Of a stretch of DNA of 64,000 nucleotides, positions 1 to 64,000 are shown piece after piece. The stretch spans positions 13,295 through 77,294 of the forward strand of contig CACZNC010000016.1 in assembly GCA_902782445.1 (NCBI GenBank), given 5' to 3'. The notes under the pieces are model-generated. The model worked only from the letters and a program-made list of their open reading frames with translations, ran no database searches and was not told the origin of the DNA. The stretch comes from an uncultured Ruminococcus sp. (GTDB lineage: Bacteria; Bacillota; Clostridia; Oscillospirales; CAG-272). The translations under genes and the position numbers were made by a program. How positions within the stretch are numbered: the stretch's first letter is position 1; every line of letters starts with the position of its first letter.

Positions 1-803
1 CAGTACATGCCGATGGCGGCGGCCATCTGGAATTCGATGTACACCGAGAACAGGGGCATGGTCCACTCCATGATCTTCATGGACATGCTGTTCTGCTGTT
101 CGGCGACGGTGGGATCCTGATAGGTGAATTTCTTCATGATCTTCTGGGTGACGATCATGACGACGAAGGTGAGCACCGGGATCAGCATGAGCCAGTTGAA
201 GGGCTTGAAGGAGATCTCGGGGATCTTCGAGAGGTCGAAGGGGCCCGCCTTGAAGTCCGGGAGCACGAGGCTTCCGTTGATGAAGTCGGCGAACTTGGCT
301 TCGAACTCGGAGAGGTTGTCCCTCAGCACCGAGACCATGCCGATCTGCTCGTTGCGGATATCGAGCTCGAGCCCCATCGGGCCGGTCATATACTCCTTGA
401 GCGAGGCGATCTGGGCGGTGGAGAGGTTGGAGATATAGCGCAGGGGCTTGGTGACGACGTTGTAGAGGCAGATGATGATGGGGAACTGGATGAGCAGGGT
501 GCCGCAGCCGGAGGCCGGGTTGAAGTGCTCCTCCTGGTACATGTCCATGATCTCGTTCTGCATCTTCTGCTTCGTCGCCTGATCCTCCCGTCCGGCGTAC
601 TTCTTGCGGATCGCGGCGGTGCGGGGGGCGAGGGATGCCTGCTTGATCTGGTTTTTCTGCTGTTTGATCGCCAGCGGGATGAGCAGGATCTCGAACACGA
701 ACGTGAAAAGGAAGATCGCGAGGAGATAGTTGTGGGTGACCGCGTAGGCGAATCGGAGCAGGTATCCCATGGGGATGTACAGGATATCGAAAATACTTTC
801 CAT
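1..803 (-). CDS. yidC: membrane protein insertase, YidC/Oxa1 family (N-terminal ~267 codons; ORF runs off the left edge)
   Basis: Own translation from ATG at 803: MESIFDILYIPMGYLLRFAYAVTHNYLLAIFLFTFVFEILLIPLAIKQQKNQIKQ... Multi-TM and YidC-like. It follows yidD and rnpA. Absent from the ORF track because it has no stop in the window. Confidence 0.85.
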   Translation of the reverse strand, partial: MESIFDILYIPMGYLLRFAYAVTHNYLLAIFLFTFVFEILLIPLAIKQQKNQIKQASLAPRTAAIRKKYAGREDQATKQKMQNEIMDMYQEEHFNPASGCGTLLIQFPIIICLYNVVTKPLRYISNLSTAQIASLKEYMTGPMGLELDIRNEQIGMVSVLRDNLSEFEAKFADFINGSLVLPDFKAGPFDLSKIPEISFKPFNWLMLIPVLTFVVMIVTQKIMKKFTYQDPTVAEQQNSMSMKIMEWTMPLFSVYIEFQMAAAIGMY

Positions 804-1172
804 TTAAGGCTCCGTGGGAGTTTGGGATTTCGTCCGGCGAAGTCTGGCCCGGATCTTTGAAAAGACCTCCTTCCGCTTCGGCACGGGATCATGCCCGCCC
901 TTCGAGAAGGGGTTGCAGCGGATCACGCGCCGGAGGGCGAGAAGCGTTCCGCAGAGGATCCCCCACTCCGTGACGGCTTCGACGGCGTAGGCGGAGCAGG
1001 TGGGGACGTAGCGGCAGCTTCCCTGTCCCTTGAGGGGGGAGAGGAATTTCCGGTAGAGCCGCACGGGGAGGAGCCAGAGGGAGCAGAGCCCGCGGTGGCA
1101 GAAGCCCGCAAAGCGGCGGATCGGGCGAAAGACTTTCCCGAGAACGGTTTTCACAGATGCGAAGGACGTCAT
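804..1172 (-). CDS. yidD: membrane protein insertion efficiency factor YidD
   Basis: 122-aa ORF with the YidD signature [15 protein letters not shown]...[17 protein letters not shown]. Its stop abuts the yidC ATG. Confidence 0.9.
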
Positions 1173-1660
1173 GCCGGTGCCTCTTCCCTCCGGGCGGGAT
1201 CGGTTTCCGCGCTCCGGCTCAGGGATGGGACGGCGTCAGGCTGCCCCTCCGGTGCGGGTTTTCCCTCCGGTTCGGGGGACTTCCGGGTCCCGGCCGTCAG
1301 GTTCACGGCTTCGAGACAGCGCAGAAGGTCGCTTTTGACGTCCTGCATTTTGCATACGGTGCATTCGGGTTTCGGAACGACGACGATCAGGTAGCCCTTT
1401 TTCAGTCCGGCGGAATGGTCTATCTGCCTGAGAGCTTCCCGGATCACCCGTTTTGCCCGGTTTCTCTGCACCGCGCCTCCGACTTTTTTCGAGGCTGAAA
1501 TGCCGACCCGATTGACGGTCAGCTTCATGGGGTGTTTTTTCCGCAGTTCTCCCGCCGCCCGGTCTTTGAGCGCGTAGACCGTGACGGTCCGGGAAGATTT
1601 CCGTGCCCCCCTGCGGTAAGCGAGCCGGAAAAGACGGTTGTCCTTGAGGGAAGAGTTCAT
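1169..1660 (-). CDS. rnpA: ribonuclease P protein component
   Basis: 163-aa ORF: ...[27 protein letters not shown]... RnpA-like and upstream of yidD. It has an extended C-terminal tail. Confidence 0.9.
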
Positions 1661-2476
1661 AAGGCTTCGCCTTTCGAAATCCTCATGACGGGCTCGCCCG
1701 TCGGCGGAGGAAGTTTATCCCTTCACGAAGGGAAAAAGGTATGAAAGGCTACGCCTTTCGGATTTAATGTCCCTACGCGGGACAGGCGGCAGGGGAACCA
1801 TCTCAGGCCGAAGGTTCCCCTGCGGGGTCCTTGGCCGTGTGGCATAACCTGACAGCTCGTCCCGGAATCCGAATCTGACTGTGCATCACACGGTCCTCGC
1901 GCGGTCTCTGCTCATGCAGTTGAAACATGGAGCGTTTCAATCGCGCATTGGGCACATAACGCGCCGGCGGGAAGCTGAAAAATAAACAGCATCCTCGCGC
2001 ACGGCCAGAGATTCAAACCCGCGTGCAGACCGAACGATACGATCGAAAATCTGCTCGGGCGGAACATGGAGCTGGGGTGCGCTTTGCGAATGTTTCACGT
2101 GAAACAATCGGCAGGAAAACCGCACTTTGTCCCCTTTCAATGCGCGACTGAATCACCGGCGGAGCCCGCAGGATTTATCCTGCGCATGTTTCGGCCGCAC
2201 GTTGGCGATCAAGCCGGGTTGGTTCCATGTTCAGGCTCTTTCACCCTGCAATCGGCAGAAGCGCGCGGGGATCGGTCCGCGGTCCGGCTTCACTTTGCGC
2301 GTCCGACGCCGACTCCTTTTCCAACCAAAACCCCGCATAAATCCAAGGCCAAACGAAATCCCGATCCGGACAATCCCGCGCTGCACGAAATTCTGCCCAA
2401 ATCCTCATCTTTTCCCTTTGAAAAGTATAACCTCCGGGATCTTTATCGAACGCGGAGGCTATTCATACTTCTCTCA
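1661..2476. repeat. R01 mosaic element: G(+) - parS - F(+)
   Basis: Fills the whole rnpA-rpmH spacer. Modules recognised by alignment to other copies in the window. Boundaries approximate. Confidence 0.8.
2091..2106. promoter_or_regulatory. parS: parS-type 16-mer, perfect TGTTTCACGTGAAACA
   Basis: Exact read; hub of R01. Confidence 0.65.
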
Positions 2477-2611
2477 TTAGTGGGTGAGTCTGGCACGACC
2501 CTTCGCGCGTCTTCTCTTCAGGACCTTTCTGCCGTCCGCGGTCGCCATTCTCTTTCTGAAGCCGTGCTCTTTGCTTCTCTGTCTTTTTTTAGGCTGGTAT
2601 GTTCTGAGCAT
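2477..2611 (-). CDS. rpmH: 50S ribosomal protein L34
   Basis: Own translation: [51 protein letters not shown] Shine-Dalgarno at 2618-2624. Too short for the ORF track. Confidence 0.95.
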
Positions 2612-2690
2612 GATGGGCACCTCCTTATCTTGAAACAGTTTCTTTCACGCCGAAGCAACGCTTGTTTGCCCGCGCAGATAGACAATCATA

Positions 2691-2720
2691 ATTATATATC
2701 ACCGAACCCTCGCTTGTCAA
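2691..2720 (-). promoter_or_regulatory. sigma-A-type promoter of rpmH
   Basis: Minus strand TTGACA (2715-2720), 18 nt, TATAAT (2691-2696). Confidence 0.6.
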
Positions 2721-2728
2721 GGGTTTTT

Positions 2729-3874
2729 TCAAAAATCCTCGGGCTCGGGAGGCGTTTTTTTGCTTCTTTTTTCTCCGAAGACGATGAATTTGCCCACGAG
2801 GAAGTTCATCACGGCGATGGAAGCGGCCACGACGACCTTCACAGCCGCCGACGGGAACTTCAAAAGATCCACGCCGAGCCACATGAGCCCGGTCTCCACC
2901 CCCAGGGAGAACAGCCGTCCGGCCGCGAAGAGAAGCCCCTCCCGGACCAGCCGCAGGCCCCTTGATCCCGACCGGAAAACGAAGGCCCGGTTCGCGAGGA
3001 ACGCGAAGGTCACGGAAATCACCCAGGCCGCCGTATTCGCCGCGAGGTAGTGGATCCGCCCCTCGAGGGAGAAATAGACCAGCCAGTTCACGAGGGTGGT
3101 GGTCCCGCCCCAGAAGATGTAGCTGACCACGTGCCAGAGCCGGTTGAGCAGTTCCACGAATTTCCGGGGAATCTTCGCCTTCGGCCTCCGGGCGAGGATC
3201 CAGGCGATGAAGCCCGCCACGACCTCCGGCAGCGCGCCGAGCATGGCTCCGAAGGTGTTCGCGATGAGATCGTCGGTCTCGAAGGTCCCGAGGCGGCAGA
3301 GCAGCTGGACCGCTTCGATGAGAAGACTGGCGGCGAGCCCGGCCCCGGTGACGAGCAGAAGGGTCTTCGCGCTCCCCCCGAAGATCCGGCCGACCCTGCG
3401 GATGGCTCCCCGGTCGGGTTCCCCCGCGGCCTTTTCCGGGTCCCGGACCTCTTTCAGCCCTTCGATGCCCCCCACGTCCAGCGCGCGGTCGCGGAAGGCC
3501 ATGCCGGATCCCTCCTCGGAGCGCGGCGCGAGCATCCCCGAGAGGAACATCCCGCCGGGCAGAAAGAGGAGCACGTTCATCCAGGCCGCCCGGAGGGTCT
3601 CGAAGTCGTGCCGCTCGGCGAATTTCCGGAGGAACGCGAAGGCCTCGGCCTTGATCCGCACCGTATCGCTCTCCGTGCGGAACAGCGTCATGGACAGCGC
3701 GAAAAGGACCCAGACCCCGAAGAGGGCGGCGTAGAACTTCCGGGTCTTCGCCGTCCGGGGATGCAGAAAAGCCTCCGCCCCTCTCAGGAGCAGAGCGATC
3801 GCGGCCGACAGAAGCGTCACGAGCCACGGCATTCTATATAGGAAGTGAAATAGAAGTCGAATCGGATTGGACAT
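2729..3874 (-). CDS. membrane protein, VanZ-like N-terminal region fused to a GtrA-like C-terminal domain
   Basis: 381-aa multi-TM ORF. The C-terminal ~130 aa (NWLVYFSLEGRIHYLAANTAAWVISVTFAFLANRAFVFRS...NFLVGKFIVF) resemble the GtrA family. The N-terminal half (...NVLLFLPGGMF...ETDDLIANTFGAMLG) is VanZ-like. Confidence 0.6.
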   Translation of the reverse strand: MSNPIRLLFHFLYRMPWLVTLLSAAIALLLRGAEAFLHPRTAKTRKFYAALFGVWVLFALSMTLFRTESDTVRIKAEAFAFLRKFAERHDFETLRAAWMNVLLFLPGGMFLSGMLAPRSEEGSGMAFRDRALDVGGIEGLKEVRDPEKAAGEPDRGAIRRVGRIFGGSAKTLLLVTGAGLAASLLIEAVQLLCRLGTFETDDLIANTFGAMLGALPEVVAGFIAWILARRPKAKIPRKFVELLNRLWHVVSYIFWGGTTTLVNWLVYFSLEGRIHYLAANTAAWVISVTFAFLANRAFVFRSGSRGLRLVREGLLFAAGRLFSLGVETGLMWLGVDLLKFPSAAVKVVVAASIAVMNFLVGKFIVFGEKRSKKTPPEPEDF

Positions 3875-3969
3875 GTTTAGTCGTTAGTAGGTAGTGGGTA
3901 GTTGTCGGCGAGGAGCGAGGAGTTGCTAGCGGCTAGTGGTTAGTAGCTAGTAGAACGAGAATTAGGAAT

Positions 3970-3985
3970 TGTTTCACGTGAAACA
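3970..3985. promoter_or_regulatory. parS: parS-type 16-mer, perfect TGTTTCACGTGAAACA
   Basis: Exact read; R02. Confidence 0.65.
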
Positions 3986-4208
3986 GGCGGGCCTTTTCCG
4001 TCAAATCGGCCGCCGCACGTCCCATTCCGCCTCCAGCTTGTCTTTCTGAGCGTATGTGAAGAATCTCCCAACTTCAAGGCCAACCCATTCTCCACGTGCG
4101 GAGATTCTTCGTCGCAGGCTCCTCAGAATGACAAAGAGAAGCGAAACGACGGGGGTCAGCCGCCCTGCATGAAGAATCGTTTCAGGAAAAACAGAACGAA
4201 ATCCCGAT

Positions 4209-4224
4209 TGTTTCACGTGAAACA
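4209..4224. promoter_or_regulatory. parS: parS-type 16-mer, perfect TGTTTCACGTGAAACA
   Basis: Exact read; R02. Confidence 0.65.
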
Positions 4225-4399
4225 AGGAATCATTCCTCATTCCTAATTTCACGAAAGCGTTCTACCAGCCACTAACCACTCCTCACTCCTAACTCTAATT
4301 ATACACCATTTCCTCCGATCCGGCAATACGGCGTTTGGCTGAACTTTCGGGAGATATATGAACGAAATGTCAATTGTTCATGAATAGTTTGACATTCGC

Positions 4400-4429
4400 T
4401 TGCGGAATACGGTCGTATTGTGGTAGAAT
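4400..4429 (+). promoter_or_regulatory. candidate promoter of the wzz/BY-kinase/LCP genes
   Basis: TTGCGG, 18 nt, TGgTAGAAT (extended -10). Confidence 0.4.
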
Positions 4430-4495
4430 AGGAGTTGGGGTATGCCCTTGCGGGTAGATCCCCTTCATCACACCGTAAAGCGAGAATCTTGCACC

Positions 4496-5239
4496 ATGAA
4501 TCAAACCGGACATGACGGCGAGCTCGAAATCGATCTTCTGGCGTTGCTGCGGCTCTTCTGGCAGAAGATCTGGATCGTCCTGATCGCGGCCGCCGCCTGC
4601 GGACTGATCGCGTTTGCCGCCGCCCGCTTCTTCATCCCGCCGACCTACGTTTCCAGCGCGCAGATCTACGTCAACAACGCGAAGGAACGCACCAGCGACT
4701 CCGTCTCCACCGCCGAGATCAACGCCGCGAAGTATCTGCTCGAAGTCTATCTCGTCATCCTCCGCGCCCCCTCCACCCTCGACGAGGTGATCGAAAAGGC
4801 CGACCTGCCCTACACGACCCGGGAGCTTTCCTCCATGATCAAGGCGGAGGCGGTCTCGAACACGGAGGTCTTTCAGGTCTCCGTCACCTCCCGGGACCCG
4901 GAGGACGCCCGGGTGATCATCGAAACCATCCTCGAAGTCCTGCCGGACCGGATCGCCGAGATCGTCGAAGGGTCCTCCGCCCGGATCGTCAGCGGCGCGC
5001 GGCGTCCTGCCCGCTCGGGTCCGAACGTCAGCCGGTACACGATGATCGGCCTGCTCGTCGGCCTCGTCGGCAGCCTGGGCGTTCTGACCGTCCTCTTTCT
5101 GCTGGACACCACCGTCCACTCGAGCGAATACCTCTCCGAGACCTACGACATTCCGATCCTCGCCGTCGTCCCCGACATGCGCGCGAAGAGCCGGAAGGGG
5201 TACGATCGGAATTACTACTCCTATCAGAAGGCGGAATGA
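4496..5239 (+). CDS. Wzz/CpsC/YwqC-type polysaccharide chain-length determinant (BY-kinase transmembrane modulator)
   Basis: Two terminal TM segments flank a Wzz-like domain (IDLLALLRLFWQKIW...TYVSSAQIYVNN). I prefer the internal ATG at 4496 to the ORF-track start at 4442. Followed by the cognate kinase gene. Confidence 0.8.
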   Translation: MNQTGHDGELEIDLLALLRLFWQKIWIVLIAAAACGLIAFAAARFFIPPTYVSSAQIYVNNAKERTSDSVSTAEINAAKYLLEVYLVILRAPSTLDEVIEKADLPYTTRELSSMIKAEAVSNTEVFQVSVTSRDPEDARVIIETILEVLPDRIAEIVEGSSARIVSGARRPARSGPNVSRYTMIGLLVGLVGSLGVLTVLFLLDTTVHSSEYLSETYDIPILAVVPDMRAKSRKGYDRNYYSYQKAE

Positions 5240-5245
5240 TCCGGT

Positions 5246-5965
5246 ATGAAGCTGAATTTCAAGAAAAAACAGAACCTCCGCCTCGACCGGGCCGGCACCA
5301 TCGGCAAGGACATGAATTTCGCGGCGATGGAGGCCTACAAGCGCCTGCGCACCAACCTCATGTTCAGCTTTTCCGGCGACGAGGCCTGCCACGTGGTGGG
5401 CGTCACCAGTTCCCTCCGGGGCGAAGGCAAGTCCACGACGTCGATGAACCTCGCCTACACCATCGCGGAGACCGGAAAGCGGGTCCTCATCATCGACGCC
5501 GACATGCGCCTCCCCCAGGTCCACGAGATCCTCGGGATCAAGCAGTCCCCCGGCCTCTCCAACGTCCTCGTGGGCGAGAGCAACGGCGCGAACATCATTC
5601 AGGCCTCCGGCATCCATACCGGGCTCCACGTCATCACCGCGGGGGACATCTCCCCGAATCCGACGGAGCTTCTGGCCTCCCGCCGCCTCGCGAATATGAT
5701 CGAAGCCCTGAAACCCCGGTACGACTACATCGTCGTCGATCTGCCCCCGGTGGACGCCGTGGCAGACGCGCTGATCGTCTCGGCTCTTACCAGCGGCATG
5801 GTGATCGTCGTGCGGCAGAACTACGTGGAAAAGTCCGTCCTCGCCAACACCGTGCGCCAGCTCCGCTACCACAAGGCGAACATCCTCGGTTTCGTCGAAA
5901 ACTACGCGGACGAGGAAAAGACCTACTACAAGAAATACTACAAAAAAGACGGGTATTACCGCTGA
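5246..5965 (+). CDS. CpsD/CapB/YwqD-type bacterial tyrosine kinase
   Basis: Walker A GVTSSLRGEGKSTT, then VLIIDADMRLPQVH, and a C-terminal tyrosine cluster KTYYKKYYKKDGYYR. Confidence 0.85.
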   Translation: MKLNFKKKQNLRLDRAGTIGKDMNFAAMEAYKRLRTNLMFSFSGDEACHVVGVTSSLRGEGKSTTSMNLAYTIAETGKRVLIIDADMRLPQVHEILGIKQSPGLSNVLVGESNGANIIQASGIHTGLHVITAGDISPNPTELLASRRLANMIEALKPRYDYIVVDLPPVDAVADALIVSALTSGMVIVVRQNYVEKSVLANTVRQLRYHKANILGFVENYADEEKTYYKKYYKKDGYYR

Positions 5966-6149
5966 CCCGGAAGATCCCGAAAAGTCAAGCCTCCGGACAT
6001 CGCCCGAAGATCCCGCGGAAGACCGGGGGTTCAAGGGAAAACGGAGGCGTTCGTTTTTTGAGGAGCGGAGATTTGAAGGATCCGTTCCCGCGGAATGATA
6101 TGCTGTACGGGATTTGAGGCTGTATGAGACGGAAAAGGAGTCGGCGGCG

Positions 6150-6382
6150 GGACGCGCGTTCGGAAAGCCGAAACTGCTCTTTCACCCTCGCGCACATATT
6201 CAGGTTCAGACAGACATGCAGCCCGAATTGAGCGATCAAAAATCCATCCGGGCGAAACCTGAAATTTTGCGGGCGAATGTTCCACGTGAAACAATTCTTA
6301 ATTCATCATTCTGAATTCTGAATTTCATTCCTAATTCCTCATTCCTCATTCACTCCTCACTCCTAACTCCTAACTCATCACT
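6150..6382. repeat. R03 mosaic element: partial G(+) - parS - arm
   Basis: Only the parS-proximal half of G (…CCTCGCGCACAT..CAG.TTCAGACAGACATGCAGCCCGAA…) is present. Confidence 0.7.
6278..6293. promoter_or_regulatory. parS: parS-type 16-mer TGTTCCACGTGAAACA (canonical B. subtilis-type site)
   Basis: Exact read; R03. Confidence 0.65.
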
Positions 6383-6401
6383 CCCCAAAGGATTCCTTTT
6401 C

Positions 6402-7886
6402 ATGAAAAAGAAAAAATTCAAGCTCTGGAAGCTCATCCTCATCCTGATCCCGGTGCTGATTCTCGGGGGGGCGGCTGCTGTCCTGCTTCCGCTCCACATC
6501 AATTACACGAAGACCTCCTACGAGCGCGTCAAGCCGGTGGAAGCCCCGGAGGAATTCACCTCCTTCGAGATCCCGGAATACCCCGAACTGGAGTTCGAGC
6601 CGCCGGAGAATCCCGTCCCGGATCCCGGCGAATTCCTCCCACCCGACGAGGCCCAGGGCGTCCCCGGCTCCCCCGATCCGAATATGCCCGCGGCGGACGG
6701 CAAGGCGGAGACCTCCCCGGAGACGGAGCCCGAAACGGAGCCCGCCGCGGAGACTGCCCCCGGATCCGAAACCGAGGCGAAACCCGCCGAAACCGAAGCA
6801 GAAGCAAAGCCGGAGACCGAAGCCGCGCCGGAGACCGAGGCGAAATCCCCCGAGACCGAAGCGAAGGCCACGTCTCCCGCCCCGGATCCCGGGAACTCCG
6901 CCGATCCAGCGTCCGCCGGGACATCCGCCGGGACTGCGACCGGCAACACCACCGGAACGGACGGCGGAAGCAGCGCGGGGACCGCATCGAATCCCCCCGC
7001 CTCCTATCAGACGGGACAGGTCCTGCCGAAGGAGGAAAACACGGCTCCGGCGGTGGTCTACAACACGAACGCGTCCTTCTCCGATCCCGGGGCGGTCAGC
7101 GTCTACGGCTACACCCCGATCTATCAGGTCACCCAGAGGGACAAGAACGTCCGCAACATCCTGATCCTCGGCACGGACTCCCGGGACGTCACCATGTACC
7201 GGGGGAACTCCGACGTGATGATCCTTTTGTCCTACAACAAATCCGCCGGGACCATCAAGCTCGTGACCTTCATGCGGGACGCCCTCGTCCCCATCGCCGG
7301 GCACGACTGGAACCGCCTCAACTCGGCCTACGCCTACGACGGGATCGGCCTGACGGTGAACACCCTGAACCAGCTCTTCGGCCTCGACATTCAGGAATTC
7401 GTCTGCGTGGACTTCAACGGCACGAAGAATTTCATCGACTACATCGGCGGGGTGGACATCAGCCTGACGGCGGAGGAGGCAGAATACTATTCCTCCGCCT
7501 CGAAGACCTACGCGGCGGGCGTGAACCATCTGAACGGCGCGGAAGCCCTCCGCCACATGCGCAACCGCACCCTGGGCTACGACTTCGGCCGGACCTCCCG
7601 CCAGCGCGACACCCTCTCCGCGGTGATCCGCACGATCTTCCGGGAAAAATCCGTCGCCGAGATCTACGACATCCTCAACTACTCCTTCGGGATGGTGAAG
7701 ACGAACATCTCCTCGACCTCGATGGCCGCCCTCGCCCTGTCCGTCGCATCCTCGGGCCTGAACATTTCCGGACAGCAGATCCCGTACAGCGACGCCTACC
7801 AGAACGCCTGGTACAACGGCCTCGAGATCCTGTCCTTCGACATCGGCGCCGCGGCGTGGAGACTCGGACAGTTTTTGTATAACTGA
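6402..7886 (+). CDS. LytR-CpsA-Psr (LCP) family cell-envelope phosphotransferase with a long Pro/Glu/Thr/Ala-rich linker
   Basis: N-terminal TM, a PETEA-type low-complexity region (about 6560-7010), and an LCP core ILILGTDSRD...SDVMILLSYN...RDALVPI...NSAYAYDG. Confidence 0.85.
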   Translation: MKKKKFKLWKLILILIPVLILGGAAAVLLPLHINYTKTSYERVKPVEAPEEFTSFEIPEYPELEFEPPENPVPDPGEFLPPDEAQGVPGSPDPNMPAADGKAETSPETEPETEPAAETAPGSETEAKPAETEAEAKPETEAAPETEAKSPETEAKATSPAPDPGNSADPASAGTSAGTATGNTTGTDGGSSAGTASNPPASYQTGQVLPKEENTAPAVVYNTNASFSDPGAVSVYGYTPIYQVTQRDKNVRNILILGTDSRDVTMYRGNSDVMILLSYNKSAGTIKLVTFMRDALVPIAGHDWNRLNSAYAYDGIGLTVNTLNQLFGLDIQEFVCVDFNGTKNFIDYIGGVDISLTAEEAEYYSSASKTYAAGVNHLNGAEALRHMRNRTLGYDFGRTSRQRDTLSAVIRTIFREKSVAEIYDILNYSFGMVKTNISSTSMAALALSVASSGLNISGQQIPYSDAYQNAWYNGLEILSFDIGAAAWRLGQFLYN

Positions 7887-8072
7887 AGTCCGGAGCGAGG
7901 AAGGAGTTGCCAGCGGAAAGTGGCTGGTGGTCAGCAGGACAGTCAGCCGGGGATGATTGTGCGGCGAGAGGATTTTGTTTCACGTGAAACAATTCTTAAT
8001 TCATCATTCTGAATTCTGAATTTCATTCCTCATTCCTCATTTTGTCCACTCCTAACTCCTCACTCCTAACTC
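7887..8072. repeat. R04 minimal element: arm - parS - arm
   Basis: Between the LCP stop and the sigma-gene promoter. Confidence 0.75.
7976..7991. promoter_or_regulatory. parS: parS-type 16-mer, perfect TGTTTCACGTGAAACA
   Basis: Exact read; R04. Confidence 0.65.
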
Positions 8073-8152
8073 CCAATATTAAATTTTTCCCTCCCGCTTT
8101 TTCAAACGATTTATCTTCATAATCTTTTCATTTTCATCCTCTGCAAATCCCG

Positions 8153-8182
8153 TTGACATTCCCTCTCCGTCTGTGATATAAT
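8153..8182 (+). promoter_or_regulatory. sigma-A-type promoter of the ECF sigma gene
   Basis: TTGACA (8153-8158), 18 nt, TGaTATAAT (-10 at 8177-8182). Confidence 0.6.
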
Positions 8183-8261
8183 AGATCAAAGTCCGGCAGG
8201 GAGGAAAACGCTCTCTCCGCCGATCCGCTTCGCCGACATACGGTCTTTTCCGGGGGGTGCC

Positions 8262-8972
8262 ATGCTCTTTCTCTTTCTCTCATCGTTCGCGGGCCCGCCC
8301 GATCCGGGAGGCGAAGCCCGGGATTTCCGTCTTCCCGAGGACCTCGCGCCCTCCCCCGACGGCGGAAAGACCCTCGGCGAACCGGAGATCCTCGCCCTGG
8401 CCGAACAGGCCAAAAACGGGGACGAGGACGCCTTCGCCCAGATCGTGTCCCAGTTCGAGCGCTTCGTCTACAACGTCGCCTGCCGGATCCTCGTCTCCAG
8501 CGGGCAGACCCAGGATCTCGCGGAGGACGTGGCTCAGGAGACCTTCCTCAAGGCCTGGCGCAGCCTCCCGAAATTCCGCGGGGACTGCACCTTCTCCACG
8601 TGGCTGTTCCGCATCGCCGCCAACTGCGCGAAGGACGCCGTCCGATCCGCCGCCCGCCACCCGGTCTCGTCCCTCTCCTTCGCCGGGGAGGAAGAGGAGG
8701 ACGGACAGGCGGAATGGGACATCCCCGTCACCTCCGGCGATACCGTCCCCGAGGACGCCGCGGAGCGCAGGGAACTGATCCTCGCCGTGCGGAGGGCCGT
8801 CGAATCCCTCCCCGAGGACCAGCGGCAGGTCGTCGTCATGCGCGATCTCTACGGCCTGCCCTATCAGGAAATCAGCGATACCCTGGGGGTCGAACTGGGC
8901 ACCGTCAAGTCCCGCCTCAGCCGCGGCCGCAATAATTTGAAAACAATTCTTGAAAACGGGAACTTTTTCTGA
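8262..8972 (+). CDS. RNA polymerase sigma factor, sigma-70/ECF group
   Basis: Region 2 (FVYNVACRIL...AEDVAQETFLKAW) and region 4 (LPEDQRQVVVMRDLYGLPYQEISDTLGVELGTVKSRLSRGR). Preceded by a sigma-A-type promoter and followed by a hairpin terminator. The exact start is uncertain. Confidence 0.85.
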   Translation: MLFLFLSSFAGPPDPGGEARDFRLPEDLAPSPDGGKTLGEPEILALAEQAKNGDEDAFAQIVSQFERFVYNVACRILVSSGQTQDLAEDVAQETFLKAWRSLPKFRGDCTFSTWLFRIAANCAKDAVRSAARHPVSSLSFAGEEEEDGQAEWDIPVTSGDTVPEDAAERRELILAVRRAVESLPEDQRQVVVMRDLYGLPYQEISDTLGVELGTVKSRLSRGRNNLKTILENGNFF

Positions 8973-8973
8973 G

Positions 8974-9008
8974 TCTCCGGCGTCTAATATAAGGATGCCG
9001 GAGATTTT
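8974..9008 (+). terminator. intrinsic terminator after the ECF sigma gene
   Basis: TCTCCGGC, 15-nt loop, GCCGGAGA, then TTTT. Confidence 0.55.
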
Positions 9009-9015
9009 GCATTTT

Positions 9016-9572
9016 CATCCCTTCACGAAGGGAAATAAGGAATGAAACGCTCCGCGTTTCGGATTTAATGTCCCTACGCCGCGTCGACGCAGTCACGCAG
9101 ACGGGCAGCCGGGAGGGACCATCTCAGGCCGACGAGTGTTGCTTCGCAAACTCTGCCCCTCCCGAGGGTCCAATTTGCGGAGCAAATAGTTGGCCGTATG
9201 GCATAACCTTACCGCTCGTCCCGGAATCAAAATTCAATCTTGCATCCCACGTCCCCGCGCGGTCTCTGTTCGTGCAGCCGAAACATGCGCAGACAATGTC
9301 TGACGCACCGACGCAGTCGTGCTGGCCTCCGGCGGAGATTCAGGCGCGCATTGGGCACAGGACGCGCATCGCTGAATCGAAACCTGTTTCCGCATCCTCG
9401 CGCACATGCTCAGATTCAGACAGACATGCAGCCCGAACCGCGCGAACGAAAACCGTCCGGGCGAAACATGAAGTTTTGTCTGCGATTGTTCCACGTGAAA
9501 CAATTCTGAATTCATCATTCTGAATTCTGAATTTCATTCCTCATTCTACTAACCACTAGCCGCTAACTACTA
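9016..9572. repeat. R05 mosaic element: G(+) - parS - arm
   Basis: Separates the ECF sigma gene from the candidate anti-sigma ORF. Confidence 0.8.
9487..9502. promoter_or_regulatory. parS: parS-type 16-mer TGTTCCACGTGAAACA
   Basis: Exact read; R05. Confidence 0.65.
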
Positions 9573-9613
9573 TCTTCTTCCCTCGCAATCATCAACTCTC
9601 GAAAGGCTCTGCC

Positions 9614-10990
9614 ATGAACGATAACGAACACCTGCCCGATCTTCTGTCGGACGACGATCTCGCGCGGCTGGTCTCGCTGGTCCGGTCCGCCTATCCCGCT
9701 CCGCCGGACGGATTCGGCGAGGCCGTGATGAAGAAGATCCGGGACGAAAACCGGGCCCTGACCCAGCCCCAGCCGGACGCGAAGATCCTCCCCGCGGCGG
9801 ATTCCCGGAAAACGAAGAGATTCTTCGGCCCCATCCTCCGGTTCGGAGCCGCGGCAGCCTGCATCCTCTTCGTCGGAGCCGTCGCCGTGCGGATCCTTCC
9901 GACCTTCACCCGCGACCTCGCCGCCGACAAAGCCGCCCCCGCCGAAGCATCCGCCTCCGAAGCCGCCTTCGACATGGAGGCCGACGAAGCGGTCCCCGAA
10001 TCTTTTGCGGACGCCATGATCCCCGCGGAAGCCGCCGAAAATGCTGCCGGAAATATAGAATTCACGGCTAAGCCGACCGAAACCCTGGCTGATAGCCCGG
10101 CTGCCCCCGAAATGCCCGCCCCCGATCCGGGATACGACGGCAAACTCTCCGCACAGGACGCGCCCGAAGCCGTATTCGAAGCCGCCGCGGTCCCCGAAGC
10201 AGAGGCCGCGGAAGAATCCGAAACGCTCTACGGGTCATGGGAATACGCGGCGGAGGACGGAGCGTTCCCCGAAGAATCCCTCATGGCCGCGGGGCTTTCG
10301 GGATTCGGCGAAGAGGACGGCATGAGCCTCAGACTCTTCAACCTGAACGGACTCGAAGAAGAGGCGGGAGAGGCGAAGCGCATGACCTCCTCCGCGGAGA
10401 ACAGCGGCGCAAGTCTGGCCCCGGACAATGCCCCCTTCTACTACTACGTGCGGACGGAGTGCGCCCATTCTTCCGCCTTCCGCAACTCCTACCACGACAT
10501 CCCGGACGTCCTGATCGCGAAGGCCGGAGCGGACGAATTCGGCGCCTGGGCGTCGGAAGTCCAGAGGGAAGACCTCTGCGGCGTGAACATCCTGAGCTTC
10601 GCCCTGCGCTTCGGGCTGACGGCGGAGGAAATCCTCTCCACCGGCGACGTGTGGTACTACCTCGACCTGCCCGAAGATCTCGCCCTGACGGAGGAGAACG
10701 CCGCGGCCGTCGAAGCCTACTACCGGAACGGCGGAGACCCCGGCAAGATGGCTGAGCGGTATCTTGTCTACGAATGGAAGACCGCCGTGATCCGCGAAAT
10801 CGGCCTGGACTCCTATCTCGCCTGGCGCGGCCCCGAAACCGCCCTCCGCAGCTGGACCCTCGAAGAGGCCGCGGAACACTTCAACCTGTCCGACAGCACG
10901 ATGGAAAAGCTCTACCTCTCCGCCAAAGACGCGGTGATGAAGATCCTCCCCGACGCGGAAGTGCCGGAGAGAGGCGATGTAAAGGAGTGA
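9614..10990 (+). CDS. membrane protein, candidate anti-sigma factor (by position and topology only)
   Basis: 458-aa ORF with a cytoplasmic N-terminus, one TM (FFGPILRFGAAAACILFVGAVAV) and an acidic extracytoplasmic region. It lies downstream of the ECF sigma gene. No recognisable zinc-finger anti-sigma motif. Confidence 0.45.
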   Translation: MNDNEHLPDLLSDDDLARLVSLVRSAYPAPPDGFGEAVMKKIRDENRALTQPQPDAKILPAADSRKTKRFFGPILRFGAAAACILFVGAVAVRILPTFTRDLAADKAAPAEASASEAAFDMEADEAVPESFADAMIPAEAAENAAGNIEFTAKPTETLADSPAAPEMPAPDPGYDGKLSAQDAPEAVFEAAAVPEAEAAEESETLYGSWEYAAEDGAFPEESLMAAGLSGFGEEDGMSLRLFNLNGLEEEAGEAKRMTSSAENSGASLAPDNAPFYYYVRTECAHSSAFRNSYHDIPDVLIAKAGADEFGAWASEVQREDLCGVNILSFALRFGLTAEEILSTGDVWYYLDLPEDLALTEENAAAVEAYYRNGGDPGKMAERYLVYEWKTAVIREIGLDSYLAWRGPETALRSWTLEEAAEHFNLSDSTMEKLYLSAKDAVMKILPDAEVPERGDVKE

Positions 10991-11071
10991 GAAGTGGTTA
11001 GCGGTTAGTGGCTAGCAGAACGAAATGAGGAATTAAGAGTAATTCAGAATTCAGAATTATGAATGATGAAT

Positions 11072-11087
11072 TGTTTCACGTGAAACA
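11072..11087. promoter_or_regulatory. parS: parS-type 16-mer, perfect TGTTTCACGTGAAACA
   Basis: Exact read; R06. Confidence 0.65.
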
Positions 11088-11092
11088 AAACG

Positions 11093-11140
11093 CCGTCAGA
11101 GAAGAACTTTCGGGTTCGACCCTGACGGTTTTTGATTTTG
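11093..11140 (+). terminator. terminator-like hairpin inside repeat module I
   Basis: CCGTCAG...CTGACGG followed by TTTTTGATTTT. Lies between two parS sites after the plus-strand ORF ending at 10990. Confidence 0.55.
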
Positions 11141-11182
11141 TGAGACGATGCTAAAATCTGCGTGTCCTTCACGAAAACGGAA

Positions 11183-11198
11183 TGTTTCACGTGAAACA
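11183..11198. promoter_or_regulatory. parS: parS-type 16-mer, perfect TGTTTCACGTGAAACA
   Basis: Exact read; R06. Confidence 0.65.
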
Positions 11199-11498
11199 GT
11201 GCGGGAAAACGACCGGGGAAAGCCCCCTTTTCCATGCGCGCCTGAATCTCCGCCGCAAGGCCGCAGGATTTATCCTGCGCACGGGTTCGACTGCACGCCG
11301 GAGACCGCGCGGGGTTGGCCTCATGTTCCGGCTCGTTCAATCTGCAATCTGCAAGAGCGCGCGGGGACGCAGTTCATTCATCAGCCAAAAGAACGCGCGT
11401 CCCATCCATTCCAGCGGAAGCGCTCCCATCTAAAAACCCAAACACCTCCGCCGAACTCCACCCCGCCGCGGACCTCCAAACGGATAAACCCGAAAAAC

Positions 11499-12809
11499 TC
11501 AAGCCTCCGTCAGAAACTCCGCCTTTTCGTGATTTCTCACGCAGCCTTCGGTGATGACGACCTTCTTCACGTCCTTCCGGGAGGGGAGCTCGAACATGAT
11601 ATCCGTCATCGTCTCCTCGAGGATCGACCGCAGGCCCCGGGCTCCCGTGTTCCGCTCGATGGCGAGGGCCGCCACCGCCTTCATCGCCTCCGGGGTGAAG
11701 GTCAACTCCGCCCCGTCCATCCGGAAGAGCTCGGCGTACTGCTTCGCCAGGGAATTCCTCGGCTCGGTCAGGATCCGCACCAGCGCGTCCTCGTCCAGGT
11801 TTTCGAGGCCTACGATCACCGGCAGACGCCCCACCAGTTCCGGGATCAGGCCGTACTTCACGATATCGTGGGCGGTCACGTCCTTGAAGATCCCGTCCGC
11901 CCGCTTCTCTTCCTTCTTCCGGATGTCGGAGCGGAAGCCGATGGACGCCCGGCCCTTCCGCGCTTCGATGATCTGATCCAGATTGTCGAAGGCGCCGCCG
12001 CAGATAAAGAGGATGTTCTCCGTGTTGATCTGGATGAACTCCTGATTCGGGTGCTTCCGGCCTCCCTGGGGGGGTACGTTGGCCACCGTGCCCTCGAGGA
12101 TCTTCAACAGAGCCTGCTGCACGCCCTCGCCCGAGACGTCCCGGGTGATGGAACGGTTCTCGGACCGGCGGGAGATCTTGTCGATCTCGTCGATATAGAT
12201 GATCCCCCGCTCGGCCAGCTCGATGTCGTAGTCCGCCGCCTGGATCAGCCGCAGAAGGATGTTCTCCACGTCCTCGCCCACGTACCCGGCTTCCGTCAGG
12301 GTCGTGGCGTCCGCGATGGCGAAGGGGACTTCGAGGGTCTTCGCCAGCGTCTGGGCCAGGAAGGTCTTGCCGACGCCGGTGGGACCGATCAGAAGGACGT
12401 TGCTCTTCTGGATCTCCACGGCCTCCGGCGCGTTGTCGGCGTTTTCGGCGGGATCCGCTTTTCTGACCCGCTTCTTCCGCTTGTCGGCGTTCTCGCGGTT
12501 GACCAGCCGCTTGTAGTGGTTGTAGACGGCCACGGACAGCGCGATCTTCGCCTTGTCCTGCCCGATCACGTACTCGTCGAGGGTCGCTTTGAGCTCGGCG
12601 GGAGTGGGGAGGGGACGGCCGGAGAGCGGTTCGGCGGGCGCGGCGTTCAGGTGCTCGGAGATGATGTCGTTGCAGGCGTCGATGCACTTGTCGCAGATAT
12701 ACGCCCCCGTGGGGGAGGGGATCAGGAAATCGACCTGGGATTCGCTCCGGCCGCAGAAGGAGCAGCTGCGCTCGACCCGGAGCTTGCCCCCGTTTCGGTT
12801 CGTCGGCAT
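11499..12809 (-). CDS. clpX: ATP-dependent Clp protease ATP-binding subunit ClpX
   Basis: Zinc ribbon [28 protein letters not shown] and Walker [13 protein letters not shown] prefer ATG at 12809 (AAGGA Shine-Dalgarno) to the TTG at 12830. Confidence 0.95.
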
Positions 12810-12813
12810 ATCC

Positions 12814-13398
12814 TTACCCCCGATTGGCAATCACGCGGTCCACGAGGCCGTATGCCAGCGCTTCCTCGGCGGTCATGAAATTGTCGCGCTCGGTGTCGGC
12901 GGCGATGACCTCCACGGGCTTCCCGGTGTTCGCGGCAAGGATCTTGTTGAGCCGGTCCTTGATCTTCAGGATGTGCTCGGCCTGGATCTGAATGTCGGTG
13001 GCCTGCCCCTGGGAACCGCCGGAGGGCTGGTGGATCATGATCTCGGAATTGGGGAGAGCGAGCCGTTTCCCCTTCGCGCCGGAGGAGAGCAGGAATGCCC
13101 CCATCGACGCGGCCATCCCCACGCAGATCGTGGAGACGTCGCACTTGATGAAGTTCATGGTGTCGTAAATGGCGAGCCCCGCCGTGACGGATCCGCCGGG
13201 GGAGTTGATATAGAGGGAAATGTCGGCGTCGGGGTCTTCGGATTCGAGGTAGAGCAGCTGGGCCACGACAAGGGACGCCGTGACGTCGTTGACCTCGTCC
13301 GCCAGAAAGATGATCCGCTCGTTGAGGAGCCGGGAATAGATATCGTAAGACCGTTCGCCATGATTGGTCTGCTGAACGACCATCGGGACAAGTGCCAT
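12814..13398 (-). CDS. clpP: ATP-dependent Clp protease proteolytic subunit
   Basis: [32 protein letters not shown]...[18 protein letters not shown]...[14 protein letters not shown] at 13398 with a GGAGGATC Shine-Dalgarno. Confidence 0.95.
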
Positions 13399-13550
13399 AT
13401 TAGATCCTCCTTTTTGGGGATGGGGTTCTGAACAGTGTATCGGGACCGCGGGGAAAATCATGCGGCCGCGGAAAGAGTTTCCCGGGAATGCCGCTTCAAA
13501 AACAGCCGCCCCCCGGATATTCCCCGGAAAGCGGCGTTCTTCCCGCGCAG

Positions 13551-14179
13551 AACGAGTTAGGAGTGGCTTGGTTAGTAGCTAGCGGCTAGTGGCTAGTAGC
13601 TAGTAGACCGCCCTCGTGAAATTAGGAATGAGGAATGAAATTCAGAATTCAGAATTATGAATTAAGAATTGTTTCACGTGAAACATTTGCCCGCCGAAAC
13701 TCCATGTTTCGCCCGGACGGTTTTCGATCGCGCGGTTCGGGCTGCATGTCGATCTGAATCTGAGTATGTGCGCGAGGACAAAGAAACAGTTTTTGCTTCC
13801 CGTCCGCGCGTCCTGTGCCCAATGCGCGCCTGAATCTCCGCCGGAGGCCAGCACGACTGCGTCGGTGCGTCAGACTTTGTCTGCGCACCACTCCAACTGC
13901 ACGAACAAAGACCGCGCGAGGACCGTGGGATGCAAGATCGAATTTCGAATACGGAACGAGCGGTAAGTTTATGCCATACGGCCAAGGACCCGCAGGGGGG
14001 ACTTCGGCCTGAGATGTTCCCCCTGCCGCCCGTCTGCGTGACTGCGTCGACGCGGCGTAGGGACATAAATCCGAAACGCGTAGCGTTTCATTCCTTATTT
14101 ACCTTCGATGAAGGTATGCTTTTCTCCGCCGACGGTCAAGAATGACCGTCGTTGCTGATTTCGTAAAGCGGAGCTTTGC
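13551..14179. repeat. R07 mosaic element: arm - parS - G(-)
   Basis: Between the tig stop and the clpP upstream region. Confidence 0.8.
13670..13685. promoter_or_regulatory. parS: parS-type 16-mer, perfect TGTTTCACGTGAAACA
   Basis: Exact read; R07. Confidence 0.65.
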
Positions 14180-15502
14180 TTACTCGGCGTCAGCCGGAGC
14201 TTCGGCGGCGGGAGCCTCTTCCGTCTCCGTTACGGAAGCCTTCTCCCGGACGAGCTCGATCGCGGCCTTGACCTTCAGGTCGGCTTCGATCGCTTCGCGT
14301 TCCACGGCTTCCTTCACCTTGTCGGCTTCCATGCCGAACTGCTCGGCGAGACGGCCGTATTCCGCTTCGATCTCCTCGTCCGTCACGGAGAGATTCTCCT
14401 TCTCCGCGATCCGCTCCAGAGCGAGACGGGTCTTTACCTGCTTCTCCGCGCTCGGACGCATCTGCTTTCTCAGCGCGTCCAGATCGAGGCCGGTGTACTG
14501 GAAATAGGTCTTGAGGTCGAGGCCGTTCATGCGGAGGCGGTTGTCGTAGTCGCGGACCTGATTCTCGGTCTCGTTCTCGAACATGCACTCGGGAATGTCC
14601 GCTTCCAGCTTCGCAATCAGGGCGTCGATCAGTTCTTCGTCCACCTTGCCGTCCGCCTGCTTCCTGTGGTCCTCTTCCAGGTGCTTCCGGATGTCCGCCT
14701 TGTACTCGTCAAGGGTGTCGAATTCCGAGACGTCCCGGGCGAATTCGTCGTCCACCACCGGCAGCTCGTTGAACTTGATGCCGTTCAGCTTCACCTTGAA
14801 GACGGCGGCCTTGCCCTTCAGATTCTCCGCCTGGTAGTCCTCCGGGAAGGTCACGTTCACGTCGAATTCCTCGCCGACGGAGTGGCCGGCGACCTGATCC
14901 TCGAAGCCCGGGATGAACTGGCCCGAGCCGAGCTTCAGCTGGTGGTTCTCCGCCTTGCCGCCCTCGAAGGGTTCGCCGTCCACGAAGCCCTCGAAGTCGA
15001 TGTTCACGAGGTCCTCGGTCTGGGCCGGGCGGTCCGTGATCTCCAGCATGCGGGAGTTGCGCATCCGCACCCGCTCGATCTCGGCCTCCACTTCCGCGTC
15101 CTCCACCTTCACGGCGGGACGGGTCACGGGGATGCCGACGTAATCGGAGATCTCGACCTGGGGCTTCACGAAATAGGTCGCGGCCAGCTCGACGCCGTTT
15201 TCGTCAATGGTGACGACTTCGAATTCCGGACGGCTCACCATGGTCTCGGTGATCTCGCCGGAGACGGAATCCCACGCGTCGGGGATGCAGTCGTTCACCG
15301 CGTCCTCGAAGAAGATCTCCTTGCCGTACATCTTCTCGATGATGGCGCGGGGAGCGTGGCCCTTGCGGAAGCCGGGGATGGTGATGCTTTTGACCTGGCG
15401 GCGGTAAACCTTGTCCACGGCCTTGTCGAAGGTCGGGCGGTCGACGGTGAAGGTGATCTTGCGCTGGTTCGCGCCGATGGTCTCCTGGGATTTCAGGCTC
15501 AT
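14180..15502 (-). CDS. tig: trigger factor
   Basis: 440-aa ORF: ...ITIPGFRKGHAPRAIIEKMYGKEIFFEDAVN... It sits upstream of clpP-clpX, the usual arrangement. Confidence 0.95.
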   Translation of the reverse strand: MSLKSQETIGANQRKITFTVDRPTFDKAVDKVYRRQVKSITIPGFRKGHAPRAIIEKMYGKEIFFEDAVNDCIPDAWDSVSGEITETMVSRPEFEVVTIDENGVELAATYFVKPQVEISDYVGIPVTRPAVKVEDAEVEAEIERVRMRNSRMLEITDRPAQTEDLVNIDFEGFVDGEPFEGGKAENHQLKLGSGQFIPGFEDQVAGHSVGEEFDVNVTFPEDYQAENLKGKAAVFKVKLNGIKFNELPVVDDEFARDVSEFDTLDEYKADIRKHLEEDHRKQADGKVDEELIDALIAKLEADIPECMFENETENQVRDYDNRLRMNGLDLKTYFQYTGLDLDALRKQMRPSAEKQVKTRLALERIAEKENLSVTDEEIEAEYGRLAEQFGMEADKVKEAVEREAIEADLKVKAAIELVREKASVTETEEAPAAEAPADAE

Positions 15503-15532
15503 TTCTGATAGTCTCCTGTAACAATTATTCAG

Positions 15533-15747
15533 ATACCGATTTCATGAACGCCCCCATGTAAGTTTTTGGGGTGTCGGGACAGCGTCCTGACCCGAAGTCC
15601 GCAGACTTCGGAACACCCTTGACTTCCAGGGAGTTCCTCTTTTGGTACTCGTGTTCAACTTGTTGAACCGGCTCCTCGATAAAGGAGAAAAGTACGACGT
15701 GAACCCCTGCAAGCACCAAATCCAGAACGAAACCACGAAATCAGTAT
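15533..15747. repeat. MITE-like element with ATACYGATTTC / GAAATCAGTAT inverted ends (copy 1)
   Basis: Shares its ends and an internal block GGAGTTCCTCTTTTGGT...CTCCTCGATAAAGGAGAAAAG.AC with 35137-35322. Lies in the tig/comM divergent spacer. Confidence 0.6.
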
Positions 15748-15844
15748 GACTTGCATAGCTCTTAATATTTTACATGGAAAAGGCCGGAATGTCAATAGTT
15801 TTGAAGGAATTTCCGTCAAAACAAAACGGATTTTCCGGCCCCCC

Positions 15845-15873
15845 TTGCTCTCCGGAAGCGTTTGTGGTAGAAT
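15845..15873 (+). promoter_or_regulatory. candidate promoter of comM
   Basis: TTGCTC, 17 nt, TGgTAGAAT. Confidence 0.45.
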
Positions 15874-15908
15874 AAAGGGGAAAAAACCCGGAAGGGGAGG
15901 CGAATCTT

Positions 15909-17495
15909 TTGGTTTCCGTCACCTATACTGCCGCTGCTTACGGCGCGGACGGCTTCGAGGTCACCGTCGAATGCACCGCGAAACGGGGGATGCCCAATTT
16001 CTCCATCGTCGGACTGCCGGACGCCGCCATCCGCGAAAGCGAAAAGCGCATCTTCACCGGCTCCGAACAGTGCGGCCTCACCATTCCCTCCGCCGATATC
16101 ATGATCAACCTCGCCCCCGCCGACAAAAAGAAAGAGGGCACCGCGATGGAGCTCGCCATCCTCGCGGCAATATATAAAGCCTGCGGCTATATCTCCGCCG
16201 AAACCGAGGACATGTCCTTCATCGGGGAGATCTCCTTCTCCGGGGATATCCGGCCCGTCCGCGGCGTCCTCGGCATGACCATCGCCGCCATCCAGAGCGG
16301 GAGGACCGAGATCTTCGTCCCCTTCGACAACCTCCGGGAAGCCTCCGTCGCCTGCCGGGAGGGCGTCAACATCTACGGCGTCGTCTCCATTTCCGCCCTC
16401 GTCGACCACCTCAGCGGGATAGAACCCCTCAAACCCGCCTCCTGCAACCCCTACGACCGCATCGAGGCATACGTCTCCCCCGACGACCTCTCCCAGATGA
16501 AGGGCCAGTACCGGGCAAAAAGAGCCATGATCACCGCCGCCGCCGGAGGACACAACATCCTCCTGATCGGCCCGCCCGGATCCGGCAAATCCATGCTCGC
16601 CAAACGCCTGCCCACCATCCTCCCCCGCATGAGCTACGAGGAGGCCCTCGAAACCACCAAGATCTGGTCCTGCGCCGGGATGCTGAACGAGGAGATCCCC
16701 TTCGTGCTGTCCCGCCCCTTCCGCTCCCCCCACCACTCCCTTTCCACCGCGGCCCTCGTCGGCGGAGGCAAGGTCCCCCAGCCCGGGGAGATCTCCCTCT
16801 CCCACAACGGCGTCCTCTTCCTCGACGAGTTCCCCGAATTCCGCAAGGACGCCCTGGAAGCCCTCCGCCAGCCCATCGAGGACAAGCAGGTCACCATCAC
16901 CCGGGCGGCGGGACGCGTCACCTTCCCCTCCTCCTTCATGATGGTCTGCGCCATGAACCCCTGCAAATGCGGGTACTACGGCAGCCGGACCGGGAAGTGC
17001 ACCTGCAAGCCCGCCGACATCCGCGCCTACCTCGCCCGGATCAGCGGCCCCATGCTGGACCGGATCGACATCCAGGTGGAAATGCCGGACCTCAATTTCG
17101 CCGAACTCTCCGACGAGACCCCCGCGGAATCCTCCGCCTCGGTCCGGGAAAAGGTGCAGGCCGCGCGAGAGGTCTCCAAATCCCGGTTCCGCCAGGCGGG
17201 ACGCGAGGACTGGGCCAGCCGCTCCAACGCCCTGATGGAGACGGAGGAGCTCAGACGCTTCTGCTCCCTCGACGAGGAATGCCGCCGGGTGATGGAGGGG
17301 GTCTTCACGAAAACCACCCTCTCCGCCCGGGCCTACGACCGGATCCTGCGCGTCGCCCGGACCCTCGCCGACCTCGAAGCCGCGGAGCGCGACGACGGTG
17401 ACAAAGAGATCGAAGGCGTCGTCGGCGGCCCCCTGAAAAAACGCCACCTCATGGAAGCCGCGCAGATGAGAGCCTTGGACAGGAAATACTGGTAA
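15909..17495 (+). CDS. comM: YifB/ComM family Mg-chelatase-like ATPase
   Basis: 528-aa ORF with a TTG start. GHNILLIGPPGSGKSMLAKRLPTILP, GEISLSHNGVLFLDEFPEF, and a ChlI/MCM-like C-terminus. Confidence 0.9.
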   Translation: MVSVTYTAAAYGADGFEVTVECTAKRGMPNFSIVGLPDAAIRESEKRIFTGSEQCGLTIPSADIMINLAPADKKKEGTAMELAILAAIYKACGYISAETEDMSFIGEISFSGDIRPVRGVLGMTIAAIQSGRTEIFVPFDNLREASVACREGVNIYGVVSISALVDHLSGIEPLKPASCNPYDRIEAYVSPDDLSQMKGQYRAKRAMITAAAGGHNILLIGPPGSGKSMLAKRLPTILPRMSYEEALETTKIWSCAGMLNEEIPFVLSRPFRSPHHSLSTAALVGGGKVPQPGEISLSHNGVLFLDEFPEFRKDALEALRQPIEDKQVTITRAAGRVTFPSSFMMVCAMNPCKCGYYGSRTGKCTCKPADIRAYLARISGPMLDRIDIQVEMPDLNFAELSDETPAESSASVREKVQAAREVSKSRFRQAGREDWASRSNALMETEELRRFCSLDEECRRVMEGVFTKTTLSARAYDRILRVARTLADLEAAERDDGDKEIEGVVGGPLKKRHLMEAAQMRALDRKYW

Positions 17496-17576
17496 TAGGA
17501 GTGGCTAGTCGAAAGTGGCTAGTGGCTAGTAGAACCGTCCGAATTAGGAATGAATTCAGAATGAAGAATTAAGAAT

Positions 17577-17592
17577 TGTTTCACGTGAAACA
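17577..17592. promoter_or_regulatory. parS: parS-type 16-mer, perfect TGTTTCACGTGAAACA
   Basis: Exact read; R08. Confidence 0.65.
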
Positions 17593-17597
17593 AAGAA

Positions 17598-17646
17598 CCG
17601 TCAGAGTGAACTTCAAGGTCCAACCCTGACGGTTTTTTTATTTTTG
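17598..17646 (+). terminator. terminator-like hairpin inside repeat module I
   Basis: CCGTCAG...CTGACGG followed by TTTTTTTATTTTT. Lies after comM and is homologous to 11093-11140. Confidence 0.6.
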
Positions 17647-17687
17647 AAACGATGCGGCTCTCTGCGTAACCTTCACGAAAAACCAAA

Positions 17688-17703
17688 TGTTTCACGTGAA
17701 ACA
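17688..17703. promoter_or_regulatory. parS: parS-type 16-mer, perfect TGTTTCACGTGAAACA
   Basis: Exact read; R08. Confidence 0.65.
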
Positions 17704-18036
17704 ATGCGGAAAAACGTGAAGAGAAGCCCCCTTTTCCATGCGCGCCTGAATCTCCGCCGCAAGGCCAGCACGACTGCGTCGGTGCGTAGGACATTGTCCT
17801 GCGCATGTTTCAGCTGCACCAACACAGACCGCGCGGGGTTGGCCTCATGTTCCGGCTCGTCCGTCTGAATCTGTCAAAGTCCGCGGGGATCGCTCCGTGT
17901 TTCAGCTTCAAGACCGCGCGACCTTTCCATCGTTGCGCAGCGGGCGGAGCGCTCCCATCAAAAAATCAAAATTCCAGCACCGCACTCCACCCCGCCGCAG
18001 GAAATCCCGCAGGAGAAAAACCATGAATCCAAAATC

Positions 18037-20082
18037 TCAGTGCGGCTGATACCCGCTCATGCGGAAGTCGATCCCGGCGGGGACAGGATGGGCTTTCAGA
18101 ACCTCGTCGACCGGGATCTCCCCGGGATCCTTTCCCGTCTCCTTCGCCATGATCGCCCGGTAGAGCTCGATCCACACCGCCGACGTGGAAACCTCGCCCT
18201 CCCGCATGTCCGCGACCTCCGGGACCTTGACGAGGATCTCTTCGGCTTTCTCGAGCTGTTCGTCCCCGCCCTGGCGCACGAGGATCTGGATGTACAGAAG
18301 CGCGATCCGGCCGTTTTCGAGGTACGCGGGCCGCTTCTCCACCGCCGCCCGGATGATCTCCTCCGCCTCCGCCGGGTCTCCGTGGGCCTTGATGAAGTCC
18401 GCCGCCGCGATGACGAGACGCACGTACTCCCCGCCGTCCTCTTCCATCCGGGCGACCGCCTCCTTCATGAGCCCGACGCCCTCCGCTCCGTGTCCCCGGG
18501 CCGCTTTCAGCCGGGCAAGAGCCGCGAGGGCAAGGGGGGTCTTCCGGTCGGCGAGGGATTTTTTCAGGGCCGCCTCCGCCGCGTCCACCGAGCCCGCCTC
18601 GTAGTAGAAGCAGCCGAGCTCGAGCCATTCGTACCAGCCCTTATGGGGAGCGTTTTCGAGCTTTTCGAGGAAGGCCCCGCCCATGGCCCCGCCGAAATAG
18701 TCGATGGGGTATCCCTCGGTGAGGACCGGGGATTTCGCGGGCAGGCTCCCGGTTTCGCAGAGGGCGAGGAAGTCGGCCTCCGGCGAATCCTCCCGGATGC
18801 TTGCGGCGGGGAAGGAGGCGTTTTCGCTCAGCGGGTGTCCGAGGGCCTTTTCGGTGAGGGCTCCCCAGCCGCTGCCGCAGGAATCGAGGATCTCCTCCGC
18901 GCCGTCCGCCGGATCGAAGTACGCGTCCGCGTCGTTCACGAGATCGAAGCGGCCCCCGAGGGTCAGGATGTTCTCGGTATAGGCGGAGGCCTGCCGGATC
19001 TCGGACTTGCAGAGCAGATCCGGGTCCCCGGAGAGCGCGGCGTAGCCCTCGGTCCATTCGAAGGAGGTCTTCCCGGCCATGGGGCGGTGTTCCATCTGGG
19101 AGTGGAGCAGGCCGGCCTGGGTCTCGGCGTAGTACCGGTCGTCGTGGGAGAGCCAGCGGTTCCAGGTCCGGCCTCCCTGGGATTCGGTGCCCCAGACGAA
19201 GAGCTTCCGCCCGATGAGGTTCGGGGTGGAGAACTGCACGAATCCCCGCCCGTCGCTCTCCACGGCGGCCTCGAATTTCTGCCGGTCTTCGGGGATCTGG
19301 AAGAAATAGTCGTAGGCGTACCCGTGGCGCGCGGGGAAATAGCCGTAGTCCGGGACGGGGGTGCGGTGGGCTTCGGGCATCCCGTCCTTCCCGGATCCGT
19401 AGGTGTAGTAATGGGTGGCCGGGACGACGATGCGGGTGGTTTCGTGCTGTTCGACGGCCATATTGGACCACCAGTAGACGTAGGTGGAGCCTTCGTGGGG
19501 ATTCTCGACGGTGACGCGGACCAGAAGGACGTCCCGGCAGAGGGTGGCCCGGACGATGAAGACAAGGCCGCGCTTGCGTTCGTACTCCCACATCTTGAGG
19601 GTCTCACCCCCGGCGCGGTTGGCGTAGTGGGCCGCGAAGAGGGGGGATGCGGTGTGGGCGTGGTGTCCGATAATGCCGCAGTTCCACTCGACGCCGCCGG
19701 AGAACCAGGCGTTCCGCAGGGCGAGGTTGGCGGGCTGGAAGACGTCGTTGCGGAAGAGCAGTTCCCGCCCTTCGGTCTTCGAATAGAGCCCCCAGAGCCG
19801 TCCGCCGAGATCCACCGCGAATTCGGCCCGGAGGAATTCGTTTTCCAGCACGGCCATGCGGAGGGACGAGGGTTTCAGGTCCCGGTCGTACCCGTCCAGC
19901 ATGGTGTAGGGGAGCATGGTGTGGACGTGCCCCTGACCGACCCACGCGCCCTCCTCCGCGGGCATCCCGGGATCGACCCGCGCGTGCGGCGGATTGGAAC
20001 GGGGCAGTCCCCGGACGTCCGGGATGGCGTTCGGCGTGCCGAGATCGGCGCATTTCATGGGAACATTCTCGTATCGAAGCAT
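18037..20082 (-). CDS. hypothetical protein, DUF5107-like N-terminal domain plus C-terminal TPR-like repeats
   Basis: Internal ATG at 20082 (MLRYENVPMKC) with a GAAGGAGGA Shine-Dalgarno. The upstream 78 codons of the track ORF lie in repeat DNA. The domain assignment is from memory and tentative. Confidence 0.55.
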   Translation of the reverse strand: MLRYENVPMKCADLGTPNAIPDVRGLPRSNPPHARVDPGMPAEEGAWVGQGHVHTMLPYTMLDGYDRDLKPSSLRMAVLENEFLRAEFAVDLGGRLWGLYSKTEGRELLFRNDVFQPANLALRNAWFSGGVEWNCGIIGHHAHTASPLFAAHYANRAGGETLKMWEYERKRGLVFIVRATLCRDVLLVRVTVENPHEGSTYVYWWSNMAVEQHETTRIVVPATHYYTYGSGKDGMPEAHRTPVPDYGYFPARHGYAYDYFFQIPEDRQKFEAAVESDGRGFVQFSTPNLIGRKLFVWGTESQGGRTWNRWLSHDDRYYAETQAGLLHSQMEHRPMAGKTSFEWTEGYAALSGDPDLLCKSEIRQASAYTENILTLGGRFDLVNDADAYFDPADGAEEILDSCGSGWGALTEKALGHPLSENASFPAASIREDSPEADFLALCETGSLPAKSPVLTEGYPIDYFGGAMGGAFLEKLENAPHKGWYEWLELGCFYYEAGSVDAAEAALKKSLADRKTPLALAALARLKAARGHGAEGVGLMKEAVARMEEDGGEYVRLVIAAADFIKAHGDPAEAEEIIRAAVEKRPAYLENGRIALLYIQILVRQGGDEQLEKAEEILVKVPEVADMREGEVSTSAVWIELYRAIMAKETGKDPGEIPVDEVLKAHPVPAGIDFRMSGYQPH

Positions 20083-20391
20083 CGTTGAAGTCCTCCTTCG
20101 TGAATCGTGCATCGGGAAACGGTTTTCGTGGCCGGGGTTCGTTCGGGGTGGAATTTGCGTTTTTTGGATGGGAGCGCTTCGCTGGGATGGAAGGGACGCG
20201 CGGCCGTTCAGCTGAAAAATGGAGCGATCCCCGCGGGCTTTGACAGATTCAGACAGACGAGCCGGAATATGGAGACAACCCGGCTTGATCGCCGAAGTGC
20301 GGCCAAACCCGTGCACGGAACAAGTTCCGTGGGCTCCGCCAGTGTTTCAGGCGCGCATTGGAAAGGGGACGGAGTGCGGTTTTCCGCTCAA

Positions 20392-20407
20392 TGTTTCACG
20401 TGAAACA
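20392..20407. promoter_or_regulatory. parS: parS-type 16-mer, perfect TGTTTCACGTGAAACA
   Basis: Exact read; R09. Confidence 0.65.
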
Positions 20408-20645
20408 ATCGTGATTTCGGACGGCTGACCTCCGTCGTTTCGCTTCTCTTTGTCATTCTGAGGAGCCTGCGACGAAGAATCTCCGCACATGGAGGATGGG
20501 TTGGCCTTAACGTTGGGAGATTCTTCGCTGACAGCACAACTGCGTTGGTGCGCACGACCGCGTTGGTGCGCATGACTGTGTCGGTGCGTCAGAATGACAA
20601 CGTGAGGGCGGAATGGGACGTGCGTCGGCCGAAATTCCGGAAAAA

Positions 20646-20661
20646 TGTTTCACGTGAAACA
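20646..20661. promoter_or_regulatory. parS: parS-type 16-mer, perfect TGTTTCACGTGAAACA
   Basis: Exact read; R09. Confidence 0.65.
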
Positions 20662-20967
20662 TACGGCAGAAAGCCCGGACATTGTCCCCTTTATATGCGC
20701 GACTGAATCGCCGCCGCAAGGCCGCCGCATTGGCATGTCGTTAAGCTGTTTTTTTCGTGCATCCGGCCAATGCTAAAGACCGCGCGGGGTTGACGCCATG
20801 TTCAGCCCGTCAGAGACGCAATCGGCAGAAGTGCGCGGGGATTGGCTCAAACTCCGGCTGCAAGTCCGCGCGTCCGTCGCCGACTCCTTACCCATATAAT
20901 ATAAACTCAAATCCCGCAAATCACGCCCCTCGATGCGGACAAACACCCATTCCCTCCTCCCTCGTCT

Positions 20968-22167
20968 TCATTCTTTCAAAAACACAAACTCCTCGTCCTC
21001 CGGGGCGGGGGAATCCTTTTCCATTTCCATCCGGGGGGTGTGGGCGAGGTTGAGCAGGAAGCGGCTGAGCTCTCCGGCGGAGTCGGGCTTGGCGATCCCG
21101 CGGATGCAGGCGCGCATGGCGTCGAGGCGGACGTCGGACATGAGGAGCTGGTAGATGCACTCCTCGATGGGGACCGTGGCGGTGACGGCCATCGCGCATC
21201 CGTTGTTGAGCAGGAATTCGGTGTTGCGCTCCTCCTGCCCGGGGATGGGATTGACGATGATCATGGGCAGGGTCTTCGCCAGACTTTCGCTGGTGGTGAG
21301 GCCGCCGGGCTTTGTGATGATGCAGTCCGCCGCGTCCATCAGAAGGCTCACGTAGTCGACGAATCCGGTGACGAGCAGCTTTCGGCCTTTCGGGGGATTC
21401 GCGGCCAGCCTGTCGAGGGCGGATTTCGCCTCCTCGTTGCGGCCGGCGACGGCGATCAGCTGAAACTCCCGCTCCACGTCGAGCCCGAGGATCCGCGCGG
21501 CCAGGTCCTCCATATTGCCGTAGCCCATCGACCCGCCCATGAGCAGGAAGGTGGTGAGCCCCGGGTCCAGCCCCAGCTTTTTCCGCGCTTCGATCTTGTC
21601 CCCCGTCTCCCGGAATTTCGGGTTGATCGGGATGCCGAAGGGGAGGATCTGGGAATCGCGGAATCCCTTCGCCCTGGCCTGGGGGAGGAGGAGCTTGTCC
21701 GGCACGACGACATAATCGTTGGCGGTGTTGTCCTCCCAGAAGGGGTGGAAGGTGAAGTCCGTGAGGATGCCGACGGTGCGGTTCCCGATGAGGTTCCGCT
21801 TTTTCATCGCGTTCAGGAGCATCCCGGCGAAGGGGTGGGTGAAGACGACGGCGTCGTAATCCCCGGAGCGGATATAGTCCACGAGCTCCTTCGAGAGGGC
21901 GGCGGAGGCGAGGCGCATACTGTCGAAGCGTTCGCTGACGACCTTGCGCTTTTCCGCCAGCCTGTACCCGATGCGGTAGGCTCCCTGGGCCTTTTCGGTG
22001 ACCAGGAGATAGCCGTCGGCGATGAATTTCGCGAGCTCCGGAGAGATATACGCAAAGGTATCGAGGATCTCCGCCTCCGCGCCGCATTCTTCAAGATCTG
22101 CCCGGATCGCCTTCGCGGTGGAGTTGTGCCCCTCCCCCGCCGTGACGGAAAGAATGAGAAAGTTCAT
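20968..22167 (-). CDS. glycosyltransferase, MGDG-synthase/UgtP-like (GT28) family
   Basis: MNFLILSVTAGEGHNSTAKAI... N-terminal MGDG-synthase-like domain and a C-terminal GT-B domain (ITKPGGLTTSESL). Confidence 0.8.
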   Translation of the reverse strand: MNFLILSVTAGEGHNSTAKAIRADLEECGAEAEILDTFAYISPELAKFIADGYLLVTEKAQGAYRIGYRLAEKRKVVSERFDSMRLASAALSKELVDYIRSGDYDAVVFTHPFAGMLLNAMKKRNLIGNRTVGILTDFTFHPFWEDNTANDYVVVPDKLLLPQARAKGFRDSQILPFGIPINPKFRETGDKIEARKKLGLDPGLTTFLLMGGSMGYGNMEDLAARILGLDVEREFQLIAVAGRNEEAKSALDRLAANPPKGRKLLVTGFVDYVSLLMDAADCIITKPGGLTTSESLAKTLPMIIVNPIPGQEERNTEFLLNNGCAMAVTATVPIEECIYQLLMSDVRLDAMRACIRGIAKPDSAGELSRFLLNLAHTPRMEMEKDSPAPEDEEFVFLKE

Positions 22168-22291
22168 AAGACAGTATTCTCCTGACGTGATGCGATAAAA
22201 TAGTGAGAAGCTGGGAGTGGCCAGCGGTTAGCGGCTAGTGGCTAGTGGTTAGTGGCTAGTAGACCGAATATGGAATTAGGAATTGGGCGGA

Positions 22292-22307
22292 TGTTTCACG
22301 TGAAACA
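22292..22307. promoter_or_regulatory. parS: parS-type 16-mer, perfect TGTTTCACGTGAAACA
   Basis: Exact read; R10. Confidence 0.65.
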
Positions 22308-22471
22308 ATCGTGATTTCGGACGGCTGACCCTCATCGTTCGCTTCTCATTGTCATTCTGAGGAGCCTGCGACGAAGAATCTCCGCACGTGGAGGATGGGT
22401 TGGCCTTGAAACGCTCAGAATGACACCGTGAGGACGGAACGGAGCGTGCATCAGCCGCAATTCCGGAAAAA

Positions 22472-22487
22472 TGTTTCACATGAAACA
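22472..22487. promoter_or_regulatory. parS: parS-like variant TGTTTCACATGAAACA (1 mismatch)
   Basis: Exact read; R10. Confidence 0.45.
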
Positions 22488-22542
22488 CCCGTCAACCGCT
22501 TCATAACCGATCCCCGGCTGACGGTCTGCCAGCCGCCAGCCA

Positions 22543-23553
22543 CTAACGACCAGCCACTCCTAATTCTCCCGGAAACCGAAACTCCTCCACCAGCCGCAAA
22601 AATTCTTTCAGGCTTTCTGCCCGGTTCAGCTTGTCCCGGAGGGCGGCGGAGCCTCTCATGCCCCGGATGAAATAGGCCGCGCGGCTTCTCGATTCCCGGA
22701 TCCCGCGGATCTCGCCCTTCTCCCGGGCGGATTCCTCCACGAGGCGGATCACCGTCTCCCGGATCTCGGCGGGGGTCGGCGGGGCGGCGTTCTCCGGGTC
22801 CTTCAGGCGGCGGAAGAGCCAGGGATCCCCGAGGGCCGCCCTTCCCACGGCCACGTCGCCGCATCCCATGCCGAGGTAGACCCGGGCGGATTCGGGGGAG
22901 CAGACATCCCCGTTCCCCGTGAAGAGGATCCGGCGTCCGCACTCCTCCTCCCGCAGGGCCGACAGGGTGATCCGCGCGGCCTCGGGATCGGCGGAGGGCA
23001 TGTACATCTGGGCCCGGGTGCGGCAGTGGAGGGTGATCCGGTCCACCCCGGCGCGGGCGAGGATCTTCGAAAATTCCGGCGCGGTCAGGCTGTCCCACCC
23101 CATGCGGATCTTGACGGAGAGCGGGACCCCGTATTTCAGGCAGACCTCCTTCACGGCGGCGGCGATCCTCTCCGCCCGGTCCGGATCCAGCATCAGGGCG
23201 GACCCCTCGCCGTTGGAGACGATCTTGCGGACGGGGCATCCCATATTGATGTCGATCCCGGCGGGCGGCGCGGCGTAGGAGCATCCGGGATAATTCCCCG
23301 AGAGGAGCAGATCCGCGGCCCTCGCCATCACCCCGGGATCCCGCCCGAAGATCTGCAATACGACTGGGGGCTCCCCCTCGCCGATCTTCGAGAGCTCCGC
23401 CGTCTCCCGGTCCGAGCGGGTCAGAGCCTCCGCCGAGATCATCTCGCTGACGGCATAAACCGCGCCGAGCTCCCCGCAGATCCGCCGGAACGCGCTGTCC
23501 GTATACCCCGCCATAGGGGCAAGAGAAGCGGGAAGGGAGGAGGTGTTAGTCAT
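22543..23553 (-). CDS. dus: tRNA-dihydrouridine synthase
   Basis: LAPMAGYTDSAFRRICGELGA...GIDINMGCPVRKI...TLHCRTR. The last ~7 codons (ELGVAGR*) are encoded by a repeat arm. Confidence 0.9.
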   Translation of the reverse strand: MTNTSSLPASLAPMAGYTDSAFRRICGELGAVYAVSEMISAEALTRSDRETAELSKIGEGEPPVVLQIFGRDPGVMARAADLLLSGNYPGCSYAAPPAGIDINMGCPVRKIVSNGEGSALMLDPDRAERIAAAVKEVCLKYGVPLSVKIRMGWDSLTAPEFSKILARAGVDRITLHCRTRAQMYMPSADPEAARITLSALREEECGRRILFTGNGDVCSPESARVYLGMGCGDVAVGRAALGDPWLFRRLKDPENAAPPTPAEIRETVIRLVEESAREKGEIRGIRESRSRAAYFIRGMRGSAALRDKLNRAESLKEFLRLVEEFRFPGELGVAGR

Positions 23554-23695
23554 GCAATAACCTCATGGGGAAGTTGTTAGAGGAGAGTGGCTAGTGGCTA
23601 GTAGAACGTGAAACGAGTGAGGAGTGGACGAGAATTAGGAATTAGGAATGAATTCAGAATTCAGAATGATGAATTAAGAATTAGGAATTGGCGGA

Positions 23696-23711
23696 TGTTT
23701 CACGTGGAACA
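23696..23711. promoter_or_regulatory. parS: parS-type 16-mer TGTTTCACGTGGAACA (complement of the canonical site)
   Basis: Exact read; R11. Confidence 0.65.
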
Positions 23712-23944
23712 ATCGTGATTTCGTTCTGTTTTTCCTGAAACGATTCTTCATTCAGGCCGGAAACCCGTCCGTCGCCGCTTCTCTTTGTCATTCTGAGGAG
23801 CCTGCGACGAAGAATCTCCGCACGTGGAGGATGGGTTGGCCTTGAATCTGGGAGGTTCTTCGCTGACAGCACGACCGCGTCGGTGCGTCAGAATGACAAA
23901 GTGAGGGCGGAATGGGACGTGCAGCAGCCGAAATCCCGGAAAAA

Positions 23945-23960
23945 AGTTTCACGTGAAACA
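23945..23960. promoter_or_regulatory. parS: parS-like variant AGTTTCACGTGAAACA (1 mismatch)
   Basis: Exact read; R11. Confidence 0.5.
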
Positions 23961-24036
23961 ATTCTTAATTCTGAATTCTGAATTCTGAATTGTCCTCCAC
24001 TCCTCACTCTACCAGCCACTCCCAACTAGCCGCTGA

Positions 24037-24684
24037 CTACTCCACTTTCTCTTCTCTCGGCTTATGGAACACCCGCATCGCGGCTTTGGCGGCCAGGTGG
24101 GGGAGGAAGGCGAAGACCGAGGTGGAGAGGAATTCCGGCAGGGCGATCTTCGCAAGAGCAGGGCCGAGAGAAAAATCCCGGACCGTCAGTTTCAGGGTCA
24201 CGAGGGTGAAGGCCATCCGCAGAAGACATCCCGCGGCGGTGAACAGAAGCCGCACGGCGAAGGAATCCCGGAAGAACTCCTTTGTCAGCAGTCCCGCGAA
24301 GATCCCGGCGGGCAGATAGAGCAGGGGGAGCAGGGAGACGGCCGCCCCTCCGAGGGATTCGATGACGAAGGCCGCGATCACGCCGAAGACCGCGCCGAAG
24401 CGTTCCCCCTCGGTCATGCCCACGGCGATCACCAGGGGGAGCATGAGATCCGGGACCACGCCGAAGGGCCGGAACCGCGCGAAGATCGTGGTCTGGAGCA
24501 GCGCGAAGAAAACGAGGAGTCCCGCCGCGGCCAGAACGCGCAGAAGGACCTCGGTATCGACGCCGGGGATGCGGAACCGCCCGCCGGGTCTTTTGCCGCG
24601 GTGCAGGTCGATCTTCCGTTCGGTGATCCCGGTGTCGGAATTGAGCAGATCGGCGTCGGATTTTTTTCCGGATCCGAGAAACAT
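24037..24684 (-). CDS. mreD: rod shape-determining protein MreD (by position and membrane topology)
   Basis: 215-aa multi-TM ORF (…VVPDLMLPLVIAVGMTEGERFGAVFGVIAAFVIE…) downstream of mreB and mreC. The N-terminus is longer than usual. Confidence 0.7.
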   Translation of the reverse strand: MFLGSGKKSDADLLNSDTGITERKIDLHRGKRPGGRFRIPGVDTEVLLRVLAAAGLLVFFALLQTTIFARFRPFGVVPDLMLPLVIAVGMTEGERFGAVFGVIAAFVIESLGGAAVSLLPLLYLPAGIFAGLLTKEFFRDSFAVRLLFTAAGCLLRMAFTLVTLKLTVRDFSLGPALAKIALPEFLSTSVFAFLPHLAAKAAMRVFHKPREEKVE

Positions 24685-24799
24685 GGGCGGACTCCTTTGG
24701 AGTAGTTGTTAGTAGAAAGGGGCTAGTAGTTAGTAGAGGACGAGTTAGGAGTGAGAAATGAGGAATGAAATTCAGAATTCAGAATTAGGAATTAAGAAT

Positions 24800-24815
24800 T
24801 GTTTCACGTGAAACA
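24800..24815. promoter_or_regulatory. parS: parS-type 16-mer, perfect TGTTTCACGTGAAACA
   Basis: Exact read; R12. Confidence 0.65.
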
Positions 24816-25023
24816 AACGTGATTTCGGAAGGCTGCCCCCATCGTTTTGCTTCTCGTTGTCATTCTGAGGAGCTTGCGACGAAGAATCTCCGCACGTGGA
24901 GGATGGGTTGGCCTTGAAGCCCGGAGATTCTTCGCTTACAGCACAACTGCGTTGGTGCGTCAGAATGACAATGTGAGGGCGGAATGGGACGTGCATCGGC
25001 CGATTTTACGGAAAAGGCCTGCA

Positions 25024-25039
25024 TGTTTCACTTGAAACA
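25024..25039. promoter_or_regulatory. parS: parS-like variant TGTTTCACTTGAAACA (1 mismatch)
   Basis: Exact read; R12. Confidence 0.45.
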
Positions 25040-25119
25040 GACTGTCCGCCGCTGCACAGTGAAGCCCGGCTAACGGTTCTACTAACCACTAGCTACTAGC
25101 CGCCAGCCGCCGCTCCCTC

Positions 25120-25959
25120 TCATTCCACTTTCGTGTCGAAATCCGTGAGGATCATGACGCGGGAGAGCTCGGAGAAGTCGGCGGCGCAGCGGACCGTCAC
25201 GGACATGCCTCTCGTGTAGGGGTTGACCTCCATGCTCTCGATGAATCCGATGACGAGGCCCCGGGGGTAGACGCTTCCGTAGCCGCTGGAGAGGACCCGG
25301 TCGCCCACCTTCGCTTCGGTGTCGGCCTTGAGGTAGTTCATCCGGAGCAGGCCGTCCCCGGACAGGCCGAATTCGCCTTCGCAGACGCCGACCTCGTTGG
25401 TCCGCTCCACGTAGGCCCCGATGATCGTGCCGGATTCCACGACCGTCGTGACGCGGGACCACCCGGTTCCGACCTCGGTGATCCTCCCGACGACCCCTTC
25501 CGAGGTGACGACGGGCATGTTGACCTCGACCCCCGCGCCGGAACCCGCGTCCAGCGTCAGGACCCGGGAATAGTTCCCGCTTTCCCGCCCGGTGACGGAG
25601 GAGGCCATCATCTTGAAGTCCTGCCGCACCCGCTTCATTTCGAGGAATCCGGCCATCCAGGCGTACATCTCCTCCCGCTCGGTGGAGTCGTAGATCTGGG
25701 AGCGGAGTTCCTCCACCTCTTCCCGGAGCACGGCGTTTTCCTCCACGAGCTCGTCGAAGCGGTAGAAATACGCGGCAAAACCGTCCATCGCTTCCGCCGT
25801 ATAATTGAACAGCTTCTGCATGGGCGTGAGGACTCCCGTCACAGCGTCCCGGAACGCAAAGGTCACGCCCATCCGGTAAAAGACGGTCGGCACGATGCAG
25901 CACAGCAGCGCGATCACGGTGATGATATAAAAGAATTTCGATTTGAAAAACTGTTTCAT
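25120..25959 (-). CDS. mreC: rod shape-determining protein MreC
   Basis: 279-aa ORF with an N-terminal TM, a coiled-coil and a beta-rich C-terminus (…VVTSEGVVGRITEVG…GYGSVYPRGLVIG). Confidence 0.9.
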   Translation of the reverse strand: MKQFFKSKFFYIITVIALLCCIVPTVFYRMGVTFAFRDAVTGVLTPMQKLFNYTAEAMDGFAAYFYRFDELVEENAVLREEVEELRSQIYDSTEREEMYAWMAGFLEMKRVRQDFKMMASSVTGRESGNYSRVLTLDAGSGAGVEVNMPVVTSEGVVGRITEVGTGWSRVTTVVESGTIIGAYVERTNEVGVCEGEFGLSGDGLLRMNYLKADTEAKVGDRVLSSGYGSVYPRGLVIGFIESMEVNPYTRGMSVTVRCAADFSELSRVMILTDFDTKVE

Positions 25960-26376
25960 GAGGGATGATCTGCTTCTTTCATGGGCGGAAATCTATGTCG
26001 GAAGGGAGTCCGCGGCGGGGCGGGGGGATGTGCGGGACGGGATGGGGAACTGTGCGGGACGGGCGTTTTTTGGATGGGAGCGCTTCGCCCGCTTCGCATG
26101 GATTCGGGAGACGCGCCGTCGTTCAGCCGGGAAATGGGGCGATCTTCGCGGGTCGGATCAGATTCAATCCGGACGAGCCGGAACATGGAGCCAACCCGGC
26201 TTGATCGCCGACGTGCGGCCGAACCCATGCGCGGGACAGGCCCGCGGCCTCGCGGCGGAGATTCAGGCGCGCATTGGAAGGGGGACAATGTCAGGGCTCT
26301 TCTCCCGATTGTTTCACGTGAAACAAGGAAAAACGGTTCTCCTGGCCACTAGCCGCTTCCAACTACCAACTCCTCA
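25960..26376. repeat. R13 mosaic element: F(-) - parS - arm
   Basis: Between mreC and mreB. The arm supplies the mreB TGA stop. Confidence 0.8.
26310..26325. promoter_or_regulatory. parS: parS-type 16-mer, perfect TGTTTCACGTGAAACA
   Basis: Exact read; R13. Confidence 0.65.
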
Positions 26377-27378
26377 CTTAGTCCTGTACTCCATCGCATA
26401 CCTGAGGTCCCCGCCGTTCTCGATGAACCGGCCGATGCCGATGGCCACCGAATCAATGGGGGACTTGGCGACGATCGTGCGGATGCCCGTGACCCGGGAG
26501 ATCAAGAGATCCATGCCCGCCAGGAGCGCGCCGCCGCCGGAGAGCATGATGCCCGTGTCGTAGATGTCGGAGGCCAGTTCGGGCGGGGTGTTTTCGAGGG
26601 TGTTGCGGATGATCTCGACGATCTGCTGGACCTCGTTCTGCATCGCCTCCCGCACCTCCGCGGAGTGGATCGTCACCACCGCCGGGAGCCCGGAGAGCAG
26701 ATTGCGGCCCCGCACTTCCATCGCGCCCCGGTCAGCGGCGGGATGGGCCGAGCCGATCTTCTTCTTGAGCAGCTCCGCCGTCGTCTCGCCGATCAGGACA
26801 TTGTACTTGCGCTTGATGAAGGACACGATGGCCTCGTCCAGTTCCGCGCCGGCAGTCCGCACCGAACGGGCCAGCACGATCCGCCCGAGGGAGAGGACCG
26901 CGACTTCGGTGGTGCCCCCTCCGATGTCGATGATCATGGACCCGCGGACGTCCTCCACCCTGAGCCCCGCTCCGATGGCGGCCGCGAGAGGCTCGTCGAT
27001 CAGCCCGACGGATCCGGCTCCTGCCGCGAGGGACACGTCCTCCACCGCGCGCCGCTCCACGCCGGTCACGCCGTTGGGGATGCAGACTATGACCCGGGGA
27101 TGGCTGAAAATGGTGGTCCCGGAGGCTTTCTTGAAATAGTAGTTGAGCATGGCGGCGGTCCCGTCGAACTCCGCGATCACGCCGTCCTTGAGGGGATGCA
27201 TGGCCACGATGGAGCCGGGGGTCTTGCCGAGCATGAGCTTCGCCTCGTTCCCGACGGCAACCACATTTTTCGTTTTCGCCTCCACGGCGACGACCGAGGG
27301 CTCCCGGAGGATGATCCCCCTGCCCTTCGCGTAAACAAGGGTATTGGCAGTACCGAGGTCGATTCCGATTGTCTTCAT
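26374..27378 (-). CDS. mreB: rod shape-determining protein MreB
   Basis: MKTIGIDLGTANTLVY...IIDIGGGTTEVAVLSLG...MLSGGGALL. I prefer ATG at 27378 to the TTG at 27405. The TGA stop lies in a repeat arm. Confidence 0.95.
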   Translation of the reverse strand: MKTIGIDLGTANTLVYAKGRGIILREPSVVAVEAKTKNVVAVGNEAKLMLGKTPGSIVAMHPLKDGVIAEFDGTAAMLNYYFKKASGTTIFSHPRVIVCIPNGVTGVERRAVEDVSLAAGAGSVGLIDEPLAAAIGAGLRVEDVRGSMIIDIGGGTTEVAVLSLGRIVLARSVRTAGAELDEAIVSFIKRKYNVLIGETTAELLKKKIGSAHPAADRGAMEVRGRNLLSGLPAVVTIHSAEVREAMQNEVQQIVEIIRNTLENTPPELASDIYDTGIMLSGGGALLAGMDLLISRVTGIRTIVAKSPIDSVAIGIGRFIENGGDLRYAMEYRTK

Positions 27379-27405
27379 ATTTTTACCTTTCTTCAAAGGA
27401 AACAA

Positions 27406-28060
27406 ACGTATGGATCCCGCTTCACGGGAAATAGGAATGAAACGCTGCGCGTTTCAGATTTTATGTCCCTGCGCCGCGTCGACGCAGTCACGCAGACGGG
27501 CAGCCGGGAGGGAACATCTCATGGCCGACGAGTGTTGCTTCGCAAACTCTGCCCCTCCCGAGGGTCCAATTTGCGGAGCAAATAGTTGGCCGTATGGCAT
27601 AAACTTACCGCTCGTCCCGTCAGTTGAAATCTGACAGTGCGTCCCACGGTCCTCGCGCGGTCTGTGTTCGTGCAGCCGAAACATGCGCAGACAATGTCTG
27701 ACGCACCGACGCAGTCGTGCTGGCCTTACGGCGGAGATTCAGGCGCGCATTACACGGGACGCGCGGACGGGAAGTAGAAAATAAAACTTCATTTTCGCGC
27801 ACGGTTTGAGATTCAGACAGACATGCAGACAGAGCCGCGCGATCGAAAAGCATTCGGGTGAAACATGGGGTTTGGGCAAAGCGGCCGGCTGTTTTGATCG
27901 AAAAAGTCAGCCGTGAAGGAGGAAAACCGTGATTTTCCCCTTTCACCGATCACTTTTTCAGGGATCAGCGGGAATTTCGTCCGTTTCACGTGAAACAATT
28001 CTGAATTCATCATTCTGAATTCTGAATTCACTCGTCCCATTCCTTATTCCTCATTCCTCT
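27406..28060. repeat. R14 mosaic element: G(+) - parS variant - arm
   Basis: Between mreB and maf. The arm encodes the maf C-terminus. Confidence 0.8.
27982..27997. promoter_or_regulatory. parS: parS-like variant CGTTTCACGTGAAACA (1 mismatch)
   Basis: Exact read; R14. Confidence 0.5.
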
Positions 28061-28673
28061 CCATCTTCCCGATCTCCACGCTGACCCGGCAGATCGGGAG
28101 GCCGACGACGTTGAAGTAGTCGCCGCGGATGGATTCGACGAAGATGCAGGCGCCGCTCTGATAGCCGTAGGAGCCCGCCTTGTCGAGGGGATCGCCGGAT
28201 TCCACGTAGCGGCGGATCTCGCCGTCGCCGAGGGGCCGGAAGAAGACCTCCGTTTCCTCGGAGAAGACGGATCTTCTGCCGGAGGCGGGATGGACGAGGG
28301 CCACGCCGGTGAAGACCCTGTGGGACCGGCCCGAGAGCTCCTTCAGCATCCGGACCGCGTCGGCGGCGTCCTTCGGTTTGCCGAGGATCTCCCCCAGCCC
28401 GTCGGGACCCCCTCCCGGGAGCCAGACGATCGTATCGGCGGTGAGGATGAGGGAATCCCGCACCTCTTCGGAGTCCCCGAAGGCCCGGAGCGCGGCGCGG
28501 CTTTTCATTTCGGCCAGATCCCGGACGGTCTTCGCGGGATCGGAGGGGATGGGGACCACCGCGGATTCGTCGGCCAGAGAAGCCGGAGGGACCATCACGC
28601 GGAATCCGATCCCCGCAAGGGCAAGGATCTCCCGTCTGCGAGGAGAAGCAGAGGCTAGAATCAAGTTCATCAT
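28044..28673 (-). CDS. maf: Maf-like nucleoside triphosphate pyrophosphatase / septum formation protein
   Basis: LILASASPRRREIL...KAGSYGYQ. Upstream of mreB, as is common. The C-terminal MERNEE* is encoded by a repeat arm. Confidence 0.9.
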   Translation of the reverse strand: MMNLILASASPRRREILALAGIGFRVMVPPASLADESAVVPIPSDPAKTVRDLAEMKSRAALRAFGDSEEVRDSLILTADTIVWLPGGGPDGLGEILGKPKDAADAVRMLKELSGRSHRVFTGVALVHPASGRRSVFSEETEVFFRPLGDGEIRRYVESGDPLDKAGSYGYQSGACIFVESIRGDYFNVVGLPICRVSVEIGKMERNEE

Positions 28674-28782
28674 AGTCGTTCTTTTTGAGTTGTCAGCGGT
28701 TAGTGGTTAGAGGTTAGTAGAAGGCTATGGCAGTCCGTGGAAAAGTCGGGATTTCCGGCTTCCAGCCACTAACAACTGGAAA

Positions 28783-29040
28783 CTAATCCCTGACAATGCT
28801 GCGTCCAATGAGGAGGGACAGCACGATGAAGATCACCATCGAAACGGTGATGCGGACGGTGATGCCGAAAGTCAGGTGCAAAAGGTTGAGGTTCAAAATC
28901 AGCGGGGCTTCGGTGCCGAATTCGAGGCCGTAGGACAGCCATTTCAGCCAGGAGATCCCCACCGTCATGTCCGCAACGAGGGATCCGATCACCACGCCGA
29001 CGAGGATCAGAAAGAGATTGAGCCAGATTTTTGTTTTCAT
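28783..29040 (-). CDS. small membrane protein, DUF4321-like
   Basis: 85-aa, 3-TM ORF upstream of maf. The family call is from memory of the Clostridial maf neighbourhood. Confidence 0.65.
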   Translation of the reverse strand: MKTKIWLNLFLILVGVVIGSLVADMTVGISWLKWLSYGLEFGTEAPLILNLNLLHLTFGITVRITVSMVIFIVLSLLIGRSIVRD

Positions 29041-29340
29041 GTCATACTAATCTCAGCTAAACAGCTAACTATATGGGTTTCGATCGCAATATGTAGAAGG
29101 CGAACGACGGGGTGGGAATATCATTTTCCCAAACATGACTTCATCCATCCCACCCCCGAGAATCCCCTTTGGGAATTCTCGCTTACGTCAGCCGTAACAT
29201 TGAGCTCACGAACGATAACTCTGATAAGGTTGGATAGCTATATTGGTGTGCGGGCACAGACTGAACGAAATGGAGTCAGCCATGTCCTGCCCCAATTGAA
29301 GTTTCTTGCCAGGCTTCTTTTCAAAGAAGCCGCGTCTCCC

Positions 29341-29784
29341 CTATACCCCCGTATGTCCGAATCCGCCTGCCCCGCGTTCCGTTTCGTCCAGTTCCGCCGC
29401 CGTCTCGAAGACCGCCCGGGCGACGGGGAAGAACCCCATCTGGGCGATCCGTTCCCCGGGGGCGATCACCTGGGGCTCGGAGGAAAGATTCACGAGGGCC
29501 GCCTTGATTTCGCCCCGGTAATCCGAATCCACCACGCCGACGCCGTTGGAGAGCGCGAGTCCCCGTTTCGACGCCAGCCCGCTCCGGGCGAAGATCAGGG
29601 CCGCGTATTCCGCCGAGCCGAAATCCAGAGCGATCCCCGTCGGCACGAGGACCCTCTCCCCCGGCAGGACCGTCAGAGGCCCGTCCAGCGCCGCCGTCAG
29701 ATCGCAGCAGGCAGAGCCCGGGGTCTGGTAAGCCGGGATCGCCGCGTTTTCGCGCAATATTTTGATTCGGACGTTGATTTCCAT
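29341..29784 (-). CDS. dut: dUTP diphosphatase
   Basis: Internal start MEINVRIKILRENAAIPAYQTPGSACCDL...ARSGLA...GVVDSDYRGEI...RIAQM, 147 aa, with an AGGAGA Shine-Dalgarno. The upstream part of the track ORF is spurious. Confidence 0.9.
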   Translation of the reverse strand: MEINVRIKILRENAAIPAYQTPGSACCDLTAALDGPLTVLPGERVLVPTGIALDFGSAEYAALIFARSGLASKRGLALSNGVGVVDSDYRGEIKAALVNLSSEPQVIAPGERIAQMGFFPVARAVFETAAELDETERGAGGFGHTGV

Positions 29785-29821
29785 GTGATGTCTCCTGCAT
29801 GGCGCGAAGGCCGCCGGTCTT

Positions 29822-29837
29822 TGTTTCACGTGAAACG
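29822..29837. promoter_or_regulatory. parS: parS-like variant TGTTTCACGTGAAACG (1 mismatch), solo site
   Basis: Exact read. Lies alone in the 74-bp spacer between dut and the U32 peptidase gene. Confidence 0.5.
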
Positions 29838-29858
29838 ATCCGGCAGTCCCGCCCCGTT

Positions 29859-32201
29859 CTATCCGATCCGCACGCACGGCCCGGAGGGCTTTTCTCCCTT
29901 TTCGTACCTGCGGACGGTCTCCCCCATCTCCTCCGCCGATTCGACGGTCCAGAGGAAGGCGAGGGATTCGGCGCCGGCGAGATCTTCCGGACGGTCTGCC
30001 ATCCAGACGGGCTCCGCGTTGAAGATCACGTTCGAGCAGTCCGAAGCCCCGAGGACCGGGAAGATCTCCCCCTTCCGGTCGGTCAGCGTCCCGCGGCACC
30101 CGATGTGGGAAAACCGGGAATCGAAGACCTTCGCGGGATCCCGGCCCCCCTTTCCGCGGCAGAGGGGATTTCCGTCCCTCAGCACGCACCGGGCGGTCGT
30201 CATGACGGGGATCCTCCCGTAGGCGATGCAGGACACGGGGAACGCCTTTCCAAGAGCCCGGATCCCGCCGCAGGGGAGCTCGGGGGACAGGCCGATCACC
30301 GAAAAGCCGGATTCCCGGTAGACCTCCGCCGCCGCCGCGTTCGTCACGTTCCCCCGGAAGCTCAGGTCCACTGTCCAGTCTCCGTCCTCCCGATCCTCCG
30401 GGCGGAATCCTCCGATCCCGTGGGCCAGGATCCGGCGGCAGCCCGCGTCTCTGAGCGTCCCCCGCATCCGGTCCCAGCCGTCCCCCGGGAGAGGAAAGGC
30501 CGGCATCACGGCGCAGAGCTCGGTGTTTCCGACCCCGCGGGCGAGTCCCGCGAATTTCTCATATCGGTACGCCGGGATATATACCCGGGCGAATTTTTCA
30601 AATAAACGGAGGATCTTTTCGGGCCCCGCCATTTCCGCGTCCGCGAGGACCCTTTCGGCAGTCCCGTCCGCCATCTCCAGCGTCCGGAGCGGGGGAGCGG
30701 GATCCTCCCGTTTCTCCCTCCGCGCCGGGGAGACGTAGGGGACGAAGGGCTGTTCCGGGCGGGGCGCGGGATCTTCCGGTCTTTCCGGTTCCGCCGTCCC
30801 GAGCTTCGCCCGCAGGTCCTCCGCCGCGTCCCTTCTCATCCGGTTCAATGCCGACGCGGGCATCCAGAGCCCCGGATCGACGGAGAACGCGATGTCCTCC
30901 TCCCGGAGCGCGAACCCCGTCCCGCCGAGCTTGACGAGATTCCGGGCCGCTTGCTTTCCGTCCGTGGATCCACCCTCCGCCGGAGACGGGACATCCCCGA
31001 CCGACCGGGAGCGGAGTTCTTCCCGTCCCCCCGCCGCCGGCAGGATCAGCTCGAAGACCGCGGGGACCCCCGCCTTCATCGTGAAGACCGCTTTCAGGGG
31101 GATATCCGCTCCGTCCCCGCCGCCGGAGATCCGTTTTTCCAGTTCCTTCGCCGTCCTCCCGGGAGTGTAGGGACCTGCGAGGGATCCGGTCCTTCCCGCC
31201 TCCCGGGCTTCTTTTGCGGCGCCGAGCCCGTCGGTTCTGTCCCCGGCCATTCCCCGGTAACGCCCCGTGTAAAATCCGTCGGTGAACCCGCGGGTGAAGA
31301 GCTCCGCCAGTTCTTTGATCTCCCCGGGCTCCGCGTTCCTGTGCTCGTCCAGCAGGCGGCGGTAGATCCGCGTCACGCCCCAGACATAGGCCGCGCTTTT
31401 GAGCCGCCCTTCGATCTTGAGGGAGCAGATCCCCGTGCCCGTCACGTCCGTGAGGCGTCCGGCGAGGCAGAGATCCGCGAGGGACAGGGGGGTGGAGGAG
31501 GGATTTTTGTTCTTCTGGGATCTGTCCGCTCCGTCCCCGCTGTCGACCCGGTAAGGCAGACGGCAGGGCTGGGCGCATTCCCCCCGGTTCCCGCTCCGGC
31601 CTCCGCAGAAATAGGACAGCAGGCACTGGCCCGAATAGGACATGCAGTGGGCGCCGTGGAGAAAGATCTCGTATTCGAAGGGTTCGCCGGAATCCGTCAG
31701 GATCCCCGACCCCGCGAGCCCCATGATCTCCTCCCGGCTGAACTCCCGGGGCAGGACCAGCCGCCGGAACCCGAGTTCCGCAAGTCTCCGGCAGTCTCTC
31801 ACCGACCCGAGGGAAGTCTGGGTGCTGGCGTGAAAGACGGCGTGGGGGAAGCGCTTCCGAATTTCCGCCGCCAGCCCGAGATCGGCGATGATGACGGCGT
31901 CGGCCCTCGCATCTTCGTCCCCGCCGAGGATGCGCCCGCAGAGCCTCAGCGCGTCGTCCATCTCCCGGTCCCGGACACGGGTGTTCACCGTGATGTGGGC
32001 CTTCGCTCCGGCGGCGTGGCAGAGACGGATGGCGTCGGTCAGGGCGTCGTCGGTAAAATTCTTCGCCCGCATCCGGTTGGAGAAGGCCGATCCGCCGAAG
32101 TACACCGCGTCCGCTCCCGCAGCCAGAGCCGCCCGGAGAGCCTCGTCCGACCCGGCGGGGGAAAGGAGTTCGGGGGAAGAATTGTTCATGTTTATCTCCA
32201 T
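29859..32201 (-). CDS. peptidase U32 family protein (collagenase-like, long form)
   Basis: 780 aa with the N-terminal U32 signature ELLSPAGSDEALRAALAAGADAVYFGG...FSNRMRAKNF and HCMSYSGQCLLS. Confidence 0.85.
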   Translation of the reverse strand: MEINMNNSSPELLSPAGSDEALRAALAAGADAVYFGGSAFSNRMRAKNFTDDALTDAIRLCHAAGAKAHITVNTRVRDREMDDALRLCGRILGGDEDARADAVIIADLGLAAEIRKRFPHAVFHASTQTSLGSVRDCRRLAELGFRRLVLPREFSREEIMGLAGSGILTDSGEPFEYEIFLHGAHCMSYSGQCLLSYFCGGRSGNRGECAQPCRLPYRVDSGDGADRSQKNKNPSSTPLSLADLCLAGRLTDVTGTGICSLKIEGRLKSAAYVWGVTRIYRRLLDEHRNAEPGEIKELAELFTRGFTDGFYTGRYRGMAGDRTDGLGAAKEAREAGRTGSLAGPYTPGRTAKELEKRISGGGDGADIPLKAVFTMKAGVPAVFELILPAAGGREELRSRSVGDVPSPAEGGSTDGKQAARNLVKLGGTGFALREEDIAFSVDPGLWMPASALNRMRRDAAEDLRAKLGTAEPERPEDPAPRPEQPFVPYVSPARREKREDPAPPLRTLEMADGTAERVLADAEMAGPEKILRLFEKFARVYIPAYRYEKFAGLARGVGNTELCAVMPAFPLPGDGWDRMRGTLRDAGCRRILAHGIGGFRPEDREDGDWTVDLSFRGNVTNAAAAEVYRESGFSVIGLSPELPCGGIRALGKAFPVSCIAYGRIPVMTTARCVLRDGNPLCRGKGGRDPAKVFDSRFSHIGCRGTLTDRKGEIFPVLGASDCSNVIFNAEPVWMADRPEDLAGAESLAFLWTVESAEEMGETVRRYEKGEKPSGPCVRIG

Positions 32202-32214
32202 ACGGAACGGATTT

Positions 32215-32362
32215 AGCAGTTAGTAGTCAGTAGTTAGTTGGGAGCGGAACGAGTGAGGAGTTAGGAGTGGAAATTCAGAATTAAGAATTAAGAATTATGA
32301 ATTTGTTTCACGTGAAACAACGGAGAACGGTTCTGCCAGCCACCAGCCGCTGACAACTCCTA
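32215..32362. repeat. R15 minimal element: arm - parS - arm
   Basis: Between the U32 peptidase start and the zapA stop. Confidence 0.75.
32304..32319. promoter_or_regulatory. parS: parS-type 16-mer, perfect TGTTTCACGTGAAACA
   Basis: Exact read; R15. Confidence 0.65.
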
Positions 32363-32779
32363 TCTGATTTTCCCCAGCGCTTCTCTCAGCCGCTCCATCA
32401 GCGGTTCCGGGATGCCCGAGCCGGAGGCCGGTTTTCCCGCACGGGAGGCAAGCCGCGCTTCGAGCCTCGCGTAGTCTTCGACGAGGGACGCGATCCGCTT
32501 CTCCGCCTGCCTGAGTTTTTTCCCGGCCTCCTCCGCCCTGCGCTCCGCAGCATCCGCCCGGGATTCCGCTTCCACGGCGCAGAGGATCACGGCGTCCGTT
32601 TTCCCGTCCCGGGTGGCCATCCGGGGATTCGCCTTTCCCAGCTGATCCACGGCGTCGTTCAGCCGTTTTTCGATCAGGCGCACCGATTCCGGATCCTCGT
32701 CCGTGAGGACCGCGAGAAACCGCCCGGCGATCCGGACCGAAACGCGCGTCTTTCCGCGGCTCCCGTCTTCTTTCGTCAA
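32360..32779 (-). CDS. zapA: cell division protein ZapA
   Basis: 139 aa with a TTG start. RVSVRIAGRFLAVLTDEDPESVRLIEKRLNDAV..., then a coiled-coil tail. ZapA-like. Confidence 0.75.
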   Translation of the reverse strand: MTKEDGSRGKTRVSVRIAGRFLAVLTDEDPESVRLIEKRLNDAVDQLGKANPRMATRDGKTDAVILCAVEAESRADAAERRAEEAGKKLRQAEKRIASLVEDYARLEARLASRAGKPASGSGIPEPLMERLREALGKIR

Positions 32780-32889
32780 AACCGGCTGGCCCCCTTCCTC
32801 AGAACGATCCAGTTTATATTATAATACATTTCTCCGGGGAATGAAAGGGGGATTTGTGAATTTCTCCCGGGAATTTCGGGGACCGGGGG

Positions 32890-32918
32890 TTGACAGGAAA
32901 AGTCCGCCGTGGTATACT
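32890..32918 (+). promoter_or_regulatory. sigma-A-type promoter with no CDS for ~630 bp (possible ABC-F leader or ncRNA promoter)
   Basis: TTGACA (32890-32895), 17 nt, TGgTATACT (-10 at 32913-32918). Confidence 0.55.
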
Positions 32919-33206
32919 GGACCCGGAAAATAAAAAAGGAGCGGGGAACGGGTCGACCTTTCCGCGGCCCCCATCCCCCGGCACAGGGAAAACATGAAGA
33001 GATAACCGGAGCGCGAAATCAGAGCACGGCCGGCCGGAAAAAAATCCGACCAGACGCCGTTCCTGTTTCTGCGCCCGCGGGAGAACTCTCTGAGGTTTTC
33101 CCTTTTTTGCGTGCAAAAAACAATGACAAGTGAGGAGTGAGGAGTGGCTGGCGGTTAGTGGTTAGTGGCTAGTAGAACCGTTCTCCGTACTTGATTCGGA
33201 AGCGGG

Positions 33207-33222
33207 TGTTTCACGTGAAACA
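33207..33222. promoter_or_regulatory. parS: parS-type 16-mer, perfect TGTTTCACGTGAAACA
   Basis: Exact read; R16. Confidence 0.65.
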
Positions 33223-33438
33223 ATCGTGATTCCGGACGGCTGACCCTCGCCGTTTCGCTTCTCGTTGTCATTCTGAGGAGCCTGCGACGAAGAATCTCCG
33301 CACATGAAGGATGGGTTGGCCTTAAAGTTGGGAGATTCTTCACTTCGTTCAGAATGACAAAGTGAGGACGGAATGAAACAGTCAGCGTCCGATCTGACGG
33401 AAAAGCTCGTGAAGACTCAGAAGAATCAAATCCCCGCC

Positions 33439-33454
33439 TGTTTCACGTGAAACA
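33439..33454. promoter_or_regulatory. parS: parS-type 16-mer, perfect TGTTTCACGTGAAACA
   Basis: Exact read; R16. Confidence 0.65.
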
Positions 33455-33550
33455 CCGTCCAATTCTTAATTCATAATTCTGAATTCTGAATTCACTCCTC
33501 ACTCCTAACTCCTCACTCCTAACTCATCTCATTCCCACGGGGGTGCTTTC

Positions 33551-35086
33551 ATGCTGTATTGCCAAAACCTTACGATAACCCACAAATCCGACGGGCGCGC
33601 GCTGATCCGGGACTTCACCTTTTCGCCCCGGGCGGGAGAGCATCTCGCGGTGATCGGCGAGGAGGGGAACGGGAAGTCGACCCTGATCCGGGCCTTCCAC
33701 GATCCCGCGCTGATCTCCGCCTATGCCGCGGTCTCCGGGACGATCTCGAAAGGCGGCTCCTTGACGGGATATCTGCCCCAGGAACCGGATCCGAAGCTCG
33801 CCGGGATGCCGGTTTACGAATATCTGGAAAACGCCCTCTCCGGGGTCCGGCTCGAGGTCGGGGAACTGTCGCGGCTCTCCCGGGACATGGGGATCCCCTT
33901 CGATTCCCTGTACGCCGACCGGCCCCTCGGATCCTTCTCCGGCGGGGAGCAGGTGAAACTGAGGCTGCTTAGAATGCTCGCGGACATGCCGGATCTGATC
34001 CTTCTGGACGAGCCGTCGAACGACCTCGACCTGCCCGCCCTGGTGTGGCTCGAGGAATGGATCGCGGCGCGGCGGGAGACGGTGATCTTCATCTCCCACG
34101 ACGAGACCCTGCTGGAAAACTGCGCGGATTCGATTTTGCACCTCGAACAGGTCATGCGCAAGACGGAACCCCGCTGGACCCTCAGCCGGAACGGATACCG
34201 GGAGTACGTCGAGAGGCGGGAGGATCTCATCGGTCGTGCCGCCGCGCAGGCGAAGAACGACCGGGCGGCTTTCGAGAAGAAGATGGAGCGTTACCGCCAT
34301 ATCTACGAGCGGGTCCATCACGAGCAGAATTCGATTACGAGGCAGAATCCCTCCGGCGGCAGACTGCTGAAAAAGAAGATGCACACCGTCAAGGCGATGG
34401 AAAAGCGGTTCGAGCGGGAGCGGGAAAATCTCACGAAGAAGATCGACGCGGAGGAGGCCGTGATGATCGACTTCCCCCCGACCTCCATCCCCGCGGGCAA
34501 GACGGTCCTCGATCTCGACCTGCCCGAGCTCCGCGCCCCGGACGGAACGCTCTTACAGACGGACATCCGCCTCCACGTCGCGGGCGGGGACCATCTCGTC
34601 ATCACCGGTCCGAACGGCTGCGGCAAGACGACCCTCATGAAAAAGATCGCCGAAGCCCTTGGAGACCGCCGGGACATCCAAACCGCCTGCATGCCCCAGA
34701 ACTACGACGAGCTCCTTCCCCGGGACGCCGATCCGGTGGACTACGTCCGGTCCCGGCTGAACGGAGGGCGGGGGGATTTCAGCGAACCGGCGGCTGTGCG
34801 GATCCGCACCCTGCTCGGAAGCGTCAAATTCACCCCGGCGGAGATGGCCCGGCCCCTCGGGGAACTGTCCGGCGGCCAGCGGGCGAAGCTCTTCTTCATC
34901 GGCATGATCCTCGGCGGCGCGGACGTGCTTCTCCTCGACGAGCCCACCCGCAACCTCTCCCCCATGACGAACCCGGTGATCCGGAAGATCCTCTCAGCCT
35001 TCGGCGGCACGATCATCGCCGTCTCCCACGACCGGAAGTTCATCGAAGAAGTCGGAGAAGAAGAACTGGCGCTTGGAAGTCGTTAG
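33551..35086 (+). CDS. ABC-F family ATPase (two ABC domains, no TM)
   Basis: Two Walker A motifs (GEEGNGKST, GPNGCGKTT), two signature motifs (FSGGEQVK, LSGGQRAK) and an inter-domain linker. Confidence 0.9.
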   Translation: MLYCQNLTITHKSDGRALIRDFTFSPRAGEHLAVIGEEGNGKSTLIRAFHDPALISAYAAVSGTISKGGSLTGYLPQEPDPKLAGMPVYEYLENALSGVRLEVGELSRLSRDMGIPFDSLYADRPLGSFSGGEQVKLRLLRMLADMPDLILLDEPSNDLDLPALVWLEEWIAARRETVIFISHDETLLENCADSILHLEQVMRKTEPRWTLSRNGYREYVERREDLIGRAAAQAKNDRAAFEKKMERYRHIYERVHHEQNSITRQNPSGGRLLKKKMHTVKAMEKRFERERENLTKKIDAEEAVMIDFPPTSIPAGKTVLDLDLPELRAPDGTLLQTDIRLHVAGGDHLVITGPNGCGKTTLMKKIAEALGDRRDIQTACMPQNYDELLPRDADPVDYVRSRLNGGRGDFSEPAAVRIRTLLGSVKFTPAEMARPLGELSGGQRAKLFFIGMILGGADVLLLDEPTRNLSPMTNPVIRKILSAFGGTIIAVSHDRKFIEEVGEEELALGSR

Positions 35087-35136
35087 TGGATAGGGGCTAG
35101 TGGTTAGTAGAAAATGAAATTCAGAATGAAGAATTA

Positions 35137-35322
35137 ATACTGATTTCACTCTAAACCATGTCAAAAGTTTTTGATCAACCTTTTTTCAAAAAGGTTGCGG
35201 GGTCAAGGGGCAGAGCCCTTGCCGACGTCCGCAGGAGTTCCTCTTTTGGTTCTTTTCTCCTCGATAAAGGAGAAAAGAACAGCGATATCTCTGGATGACA
35301 TCATTTAGAACGGAAATAGTAT
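35137..35322. repeat. MITE-like element with ATACTGATTTC / GGAAATAGTAT ends (copy 2), nested in R17
   Basis: Same family as 15533-15747. Contains a perfect 13-bp hairpin GTTCTTTTCTCCT-CGATAA-AGGAGAAAAGAAC. Confidence 0.6.
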
Positions 35323-35328
35323 AAGAAT

Positions 35329-35344
35329 TGTTTCACGTGGAACA
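35329..35344. promoter_or_regulatory. parS: parS-type 16-mer TGTTTCACGTGGAACA
   Basis: Exact read; R17. Confidence 0.65.
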
Positions 35345-35458
35345 ACGGAGAACGGTTCTTCTAGCCACTAGCCGCTTTCAACTACGAACTCCTGATTCCT
35401 AAATCCTCACGCTAAACTGAAAAATGACCGCATCCTTTCGGAAGTACGGTCATTTTTA

Positions 35459-35548
35459 CGCAAAGGGTGGGATTCGAACCCACGGTCGGTTATTAGCCGA
35501 ACACACGATTTCCAGTCGTGCGCCTTAGACCAGCTCAGCCACCTTTGC
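35459..35548 (-). tRNA. tRNA-Ser (anticodon GGA), class II with a long variable arm
   Basis: Reverse complement GCAAAGGTGGCTGAGCTGGTCTAAGGCGCACGACTGGAAATCGTGT-GTTCGGCTAATAACCGAC-CGTGGGTTCGAATCCCACCCTTTGCG. 7-bp acceptor stem, anticodon loop CTGGAAA, GGTTCGAAT T-loop. No encoded CCA. Confidence 0.9.
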
Positions 35549-35617
35549 GTGTGCTGTGTCTACGGAGACACTGTTCACTTTTTCGCCGTTCCGGGGTATT
35601 CCCCGAACCGCTTTGTC

Positions 35618-35646
35618 ATTATATCACACGCCCGGGGATTTGTCAA
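35618..35646 (-). promoter_or_regulatory. sigma-A-type promoter of tRNA-Ser
   Basis: Minus strand TTGACA (35641-35646), 17 nt, TGaTATAAT (-10 at 35618-35623). About 60-70 nt leader before the tRNA. Confidence 0.55.
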
Positions 35647-35692
35647 GGGATTTTTCCGAGTTTTTTTGCCGCGGAGCCGGGAAAAGGAGGAA

Positions 35693-35832
35693 AGAAAATT
35701 CAGAATGCAGAATGAAGAACGCAGAATTGTTTCACGTGAAACAAGGAATCATTCCCAATTCCTCCTTCACTCCTAACTCCTCACTCCTGCCTCGTCCTCT
35801 ACTAGCTACTAGCTTCTATCCACTGGCAACTA
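35693..35832. repeat. R18 minimal element: arm - parS - arm
   Basis: Between the tRNA-Ser promoter and the lipoprotein stop. Confidence 0.75.
35728..35743. promoter_or_regulatory. parS: parS-type 16-mer, perfect TGTTTCACGTGAAACA
   Basis: Exact read; R18. Confidence 0.65.
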
Positions 35833-36465
35833 ATACGTCGGCGAGTCTATCCTCCACCCGTCCTCCGTCTCCACGAGCCAGATCTCCACGTCCACGGAGG
35901 GCTCGCCGTTCACGAAGGAGGAGAGGCGGACTTCCACGCCGGTGCTGTTCTCGCGCAGTACCGTGAGGGTGGAGGTGTCGTAGGTCCGGCCGAGGGGGAT
36001 CGAGTCCCGGCCCACGTCCACCCGCTTGGTGAGGAAGCCGTCCTGTTCGAGGTACATCGCGTAAAGGGCGGTGGTGCGGTGCTCCGTCTCCGTCCCCTCG
36101 TCGAAGACGTCGGAGATCCCGGTAAACGCCCGGTCGAAGAGGGTCTCGGCGTAGGTCTCGGTGAAGACTTCCAGAGTCGCCCTCCGGATGTCGTCCACCG
36201 TTTCGTAGCCGCAGGCCGGATCCACGGGGGTGTAGCTGATCGCCGCGATGTCCGTGTCGAAGGTCTCGTAGAACGCGCGGACGGCATTTTCGTCCCGGTT
36301 CGTCGGAAGCCCGTCCCCGAAGTAGATCTCGTTGATCTCCGCCGCCCGGGGAAGCAGATCGTCCAGCACCGGCTTTAGTTCCTCCGCCGTGTGTTTCGGC
36401 CCGGAGCAGCCGGTGAGAAGGAGGAGAAGGACGAGGAGGACGAGGAAGAAGATTCGTTTTTTCAT
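35830..36465 (-). CDS. putative lipoprotein, function unknown
   Basis: Signal peptide plus lipobox MKKRIFFLVLLVLLLLLTGC. 211 aa. Confidence 0.7.
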   Translation of the reverse strand: MKKRIFFLVLLVLLLLLTGCSGPKHTAEELKPVLDDLLPRAAEINEIYFGDGLPTNRDENAVRAFYETFDTDIAAISYTPVDPACGYETVDDIRRATLEVFTETYAETLFDRAFTGISDVFDEGTETEHRTTALYAMYLEQDGFLTKRVDVGRDSIPLGRTYDTSTLTVLRENSTGVEVRLSSFVNGEPSVDVEIWLVETEDGWRIDSPTY

Positions 36466-36807
36466 AGTTTTGAGTTTGGGTCAGAATGAAAATTGTTCGT
36501 TTCGGTATGGGGTGCGGCGCGGGATTTTCGGTTTTTTTAGTTCGGGATGACGTGCATCGCGGGATTATCGGGTTTTTATTTGGGAGCGCTTCGCTGGGAT
36601 TCAAGGGACGCGCGGGCTTGTATCGAAAACCGCTTCACTCTCTTCGCGCGCTTTTGCAGATTGCGGACATGACGAGCCGGAATATGGAGACAACCAGGCT
36701 TGATCGCCGAAGTACGGTTGAACCCGTGCGCAGAACAAGTTCTGCGGCCTCCGGCAGAAATTCAGGCGCGCATTGGAAGAGGGACAACGTGCAGTCGGTT
36801 GGGATGA

Positions 36808-36823
36808 TGTTTCACGTGAAACA
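36808..36823. promoter_or_regulatory. parS: parS-type 16-mer, perfect TGTTTCACGTGAAACA
   Basis: Exact read; R19. Confidence 0.65.
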
Positions 36824-37175
36824 ATCGTGATTTCGTTCTGTTTTTCCTGAAACGATTCTTCATTCAGGGTGATTATCCCTCGTCGTTTCGCTTCTCGCTG
36901 TCATTCTGAGGAGCCTGCGACGAAGAATCTTTGCGCTTCATTCTATAGCTGCAGTCATAGTCGGAGGATTCCCGGCGAGGATCGGACAGACCGGCCCTCT
37001 GATCTGTATTGTCTGACACTCGGAGGGGTTTGTCATGAGAACAATTTACCGACTAGAACTACGGCTTGATCTTTCCAGTGCGAAGATTCTTCGCTGACAG
37101 CACAACTGCGTTGGTGCGTCAGAATGACAACGTAGAGGCGGAACGGGATGTGCAGCGGCCGATTTTTCGGAGAAA

Positions 37176-37191
37176 TGTTTCACGTGAAACA
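37176..37191. promoter_or_regulatory. parS: parS-type 16-mer, perfect TGTTTCACGTGAAACA
   Basis: Exact read; R19. Confidence 0.65.
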
Positions 37192-37465
37192 ATGAGCCGG
37201 AAACTGCACATTGTCCCCCTTATATGCGCGCCTGAATCACCGCCGGAGGCCGCAGGATTTATCCTGCGCATGGGTTAGGCTGCACGTCGGCGATCAAGCC
37301 GGGTCAGCGCCATGTTCCGGCTCGTCCGGTTTGAACCGGAAGGGACCCGCGGGGGATCGGCCCATGATCCGGCTGAAAGTACGCGCGTCCTGCGCCTGCT
37401 CCTTTTCCCGATCATCAAACCGTCATTCCCCCGCCGGAACGAACCCCCGCCGCGGAATCCTTCAT

Positions 37466-40084
37466 TCACTCCTCCGTTTCCCCGTCCTCTCCCTCGATAT
37501 CGCCGGCAAACTCTTCCCCGCCGCCTTCGGGATCGTCGGGAACGGGATCTTCGGGAATATAATCGTCGGAAACAGGCTCTTCGGGATTCTCCGTTTCTTC
37601 CGCGCTGTCCGCCAGGGCGAAATTGACGATCTTCGCGCCCTCGCCCAGCCGCATCATGATCACGCCGGCGGTGTTCCGTCCGCGCATGGGGATGCCCTTC
37701 GCCGGGGTGCGGATGATGGTGCCCTCGTTCGTGATCATGAGCAGGTCTTCGGATTCGCGGACCGTCGCCAGGGCGCAGAGATCCCCGGTCTTCTCGCTCA
37801 GACGGTGGATGATGTTGCCCTGGATGCCGCGGCCCTTCGCCTCGAACTCCCCGGTCAGCATCCGCTTGCCGAATCCGCCCTCGGTGACGGTGACGATCCG
37901 GTTTTCCGCCTCCCATTCCGGGTCGTTTTCCAGAACGCAGGCGCCGGCCACCTCGTCCCCTTCCCGGAGGGAGATCGCCTTGACGCCCCGGCCCGTCCGC
38001 CCGATCACCGTGACGAGTTTTTCATGGAACCGCGCCGCGAGCCCCTTCTTCGTCGCCACGAGGATGTCGCTCTCCCCGTGGGTCAGGGCCACGTAGATGA
38101 GGGAATCCCCCTCGTCCAGACTCAAGGCGATCTTGCCGCCCTTGCGCTGGATGCGGAAATCGGAAAGCCTCGTGCGCTTGACGACGCCCCGGCGGGTGAC
38201 CATCGCGAGGTAGTTCCGCTCTTCGCTCTCGTTTTCGGGGACCGCTTCCAGATCCGGCACCGAGAGCATCGCCGTGATCTTCTCGTCCCGGCCGACCTCG
38301 ATGAGGTTCACGATGTGGGAGCCCTTCGCGGTCCTTCCGGCCTCCGGAACCCGGTACGCCTTGATCGCGTAGACCCGGCCCTCGGTGGTGAACAGCATGA
38401 GCCAGGAGTGGGAATCCGCCACGGCGACCCGCTCGATGTAGTCCTCTTCCTTCGTCGCCATGCCGATGACGCCCCGCCCGCCGCGCTTCTGGGCCGCGTA
38501 GACGTCGGAGGGCTGCCGCTTGATATAGCCCTCGTGGGTGAGGGTGATGACCGCGCTGTGCCGCTCGATCAGGTCCTCGAGGACGATCTCGTTCTCCGCC
38601 TCCTCGATGGTGGTCCGGCGGGGATCCGCGTATTTTTCCTTGATCTCGGTGAGCTCCTGCCGCACGATGTCCTTGATCTTCTCCTCGTCCCCGAGGATGG
38701 CCCGGAACTCGCCGATGGCCCTGTACAGTTCCGCCAGACGGGACTCCACCTTCTGCCTTTCGAGACCGGAGAGACGCCCGAGGGTCATCTGCACGATGGC
38801 CTGGGTCTGCTCGTCCGACAAAGAGAACCGTTCCTTCAGCCGTTCCCGCGCCGCCGGGGTGTCCGGGGAGGAGCGGATGATGGAGATCACCTCGTCGATG
38901 TTGTCGATGGCGATCTTGTAGCCCTCGTTGATGTGGGCCTCGTGGAGTGCCTTTTCCAGATCGAACTTGACCCGGTTGATGATCACCTGCTCCTGATGGT
39001 TGATGTACACCCGCAGGGCCTGGCGGAGATTCAGAATCTTCGGCTCGTTGTTCACCAGCGCCAGCATGATGACGGAGCAGGTGGATTCGAGCTCGGTGTA
39101 CTTATAGAACTGATTCAGGATGATCTGCCCGTTCGCGGATTTTTTGTACTCCACGACGATGCGCATCCCCTTCTGGTCGCTCTCGTCCCGGATCTCGGTG
39201 ACGCCCTCGATGCGCTTTTCGTTGACGTGGGCGGCCATGTTCTTGAGAAGCTCGGATTTCTGGACCATGTAGGGGATCTCGGTGATGATGATCCGGCATT
39301 CCTCCTCCTCGACCTCCGCCTTCGCCCGCACTGTGATCCGTCCGCGCCCGGTGGAGTAGGCCTCGTAGATCCCGGCCGTCCCGTGGATCCCGGCACCCGT
39401 CGGGAAATCGGGTCCCTTGATGAACTGCATGAGCTCCCGCGCCCCGGCGTCCGGATGGTCCATCAGATAGATCGTGCCGTCGATCACCTCGCCGAGGTTG
39501 TGGGGCGGGATGTTCGTCGCCATGCCGACCGCGATGCCCACCGCGCCGTTGACGAGCAGATTCGGGAACCGGCTCGGCAGGACCGTGGGCTCCCGGCGGG
39601 TGTTGTCAAAGTTCATGTCCCACGGCACGGTCTCCTTGTCGATGTCGCGCAGCATTTCGTTGGCGATCCGGGAGAGACGCGCTTCGGTGTACCGGTAGGC
39701 CGCGGGGGTGTCGCCGTCGATGTTGCCGAAATTGCCGTGTCCGTCCACGAGGGGCGCGCGGTAGGAAAAGTCCTGGGCCATGCGGACCATCGTATAGTAG
39801 ACGGAGGTGTCTCCGTGGGGATGGTAGCGGCCGAGCACGTTGCCGACGGTGGTCGCGGACTTGCGGAAGGGCTTGTCGTAGGTGAGGTTGTCCTCCCACA
39901 TCGCGTAGAGCACGCGCCTCTGACCGGGCTTCATGCCGTCCCGGGCATCCGGCAGCGCGCGGGAGACGATGACCGACATGGAGTATTCGATGAAGGACTT
40001 CCTGATCGACTGCTCCATGTTCACCGGCACGATCTTCTGATCCGGGAATTCAATGTTCTGTTCTTCTCTGGGATGCTTCGCCAT
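37466..40084 (-). CDS. gyrA: DNA gyrase subunit A
   Basis: 872 aa. ...[19 protein letters not shown]...[22 protein letters not shown]..., beta-pinwheel CTD and an acidic C-terminal tail. Confidence 0.97.
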
Positions 40085-40681
40085 GATCTTAGTTTAATCT
40101 CCTTCTGCTTAACGAGACGAAAGCCTCCGCCTTTCAAAACCAGCCATGACGGGCATTCCGGTGACTGCGTCGACCGATCCGTCGGCGGAGGAGGGTTTGT
40201 CCATCCCTTCACGAAGGGAAATAAGGTATGAAACGCTACGCGTTTCGGATTTAATGTCCCTGCGCGGGACGGGCGCCGGGAGGGACCATCTCAGGCCGAA
40301 GGCCCCTCCCGAGGGTCCCTTGGCCGTATGGCATAACTGTACAGCTCGTTCCGGAATCGAAATTCGACTGTATATCCCACGGTCCTCGCGCGGTCTTTGT
40401 TCGTACAGCTTAACCCGTGCACGGAACAAGTTCCGTGGGCTTCGCCGGCGTTTCAGGCGCGCATTGGGCACAGGGACGCGCGATTTTGAAGCTGAAACTG
40501 TTTCTCAGTCCTCGCGCACGGTTTTAGATTCAGAGGGACGTGCAGCCCGAACCGCGCGAACAAAAATCTGTTTGGGTGGAACATGGAGTTTTGGCGGCGA
40601 ATGTTTCACGTGAAACATCAGTCAATTCCTAACTCCTAACTCGTCCTCTGCTAGCCGCTAGCCGCTTCCAACTAGCAACTA
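40085..40681. repeat. R20 mosaic element: G(+) - parS - arm
   Basis: Between the gyrA start and the PfkB kinase stop. Confidence 0.8.
40602..40617. promoter_or_regulatory. parS: parS-type 16-mer, perfect TGTTTCACGTGAAACA
   Basis: Exact read; R20. Confidence 0.65.
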
Positions 40682-41566
40682 ATTTCCCGCCACGTATTCT
40701 CCCGCAATGCTCATCGCGTATTCGACGGCTTCTTCGAAGATCGGTGCTTCGCGGACGGCGCTTGCGTAGAGATACGCGCCGAGGAAGGTGTCGCCCGCGC
40801 CTTTGAGACGGACCACCGGGCGTTTCACGGTCTCCATGAAGAAGGTCTGCCCGTCGTCCTTGACGAGGCATCCGTCCCCGGCGAGGGTCGTGATCACCGT
40901 CGGGACCCCGAGGCTTTCGATTGCCCGGAAGAGGGATCCTTTGTCCGTGCCGCAGCCGCAGAGGGCCGCCAGTTCCTCCCGGTTCGGCTTGATGAGGTCG
41001 GGCTTCACGGGGGCGTTCACAGCGATCTTTAAGGCCTCCCCGTCGCAGTCGAGGGCGACCGACGCGCCTTTTTCCTTGATTTTCGCGACAAGCTCCGCGG
41101 GATAGGACTTCGGCACGTCGGAGGGGCAGCTTCCGGCGATCACGACCCAGTCCCCCGGTCCGATCTGCGCCAGGACCCCCGTTTCGATCTCCGGGAGCTT
41201 GTCCCCCACGGGCGTTCCCGGCGCGTTGATTTCGGTGGTGCCGCCGTCCTCCGCGATCAGGGACACGTTGACCCGGGTGGAGCCTTCGATTTCGACAAAA
41301 TGATAGGTCCAGATCCCCTCGTCCTCGAGGATCTTCCGGAAGGTCTCCCCGGTCGCGCCCCCCACGGGAGCCACGGGCCGGAGCTTGAAGGGGAACCGGT
41401 CCCCGTCCCGCTTCGCGCAGTTCAAAATCGCCCGGGTCACATTGATCCCCTTCCCCCCCGCCGAAACGGTATGGGAAGCAGCCCGGTTCAGCGACCCCGG
41501 AACGAGGGAGGAAACCCGGTATTCGACGTCCAGAGCCGGGGAAAGGGTTAAGGTTACGATCAGCAT
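40679..41566 (-). CDS. PfkB-family sugar kinase (1-phosphofructokinase / tagatose-6-phosphate kinase-like)
   Basis: MLIVTLTLSPALDVEYRV... and a C-terminal GAGDTFLGAYLYA motif. Confidence 0.8.
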   Translation of the reverse strand: MLIVTLTLSPALDVEYRVSSLVPGSLNRAASHTVSAGGKGINVTRAILNCAKRDGDRFPFKLRPVAPVGGATGETFRKILEDEGIWTYHFVEIEGSTRVNVSLIAEDGGTTEINAPGTPVGDKLPEIETGVLAQIGPGDWVVIAGSCPSDVPKSYPAELVAKIKEKGASVALDCDGEALKIAVNAPVKPDLIKPNREELAALCGCGTDKGSLFRAIESLGVPTVITTLAGDGCLVKDDGQTFFMETVKRPVVRLKGAGDTFLGAYLYASAVREAPIFEEAVEYAMSIAGEYVAGN

Positions 41567-42362
41567 AAGAACCTCCGTGTAGAGTTGGAAATACGAAACC
41601 GGGATTTCGTTTCGGCCTGGGATTTTCGTTTTTCGGATGGGAACGCTTCGCTGGGATTCGGGTGACGCGCGACCTTAAAGCCGAAACAGAGAGCAATCCC
41701 CGCGCGCTTGAACCGATTGCGGATTTGACAAGTCGAACATGGCGTCAACCCCGCGCGGTCTGTGTTCGGACAGCTGAAACATGCGCAGGATAAATCCTGC
41801 GGCCTTGCGGCGGTGATTCTGTCGCGCATATAAAGGGGACAATGTACAGTCTTTCTTGCCGATTGTTTCACGTGAAACATTAGAACGCCCAAACTCCATG
41901 TTTAGGCTAAACAGATTTTCGATCGCGCCGTTCTGCCTGCACGTCTGTCTGAATCTGAGCATATGCGCGAGGAAGAAGAAACTATTTCAGCTTCCCGTCC
42001 GCGCGTCCTGTGCCCAATGCGCGCCTGAATCTCCGCCGGAGGCCGCAGACTTGTCTGCGCATGTTTCAACTGCACGAACAGAGACCGCGCGAGGACGTGG
42101 GATGCAGAATCGAATTTCGATTCCGGGACGAGCTGTAAGTTTATGCCATACGGCCAAGGGACCCTCGGGAGGGGCCTTCGGCCTGAGATGGTCCCTCCCG
42201 GCGCCCGTCCCGCGCAGGGACATAAATTCTGAAAGGCGTAGCCTTTCATTCCTTAAATACCTTCCGTGAAGGTATGAACATCCTCCTCCGCCGACGGACA
42301 GGAATGTCCGTCGTTGCTGATTCAGAAAGGCGGAGTCTTTCGTCCCGGGTTTGGGTGGCGGG
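41567..42362. repeat. R21 mosaic element: F(-) - parS - G(-)
   Basis: One hub with one F arm and one G arm. Between the kinase start and the gyrB stop. Confidence 0.8.
41864..41879. promoter_or_regulatory. parS: parS-type 16-mer, perfect TGTTTCACGTGAAACA
   Basis: Exact read; R21. Confidence 0.65.
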
Positions 42363-44639
<2,277 letters not shown>

Positions 44640-44683
44640 TTAGTAGTCGAAAGCGGCTAGCAGCTAGAAGAACCGTTCTCCGT

Positions 44684-44699
44684 TGTTTCACGTAAAACA
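44684..44699. promoter_or_regulatory. parS: parS-like variant TGTTTCACGTAAAACA (1 mismatch)
   Basis: Exact read; R22. Confidence 0.45.
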
Positions 44700-44931
44700 T
44701 TCGTGATTTCGGTCTGTTTTTCCTGAAACGATTCTTCATTCAGGCCGAAACCCGTCCGTCGCCGCTTTTCTTTGTCATTCTGAGGAGCCTGCGACGAAGA
44801 ATCTCCGCACGCGGAGGATGGGTTGGCCTTGAAGCTGGGAGATTCTTCGCTGACAGCACAACTGCGTTGGTGCGTCAGAATGACAAGCTGGAGGCGGAAC
44901 GGGACGTGCATCGGCCGATATTTCGGAGGAA

Positions 44932-44947
44932 AGTTTCACGTGAAACA
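44932..44947. promoter_or_regulatory. parS: parS-like variant AGTTTCACGTGAAACA (1 mismatch)
   Basis: Exact read; R22. Confidence 0.5.
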
Positions 44948-45020
44948 ATTCTTCATTCATCATTCTGAATTCTGAATTTCACTCCTAACTCGTTGTCTAC
45001 TAGCCACTAACCACTTTCCG

Positions 45021-45257
45021 CTAACGACTAATTCTCCCTACGACCGCCGCGGTGGAGATATGCGTGAAGATCACCCCGTCGTCGGTGAGGATGAAGGTCC
45101 GGGGAAGGTCGTCCCCCGCGCTGGATGTGACGCCGCGCTTTTCCGCGGACTTGAGAAAATCCCGGTTCACGCGGGAATCCGTGTGGCCGTCCATGTCGAA
45201 GCATCCGAGGATCGAGGAAGCCCGGACAAGACGCCCCGCGCCGATGTGCAAGTACAT
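45021..45257 (-). CDS. remB: DUF370 / RemB (YaaB)-like small protein
   Basis: MYLHIGAGRLVRASSILGCFDMD... Located between dnaN and gyrB, as yaaB/remB is in Bacillus. The last codons (RISR*) are encoded by a repeat arm. Confidence 0.7.
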   Translation of the reverse strand: MYLHIGAGRLVRASSILGCFDMDGHTDSRVNRDFLKSAEKRGVTSSAGDDLPRTFILTDDGVIFTHISTAAVVGRISR

Positions 45258-45289
45258 TGGTTAAGTCCTTTGTTTGGCGATAATCGTCA

Positions 45290-45486
45290 GTAAGCGGCTA
45301 GTAGGCCAGTGGCTAGCAGTCAGTAGAACGGGGAAGTGAATCGTGATGATGAGGGCGGAATCGCTGTTTCACGTGAAACAATCCGCTTCCGAATCGAGCC
45401 CGGAGAACGGCGTTCCTCACTCCTCACTCCTAACTCCTCACTCGTCTCTACTAACCTCTAGCCTCTTCCAACTAGCAACTAAATCA
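45290..45486. repeat. R23 minimal element: arm - parS - arm
   Basis: Between the remB-like gene and dnaN. Confidence 0.75.
45365..45380. promoter_or_regulatory. parS: parS-type 16-mer, perfect TGTTTCACGTGAAACA
   Basis: Exact read; R23. Confidence 0.65.
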
Positions 45487-46764
45487 GTTATTCATTCTAA
45501 TGGGCATGACGAAGAACATAAACATGTCCTCGCGGTATTCTCTTTCCGACTGGGGGACGGGGGATTCAGGGCTATTGCCCAGGCGCTCGCCATAGACTTC
45601 GGGGTCGGGCTTCGCGTCGAGGAAGGTGGTCCCCTCCGCCGGTTCGATGACCGCGCCCATGCCGGGGGTGTTCAGCCGGATCCGCAGGCGGTCGCAGTCC
45701 GAGGGGCAGGCTTTCAGGGCTTCGAGGAGGTAGCGGCAGTTGAAGCCGATGGAGAGGTCCGCGCCGTCGATGGCAGCCGGGATCCGCTCGAACACCGACC
45801 CGCCGGCGGACACGGAGGACATGGAGACTTCCTTCCCCTTGAAATCCAGCTTCACGTAGGACCGCCCGTTCCCGCCGAGCTTGTCTTCGGTGACGATGGA
45901 CGCGCGTTCCACCGCCCCGAGCAGTTCCGCCCTTGAGACGAAGGCCTGAGTCATGTAGGTGGAGGGGAGGAGCCGTTCGTAGGCCATGTATTCCGCGTCG
46001 AGCATCCGGGTGAAGTAGTAGGTCCCGTCCACCCGGAAGACGATGTTCTTGCGGCCGATGATGAGTTCCGCGTCGTCCTCGGTGTCCCGGAGCATCTTCT
46101 GCAGTTCCCCGAGGAATCTGCCCGGGATGATCATTTCGCTCCGGTCGCCGTTTTCGGAGGAGGTGACTTCGCACTTCGCGGCGGAAAGGCGGTTCCCGTC
46201 GCATCCCACTGCCGTGAGCCAGCCCTCCCGGATGCGGAAGAGCCCGCCGTTGAAGGACACCCGCTGGTCGTTCTGGGCCACGGAGAAGACGGTCTCGGAG
46301 ATCAGGGCCTTCAGTTTGCGCTGGGGGACGAGGCATCTGCTCTCACCGACGAAGCGGGGCATGGAGGGGAAATCCTCGCCGGGAGCAGCGGTGATGGAGA
46401 ATTCCGAGAAGCCGCCCCGGACGGAGACCTTGCCCCGGTCGCCGATCTCGAGGGTGATCTCGCCGGAGGGGAGGGAGCGGACGATCTGCAGGATCTTGAC
46501 GGTGTTGATGACGTAGAGGCCCTCCTCCTCGATTTTGCAGGGGACGAGGGTGCGGAGCCCTTTTTCGAGGTCGAAGGCGGAGATGCGGCAGAGATCCCCG
46601 TCGATGCCTTCGCCGTCGTGTTCGCCGAGCTCGCCGAAGCGGGGATTCGGGGGACACTCGAAGAGGATGCCGTCGACGGACGCCATCGTGTTTTTGGTCT
46701 GCGCGACGGACACCGCGGGCGTGATCGCCGCCAGCAGGTCTTCGCGGTTGAAGGTGACTTTCAT
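45484..46764 (-). CDS. dnaN: DNA polymerase III beta sliding clamp
   Basis: 426 aa. MKVTFNREDLLAAITPAVSVAQTKNTM... ends ...FFVMPIRMNN. Downstream of dnaA-oriC. Confidence 0.93.
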   Translation of the reverse strand: MKVTFNREDLLAAITPAVSVAQTKNTMASVDGILFECPPNPRFGELGEHDGEGIDGDLCRISAFDLEKGLRTLVPCKIEEEGLYVINTVKILQIVRSLPSGEITLEIGDRGKVSVRGGFSEFSITAAPGEDFPSMPRFVGESRCLVPQRKLKALISETVFSVAQNDQRVSFNGGLFRIREGWLTAVGCDGNRLSAAKCEVTSSENGDRSEMIIPGRFLGELQKMLRDTEDDAELIIGRKNIVFRVDGTYYFTRMLDAEYMAYERLLPSTYMTQAFVSRAELLGAVERASIVTEDKLGGNGRSYVKLDFKGKEVSMSSVSAGGSVFERIPAAIDGADLSIGFNCRYLLEALKACPSDCDRLRIRLNTPGMGAVIEPAEGTTFLDAKPDPEVYGERLGNSPESPVPQSEREYREDMFMFFVMPIRMNN

Positions 46765-47151
46765 GTATGTTCTCCTTGGTTATGGTTCGTTGTCATGGGA
46801 GATTGAGAATGTATCTGAATTTCTCTCCCGGGGTTTTGGGGTGTGCGGGATTTGCGGTTTATATGATGGGAGCGCTTCGGTCCGGTTCGGGATGACGTGC
46901 GGTGCGGAATTATCGTTTTTTTATATGGGAGCGCTTCGCTGGGATGGAAGGGGTCGCGCGGACTTGAAGCCATAAAATGGAGCGATCCTCGCGGGATTCT
47001 TCAAATTCAAGCCGGACGAGCCTGATAGGGGAGGCAACCCCGCGCGGTCTCTGTTTTTGAAGCTGAAACATGCTCGGAGCAAGCTCCTCGGCCTTGCGGC
47101 GGTGATTCAGTCGCGCATGGAAGAGGGACAATGTATAGGCGGTCGGGATGA

Positions 47152-47167
47152 TGTTTCACGTGAAACA
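47152..47167. promoter_or_regulatory. parS: parS-type 16-mer, perfect TGTTTCACGTGAAACA
   Basis: Exact read; R24, dnaN side of oriC. Confidence 0.65.
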
Positions 47168-47381
47168 ATCGTGATTTCGTTCTGTTTTTCCTGAAACGAT
47201 TCTTTATTTTGGACGGCTGTCCCCCATCGTTCCGCTTCTCGTTGTCATTCTGAGGAGCCTGCGACGAAGAATCTCCGCACGTGAAGGATGGGTTGGCCTT
47301 GAAGCTGGGAGATTCTTCGCTGACAGCACAACTGCGTTGGAATGGGACGTGCAGCGTCCGATCTGACGGGAACGGCCCGCA

Positions 47382-47397
47382 TGTTTCACGTGAAACA
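47382..47397. promoter_or_regulatory. parS: parS-type 16-mer, perfect TGTTTCACGTGAAACA
   Basis: Exact read; R24. Confidence 0.65.
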
Positions 47398-48086
47398 TCC
47401 AGTCTTTCTCTTCACGTTGTCCCCTTTCCATGCGCGCCTGAATCTCTGCCGTAGGCCGCCGCATTGGCATATCGTTGTGCTATTCTTTTCGTGCATCCAG
47501 CCAATGCTGCAGACCGCGCGAGGTCAGCTTCATGTTCCGGCTCGTTCGGTCTGAATCGGAAACGACGCGCGGGGATTGCTCTGCGGCCCGGCTGAAAGTA
47601 CGCGCGTCCTGCGCCCAATCCTTTTCCGACTCATAAACCGAAAAATCCAAGTCGAATCGAAATCCCGCCCCGGACCTGACCCTCTGCTCCTCATTTTCTC
47701 CCTTCCGCGCGCAAGAGAATAGAAGAGAACAGATAAGATTAGATAAGAACAGCAGCAGGAGCAGTAGGCCCTGTGGGTCTTTGGGAAAACTCCGGGGGCT
47801 TTGCCGCCTGGCAGTTGACGGCAATTTCCGGTTCTCTCTGATAATTTTTCCTACATCAATTATAGCCGGACAGTCCGGCGTTCATGCGCGATTGTCTCCC
47901 GCCTGCCGGTTTTTTCCAGTTCCTGTGCCTTCCGGGGTGGGGAAATCCCTCCGGCTTTTTGGGAAAACCGCGGGGATCGGAGGCGTTTTCCTCTCCCGGA
48001 CCGACCCTTTCGGCGTCGAAATTCCGGTTTTCCGGGGCCCCGGGAGCGTCCGTTTTTCCACTCCCCGCCTGCGGAAACCTCCGGGC

Positions 48087-48095
48087 TGTGGAAAG
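48087..48095 (-). promoter_or_regulatory. DnaA box (TGTGGAAAG)
   Basis: Complement is CTTTCCACA, 7/9 to TTATCCACA. Confidence 0.5.
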
Positions 48096-48237
48096 AGGCG
48101 GTTCCCTTTTGCCGGGATTTTTCCGTGGACACCCTGCCCTTCCGGGTTTCTCCCCCCGGGACGTCGGACGCGCGGTCCTGCGGAGCTCCGATCAGTCCGG
48201 ATCCGGTTTTCGGATTTCCCGCCGGGTTTTCCGGGGG

Positions 48238-48246
48238 TTTTCCACA
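48238..48246 (+). promoter_or_regulatory. DnaA box (TTTTCCACA)
   Basis: 8/9 to TTATCCACA. Confidence 0.65.
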
Positions 48247-48353
48247 GGATTCGGGGCGGTTTTTCCGGGGGCGGGGAGGAAATCCGGGTTTTCGGCGTGC
48301 CGAGGGAGCCGTTTTCCGTTGGTTTTGCGTCAAGCGGGGGTGGAAAGCTCTGG

Positions 48354-48362
48354 TTTTCCACA
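48354..48362 (+). promoter_or_regulatory. DnaA box (TTTTCCACA)
   Basis: 8/9 match. Forms an inverted pair with the box at 48379, 16 bp away. Confidence 0.65.
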
Positions 48363-48378
48363 GAAGTTTTCCCCTGAT

Positions 48379-48387
48379 TGTGGAAAA
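48379..48387 (-). promoter_or_regulatory. DnaA box (TGTGGAAAA)
   Basis: Complement of TTTTCCACA, 8/9. Confidence 0.65.
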
Positions 48388-48442
48388 GTCCGAGGTGTTT
48401 TTTGCCCCGTTTTTCCGTCCGGATTTCGGCTTTGGGCACCGG

Positions 48443-48451
48443 TGTGGAAAA
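48443..48451 (-). promoter_or_regulatory. DnaA box (TGTGGAAAA)
   Basis: Complement of TTTTCCACA, 8/9. Confidence 0.65.
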
Positions 48452-48836
48452 ATATGGGGAAGTCAGCCGGTTTCCGCGGGGGAATGAGGTGACGGTTTTA
48501 TGTTATGGTTGTAATGGCTGATTCGGGATATTGTCTCGGTGCGGGATTATCGGGTTTTTGTATGGGATCGCTTCGCTGGAATGGAAGGGACGCGCGTTAC
48601 TGTATCGAAAACCTGTTTTTTCTCCTCGCGCGCTTTGACAGATTCTGACATGACGAGCCTGAGAATGGAGCCAACCTCGCGCGGTCTTCGCACGTGCAGC
48701 CGAAACATGCGCAGACAAGTCTGCGGCCTTGCGGCGGTGATTCAGGCGCGCATTCGGCGTTGGACGCGTGTTCGTGCGGCGGGATCTGTTTGTTCATCCT
48801 CGCGCGGATCAAGAAAGACAATGGTTTTCTTGGCTT

Positions 48837-48852
48837 TGTTTCACGTGAAACA
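48837..48852. promoter_or_regulatory. parS: parS-type 16-mer, perfect TGTTTCACGTGAAACA
   Basis: Exact read; R25, dnaA side of oriC. Confidence 0.65.
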
Positions 48853-49112
48853 ATCGCGGTTTCGGACGGCTGACCCTCATCGTTCCGCTTCTCGTTGTCA
48901 TTCTGAGGAGCCTGCGACGAAGAATCTCCGCACGTGTAGGATGGGTTGGCCTTGAAGTTGGGAGATTCTTCGCTGACAGCACAACTGCGTTGGTGCGCAC
49001 GACTGCGTCGGTGCGTCAGAATGACAAAGTGAGGACGAAACGGGACGTGCGGCGGCCTGTCTGACGGAGAAAAGCAGGATCGTTTCACAGAAACACCGGC
49101 AGAAAAAGGAAT

Positions 49113-49128
49113 TGTTTCACGTGAAACA
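49113..49128. promoter_or_regulatory. parS: parS-type 16-mer, perfect TGTTTCACGTGAAACA
   Basis: Exact read; R25. A decayed remnant CGTTTCACAGAAACA starts at 49081. Confidence 0.65.
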
Positions 49129-49431
49129 TCACCCCAACCGCCCAGACTCTGTCCCCTTTCCATGCGCGCCTGAATCACCGCCGTGAGGCCACGGGACTTG
49201 TCCCGTGCATGTTTCAGTTGCACGAACACAGACCGCGCGGGGAGAACGCCATGTTCCGCCCGTCATGTCTGAATCGGCGGAAGTGCGCGGGGACCGCATC
49301 CTGTTCCGGCTTCCCGTCCGCGCGTCCTGTGCCCACTCCTTTTCCCTCAAATAAAACCGCCATCTTTCCGCCGCGCTCAACCCCGATGCGGAACCACCTC
49401 CGCGCTCGGCCCATACAGAGAATACAAACCT

Positions 49432-51309
49432 TTATCCTCTCCGTATCTCCTTGGATATCTGCGCGACCCTCGCCTCAAACACGGCGTCTGACGCGAGCTC
49501 CGCCTCCACCTTCGCGATGTTCGAATGCACCGTGGAGTGGTCCCGGTAGAAAAATACGCCGATCTGGGGATAGGACGCGCCGGTGACGGTCCGCACCAGG
49601 TACATCGACACGTTCCGGGCGGTCTGGATGTTCTTCTTTCTGTCCTTGCCGAGAATGTCGTCCGGGGTGACGGAGTAGTGGGCCGCCACCTTCGCGATGA
49701 TCCGCGCCACCGTGTCCGTCAGCGGCTCCGTGGATCGGATGTACTCCGGGACGGTCTTCAAAACCATCTCCATCGTGACCGGGTCCCCGGAGATCATGTG
49801 CTTCATGGCGAGCTTCTTCACGACGCCCTCCAGCTGGCGAATGTTCTCCTGCAGGTTCGTGGCGAGGAAGTCGATGACGTCCGTCGGGACTTCCACGTGG
49901 TTCTGGCTGATCTTCTCTTTGAGGATCGCCATGCGGAGCTCGTAGTCCGGCGGCTGGATGTCGACAAGCAGTCCGGCTTCGAAGCGGCTGCGGATCCGGC
50001 TTTCGAGGGAGGTGAGCTCCTTCGGGGGCCTGTCCGAGGTGATGACGATCTGCTTCCTGTCCTCGTAGAGGGCGTCGAAGGTGTGGAAGAATTCGGTCTG
50101 GGTGCTCTCCTTCCCGGCGATGAACTGGATATCGTCGATGAGGAGCATGTCGGCCTTGCGGTATTTGTCGCGGAAGGCCTGGTTCCGGTCCCGCCGGATC
50201 GCCTCGATCATCTGGTTCATGAACTCCTCGCCCTTGACGTAGACGATCTTTAACCCGGGATCCCGCTTCATGGCCCGGTTGGCGATGGCGTACATCAGGT
50301 GGGTCTTGCCGAGGCCCGAGGGACCCCAGATAAAGAGGGGATTGATGGACATGCCCACGTTGTCGGCGACGCTGAGGGCCGCCGCGTGAGCCATCTGATT
50401 GGACCGGCCCACGATGAAGGTCTCGAAGGTGTAGTCGCGGCCGGGACCGTTGAGCAGCCGGTTCTGGAGATCGGGGGAGGAGGGGGGCACGGTCCGGGAG
50501 GGGGTGGGGATGCCGCCGCTGAACCCGGCGTTCTCCCGGCTTGCCGTCTGCCGTCCGTCGTCGGAGGGCGCGGGATTTTCTCTCCCTCCGTCAACTCCGG
50601 CGGGATTTTTGTAAACGGGTCTCGAGGCGGATCCGGGGACGGAGGGCCTGCTTGCGCCGGAAGAGGTCGGGGCTCCCGTGTGCCCCACGATGCGGTAGAC
50701 CGAGGGGGCGCCGATGTTCACGTAATCCGGCTCCCGTTCGGCGTCCTCGTCGGGCCAGCCCGTTCCGTTCCCCTCCGCGGTGGACCGTATGGCGTCGATA
50801 TCCCCCACGCCGGTCTGCCAGCCCTCGTCCCCGTCGTCCTCGCCGTCGTCGTCACGCTCGTCATACTGACGGGAAAGCGGGTCGGGGAGCTGTCCGGGAA
50901 TCCGCAGGCTGTCGCGGTTCCGGGGGAGGGTGAAGGGGACGGAGGGATCCGGGTCCGCCGCGGGATCCGCGTTCTGTCCGCCGGTACGGGGTTTTGGAAG
51001 CACGGCCCCGTCGGCGGTGAGGATGGTGCGGAGGGCGGGGTCGACCGTGACGGCGATCTCCGGCCGGTAGCCGAGGACTTCTTCGAGGGAGTCCGCGATG
51101 AGGTCGGAATAGCGCTCCGATACGATGCCGCACTTCATTTTGGTCTCGCAGGCGAACACGGCCCGTTCCGCGTCCAAAAGCTCCAGCCGCAGCCTGCCGA
51201 ACCAGAGCTGATAGGACTGCTTCGTCCCGGTATACCGTTCCCGCATGACCTCGTCGAGGGCCGCCCGGATCTCGTCCAGCCCGTCGGAGGCCTGTTTTTC
51301 TCTATTCAT
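49432..51309 (-). CDS. dnaA: chromosomal replication initiator protein DnaA (very long domain II)
   Basis: 625 aa. Domain I, a ~195-aa P/G/D-rich linker, AAA+ NPLFIWGPSGLGKTHLMYAI, and domain IV ...RKKNIQTARNVSMYLVR...SYPQIGVFFYRDHSTVH. Confidence 0.97.
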   Translation of the reverse strand: MNREKQASDGLDEIRAALDEVMRERYTGTKQSYQLWFGRLRLELLDAERAVFACETKMKCGIVSERYSDLIADSLEEVLGYRPEIAVTVDPALRTILTADGAVLPKPRTGGQNADPAADPDPSVPFTLPRNRDSLRIPGQLPDPLSRQYDERDDDGEDDGDEGWQTGVGDIDAIRSTAEGNGTGWPDEDAEREPDYVNIGAPSVYRIVGHTGAPTSSGASRPSVPGSASRPVYKNPAGVDGGRENPAPSDDGRQTASRENAGFSGGIPTPSRTVPPSSPDLQNRLLNGPGRDYTFETFIVGRSNQMAHAAALSVADNVGMSINPLFIWGPSGLGKTHLMYAIANRAMKRDPGLKIVYVKGEEFMNQMIEAIRRDRNQAFRDKYRKADMLLIDDIQFIAGKESTQTEFFHTFDALYEDRKQIVITSDRPPKELTSLESRIRSRFEAGLLVDIQPPDYELRMAILKEKISQNHVEVPTDVIDFLATNLQENIRQLEGVVKKLAMKHMISGDPVTMEMVLKTVPEYIRSTEPLTDTVARIIAKVAAHYSVTPDDILGKDRKKNIQTARNVSMYLVRTVTGASYPQIGVFFYRDHSTVHSNIAKVEAELASDAVFEARVAQISKEIRRG

Positions 51310-51355
51310 GAACCGTTCTCCGGTGGTTTTTTACATTATAATTATATACCGGTCA

Positions 51356-51384
51356 ATTATACCACAAAACGGTCTGAATGTCAA
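51356..51384 (-). promoter_or_regulatory. sigma-A-type promoter of dnaA
   Basis: Minus strand TTGACA (51379-51384), 17 nt, TGgTATAAT (-10 at 51356-51361). About 40 nt upstream of the dnaA ATG. Confidence 0.6.
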
Positions 51385-51469
51385 GAGGATAAAAGAATTT
51401 GAACGGGGAAGGAAGGAAGAAAATTAGATAAATTATTAGCGGGATATTAGTGAAATTCACATGATAGGA

Positions 51470-51904
51470 GTGGCTAGTGGTTAGTAGAACCGTCAGCATG
51501 AAATGAGGAATGAGGAGTGAAATTCAGAATTCAGAATTAAGAATTGTTTCACGTGAAACATCATGTCTTCCCCCGCACATTGTCCCCTTTCCATGCGCGC
51601 CTGAATCTCTGCCGGAGGCCGCAGGATTTATCCTGCGCATGTTTCGGCTGCACTTCGGCGATCAAGCCGGGTTGGCTCCATGTTCCGGCTCGTCAAATCC
51701 GCAATCGGTATAAGCGCGCGAAGAGCGTGAAGCGGTTTTTGATACAGAACCGCGCGTCCTATCCATTCCAGCGAAGCGCTCCCATATAAAAAACTATAAT
51801 CCCGCACCCCACCCCATCCCGCCGCGGACAACAAAAAAATCCCTCCCCACAGAAGATCCCCGTGAGGAGGAACGGTTATCGGCGATCAGCAGTCCCGGAA
51901 AGAT
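51470..51904. repeat. R26 mosaic element: arm - parS - F(+)
   Basis: Starts about 90 bp upstream of the dnaA promoter and ends at the SBP stop. Confidence 0.8.
51545..51560. promoter_or_regulatory. parS: parS-type 16-mer, perfect TGTTTCACGTGAAACA
   Basis: Exact read; R26. Confidence 0.65.
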
Positions 51905-53401
51905 TTACGGCAGATTCTTATAACTCTCGATGGCCTTGTCGAGCTTCTTGACCAGGAGCTTTTCGTTTTTCGCCCACCAGCTGGCGAAGGCGCCTTCGTT
52001 GGAGGAACCGAACACGGCGTTGGTGTACACGGATCCGGTGCCGAGGGCCTTGTCCGCCATCATGATGAACGGGCTGTTGATGTGGTTGTAGATGATGTCG
52101 ACCATCTGGCTGTCGATGTTCGCGTCGGCGTACTTGATCTTCAGGGCGGTCTCGTACCAGGCGGGGACGACCCGGCGGTAGGACTCCGCGCAGAGGGCTT
52201 CGACGGAGGCGGTGGAGGCGGAGATCCGCTCGGGGTTGGCGGCCACGGGGATCCCCACTCCGCATCCGTTGGCGGTGGCGGCTCCGCAGAGGTAGTCGAG
52301 CCCTTCTTCGAGCTTCGGGTAGGGCAGGATGCCGTATTCGAAGGACACGTCGCGGAGCGTCATGGCGGTGTCGAACATGCCGGGGTAGAAGAGGGAGGTG
52401 CCGGCCCGGAAGGTGTCCGCCTTGGAGCCCAGCATGGAGATATTGTCGGTGTAGAGGAGCTTGTAGAGGGTCTCGCCCCAGCGGATGCCGTTCTCGTTGT
52501 AGATGTCGAGGATCGGGAAGCCTTCCTCGTCCCGGAGAACGTAGGTCAGGCCGGTGGACATGGACATGTAGTTCGGGATGCCCCACTGCTCGAAGCGGAA
52601 GCCCATGATGTCCGCGTCGTCCGCCGATCCGTTGCCGTTGACGTCGGTGTAGACCCCGCGGCAGTAGTCGGCGAATTTGTCGTAGGTCCAGGTCCCGTCG
52701 AGGACCGCGTCGTAGAGCTGGTTCGGGTCGCCGAAGTAGTCAATGAACAGGGGCTTGTTGTAGTACATGGCGGAGGCGCCGAAGAAGACGGTCAGGCAGA
52801 TATCGCCGTTGAGGAAATACCGCTTGGTGTTGTCAAACTGGCTCTCGGCCATCATGTCCCGGTACCACCAGGGCTGTTCCAGATTCACGTTGTCGAGGGT
52901 GAGCCAGTCGTAGTAGTAGCCCTGGATGGACTGGGAGAAGAGCTGGGAGGACTCCTCCATGATGAGGTCGTAGTCATCGGTCCCGGCCTGCAGGAACTGG
53001 GAGACCTCGCCGGGGAATCCGCCCCAGTCGGCCGATCCGGCGATGAAATTGAACTTGACGTTCAGCCGGTCCTCCACGGTGATGTTCCGGTTGTAGACGG
53101 CGTCGAGGACCACGTCGCCGTTGAGCTCGCCGAGGGCGTCGTACTTCTGGCAGTTTTCGAGGCCGAAGGTGAGGATGTTGAGGGTCGTTCCGGCGAAATC
53201 CAGGTCGGGGGAGAGGGTGTCGGGGTAGTTGGCCCGGGTGATCTCGGTCTCCTCGGGCTCGTCGGCCGTCGGATTATCGGAGGAATTCGTCCCCGCGGGA
53301 TTTGCGGGATCGTTCTGCGTGCCCGTCTCGCTGCATCCGGCGAGGGAGAAGCAGGAAGCGGTCAGCAGAAGCGCGAGGAATGCGGTGATGAGGCGTTTCA
53401 T
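51905..53401 (-). CDS. extracellular solute-binding lipoprotein (ABC transporter substrate-binding protein), orphan
   Basis: Lipobox MKRLITAFLALLLTASCFSLAGC. 498-aa family-1 SBP-like sequence. No permease or ATPase genes adjacent. Confidence 0.8.
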   Translation of the reverse strand: MKRLITAFLALLLTASCFSLAGCSETGTQNDPANPAGTNSSDNPTADEPEETEITRANYPDTLSPDLDFAGTTLNILTFGLENCQKYDALGELNGDVVLDAVYNRNITVEDRLNVKFNFIAGSADWGGFPGEVSQFLQAGTDDYDLIMEESSQLFSQSIQGYYYDWLTLDNVNLEQPWWYRDMMAESQFDNTKRYFLNGDICLTVFFGASAMYYNKPLFIDYFGDPNQLYDAVLDGTWTYDKFADYCRGVYTDVNGNGSADDADIMGFRFEQWGIPNYMSMSTGLTYVLRDEEGFPILDIYNENGIRWGETLYKLLYTDNISMLGSKADTFRAGTSLFYPGMFDTAMTLRDVSFEYGILPYPKLEEGLDYLCGAATANGCGVGIPVAANPERISASTASVEALCAESYRRVVPAWYETALKIKYADANIDSQMVDIIYNHINSPFIMMADKALGTGSVYTNAVFGSSNEGAFASWWAKNEKLLVKKLDKAIESYKNLP

Positions 53402-53832
53402 GAAAAAGTCCTTTCGTTATATTCGGAGAGTGCCGTATAGGAATATTATAGCGGAAAAATCGGCTGAATGTGTGGATTTTTTGTAACAATGAGCGGGAGG
53501 AGGGAGGATCTGCGGCGGGATGACGTGCGGGGCTTTCGTTTTATTTGATGGGAGCGCTTCGGTCCGGTTCGGGATGACGTGCGGTGCAGGATTATCGGTT
53601 TTTATATGGGAGCGCTTCGCTGGGATGGAAGGGGACGCGCGTTTCTGTATCGAAAAACGGTTCACTGTCTTCGCGCGCTTTTGAAGATTGCGGACGGAAC
53701 GAGCCGGAACATGGAGCCAACCCGGCTTGATCGCCGAAGTACGGTTGAACCCGTGCGCAGAACAAGTTCTGCGGCCTCCGGCAGAGATTCAGGCGCGCAT
53801 GTAAAGGGGACAATGTGCGGAGGAAGACGTGA

Positions 53833-53848
53833 TGTTTCACGTGAAACA
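53833..53848. promoter_or_regulatory. parS: parS-type 16-mer, perfect TGTTTCACGTGAAACA
   Basis: Exact read; R27. Confidence 0.65.
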
Positions 53849-54132
53849 ATCGTGATTTCGTTCTGTTTCTCCCGAAACGATTCTTCATTCCGTGCGGCTG
53901 ACCCCGTCGTTTCGCTTCTCTTTGTCATTCTGAGGAGCCTGCGACGAAGAATCTCCGCACGTGGAGGATGGGTTGGCCCTGAAGCTGGGAGATTCTTCAC
54001 TGATAGCACGACTGCGTCGGTGCGCACGACTGCGTTGGTGCGTCAGAATGACAAGCTGGGGGCGGGATGGGACGTGCAGCGGCAGATTTGACGGAAAAAG
54101 CCTGCGGAAATTCCGACGCACGAAAACCATTC

Positions 54133-54148
54133 TGTTTCACGTGAAACA
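54133..54148. promoter_or_regulatory. parS: parS-type 16-mer, perfect TGTTTCACGTGAAACA
   Basis: Exact read; R27. Confidence 0.65.
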
Positions 54149-54193
54149 AAAAACCCCGCCCGGGCGGACGAAAAATCCACCCCGGACGGTCGA

Positions 54194-54209
54194 AGTTTCA
54201 CGTGAAACA
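54194..54209. promoter_or_regulatory. parS: parS-like variant AGTTTCACGTGAAACA (1 mismatch)
   Basis: Exact read; R27. Confidence 0.5.
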
Positions 54210-54309
54210 ATTCTTAATTCATCATTCTGAATTCTGAATTTTTAACTCATTCCTCCCTCCTCATTCCTAATTCCCAACGGTTCTACTAACCACTAGCCGC
54301 TAACCACTT

Positions 54310-57120
54310 TTATCTCCTGGCTACTCTTACGATTCCGCAAGTAATATCGTCCTTCCTGCCTCTCTGCGCGGCCTCTCCGACTACCGCGGCGGCGGCGGAT
54401 CTTTCGTCTCCGCGCAGGATCCCTTCGTCGGAGGAGAGGAGGTCCAATAGCCACGGATCCTCGTCGTAGGATCGCGCGGCTCCGTCCGACACCATGACGA
54501 CCGTATCGCCTGCCCGCACGTCGAAACGGATCATTTCGGCGTCCAGCGCGCGCAGTATCCCGACAGGGACGGTTTTCGACTGCAGGCGGAATATACTGCC
54601 GTCCCGGAGGACGAAGGACGGAGCCGCGCCGCTCTTCACGAACCGCGCTTCTCCCGTGTAAAGGTCGATCTCCGCGACGTCCACAGTGGCCGAGCACTCC
54701 CTCCCCGTCGCCCGGAGGACCCGGTTCAGGATCCTGAGGGCTGTTTCCGTCCCGGCCCCGGCGGTGATGAGGCGTTCCAGCAGGGAGACTGCCATCCCGG
54801 CGGAGAGCGCGGCCTCCCTTCCGCTGCCCATGCCGTCGGAGAGGATCATGTACTGTTTTCCCCCGGCCTCGAAATCCGTGATGACGTCCCCCGAGATCTC
54901 CCCGGGCTCTTCGTCCGTGAGGGTGACGCGGGGCTTTTCCCCGGAGGCTTCCGTTTCTGTTTCTCCCGTTTTTTCCGGATCCGGTTCACCGGAGTCTGCA
55001 CCGCAGCCGCGTGATTCGCACCAGTACTTATGTACGCTCGATGCCGCGCATGAAAAGGAGCCGGTTTTGCAGGAGAAGACGGAGACGGAGCGCATCCGCA
55101 TCCAGACGGTGGGGCCGTCGATTTCGAATTCGGGGGCGGATAAGGGCTGGCGGACGGAGCTCTCGAACAGTCGCCGGATGTCGTCCGCGCCCATCCGGGT
55201 GGAGAGCAGATCCACCCCGCCCACGAGGATCCTTCTCTCCCGGGACCCCCAGACCCGCACGGACTCCGCGCCGAATCCGCTCTGGGACAGGAGGCGCCGC
55301 AGCTTCTTTTCCGCGTCTGGATCCTCCCGGAAGGCGTCCCTGCCGGACCGGGCGGCGGAGGAGAGCAGTTCCCCGGCCAGTTCCCAGTCCGAGGCGGCGG
55401 AGGAGAGGGGGTCTTCCCGTCCGGGGGAGACGAGCTTTTCCCCGGCCTCCCGGTTCACGTCGTCGAGGATCCCGCCCATCTCGGGGCAGCGGGAGGCGAG
55501 GGAGGGGGGGATCAGGGCGGAGGACACGGATCCCCGGCGGGCGAGGGAGTCCGTCATGGCGCGGATGAGGGGCTCGGTCCGGGAGAGGCGTTTCCGGCGG
55601 CATTCCTCCCGTCCGGAACAGCGGGAACAGCGGTTCTCGAAACACCGTTCCACCGCGGCCCTCAGTTCCGCCGGCGCGGGCTTCGAGAGGCGGGAAGCCA
55701 GTCCCCGGAGCAGGGCCGAGACGGAGAGCAGCCCTTCCGAGAGGGAATCCACCCGGTTTTCGGTGCGTCCCGCCCGGATCTCGGTCCCGTAGGCGTCCCC
55801 CGTCCGTCCGAAGCGGGCCGTCCCCGCCGGATTTTCGGAGAGGCCGAAGAGATCCCGGGGGGTTTTCAAAAGATCCCCGCGGAACAGGGGCACGAGGACC
55901 GCGCAGGTCACCGCCGCCGGGGGGAGGACCCGCGTGAACCCGTCCACCCCGCCCGTGAAGATCCCCCAGGCCACGGAGACCACCCCCGCCCCCACAACAG
56001 GGAAGACGGAGGGCAGCCGCAGCGCGTCGAGAAGGGCGTAAGCGGCCGCGGAAAGGGGGTACATAGGCGCAAGCACGGGAACGGTGACGACCCCGCAGCA
56101 GAGACCCGCCAGCGCGCCCCTGTGCCATCCGTGGTCCCGGGCCAGCAGGAGGGAGGCGGAGAGGGTGAAGAACGCCCCGACGTCGAAGAGCGTCTTCCGC
56201 CTCAGTACCGCCCCCTCCCCCGTGAGAGCCTCGATCGTCCCCGACGCCCTCAGAGGCAGGGCGAAGAGGGAGGAGGAGATCTCCGTCAGAGCCATGGCCG
56301 TCACCGCCAGCACGGCGAGGACCCCGAACTCCCGGAAGAAGGAGACGCGCATATTCCGCTCCGACGCCGCATAGAACAGATATGTAAAGAGGGGCGTCAC
56401 CAGAACGGAGAAAACAGCACCGAACAGGTCCACGGTTTCATACCCGCCCGCCACGACCGACCATGCTCCGGCGAACAGTGCTGCGCAGGCGGAAAGCGCC
56501 ATGCGGATCCGAATATGCTCCCGGAGCACGGTCCCGACGTTCATCTTCCCCGACCCGGGGACATCTCCTCCCTGGGTCACGGCGAGTGGGGAGCGGGAGG
56601 GATCGGTCGCGGCGGGGGCGGAATACCGGGACTGCCTGCCCTCGTCCGCCTCATCCAGCAGAAGGGAGATAAACCGCCGGAGTTTCGGCAGAAGTGTGGA
56701 GAAGAGCGGTCCGCCGTCCTCCGGTTTCCCGCGGGATCTCGGGCGGGACGAGGATTCGGCGAGCCAGCGGGACAGGACGAGCCGGAGCACGAAGAGGGAG
56801 GCGAACGCGAGGGCGTAGACCCCCCCGACCGCCGGGATGCGCGCGGATCCGACGAGGGACCCGAGGGTGACGGACACCGCGGAGAGGACGCCCCCCGCCG
56901 ACGCCGCCAGCGCGATGCCGAAGGGATAGGTCCCGGGGAAGGCGCGGGTCCCTGCGAAGAGGAGGGCGGCGAAGAAGCAGAGGAGGGCGAGGGCGATCCG
57001 CTTCCCCCGGACGGCGTTTTTCGCCGAAGCGCGGAGGGGGATCTTCGCGGCGCCGCCCCTGCCTTCACCGGCCCGATCCGCTTTCCCCGCGGCGTTTTTC
57101 GTTTTGATGCGTTCCTGCAT
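54310..57120 (-). CDS. spoIIE: stage II sporulation protein E (PP2C phosphatase with a polytopic N-terminus)
   Basis: 936 aa. About 10 TM segments, then a PP2C domain ISGDVITDFEAGGKQYMILSDGMGSGREAA...VKSGAAPSFVLRDG...VVMVSDG. Confidence 0.9.
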   Translation of the reverse strand: MQERIKTKNAAGKADRAGEGRGGAAKIPLRASAKNAVRGKRIALALLCFFAALLFAGTRAFPGTYPFGIALAASAGGVLSAVSVTLGSLVGSARIPAVGGVYALAFASLFVLRLVLSRWLAESSSRPRSRGKPEDGGPLFSTLLPKLRRFISLLLDEADEGRQSRYSAPAATDPSRSPLAVTQGGDVPGSGKMNVGTVLREHIRIRMALSACAALFAGAWSVVAGGYETVDLFGAVFSVLVTPLFTYLFYAASERNMRVSFFREFGVLAVLAVTAMALTEISSSLFALPLRASGTIEALTGEGAVLRRKTLFDVGAFFTLSASLLLARDHGWHRGALAGLCCGVVTVPVLAPMYPLSAAAYALLDALRLPSVFPVVGAGVVSVAWGIFTGGVDGFTRVLPPAAVTCAVLVPLFRGDLLKTPRDLFGLSENPAGTARFGRTGDAYGTEIRAGRTENRVDSLSEGLLSVSALLRGLASRLSKPAPAELRAAVERCFENRCSRCSGREECRRKRLSRTEPLIRAMTDSLARRGSVSSALIPPSLASRCPEMGGILDDVNREAGEKLVSPGREDPLSSAASDWELAGELLSSAARSGRDAFREDPDAEKKLRRLLSQSGFGAESVRVWGSRERRILVGGVDLLSTRMGADDIRRLFESSVRQPLSAPEFEIDGPTVWMRMRSVSVFSCKTGSFSCAASSVHKYWCESRGCGADSGEPDPEKTGETETEASGEKPRVTLTDEEPGEISGDVITDFEAGGKQYMILSDGMGSGREAALSAGMAVSLLERLITAGAGTETALRILNRVLRATGRECSATVDVAEIDLYTGEARFVKSGAAPSFVLRDGSIFRLQSKTVPVGILRALDAEMIRFDVRAGDTVVMVSDGAARSYDEDPWLLDLLSSDEGILRGDERSAAAAVVGEAAQRGRKDDITCGIVRVARR

Positions 57121-57440
57121 GACGGATTTGGAAGACCTCCGATTCAGACGTTGAGGGACGGAGAGTCCGCTTTGATCCGTTTTCCCGGCTGATGCGCACT
57201 CGCCGGGGGAGGGATCTCCGTCCGTGCCCCGATTATACAGGTCCGCCCCGGCGAAACCGGTCGCACCGCGCGGGGGGAAGGAGGTCGGAAAACCGCCGAA
57301 AGGAACGGGGAACCCCGACGCGCCCCGGACCGTCCCATTTCCGGGAAGAATCGGAACGATGCGTGCGGGGGAATGGAAGAGGGAATAGGAGTTGGGAGCG
57401 GGTAGTGGTTAGTGGCTAGTAGACGAGTGAGGAGTGATTA

Positions 57441-57456
57441 TGTTTCACGTGAAACA
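57441..57456. promoter_or_regulatory. parS: parS-type 16-mer, perfect TGTTTCACGTGAAACA
   Basis: Exact read; R28. Confidence 0.65.
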
Positions 57457-57661
57457 ATCGTGGTTTCGTTCTGCTTTTCCTGAAACGATTCTTCATTCAG
57501 GCCGGAAACCCGTCCGTCGCCGCTTTACTGTGTCATTCTGAGGAGCCTGCGACGAAGAATCTCCGCACGTGGAGGCCTTGAAGCTGGGAGATTCTTCGCT
57601 CCGCTCAGAATGACAACGTGGAGGCGGAATGGAACGTGCATCTGCCGAAATTTCAGATGCA

Positions 57662-57677
57662 TGTTTCACGTGAAACA
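57662..57677. promoter_or_regulatory. parS: parS-type 16-mer, perfect TGTTTCACGTGAAACA
   Basis: Exact read; R28. Confidence 0.65.
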
Positions 57678-57997
57678 TTATCCCGATCACCCGCACTCTG
57701 TCCCTTTTCAATGCGCGCCTGAATCACTGCATGTTTCAGCCATCCGAACACAGACCGCGCGAGGTTGACGCCATGTTTCGCTCGTCATTCCTGAATCTGT
57801 CAAAGCACGCGAAGATGCGGAACCGGTTTTCGATGCAAGCCCGCGCGCCCGACGCCGACTCCTTTTCCCTCAAATCACCCCGAAAATCCCCCGCAAAACT
57901 CCCCCCGGCTCCCCACTCCTCACTATTCCCCCTCCCCCCAAAAAAATCTCCGGCCATACCCTCAACGGAGTACGGCCGGACGGTCGGATCTTCTTTT

Positions 57998-58861
57998 TTA
58001 TTTTTTCTTTTTCTTCTTGATCCCCACCGCGACGAGGACGGCGGAGAGGGCGGCTCCCACGCCTCCGATCAGCGCGCCGCGGACGAGCTTGGCCTTCTTT
58101 TCGGCTTTCTTCCGCCGCTCGGCCAGACTCTGGGAATAGAGCCAGTCCATATTGTCCCGGTCCTCGTAAACCCGGTCCCAGATCCCGTGGCCCTCGCCGT
58201 CGAATTCGGTGTAGTCGATCAGTTCGCCCCCCGCTTTCTTGATGGCCGCGAACATCTGCCGCGAGCCGGAAACGGGGACCGCGCCGTCCTCGGAACCGTG
58301 GAAGACCCGGATCGGGATGCGCTTGAGGAGCTCCGCGTAGGAGGGATCGCCCCCGCCGCAGATCGGGATCCCGGCGGCAAACCGCGCCCCGTGACGGGAG
58401 AGCAGATCCCAGGTCCCGAACCCGCCCATCGACAGGCCCGTGACGTAGATCCGGTCGTCGTCCACGTTGTAGAAATCCCGCACCTCGTCGATCAGCATGC
58501 AGAGCGTCTCGAGTCCGGGGCTCTCGGGGGTCTCCTCGATCGAATAGTTCCCCTTTTCCCAGGGCCAGAGGACCCACTGGCTGTCTTCGGGGCACTGGGG
58601 CGCCAGGACGATGGAGTCGTAGACCGGGGAGGACGGATCGTTGAAGAGATACTGGGCGTGGATCAGCTGCCGTTCGTTCTCCGTGCCGCGTTCGCCCGCC
58701 CCGTGGAGAAAGACGAGCAGGGGATAGCGCTCCCCGCAGTCGTAGTTCTTCGGGACATAGATGCGGTACGGAAGCGTGAAGCCGTTGTTCTCGAACGACC
58801 GCTTCGCAAAGACTTCGCCGACTTTATAAGGCTCGGCGCGCTTGACTTTCACGGAAGCCAT
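57998..58861 (-). CDS. alpha/beta hydrolase (carboxylesterase/peptidase-like) with a C-terminal TM anchor
   Basis: YPLLVFLHGAGERG, nucleophile elbow GLSMGGFG, and a C-terminal TM plus poly-Lys tail. Confidence 0.75.
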   Translation of the reverse strand: MASVKVKRAEPYKVGEVFAKRSFENNGFTLPYRIYVPKNYDCGERYPLLVFLHGAGERGTENERQLIHAQYLFNDPSSPVYDSIVLAPQCPEDSQWVLWPWEKGNYSIEETPESPGLETLCMLIDEVRDFYNVDDDRIYVTGLSMGGFGTWDLLSRHGARFAAGIPICGGGDPSYAELLKRIPIRVFHGSEDGAVPVSGSRQMFAAIKKAGGELIDYTEFDGEGHGIWDRVYEDRDNMDWLYSQSLAERRKKAEKKAKLVRGALIGGVGAALSAVLVAVGIKKKKKK

Positions 58862-58879
58862 GACGGAATTCCTCCGATT

Positions 58880-59384
58880 TTAGTTGTTAGTTGGAAGTGG
58901 CTAGTGGCTAGTAGAGCGAAGAGGGAAGAGGGAATTCAGAATTCAGAATGAAGAATTGTTTCACGTGAAACATCCGCCGCCAAAACTCTATGTTTCGCCC
59001 GGACAGATTTTCGATCCCGCGGTTCAGCCTGCACGCGGATCTGAATCTGAATATGTGCGCGAGGACGGAGAAACAGTTTCAGCTTTCCATCCGCGCGTCC
59101 CATGTAATGCGCGCCTGAATCTCCGCCGTAAGGCCGCAGGACTTGTCCTGCGCATGTTTCGGCTGCACGAGCAGAGACCGCGCGAGGACGTGGGATGCAC
59201 AGTCGATTTTCGATTCAGGGACGAGCTGTAAGTTTATGCCATACGGCCAAGGGACCCGCACAGGGGGCCTTCGGCCTGAGATGGTCCCCCGTGCCGCCGT
59301 CCCGCGCAGGGACATAAATATACCGGTCGACGCAGTCACCGGGACCGTCGTTGCTGATTTCGAAAGGCGGAGTCTTTCGTTCGC
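58880..59384. repeat. R29 mosaic element: arm - parS - G(-)
   Basis: Between the hydrolase start and the oxidoreductase stop. Confidence 0.8.
58957..58972. promoter_or_regulatory. parS: parS-type 16-mer, perfect TGTTTCACGTGAAACA
   Basis: Exact read; R29. Confidence 0.65.
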
Positions 59385-60440
59385 TCAGAACGTGACTTCT
59401 CTTCCCAGATCGCTGGAATCATAAATTCCCTGCATGAGTTTGGAGGTGAGGATGTTCCGGTCGATGTGGCTCGGGAGCTTTTCGCCGGTCTGCACGCAGC
59501 GGACGAAGGCGTTGATCTCGTTCTGGAACATGGGGGTGGATTCGTATTCGGGCTTGTAGCTGTAGAGCTTGCCGTCCTTCGTCGTGTAGACGGTGAAGTC
59601 TCCGCCGTATTTCAGCCGGATGCCGCCCTTGGTGCCGAGGAAGTCGATGTACTGCTCCGCGACGCCGATGTTCTGGGCCCACGCGCCGTTGAGGGTGATG
59701 GTGGGACCGGTGGTGCGGACGAAGGCGGTGACGGAGTCGTCCACGTCGTAGGTGCCGTTCAGATCCTTCGTGTTCTCGGCCCACATGCTCTCGTAGACGT
59801 AGTTCGGCATGTCGACGCCCAGCTTGCAGAAGGCCTTGCCGGAGACGGTCTTCGGTTCCGGGTCGCCCGTGCAGTACATGACGATGTCGAGGTAGTGGAC
59901 GCCCCAGTCGATGAGCGCGCCGCCGCCCGCGATCTCCTTCGTGGTGAAGGCTCCGCCGAGGCCGGGGATGGACCGGTGGGCGCGGAAGGAGACGTAGACG
60001 TGGTAGACTTCGCCGAGCTCGCCCGCGTCGATGAGCTTCTTGATCTCGTTGACGGCGGTGTTGAAGCGGTTGACGACGCCGATGTTCAGGGTCAGTCCGG
60101 TCTCGTGCTGGGCGGCCTGCATGGTGAGGGCTTCGGCGTAGGTGCGGGCCGCGGGCTTTTCGCAGAGGACGTGCTTTCCCGCATGGAGGGCGTCGATGGC
60201 GATGATGGGGTGCATCTTGTTCGGCGTGCAGACGGAGACCGCGGTGATCTCGGGATCCGCGAGGACGTCGTGGTAGTCCGTGACGGCGATGCCGCAGCCG
60301 TATTTTTCGACCGCCGCCTGGGCCCGCTCGGGGATGATGTCGCAGAAGTACTTGATCTCCGCGTCCGGGCAGTCCATATAGCAGGGGATGTGGGCGGAAT
60401 TGGCGATGGTGCCGCAGCCGATGACTCCGACTTTGATCAT
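59385..60440 (-). CDS. Gfo/Idh/MocA family oxidoreductase
   Basis: MIKVGVIGCGTIANSAHIP... Rossmann N-terminus, EKPAART motif, 351 aa. Confidence 0.9.
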   Translation of the reverse strand: MIKVGVIGCGTIANSAHIPCYMDCPDAEIKYFCDIIPERAQAAVEKYGCGIAVTDYHDVLADPEITAVSVCTPNKMHPIIAIDALHAGKHVLCEKPAARTYAEALTMQAAQHETGLTLNIGVVNRFNTAVNEIKKLIDAGELGEVYHVYVSFRAHRSIPGLGGAFTTKEIAGGGALIDWGVHYLDIVMYCTGDPEPKTVSGKAFCKLGVDMPNYVYESMWAENTKDLNGTYDVDDSVTAFVRTTGPTITLNGAWAQNIGVAEQYIDFLGTKGGIRLKYGGDFTVYTTKDGKLYSYKPEYESTPMFQNEINAFVRCVQTGEKLPSHIDRNILTSKLMQGIYDSSDLGREVTF

Positions 60441-60469
60441 GATGATTCTCCTTTGTGTGGATGAGATGA

Positions 60470-60485
60470 TGTTTCACGTGAAACG
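60470..60485. promoter_or_regulatory. parS: parS-like variant TGTTTCACGTGAAACG (1 mismatch), solo site
   Basis: Exact read. Lies 30 bp upstream of the oxidoreductase ATG, with no arms. Confidence 0.5.
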
Positions 60486-60648
60486 GTCCGGCCTGCCCGA
60501 GAGATCGGGGAGCCGCACCGCCGCCGGAAAACGGAAGGATCCGGCTTCTATCCCGTATTATACCACAGCGAAAGAAAAATTACAACAGAAAATCCCCTCT
60601 TTGCCGCGGGAAAAACGGCAAAATTCACGGAGCCGCCCGTCCGGGGAC

Positions 60649-60677
60649 TTGACGGGGAGCCGCGGATGTGATAAGAT
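60649..60677 (+). promoter_or_regulatory. candidate promoter of the zinc-ribbon ORF
   Basis: TTGACG, 17 nt, TGaTAAGAT. Confidence 0.45.
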
Positions 60678-60705
60678 AAAACCGGAAGGGAAAGGAGGCG
60701 ATCCC

Positions 60706-61029
60706 ATGCCGTACTGCGAACGGTGCATGACCGTGTTCTCCGGAGACGTCTGCCCGGAGTGCGGAAAGAAGAACCGGATCCGGGAACTGAAACCGGACGA
60801 TCCCTGCCTGCTGGGGGAATTCGACAGCATCTGGAGCGAAGTCCTCACCGACGTGCTGACCCAGAACGGGATCCCGTTCATGAAGAAGGGCAGGCTCGGC
60901 GCCGGACTGGCCTGGACCGTCGGCCCTGTGCTCGAAAAGGAAAAGATCTACGTCCCCGCGTCCGCCCTGGGAGAAGCGAAGGATCTGGCGGAAGGGATTT
61001 TTGAGAAAGCGGAAGAGAGTGAGGAATGA
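60706..61029 (+). CDS. small zinc-ribbon protein, function unknown
   Basis: ATG at 60706 preceded by an AAAGGAGG Shine-Dalgarno. MPYCERCMTVFSGDVCPECGKK... (CxxC-x10-CxxC). Has its own promoter. The stop and the ESEE tail lie in a repeat arm. Confidence 0.6.
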   Translation: MPYCERCMTVFSGDVCPECGKKNRIRELKPDDPCLLGEFDSIWSEVLTDVLTQNGIPFMKKGRLGAGLAWTVGPVLEKEKIYVPASALGEAKDLAEGIFEKAEESEE

Positions 61030-61135
61030 GGAATTGGGAGGCCGTCGGCCGGGAGGTTCCGTACAGCGGCGGGCAGATTGTTTCACGTGAAACAAACGCA
61101 AATTCTGCATTCTTAATTCTTAATTCTGAATTCCC
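61013..61135. repeat. R30 minimal element: arm - parS - arm
   Basis: Overlaps the stop of the zinc-ribbon ORF. Confidence 0.75.
61079..61094. promoter_or_regulatory. parS: parS-type 16-mer, perfect TGTTTCACGTGAAACA
   Basis: Exact read; R30. Confidence 0.65.
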
Positions 61136-61179
61136 TCGCGTTCTCCCTTCTCCCTTGACTTCCCGGCCGAAATTCCCTC

Positions 61180-61209
61180 TTGACATCCCGGCCCTGTGTG
61201 TGGTATAAT
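61180..61209 (+). promoter_or_regulatory. sigma-A-type promoter of tRNA-CAT
   Basis: TTGACA (61180-61185), 18 nt, TGgTATAAT (-10 at 61204-61209). The tRNA 5' end is 10 nt downstream. Confidence 0.65.
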
Positions 61210-61218
61210 AGCTCACGC

Positions 61219-61295
61219 GGGCCATTAGCTCAGTTGGTCAGAGCTCCCGGCTCATAACCGGTTGGTCCTGGGTTCAAGTCCCCGATGGCCCACCA
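61219..61295 (+). tRNA. tRNA with CAT anticodon, most like tRNA-Ile2 (lysidine type); elongator Met not excluded
   Basis: GGGCCATTAGCTCAGTTGGTCAGAGCTCCCGGCTCATAACCGGTTGGTCCTGGGTTCAAGTCCCCGATGGCCCACCA. Cloverleaf with an encoded CCA. It resembles the Bacillus Ile-CAU tRNA. Flanked by a strong promoter and a terminator. Confidence 0.9.
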
Positions 61296-61296
61296 G

Positions 61297-61332
61297 AAAA
61301 ACAGACTCCCGAAAGAGTCTGTTTTTGATTTT
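61297..61332 (+). terminator. intrinsic terminator after tRNA-CAT
   Basis: AAAAACAGACTC, CCGAAA loop, GAGTCTGTTTTT, then GATTTT. Confidence 0.8.
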
Positions 61333-61392
61333 CCGCAGGTTTTGCGGGCGGGCCGGGTTTGAATTCAGAATTCAGAATGATGAATTAAGAAT

Positions 61393-61408
61393 TGTTTCAC
61401 GTGAAACA
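61393..61408. promoter_or_regulatory. parS: parS-type 16-mer, perfect TGTTTCACGTGAAACA
   Basis: Exact read; R31. Confidence 0.65.
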
Positions 61409-61628
61409 TTTTTCCGAAATTCCAGCCGCCGCACGTCCCGTTTCGCTTCCAGCTTGTCATTCTGACGCACCGACACAGTCGTGCGCACCAACGCAGTTGT
61501 GCTGTCAGCGAAGAATCTCCCAACATCAAGGCCAACCCATCCTCCGCGTGCGGAGATTCTTCGTCGCAGGCTCCTCAGAATGACAAAGAGAAGCGAAACG
61601 ATGGGGGTCAGCCGTCCGAAATCACGAT

Positions 61629-61644
61629 TGTTTCACGTGAAACA
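61629..61644. promoter_or_regulatory. parS: parS-type 16-mer, perfect TGTTTCACGTGAAACA
   Basis: Exact read; R31. Confidence 0.65.
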
Positions 61645-61706
61645 ACGGAGAACGGTTCTACTAACCACTAGCCACTGACCGCTAGCTACTCCTCACTCCT
61701 CACTCC

Positions 61707-63698
61707 TCATTCCTCATTCCTCATTTCCCCGAAGTAGTCCAGCAAAAACCAGTCCAGCCTTCCGGCGCCGGAGCCGTTGGGCTGCCAGGGGGTGAACCAG
61801 GGGTCGACGGAGGAATAGCGCTCCGAGACGATGTACTCCGGGGTGATGTTGTACCGGAGGATCCCCCGGAGGTACGCTTCGGCCTTTTCGGTCTCCCCCC
61901 GCTTCTTCCACGCCTCGATCCAGCAGATCTCCGACACCCCCGTGTAGTAGACGTTCCCGTAGAGACCGGGGGAGCCGCAGTCGTCGTTCGTCATCCGGCT
62001 CGAGAGGCCGTGGACGTCGTCAAGCATCCCGATCTCCCGGTAGAAGGTCTCCATCTGCCCGAAGATCTCAGAACAGGGATCCATGAACCTGAGCTTGACG
62101 AGATAAGGCGCGCCGTCGGTGGAAAAGCAGTGGTTGTAGCTCTCCTCGAAGGGGGTGCCGAGGATGTGGGGCATGTTGTAGGACCGCTCCCCCCGGTGCT
62201 CTTTGGCGAACCCGTCGAGAACGGACTGCACGACCAACCGGTAGTCCTCGTAAATCTCCCGCACCCGCCCGGCCTCGGGATCCCCGAATTTCTCGAAGGC
62301 CTCCGCCATCCAGCCGATCCCGTATACGTTCACCGCGTCCGTATAGGTCCAGTGCTGACCGATCTCGCCCCAGTCGCTGGCCTTCCCGGAGGTGAAGAGG
62401 CCCTTCACTTCGCCCGGCGCGGCCTTCGCGGGATCCCGCCGGTTTTCGATGTACCCGAGGGCGAGAAGCATCGGCTCCCGGAATTCCTCGAACAGTCCGC
62501 GGTCCCCGACGGTCAGGAGGTGGTACCCCATCCCCCAGAGAGCCGAGCCGTTGGCGTTGTCCCACTTCACGTAGGGATCGGCGAAAAGTCCCCGCTCCGG
62601 GTCGTCCTCCCCCGTCTTCTGCCAGCAGCGGATCCACATCCGGTAGGCGTCCGTCACGTACTCCGAAAGCCCGACCCGGTCGAGGAGGGTGAGATAGTGG
62701 GCCGCCTCCCAGATCCAGATAAACCGCCCCACGTCCCCCTGCCGGGAGTAGACCGCCCCGGGATCCGCGCATTTCTCGTACCGCTGGAGCATCTGCATAC
62801 ACACCGAAATATTGTGCCGGAAGAGATCTTCGAGCCCCGGCGCCCGCGGCAGGACTTTCACCTTCGCCTGGATCCCCTGCCAGTACGCGAGGCAGATCCG
62901 GTATGCTTCCTCATAATCCGGGATCTCATGCTCGTCGGCGAGGGGATCCGACCGCCGAATCACGAAGGTCAGGGACGCCGTTTCCCCCGGTCCCAGCCGG
63001 TAATCGAAGCGGAAATAGTCGTGGGCCCGGAAGCGGTTCTTCTGCTCCTCCCGGGACACCCAGCGGACCTTCCCGCCCTCCCGGTCCAGCAGGCAGACCC
63101 ACCCGTACCCGCTCTCGGACGTACAGACCTGAGAAACGCCGTCGACGGGCGGGATGGGGGAGTCCGAAACGGGCGCGAACCTGTTTTTCCAGGAGAGATA
63201 CCACTGCCCCACGTTCGGATTGTAGGGCTCGTACCCCGTGTCGTGGAGCCCCGTGAGATAGTGGTCCAGGGCGTTGTACCGCGGAAGGATCCCGGCAGTC
63301 CCCGAGACCGCCCAGGCGTTCGGATTCCGGATCTCGAGGCGGCAGTACGTCAGCGGCTCGTGTTTTGCTTCCGGCTTCCCGTCCCGGTCCGGGTCTACCG
63401 AGAAGGCGGACATGCGGAGGGAGCACCCGTTCTCCCCGTCCTCGTTGTTCAGCGCGTACATCGGGATCCCGCCCGAGGGCTTGTCCCATTCGGTCTTTTC
63501 CATATCGCAGTCCCCGGGCTCGGAGCCGAAGATCAGATGGACGCCGAATCCGGGTTGGTTGTAGTGCCGTCCCTGATCCCCCAGGTCCAGATCGGTGATC
63601 TTCATGTCCGGGTAAATCGAGACCAGCCGCCGCGCCCCCGAAGGATGCAGATACGCGCGGGAAGTCTTCGGACTCTGCCAGAGAGGGATTTGTTTCAT
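61707..63698 (-). CDS. hypothetical protein, possibly (alpha/alpha)6-barrel glycoside-hydrolase-like
   Basis: 663-aa ORF with coding-like composition. The functional guess rests only on Trp/Tyr/Gly-rich helical repeats in the C-terminal half. The C-terminal EMRNEE* is encoded by a repeat arm. Confidence 0.5.
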   Translation of the reverse strand: MKQIPLWQSPKTSRAYLHPSGARRLVSIYPDMKITDLDLGDQGRHYNQPGFGVHLIFGSEPGDCDMEKTEWDKPSGGIPMYALNNEDGENGCSLRMSAFSVDPDRDGKPEAKHEPLTYCRLEIRNPNAWAVSGTAGILPRYNALDHYLTGLHDTGYEPYNPNVGQWYLSWKNRFAPVSDSPIPPVDGVSQVCTSESGYGWVCLLDREGGKVRWVSREEQKNRFRAHDYFRFDYRLGPGETASLTFVIRRSDPLADEHEIPDYEEAYRICLAYWQGIQAKVKVLPRAPGLEDLFRHNISVCMQMLQRYEKCADPGAVYSRQGDVGRFIWIWEAAHYLTLLDRVGLSEYVTDAYRMWIRCWQKTGEDDPERGLFADPYVKWDNANGSALWGMGYHLLTVGDRGLFEEFREPMLLALGYIENRRDPAKAAPGEVKGLFTSGKASDWGEIGQHWTYTDAVNVYGIGWMAEAFEKFGDPEAGRVREIYEDYRLVVQSVLDGFAKEHRGERSYNMPHILGTPFEESYNHCFSTDGAPYLVKLRFMDPCSEIFGQMETFYREIGMLDDVHGLSSRMTNDDCGSPGLYGNVYYTGVSEICWIEAWKKRGETEKAEAYLRGILRYNITPEYIVSERYSSVDPWFTPWQPNGSGAGRLDWFLLDYFGEMRNEE

Positions 63699-63764
63699 CG
63701 GATAATCCTCCGTTCGGTGGGATAGGTGGATGGGCTTAGTATAGCATAAGGAGAGAGAAAATTC

Positions 63765-64000
63765 AAGGAGGAGTTGGGAGCGGTCAGCGGCTAGCGGCTA
63801 GTAGAACGAATGGAAAATCACCGCATAGGGACGTGGGTGCGGGATTTTTGTTTTTTTATATGGGAGCGCTTCGCTGGGATGGAAGGGACGCGCGGTTCTA
63901 AAGCTGAAACAGGGAGCGATCTTCGCGGGCTGTTTCAGATTGCAGACTGAACGAGCCGGAACATGGAGACAACCTCGCTTGATCGCCGGTCGTGTAGTCG
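63765..64000. repeat. R32 partial element: arm fragment - F(-), truncated by the window edge
   Basis: …TTTTTTTATATGGGAGCGCTTCGCTGGGATGGAAGGGACGCGCGG… matches the F distal end. The hub is presumably beyond 64000. Confidence 0.7.

Follow-up and report, generated by a model that had tools for sequence, protein, structure and literature searches.

A conserved, covarying multi-hairpin element repeated at gene boundaries of uncultured rumen Oscillospiraceae-like bacteria

The REP and BIME elements of Enterobacteria and Pseudomonas are extragenic, high-copy, hairpin-forming sequences that lie at gene ends in both orientations, occur in mosaics with other motifs, and are old and conserved rather than the product of a recent burst. 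They are known as stabilisers of RNA at gene ends, as terminators and as protein-binding sites. The unit that we describe here resembles them in position, copy number, hairpin content, mosaic structure and age. However, REP units consist of one imperfect palindrome, 20-40 nt long, whereas the present unit spans 170-250 nt within a core of 300-400 nt, is built of eight or more helices, and carries about 54 near-invariant positions and expansion hairpins, unlike REP. The BOX, RUP and SPRITE elements of Streptococcus pneumoniae are modular intergenic repeats with predicted stable structures (PMC3049150), and the intergenic R-repeat families of Pseudomonas fluorescens are likewise modular and predicted to fold (PMC2718517). 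These repeats are co-transcribed with neighbouring genes and reach tens to hundreds of copies, and can be likened to the unit in this respect, but they are shorter, their copies are much more alike, and they have neither an invariant 17-nt single-stranded block nor helices that covary across genera.

The large "ornate" bacterial RNAs ROOL, GOLLD, OLE and raiA (10.1101/2024.12.08.627333) come, like the unit, from the rumen and from Clostridia, and like it they have many helices, unpaired nucleotides that are invariant, and expansion hairpins that vary. A palindromic GGCC, which the unit carries in one loop and again in its anchor, could bring loops into contact with each other. The ornate RNAs are nevertheless single- or few-copy genes with a clear strand bias, whereas the unit, which has no Rfam match, reaches tens to hundreds of copies, shows no bias of strand and gives a low RNA signal. 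Finally, the PATEs derived from IS200/IS605 elements and the omega-RNA scaffolds (HEARO and IS605-orfB RNAs) are, like the unit, multi-copy, structured and ORF-less with sharp boundaries; in contrast to them, the unit has no TnpA, TnpB or IscB seen nearby, matches no Rfam family, shows no orientation bias, and exists as old, divergent copies. It lies outside every family tested, and although its position and behaviour are like those of known interspersed structured repeats, it is far more elaborate. No account of it emerged when the literature was searched for its motif strings and for related descriptions; only the identity of a parS site, discussed below, was found.

The DNA analysed here (the window, a stretch of 64 kb) is ordinary bacterial chromosome near the replication origin, with genes that include dnaA, dnaN, gyrB, gyrA, rnpA, yidD, tig, clpP, clpX, mreB, mreC and maf. 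Its coding fraction is only about 68%, and 400-1000 bp of repeats follow nearly every gene. A preliminary description had placed seven copies of a hairpin-rich unit among these repeats, in the distal half of a repeat called module G. A covariance model, R1, built from 31 related sequences (179 positions, 31 pairs, 6-7 helices), recovers exactly these seven, at the places and on the strands first given, as full-length copies with E values from 1e-36 to 1e-62 and no further credible match in the window (Table 1). Over all the DNA searched, matches to R1 are 106-248 nt long; the element measures about 170-250 nt, and the conserved core goes on for roughly 100 nt more. An unpaired 17-mer, TTGGCCGTATGGCATAA, marks the same copies: with up to three mismatches it has 7 sites in the window (1831+, 9190+, 13985-, 27586+, 40320+, 42157- and 59250-), against 0.03 expected by chance. 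The element is a new one, conserved, covarying, multi-hairpin, intergenic and high-copy, and its copies are old, intact and homogenised in patches.

Table 1. Copies of the unit in the window and features of the focal copy (copy 5) with its 3' continuation
Feature	Position	Strand	Remarks
Copy 1	1735..1906	+	R1 176 bits; adjoins rnpA start (Pfam)
Copy 2	9036..9264	+	R1 140 bits; 3 extra hairpins; downstream of ECF sigma factor gene
Copy 3	13910..14097	-	R1 164 bits; between tig and clpP; 1 extra hairpin
Copy 4	27431..27662	+	R1 120 bits; 3 extra hairpins; between maf and mreB, antisense to both
Copy 5 (focal)	40222..40395	+	R1 197 bits; between pfkB and gyrA, antisense to both
Copy 6	42083..42255	-	R1 203 bits; downstream of gyrB, sense to gyrB
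Copy 7	59176..59349	-	R1 162 bits; downstream of GFO/IDH/MocA oxidoreductase gene; P0/P1 replaced
Optional 5' extension hairpin, focal copy	40124..40191	+	CCTCCGCC...GGCGGAGG; in 5/7 window copies
P0	40204..40219	+	TCCCTTC-AC-GAAGGGA; fixed place, variable sequence
P1	40230..40246	+	GAAACGC-TAC-GCGTTTC; 99.7% paired; 6/7 pairs change on both sides
P2	40256..40270	+	GTCCC-TGCGC-GGGAC; 95.4% paired; 4/5 pairs covary
P3a + P3, long stem	40271..40318	+	GGGC..CGGGAGGGACC / GGCCCCTCCCG..GTCC; 84-89% paired; 11/14 pairs covary
Loop within P3	40288-40300	+	contains covarying pair U40289-A40299
Unpaired invariant 17-mer	40320..40336	+	TTGGCCGTATGGCATAA; 7/7 in window; nearly all positions at least 97% conserved in 100 copies
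P5, small hairpin	40357..40367	+	TCGA-AAT-TCGA; weaker support: 80.4% paired, 2/5 pairs covary
Conserved junction	40383..40393	+	TCCTCGC/GCGG; R1 end; optional hairpin insertion site in other genomes
3' domain of cross-species core	40394..40482	+	P6 CACGGAAC-AA-GTTCCGTG, P7 GGC-TTC-GCC, CGCGC...GCGCG hairpin
Lineage-specific composite tail	40483..40678	+	extension, parS TGTTTCACGTGAAACA (40602-40617), 7-bp repeat arrays up to pfkB stop codon

Covariation gives strong support to a folded form. Because RNAalifold on plain MAFFT alignments misaligned P3, the structure was set by hand, and pairing was scored on a model-guided alignment of 98 distinct copies. Standard pairs fill 89.6% of the cells, as against 80.3% in shuffles, none of 500 of which reaches the observed value. 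Twenty-four of the 32 pairs change on both sides, giving 260 such cells, and controls in which the partners were slid by one to three columns yield only 10-33. The compensatory changes first described are strongly supported, and the hairpin variants first listed are all present in the sequence: TCCCTTCACGAAGGGA versus TACCTTCA(T)CGAAGGTA, the P1 sequence versus GAAAGGC-TAC-GCCTTTC, and CGGGAGGGACC..GGCCCCTCCCG versus CAGGGGAACC..GGTTCCCCTG. That all copies share one ordered set of hairpins holds less strictly, since the copy at 59176 does not have the usual hairpins at P0 and P1. The subtype said to carry extra hairpins is real, and consists of the copies beginning at 9036, 13910 and 27431. 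Some copies also have an optional hairpin inserted at the position of P2, and P3 keeps a conserved 1x1 mismatch. The loop of P3 had been taken for an invariant loop of 13 nt; its central 9-mer, CUCAGGCCG, is indeed left unpaired, but the flanking positions form one further covarying pair (U-A 65, A-U 7, G-C 6, U-G 13). A scan of column pairs over the 5' domain in alignment A3 gave no further long-range helices and added only the loop pair 148-158. In the 3' domain 6/7 pairs of P6 and 2/3 pairs of P7 covary. The P0 region (38 nt upstream of, and 4 nt into, the R1 start) folds at -5 kcal/mol or below in 93% of 89 copies, and these P0-type hairpins take many different sequences among the copies.

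Among 172 consensus columns, 54 keep their nucleotide in 97% or more of 100 copies, and the near-invariant unpaired motifs comprise the CUCAGGCCG loop, TTGGCCGTATGGCATAA, CAGCTCG, ATCCCA and TCCTCGCGCGG. Different lineages insert extra hairpins, unrelated in sequence, at four or five shared points. Several further ideas were considered and not upheld. A pseudoknot between GGCCGA of the loop and UUGGCC of the anchor joins two segments that are both invariant, and the few variants (L059, L134, L136) come without compensation. The likeness of GCCGUAUGG to domain 5 of a group II intron, in which the 3' strand is missing and for which Rfam gives no match, and that of GCATAA to a Xer/dif half-site, here without a second arm, were both judged coincidental. 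A small ORF, whether that of MKRYAFRI or a minus-strand frame of 27 codons, was also dismissed, since inserts break the frame. The unit as a whole is non-coding: owing to optional inserts of 20, 18 and about 30 nt, no open frame is kept among the copies, and the changes between them are compensatory in stems.

The unit had been said to end at 40360, but conservation continues well beyond this point, to about 40482 across species and to the parS site at 40602-40617 within this genome. The unit forms the 5' domain of a longer conserved core, which measures about 300-400 nt and extends from P0 to the CGCGC...GCGCG hairpin; what was first called the unit takes in approximately the leading half, or up to two thirds, of this core. 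Module G itself is a composite of about 560 nt in the window: the unit is followed by the second conserved domain, an extension, the palindrome TGTTTCACGTGAAACA and then 7-bp repeat arrays. In the literature this 16-bp palindrome is the canonical ParB-binding parS site, and it occurs about 55 times in the 64 kb. That every G composite of the window terminates in a canonical parS site, within a region that spans dnaA-dnaN-gyrB-gyrA, would fit an element of chromosome organisation acting as DNA, in which the hairpin-rich head bounds or assists a ParB loading site. We regard this as very unlikely, and the reading is already weakened by the related rumen genomes RUG10688, RUG12348 and SIG615, which have many units and no parS-like site in 94 kb; moreover, compensatory changes in stems are not expected of double-stranded protein-binding sites. 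Since units exist in other genomes without parS and heptamers, the unit is a separate entity, and its fusion to them is specific to the lineage of the window.

These three genomes are rumen MAGs, found by a scan of one genome per species and labelled in NCBI as Ruminococcus sp. and Oscillospiraceae, and the host clade is that of uncultured rumen Oscillospiraceae-like bacteria. A metagenome scan added 59 loci. Genome context was read from the 64-kb window and from loci of 2-15 kb. DNA contigs break at repeats. When R1 is run over related DNA from rumen metagenomes and MAGs, 557 kb in total, it finds 100 copies, with up to three units per 8 kb in loci of RUG10688 and SIG615. No match to the unit came from viral contigs, nor, by blastn, from phages or plasmids.

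Every copy analysed lies between genes, the seven of the window as well as the 85 from related loci, and the neighbours of the window copies are housekeeping genes. Four of the seven follow the stop codon of a gene in sense, and three adjoin the start of an oppositely oriented gene. Relative to their flanking genes the orientations are 22 (-,-), 20 (+,+), 14 (+,-) and 5 (-,+). Where the upstream gene is co-oriented, its stop codon lies a median of 152 nt before the anchor, so that P0 begins about 0-30 nt past the stop. Convergent genes can have a pair of units between them, placed tail to tail, with each unit in sense to the gene that it follows.

As the preliminary description had it, the unit matches no known RNA family: over the whole window Rfam 15 gives only two tRNAs at the gathering threshold, and in 40000-42400, which holds two copies, nothing relevant appears on either strand at E up to 10. 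This bears on the possibility that the unit is the scaffold of a guide RNA (omega-RNA, bridge-RNA or similar) that serves, or is a remnant of, a transposon-encoded nuclease or recombinase, with the flank at the P0 end as guide. A multi-copy structured scaffold with invariant motifs, bounded sharply and directly by variable flanking DNA, is what such a system would present. Rfam is expected to include the HEARO and IS605-orfB RNA families, and the empty search in 40000-42400 therefore speaks against it, as does the low RNA signal. The TnpB/IscB, HUH or reverse transcriptase genes whose co-occurrence had been suggested as a check were looked for among the neighbouring genes. Clustering of 229 flanking ORFs gave no recurrent protein family apart from paralogous oxidoreductases and lipoproteins, and neither this clustering nor Pfam, applied to 30/37 predicted ORFs of the window, showed TnpB, IscB, HUH or RT-like genes recurring beside the unit. 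By the same two analyses no TnpB, IscB or IS110-like ORF stands beside any of 85 units, and a guide scaffold seems to us highly improbable.

Whether the unit moves, or has recently moved, can be judged from its evolution. Copies are as divergent within a genome (identity 0.69-0.83) as between genomes (0.72-0.76), which indicates an old family with no recent burst. Homologues are not decaying fragments: 96 of the 100 R1 matches are full length, and R1 finds no decayed fragments in the window or in the 557 kb. In three stretches with orthologues in near strains, at 94-96% identity in third codon positions, every unit is retained in place, with no gain or loss of a whole element. Some orthologous units nevertheless diverge far more than the genes that flank them; for example, copy 5 and its near-strain orthologue are 84.6% identical with 57 gap columns between nearly identical flanks. 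Such strain differences form contiguous patches in which a whole hairpin is swapped for another allele of the family, sometimes together with optional hairpins, a pattern characteristic of gene conversion between members of the family. The same process could also account for the retention without decay, in place of selection acting on every copy. Over longer distances, the arrangement tig-unit-clpP recurs in SIG615, whose clpP and clpX are only 84% identical to those of the window, and in that genome a unit also lies downstream of clpX, where the window has none.

Such turnover of sites between genera is one of the observations that could suggest a non-autonomous mobile element of MITE or PATE type, the folded single-stranded ends and internal hairpins of which would be recognised by a transposase (HUH/RAYT, IS200/IS605 or other) encoded once elsewhere. 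The high copy number, the strictly intergenic location, the mosaics with other repeat modules and the occurrence in both orientations agree with this, and pairing quality is equal on both strands, as expected of DNA hairpins. On the other hand, the identities within genomes are no higher than those between them, orthologous gaps show neither gain nor loss, decayed copies are absent, and the orientation bias seen for single-strand transposition is lacking. By the clustering and Pfam analyses above, no transposase occurs among the flanking ORFs or in the window. There is likewise no signal of terminal inverted repeats (longest inverted match, mean 5.35 against 5.20 in shuffles) or of target site duplications (longest direct flank match, median 5 against about 5.5 in shuffles), both figures being taken with an approximate 3' boundary. 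On this balance, we consider such a mobile element unlikely.

The preliminary description had left the choice between a structured RNA and a recognition structure for a DNA-processing enzyme; the structure part is borne out by covariation, but no strand signal favours RNA or DNA. Wobble counts in the modelled helices are about equal (G.U 162 versus A.C 130, an A.C being a G.U on the other strand), and whole cores fold with -137.4 versus -137.1 kcal/mol on the two strands. By segment, A-C favour the minus strand and D the plus strand, with modest shuffle z-scores of 0 to -2.6. RNA-derived contigs are not enriched for the unit. Relative to flanking single-copy genes the depth is 30-80x in DNA runs and 0.5-8x in RNA runs, which makes the RNA signal per copy a few percent of gyrA mRNA; these are unstranded assembler contig depths, a poor measure, and the low RNA depth thus argues only against an abundant stable RNA.

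These observations weigh on a further alternative, namely that the copies are genes, many to a genome, for a structured non-coding RNA that acts in trans and would be a new ornate class with its own promoter. If so, the minus strand would be the likely one, because the 5' end of the plus strand lies too close against the neighbouring gene for a promoter to fit, and the folding of segments A-C is slightly better on the minus strand. The covarying stems and loop pair, the fixed sites of the expansion hairpins and the invariance of unpaired nucleotides are all as one would wish for such a gene, as are the conservation across at least four species-level lineages and the syntenic retention at tig-clpP. 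However, the tens to hundreds of copies implied per genome are unlike known RNA genes, wobble pairs show no strand asymmetry, no sigma-70-like promoter is predicted in 39900-42500, the RNA-contig depth per copy is only those few percent of gyrA mRNA, and the unit occurs in both orientations within the expected operons tig-clpP, maf-mreB and gyrB-gyrA. An RNA gene family is therefore a possibility that we hold to be rather improbable.

The reading that we prefer, with a probability of roughly 0.45, is that of an old, maintained, high-copy and ornate family of intergenic repeats, comparable to BIME or BOX, in which a folded strand is read by a factor acting in trans. The working form would be a folded single strand, either a transcript that runs into the unit from adjoining genes, whichever way these point, or DNA that is unwound for a time. 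The stems, which are nearly pure Watson-Crick and hence foldable from either strand, would supply the shape, and the invariant unpaired motifs may be the contact points for a putative dedicated protein encoded elsewhere in the genome. By analogy with REP/BIME, BOX or ERIC repeats, the effect at the level of the cell would most likely be to mark or insulate gene ends, with protection of RNA 3' ends, termination, or a topological or protein-binding site as candidate routes; abundant production of a free RNA and current transposition are less likely than such an effect at gene ends. What counts against the preferred reading is the complexity of the element, which, with at least eight helices, some 54 positions that hardly vary and expansion hairpins confined to set places, is far above that of REP, BOX, ERIC or Correia elements, and is typical of folded functional RNAs.

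A bolder form of the same idea, doubtful in our view, is that the unit represents a new class of large folded nucleic-acid module which, with a putative dedicated protein, stands at hundreds of gene boundaries as a genome-wide system of "punctuation." In the lineage of the window this module would have become fused with amplified parS sites and 7-bp arrays, giving a genome of about 68% coding sequence. If each copy is functional, few of the interspersed structured elements so far described in bacteria would be as elaborate as the unit. It offers an unusually clean case for studying the function of a repeat and its reader protein, both because about 54 near-invariant positions are held across genera and because intact copies stand at tens to hundreds of gene boundaries. 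If it is merely selfish, it shows gene conversion preserving a complex hairpin architecture without transposition. R1 is a ready covariance model for surveys of rumen genomes, and the unit together with parS and the heptamer modules flags a lineage whose intergenic DNA is organised unlike that of textbook bacteria.

With respect to termination, only P1 followed by GATTTAATGT scored as terminator-like, in copies 5 and 6, and the count for the region, 3 against 2.9 by chance, is no higher than chance gives, and the T tract is weaker in copies of the RUG type.

Genes occupy only ~68% of the window (1-64000), and nearly every one of them is followed by a gap of 400-1000 bp that consists wholly of repeat modules, even within expected operons such as tig-clpP, maf-mreB and gyrB-gyrA. 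A recurrent component of these gaps is parS, the canonical ParB-binding site (TGTTTCACGTGAAACA), of which ~55 were counted in the 64 kb, with one or two in each intergenic gap; a usual bacterial chromosome carries a handful to a few dozen. In related metagenome loci 123 parS sites were found in 399 kb, so that parS may be amplified outside the origin region as well. Each parS in the window is flanked on its outer side by drifting 7-bp tandem repeat arrays, which often run directly up to the start or stop of a gene. The gyrB-pfkB gap forms a large imperfect palindrome centered on a single parS, with the head of the G unit (the multi-hairpin intergenic element) on the gyrB side and a different head on the pfkB side.

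A second abundant repeat family, in which two parS sites enclose ~240 nt, is present in 8-10 copies with similarity of up to 97%, and shows no relationship to the G unit. The start of the 3′ domain of the G composite (CCTCGCGCGGTCT.TGTTCGTGCAG..GAAACATGCGCAG) can also be found where the G 5′ domain is missing; its partner there is a head module of another kind (families D13, D16, and D17), and thus the repeat modules recombine. One locus of the related rumen MAG RUG10688 (L034, contig 371, about 1300-1700) joins a RUG-type 5′ domain to a 3′ domain almost the same as that of window copy 5, which lies between pfkB and gyrA; this copy is either an inter-lineage recombinant or part of a mis-binned contig.

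The 2.7 kb gap between dnaN and dnaA, without a convincing gene and packed with repeat modules including four parS sites, is presumably the oriC region. Nearly all genes that flank it lie on the minus strand. The minimum of the cumulative GC skew is at ~18 kb in the window, away from dnaA.

Features of the window, with positions
Feature	Positions	Remark
parS, examples	20393-20406; 40602-40617; 41865-41878; 61394-61407	41865-41878 in gyrB-pfkB gap
7-bp arrays, examples	13565-13660; 40619-40678; 44947-45033; 58873-58957	Types (GAATTCA)n, (GAGGAAT)n, (GAGTTAG)n, (GGCTAGT)n
parS - ~240 nt - parS, examples	20393-20660; 23697-23959; 44685-44946; 57442-57676; 61394-61643	
3′-domain start without G 5′ domain	41749-41792; 47038-47081; 48675-48718	
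gyrB-pfkB gap	41567-42362	
dnaN-dnaA gap	46765-49431	
Proteins without Pfam match	9614-10990; 24037-24684; 35830-36465; 51905-53401	

For four predicted proteins of the window (211-498 aa), Pfam gave no hit within E up to 1e-3 (the protein at 9614-10990) or 1e-5 (the other three). The gene of the protein at 9614-10990 comes after that of an ECF sigma factor, for which its product may be the anti-sigma factor.

Follow-up and report, generated by a model that had tools for sequence, protein, structure and literature searches.

A predicted chromosomal replication origin flanked by parS-bearing mosaic repeats in an enlarged dnaA-dnaN spacer

The unique core of the dnaA-dnaN spacer, at positions 47641–48521, is very likely the chromosomal origin of replication. 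We analyzed this core in the context of the whole 64-kb stretch of DNA, here called the window. Our main reading, to which we assign a probability of roughly 80%, is that the core is the origin and that the two composite repeats flanking it, R24 and R25, are incidental insertions of later date. Judging from its sequence, the origin would belong, with B. subtilis incC and C. difficile oriC2, to the dnaA-dnaN origins of Firmicute type, and its host is probably a high-GC member of the rumen Oscillospiraceae.

The ends of the spacer are set by the two flanking genes, both on the minus strand. DnaA (625 aa, 49432–51309) was identified by the Pfam domains Bac_DnaA and Bac_DnaA_C, and DnaN (426 aa, 45484–46764) by the N-terminal, central and C-terminal domains of DNA_pol3_beta. 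The spacer thus spans 46765–49431, which is the 2667 bp given in a first-pass annotation of this DNA. It is composed of the 881-bp core flanked by two direct-repeat composites of about 0.8 kb each. Unique DNA had been assigned to about 47700–48500; the unique stretch is real, its limits are 47641 and 48521, and a further ~75 bp of unique DNA lies beside each gene. Next to dnaN, this unique leader (46765–46836, minus strand) falls outside the repeat homology and contains a ribosome-binding site, AAGGAGAA, as read from the sequence. The expectation that such a spacer usually measures a few hundred bp does not hold for this clade, in which spacers are 0.9–1.9 kb long even without composites.

The core is densely populated with DnaA boxes. 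Four perfect matches to TTWTCCACA, all of the form TTTTCCACA, are found at 48238–48246 and 48354–48362 on the plus strand and at 48379–48387 and 48443–48451 on the minus strand, the last being the closest to dnaA. They are the only perfect matches in the 64-kb window, where 0.40 would be expected, and none of 100 shuffles reached four. The boxes at 48354 and 48379 form a convergent pair that is conserved in relatives. A weaker box is located at 48087–48095 (CTTTCCACA, minus strand, one mismatch). These four boxes, their inverted pair and the weaker box had all been noted in the first-pass annotation and are confirmed here; we add another box at 48054–48062 (TTTTCCACT, plus strand, one mismatch). 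The many TTTTCC reiterations described earlier are also present, with TTTTCC or GGAAAA occurring 17 times in 47700–48500 compared with 1.3 expected. They belong to a degenerate array (47846–48420) that is mostly on the plus strand, has several sites 11–13 bp from a strong box and includes blocks conserved in relatives; these are probably low-affinity DnaA sites. Counting sites with two or fewer mismatches, the density is 19.3 per kb in the core, about 7-fold higher than across the window (2.7), compared with 1.1 in R24, 2.2 in R25 and 3.4 upstream of dnaA. No other DnaA-box cluster was found within the 64-kb window. In agreement with the earlier note, no cluster lies upstream of dnaA: the 595-bp gap at 51310–51904 contains two sites with two or fewer mismatches, which is background density, and thus lacks the second cluster of a bipartite Firmicute origin. 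Boxes upstream of dnaA are likewise absent in the relatives. The genes located there encode SpoIIE and a 498-aa protein without known function; rpmH and rnpA are not among them.

A dnaA-dnaN origin with a basal unwinding system (BUS) was reportedly described by Richardson in 2016 and 2019. On the dnaN side of the core, we observe a module with this organization at 47744–47789. Two tandem DnaA boxes on the minus strand, TTTTCCCAA at 47781–47789 (two mismatches) and the trio-proximal AGACCCACA at 47772–47780 (four mismatches), are followed by a GC cluster at 47768–47771 (GGGC on the minus strand) and eight DnaA-trios on the plus strand at 47744–47767. The trios read 3'-GAT GAC GAG GAC GAC GAC AAG AAT-5' on the plus strand and 5'-CTA CTG CTC CTG CTG CTG TTC TTA-3' on the minus strand. 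The published search criteria for a BUS are a box with at most two mismatches, optionally a second box with at most four, and a distance of 0–16 bp to at least three consecutive NAN trios; the modal box-to-trio spacer is 13 bp (PMC8287927). The order in the window, TTTTCCCAA, AGACCCACA, GGGC and eight trios of which the first is GAT, agrees with each of these, and the box at 47781–47789 is separated from the first trio by the canonical 13 bp. Five runs of at least eight NTN triplets exist in the window, of which only the trio run at 47744–47767 is preceded by boxes. Both tandem boxes are degenerate in the window, and a natural variant, G>A at 47777, turns the trio-proximal box into AGATCCACA.

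The AT-rich stretches assigned earlier to the dnaN side of the core are real. The segments 47717–47766 and 47815–47864 tie with 47160–47209 in R24 as the least stable 50-mers of the spacer. The first has a stacking energy of -61.9 kcal/mol; the window averages -76.6 (sd 5.4), a difference of 2.7 sd toward lower stability. This instability is moderate, and at other positions the window contains several AT-rich repeat modules of lower stability. The earlier proposal that unwinding occurs on the dnaN side gains support from the position of 47700–47766, which adjoins the box pair, GC cluster and trio module conserved in relatives. Based on stacking energy and on a T/C-rich AT tract conserved in relatives, we place the predicted DNA-unwinding element at approximately 47700–47743.

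Comparison with relatives shows that these features are conserved. Clusters of TTTTCCACA are present in the dnaA-dnaN spacers of all six relatives examined, which are rumen Oscillospiraceae with DnaA proteins 62–84% identical, and the BUS module is found at the same relative positions in five relatives (L001, L003, L005, L007 and L008). The core aligns to the entire spacer of the relatives; in the compact ones the whole spacer measures 0.87–1.2 kb, near the size of the core. Conserved blocks in the alignment are the convergent box pair with its inner GGAAAA site, the element TGTGGAAAAC-N3-CGGAAAAC and the unwinding module. In L007 the module is canonical: the homologue of the upstream box is TTTTCCACA, that of the trio-proximal box is GTTTCCACA, and these are followed by GCCT, the trios CTG CTA CTG CTG CTA CTA and AT-rich DNA. 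The distance from the trios to the dnaN ATG is 78–108 bp in L001, L007 and L008 compared with 979 bp in the window, and the excess length of the spacer is attributable to R24 and R25. A variant also matches the core at about 97% identity, compared with about 94% for the flanking genes and repeats. Apart from the natural G>A at 47777, boxes and trios are unaltered in this variant and in Logan variants.

From this anatomy, we infer how initiation might proceed. DnaA would bind the six strong TTTTCCACA-type boxes between 48054 and 48451, and the many degenerate TTTTCC sites would then be filled by DnaA-ATP. The tandem boxes at 47772–47789 may guide a DnaA filament to the eight plus-strand trios (47744–47767), and the adjoining AT-rich tract at about 47700–47743 would open on the dnaN side.

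Known dnaA-dnaN origins with a BUS include B. subtilis incC and C. difficile oriC2 (PMC8287927, Pelliciari 2021; PMC7561715, Oliveira Paiva 2020). The core resembles both in its location between dnaA and dnaN, its tandem box pair, the 13-bp spacer between box and first trio, the 4-bp GC cluster, the 5'-CTA-type trios and the AT-rich tract facing dnaN. The trios were compared directly with the C. difficile sequence, which is CACCTACTACTATTACTACTATGA, whereas that of the window is CACAGGGCCTACTGCTCCTGCTGCTG. Unlike incC and oriC2, the core is monopartite, has no box cluster upstream of dnaA and lacks rnpA-rpmH neighbors. It also differs in its clade-specific box TTTTCCACA, in being GC-rich with about 17 degenerate TTTTCC-type sites and in the degeneracy of the trio-proximal boxes. 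Furthermore, a repeat of about 0.8 kb parts the unwinding element from dnaN (979 bp from trios to ATG). Taken on its own, the predicted origin adds an ordinary though very clear example to the BUS-type dnaA-dnaN origins, from the poorly studied high-GC rumen Clostridia. The two repeat insertions leave a natural insertion footprint, bounding about 0.88 kb that tolerates none and evolves more slowly than the neighboring genes. This footprint provides a ready minimal-origin candidate for an uncultured organism.

R24 (46837–47640) lies between the unwinding element and dnaN, and R25 (48522–49355), in direct orientation, separates the stop codon of dnaA from the box cluster. Both are mosaic, imperfectly palindromic repeats. 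Their description as flanking composites is borne out: they are true direct repeats, 77% identical overall and 96% identical over a 134-nt center (47207–47340 in R24, 48860–48993 in R25). The 33-mer GTCATTCTGAGGAGCCTGCGACGAAGAATCTCC of the R24 center occurs 12 times in the window. R24 folds as one giant imperfect hairpin (z = -7.6), and R25 also folds as a giant hairpin (z = -14.3). The exact termini of the composites are blurred by their mosaic structure. When R24 and R25 were compared by blastn with the eight closest loci, no match was found. R24 is missing from the orthologous position in L001, L007 and L008, and in L003 and L005 the same gap carries other repeats, some of whose modules are common to the window. 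BIME/REP of E. coli, Correia elements of Neisseria and ERIC are interspersed mosaic or MITE-like intergenic repeats. The composites share with them short modules of variable order and orientation, strictly intergenic location, strong palindromic structure, many copies and empty orthologous sites in relatives. In contrast to these elements, the modules are joined by what looks like a functional centromere sequence, and the units reach 0.8 kb. The composites could be matched with no known repeat family, transposase or target-site duplication. The best reading of the sequence is that the parS-bearing mosaic repeats are lineage-specific insertions at two permissive edges of an otherwise intact origin. 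Of all positions in the spacer, only two would accept such an insertion without breaking the origin, and the repeats would have entered at both: one is the stretch from the stop codon of dnaA to the first box, the other the stretch from the unwinding element to the ribosome-binding site of dnaN.

Each composite contains two perfect copies of parS, TGTTTCACGTGAAACA; the consensus is a 16-bp palindrome, TGTTNCACGTGAAACA. In R24 the sites are at 47152–47167 and 47382–47397, the latter 347 bp from the DnaA-trios. In R25 they are at 48837–48852, 386 bp from the outermost strong box, and at 49113–49128. All four had been placed within about 1 kb of the unwinding region; the four sites stand, but the two on the dnaA side are 1.07–1.35 kb away. 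Across the window there are 36 perfect sites and 13 with one mismatch, 49 in total, compared with 0.01 expected when up to two mismatches are allowed. All 49 are intergenic, and 29 of the 31 intergenic gaps are occupied. Outside the window, other contigs hold at least 51 further loci with at least 156 parS sites. The information content over the 49 sites, which sit in different modules, is 1.90 bits per position for the 16-mer, compared with 0.14 and 0.52 in the 25-bp flanks. No ParB gene is present in the window. A parA-parB-rsmG locus (Pfam ParB_N and HTH_ParB) is found on JGI contigs L085 and L114, which share the 33-mer module and the GC content of the window. These contigs, neither of which is the window's own, probably derive from the same organism or a close relative. 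ParB probably does load at the parS sites.

B. subtilis has about 10 parS sites, and S. coelicolor and M. xanthus about two dozen. Like the origin-proximal clusters of these species and of P. aeruginosa, the sites in the window have the consensus TGTTTCACGTGAAACA, cluster near oriC and are accompanied by a putative cognate parAB operon in the lineage, and a ParB domain is expected over the origin. Unlike them, they are far denser (49 sites in 64 kb plus at least 156 elsewhere), all are intergenic, each is the invariant joint of a mosaic repeat family, and they are paired in giant hairpins 0.35–0.4 kb from origin elements on both sides. No chromosomal parS field seen so far appears to be denser than the one in which this origin lies. 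If the sites load ParB, they constitute a natural experiment on how many parS one chromosome can hold, on how close parS can lie to oriC, and on the mutual exclusion of ParB clamps and the DnaA complex. In P. aeruginosa, the ParB complex at parS1-4 overlaps oriC (PMC10419367).

We considered whether the arrangement or its interpretation could be otherwise. A spacer with two ~0.8-kb repeats from a family of dozens of copies might have been created by mis-joining during metagenome assembly, and short-read contigs do break within it (L055 ends at 47339, L061 and L067 at about 48370). Against this, three assemblies from at least two samples (the window, L054 and L055, the last from another sample) are concordant over dnaA-R25-core-R24 with 0–5 mismatches. 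The ~94%-identical variant (JGI metagenome; L061, L067) has both repeats at the same sites, the arrangement is reproduced in Logan contigs from four gut metagenomes, and one 985-nt Logan contig covers the core from repeat edge to repeat edge. The arrangement is not an artefact of assembly, and the odds of mis-joining are negligible. The box cluster could instead be regulatory, acting in dnaA/dnaN autoregulation or DnaA titration, with the active origin beyond the window. Gene orientation is consistent with this idea: there is no strand switch at 48 kb, and dnaA and five upstream genes, reaching 63.7 kb, share the minus strand and would thus be transcribed head-on to a rightward fork. A look-up with the last gene, meant to follow the contig further right to a strand switch, yielded a 2.7-kb contig only. 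In the window and in the relatives alike, the genes preceding dnaA keep its orientation over at least 10–14 kb, and the usual rnpA-rpmH context is absent. There is also no clear skew minimum at 48 kb. The cumulative GC-skew minimum lies near 18 kb of a 64-kb window, which is too short for such a test. GC skew over the whole window follows the coding strand (C>G) and is for that reason uninformative about the origin. Coding-strand GC3 skew is -0.138 to the left of 48 kb and -0.234 to the right (n = 18 and 6 genes), a trend that has the expected direction and would fit a switch near 48 kb but is not significant (p = 0.34). Neither skew nor gene orientation thus gives the origin independent confirmation. 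On the other hand, the box pair, GC cluster, trios and AT-rich tract form a complete module with 13-bp spacing that is conserved across six genomes, a signature of an unwinding site rather than of a titration cluster, and the window has no second box cluster. We consider a regulatory cluster quite improbable and favor the core as the origin.

The first-pass annotation had also suggested, as a plausible idea, that the bracketing parS couple ParB loading to initiation, which is speculative. Such coupling could take several forms. ParB-CTP clamps loaded at the four flanking sites would slide from either side to oriC or into it. Their effect would be to modulate initiation, either directly or by way of ParA/Soj and DnaA, to shield the origin topologically from dnaA/dnaN transcription, or to ensure that ParB/SMC is reloaded on the first few hundred bp replicated. 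The proximity of one parS on each side (347 bp to the trios, 386 bp to the outermost box) is in keeping with this, as are the strong constraint on parS, the presence of ParA and ParB genes in the lineage and the fact that a ~6%-diverged variant retains both composites in identical positions. There are also precedents: in V. cholerae chromosome II, ParB2 spreads from parS2-B into oriII (PMC3688505), and interactions of Soj and of ParB with DnaA have been reviewed (PMC7022226). V. cholerae chromosome II resembles the window in having a centromere site beside the origin, from which a spreading partition protein can reach initiator-binding DNA. However, it uses RctB and 39-mers instead of DnaA, and the effect there was shown experimentally, whereas the window shows proximity, which is common to nearly all other gaps. 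With composites in 29 of the 31 gaps and at 51 or more other loci, two in the largest gap are expected, and selection specific to the origin is not needed to explain two beside oriC. Moreover, close relatives have the same origin without any flanking parS, and in B. subtilis neither the position nor the number of parS sites affects how ParA controls DnaA (PMC7614844). The bracketing thus lends no specific support to coupling, which we regard as unlikely. We suggest that it is a by-product of the saturation of intergenic DNA by the repeat family, not a dedicated ParB-DnaA coupling device. Since the flanking parS belong to a very dense field, ParB clamps would load within 0.35–0.4 kb of the origin on both sides. 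A bolder possibility, to which we give similarly low odds, is that the composites are not passive. The whole origin domain would then be a giant distributed centromere of hundreds of parS, at least one in almost every gap, with oriC at its center and parS 350–390 bp from the unwinding element and box cluster. ParB-CTP clamps, and by their agency ParA and SMC, would be loaded on nascent origin DNA very soon after its synthesis, and the DnaA-oriC complex would be the sole ParB-free island, protected as a roadblock. If true, this would be a physical coupling of initiation and segregation undescribed for any DnaA-dependent chromosome.

Three ORFs in the spacer (188 aa; 202 aa, 47884–48492, plus strand; and an overlapping 198 aa, 47781–48377, plus strand) were treated as spurious. 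The 188-aa and 202-aa ORFs are gene-caller predictions; the 202-aa and 198-aa ORFs have no Pfam match and overlap the box array. An Rfam scan of the whole window returned two tRNAs only, with no hit in the spacer or composites. A consensus scan of 46600–49600 detected nothing promoter-like, and sites resembling terminators were rarer than in shuffled sequence. Metatranscriptome contigs cover dnaA, dnaN, the composite centers and two patches of the core at low depth; because DNA carry-over is possible, we do not conclude from them that the origin is transcribed. Some Logan contigs contain joints between R24 and R25 that skip about 1.6–1.75 kb. We rejected these as evidence for deletion or excision of the core, as their anchors are just 19–24 nt long and copies of the mosaic at other places in the genome account for them best.

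The dnaA-dnaN spacer (46765-49431) is 2667 bp long, as the first-pass annotation had stated, since it is bounded by Pfam-assigned dnaN, the DNA polymerase III beta clamp gene, at 45484-46764 and by dnaA at 49432-51309, both on the minus strand. Two mosaic repeat composites of about 0.8 kb, R24 (46837-47640) and R25 (48522-49355), flank a unique core (47641-48521) which, judged from its sequence, is very likely the origin of replication. The origin is monopartite, has the box consensus TTTTCCACA and belongs to an already known dnaA-dnaN kind with a basal unwinding system (BUS). The earlier description of the spacer was right in all essentials.

All perfect TTWTCCACA boxes in the 64-kb window fall within the core, at 48238 and 48354 on the plus strand and at 48379 and 48443 on the minus strand. 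These are the four that had been listed earlier, and they stand against an expectation of 0.40; four were reached in none of 100 shuffles. One-mismatch boxes are found at 48054 and 48087. Sites with up to two mismatches occur at 19.3 per kb in the core, compared with 2.7 in the window, 1.1 in R24, 2.2 in R25 and 3.4 in the gap upstream of dnaA. The reiteration of TTTTCC was also confirmed: this motif or its complement GGAAAA appears 17 times in 47700-48500 (1.3 expected), and several of these degenerate sites stand 11-13 bp from a strong box.

On the dnaN side of the core, the minus strand reads TTTTCCCAA-AGACCCACA-GGGC-CTA CTG CTC CTG CTG CTG TTC TTA, with a T/C-rich AT tract beyond it. Read on the plus strand, the eight triplets form DnaA-trios at 47744-47767, the first being GAT. 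The homologous module of an AT-richer relative (locus L007) is TTTTCCACA-GTTTCCACA-GCCT-CTG CTA CTG CTG CTA CTA plus AT-rich DNA, which identifies the window's two degenerate 9-mers (47772-47789, minus strand) as counterparts of a tandem DnaA-box pair. The BUS, consisting of DnaA boxes, a GC cluster and DnaA-trios, was defined for B. subtilis and is present across bacteria. Its published search rules call for a box with at most two mismatches, an optional second with at most four, a spacer of 0-16 bp (mode 13) and three or more NAN trios (PMC8287927). With a 13-bp spacer and eight trios, the window module passes all of them, and we assign it as a predicted BUS. Runs of at least eight such triplets occur five times in the window, and only the run at 47744-47767 is preceded by boxes. 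The trio element of C. difficile oriC2, 5'-CACCTACTACTATTACTACTATGA-3' (PMC7561715), is visibly of the same design. The 50-mer at 47717-47766 (-61.9 kcal/mol) ties as the least stable in the spacer; the window mean is -76.6 (sd 5.4). The least stable DNA of the window is not the origin unwinding element but an AT-rich repeat module (AATTCAGAATTCAGAAT...; 23633-23682, 13620-13669, 11022-11071, 35105-35154 and elsewhere), which directly adjoins many parS sites, 16-bp palindromes predicted to load ParB. A perfect TATAAT (47859-47864, minus strand) lies about 70 bp upstream of the tandem boxes, and relatives L001 and L008 keep TATTAT or TATACT. It may be an ancestral dnaN promoter, from which transcription would cross the unwinding element. 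No convincing -35 box accompanies it.

Relatives were found by scanning one genome per species, the closest having DnaA proteins 62-84% identical; they are rumen MAGs labelled Oscillospiraceae, Ruminococcus or Clostridia. In six that have both genes on one contig, dnaA is followed by a spacer of 0.87-1.9 kb and then dnaN. All six spacers hold a cluster of TTTTCCACA boxes, and none of the six has a perfect box upstream of dnaA. Alignment of the window core with four GC-rich relatives gives conserved blocks, namely a convergent box pair that encloses a GGAAAA site, a TGTGGAAAAC-N3-CGGAAAAC unit and, most strikingly, the box-pair/GGGC/trio module. In a JGI metagenome variant, dnaN, dnaA and the repeats are ~94% identical to the window and the core ~97%, with no difference in any box, trio or GC-cluster base. 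Among variants listed from Logan contigs of four gut metagenomes, none hits a perfect box; one, 47777 G>A, turns the trio-proximal box into the better match AGATCCACA.

The window offers no independent signal of replication. There is no switch of gene orientation at the origin within the window: dnaA and five upstream genes share a strand out to 63.7 kb, a run also found in relatives. The cumulative GC-skew minimum, computed over the window only, lies near 18 kb, but skew throughout this DNA tracks the coding strand. Coding-strand GC3 skew of minus-strand genes is -0.138 left of 47 kb (n=18) and -0.234 right of 49 kb (n=6), with -0.277 (n=7) for left-hand plus-strand genes; a leading/lagging switch near 48 kb would shift the skew in this direction, but the left-right difference is not significant (p = 0.34). 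Metatranscriptome contigs over the spacer are sparse.

Left of dnaN, on the same strand, Pfam identifies gyrB, a PfkB-family kinase gene ('pfkB') and gyrA; recF and yaaA are absent between dnaN and gyrB. This gap holds a 78-aa ORF (45021-45257, minus strand) with a weak RemA-like/DUF370 match (E = 2e-4, below the cut-off). Its probable identity is yaaB/remB, from the gene cluster conserved at Firmicute origins. At 625 aa, DnaA is unusually long, its ATPase domain starting at residue ~291, so that the N-terminal/linker region is long. In DnaN (426 aa), the match to the N-terminal domain begins only at residue 60.

R24 and R25 are direct repeats with 77% identity overall and 96% over a 134-nt centre. 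Each carries two perfect parS; four around the core had been noted earlier. When folded, each forms a single giant hairpin with imperfect pairing (z = -7.6 for R24 and -14.3 for R25), in which its two parS face each other. No blastn match to either composite was found in the eight closest loci. From trio end to dnaN start codon, the distance is 78-108 bp in compact relatives L001, L007 and L008 and 979 bp in the window, and the whole spacers of these relatives, at 0.87-1.2 kb, roughly match the window core (881 bp) in length. By these comparisons, R24 separates the unwinding element from the dnaN ribosome-binding site; R25 separates the dnaA stop codon from the first box. We read both composites as lineage-specific repeat insertions. 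Other repeats occupy the gap between unwinding element and dnaN in relatives L003 and L005 (four tandem copies of a ~100-bp unit, hairpins that resemble parS apart from a 3-bp insert, and an AT-rich TTCTGAATTC module common to the window), indicating that this gap is an insertion hot spot in the clade. L003 (3540-4300) combines its fourfold tandem repeat with a module common to window 1737-1954, 13891-14032, 40224-40408 and others; L005 (6080-6745) has hairpins GGTTTCACGAGGTGAAACC, in which 3 bp separate the two halves of parS, and a TTCTGAATTCTTAATTC module. The dnaA-dnaN arrangement is reproduced in two other assemblies of the region (L054, as well as L055, which comes from another sample and has 0 mismatches over 12 kb) and in the JGI variant. 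Between assemblies, indels of 25 bp inside R24 (47339/47340) and of 84 bp at 59319/59320 were seen.

Bracketing by parS is not peculiar to oriC. The window contains 49 parS, 36 perfect and 13 with one mismatch, where 0.01 are expected with up to two mismatches. None lies inside a called gene, and 29 of the 31 intergenic gaps above 150 bp carry one to four; the intergenic share of the window is 33.5%. Outside the core, the spacer has four parS in 1.8 kb, equal to intergenic DNA generally (2.3 per kb). To our knowledge, this field is far denser than any known chromosomal parS cluster. The two sites of a pair typically stand 220-280 bp from each other and enclose a conserved centre module, whose 33-nt form recurs at 60 loci in JGI metagenome contigs (L057-L116, mostly Ga0310695). 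The 51 loci without window overlap (375 kb) hold 156 more parS, 150 of them outside called genes, so the repeat family reaches well beyond the window. In four metagenomes, k-mer depth of the repeat modules is 20-80 times that of unique DNA. A locus of rsmG, parA (261 aa) and parB (300 aa; ParB_N and HTH_ParB), with composites and three to four parS between and around its genes, is found on L085 (334-4121) and L114, contigs from the same organism or a close relative.

Across the 49 sites (+/-25 bp), the parS 16-mer carries 1.90 bits per position versus 0.14 and 0.52 in the flanks, which are several unrelated modules joined at an invariant parS. Such near-invariance amid unrelated flanks argues for selection on parS itself; the pattern suggests either this selection or modules that bring a parS with them or insert at one. 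A single parS (12776-12791) in L001 lies just after 'pfkB' in the 220-bp pfkB-gyrA gap. At the orthologous place, the window has a parS at 40602-40617, in a gap that repeat modules have swollen to 594 bp; the modules probably built up around a site inherited from an ancestor. That ancestor probably had a few parS some kilobases from oriC.

At initiation, DnaA would bind the strong boxes at 48.05-48.45 kb, and DnaA-ATP would then spread over the degenerate TTTTCC sites. The tandem boxes would pass the DnaA filament to the plus-strand trios, and the AT-rich tract on the dnaN side would open. ParB, if loaded at the four flanking parS, would slide towards the core from both directions. That proximity is needed is made less likely by B. 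subtilis, in which ParA controls DnaA regardless of where the parS lie and how many there are (PMC7614844); in V. cholerae, the spread of ParB2 into oriII shows that proximity can matter (PMC3688505). The best explanation of the bracketing is that it arose as a side effect when the parS-joined repeat family was amplified in this lineage. Two parS-bearing giant hairpins around an origin are new, the theme of origin-proximal parS being already known; the truly unusual feature is the amplification rather than the bracketing.

Composites with parS also separate genes that normally neighbour each other in operons, for example mreB from mreC and tig from clpP, with gaps of 414 bp (mreB-mreC, 25960-26373, parS at 26310) and 718 bp (tig-clpP). 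Around the core, the 134-nt direct repeats at 47207-47340 and 48860-48993 (96% identical) lie 1653 bp apart, and recombination between them would delete the origin.
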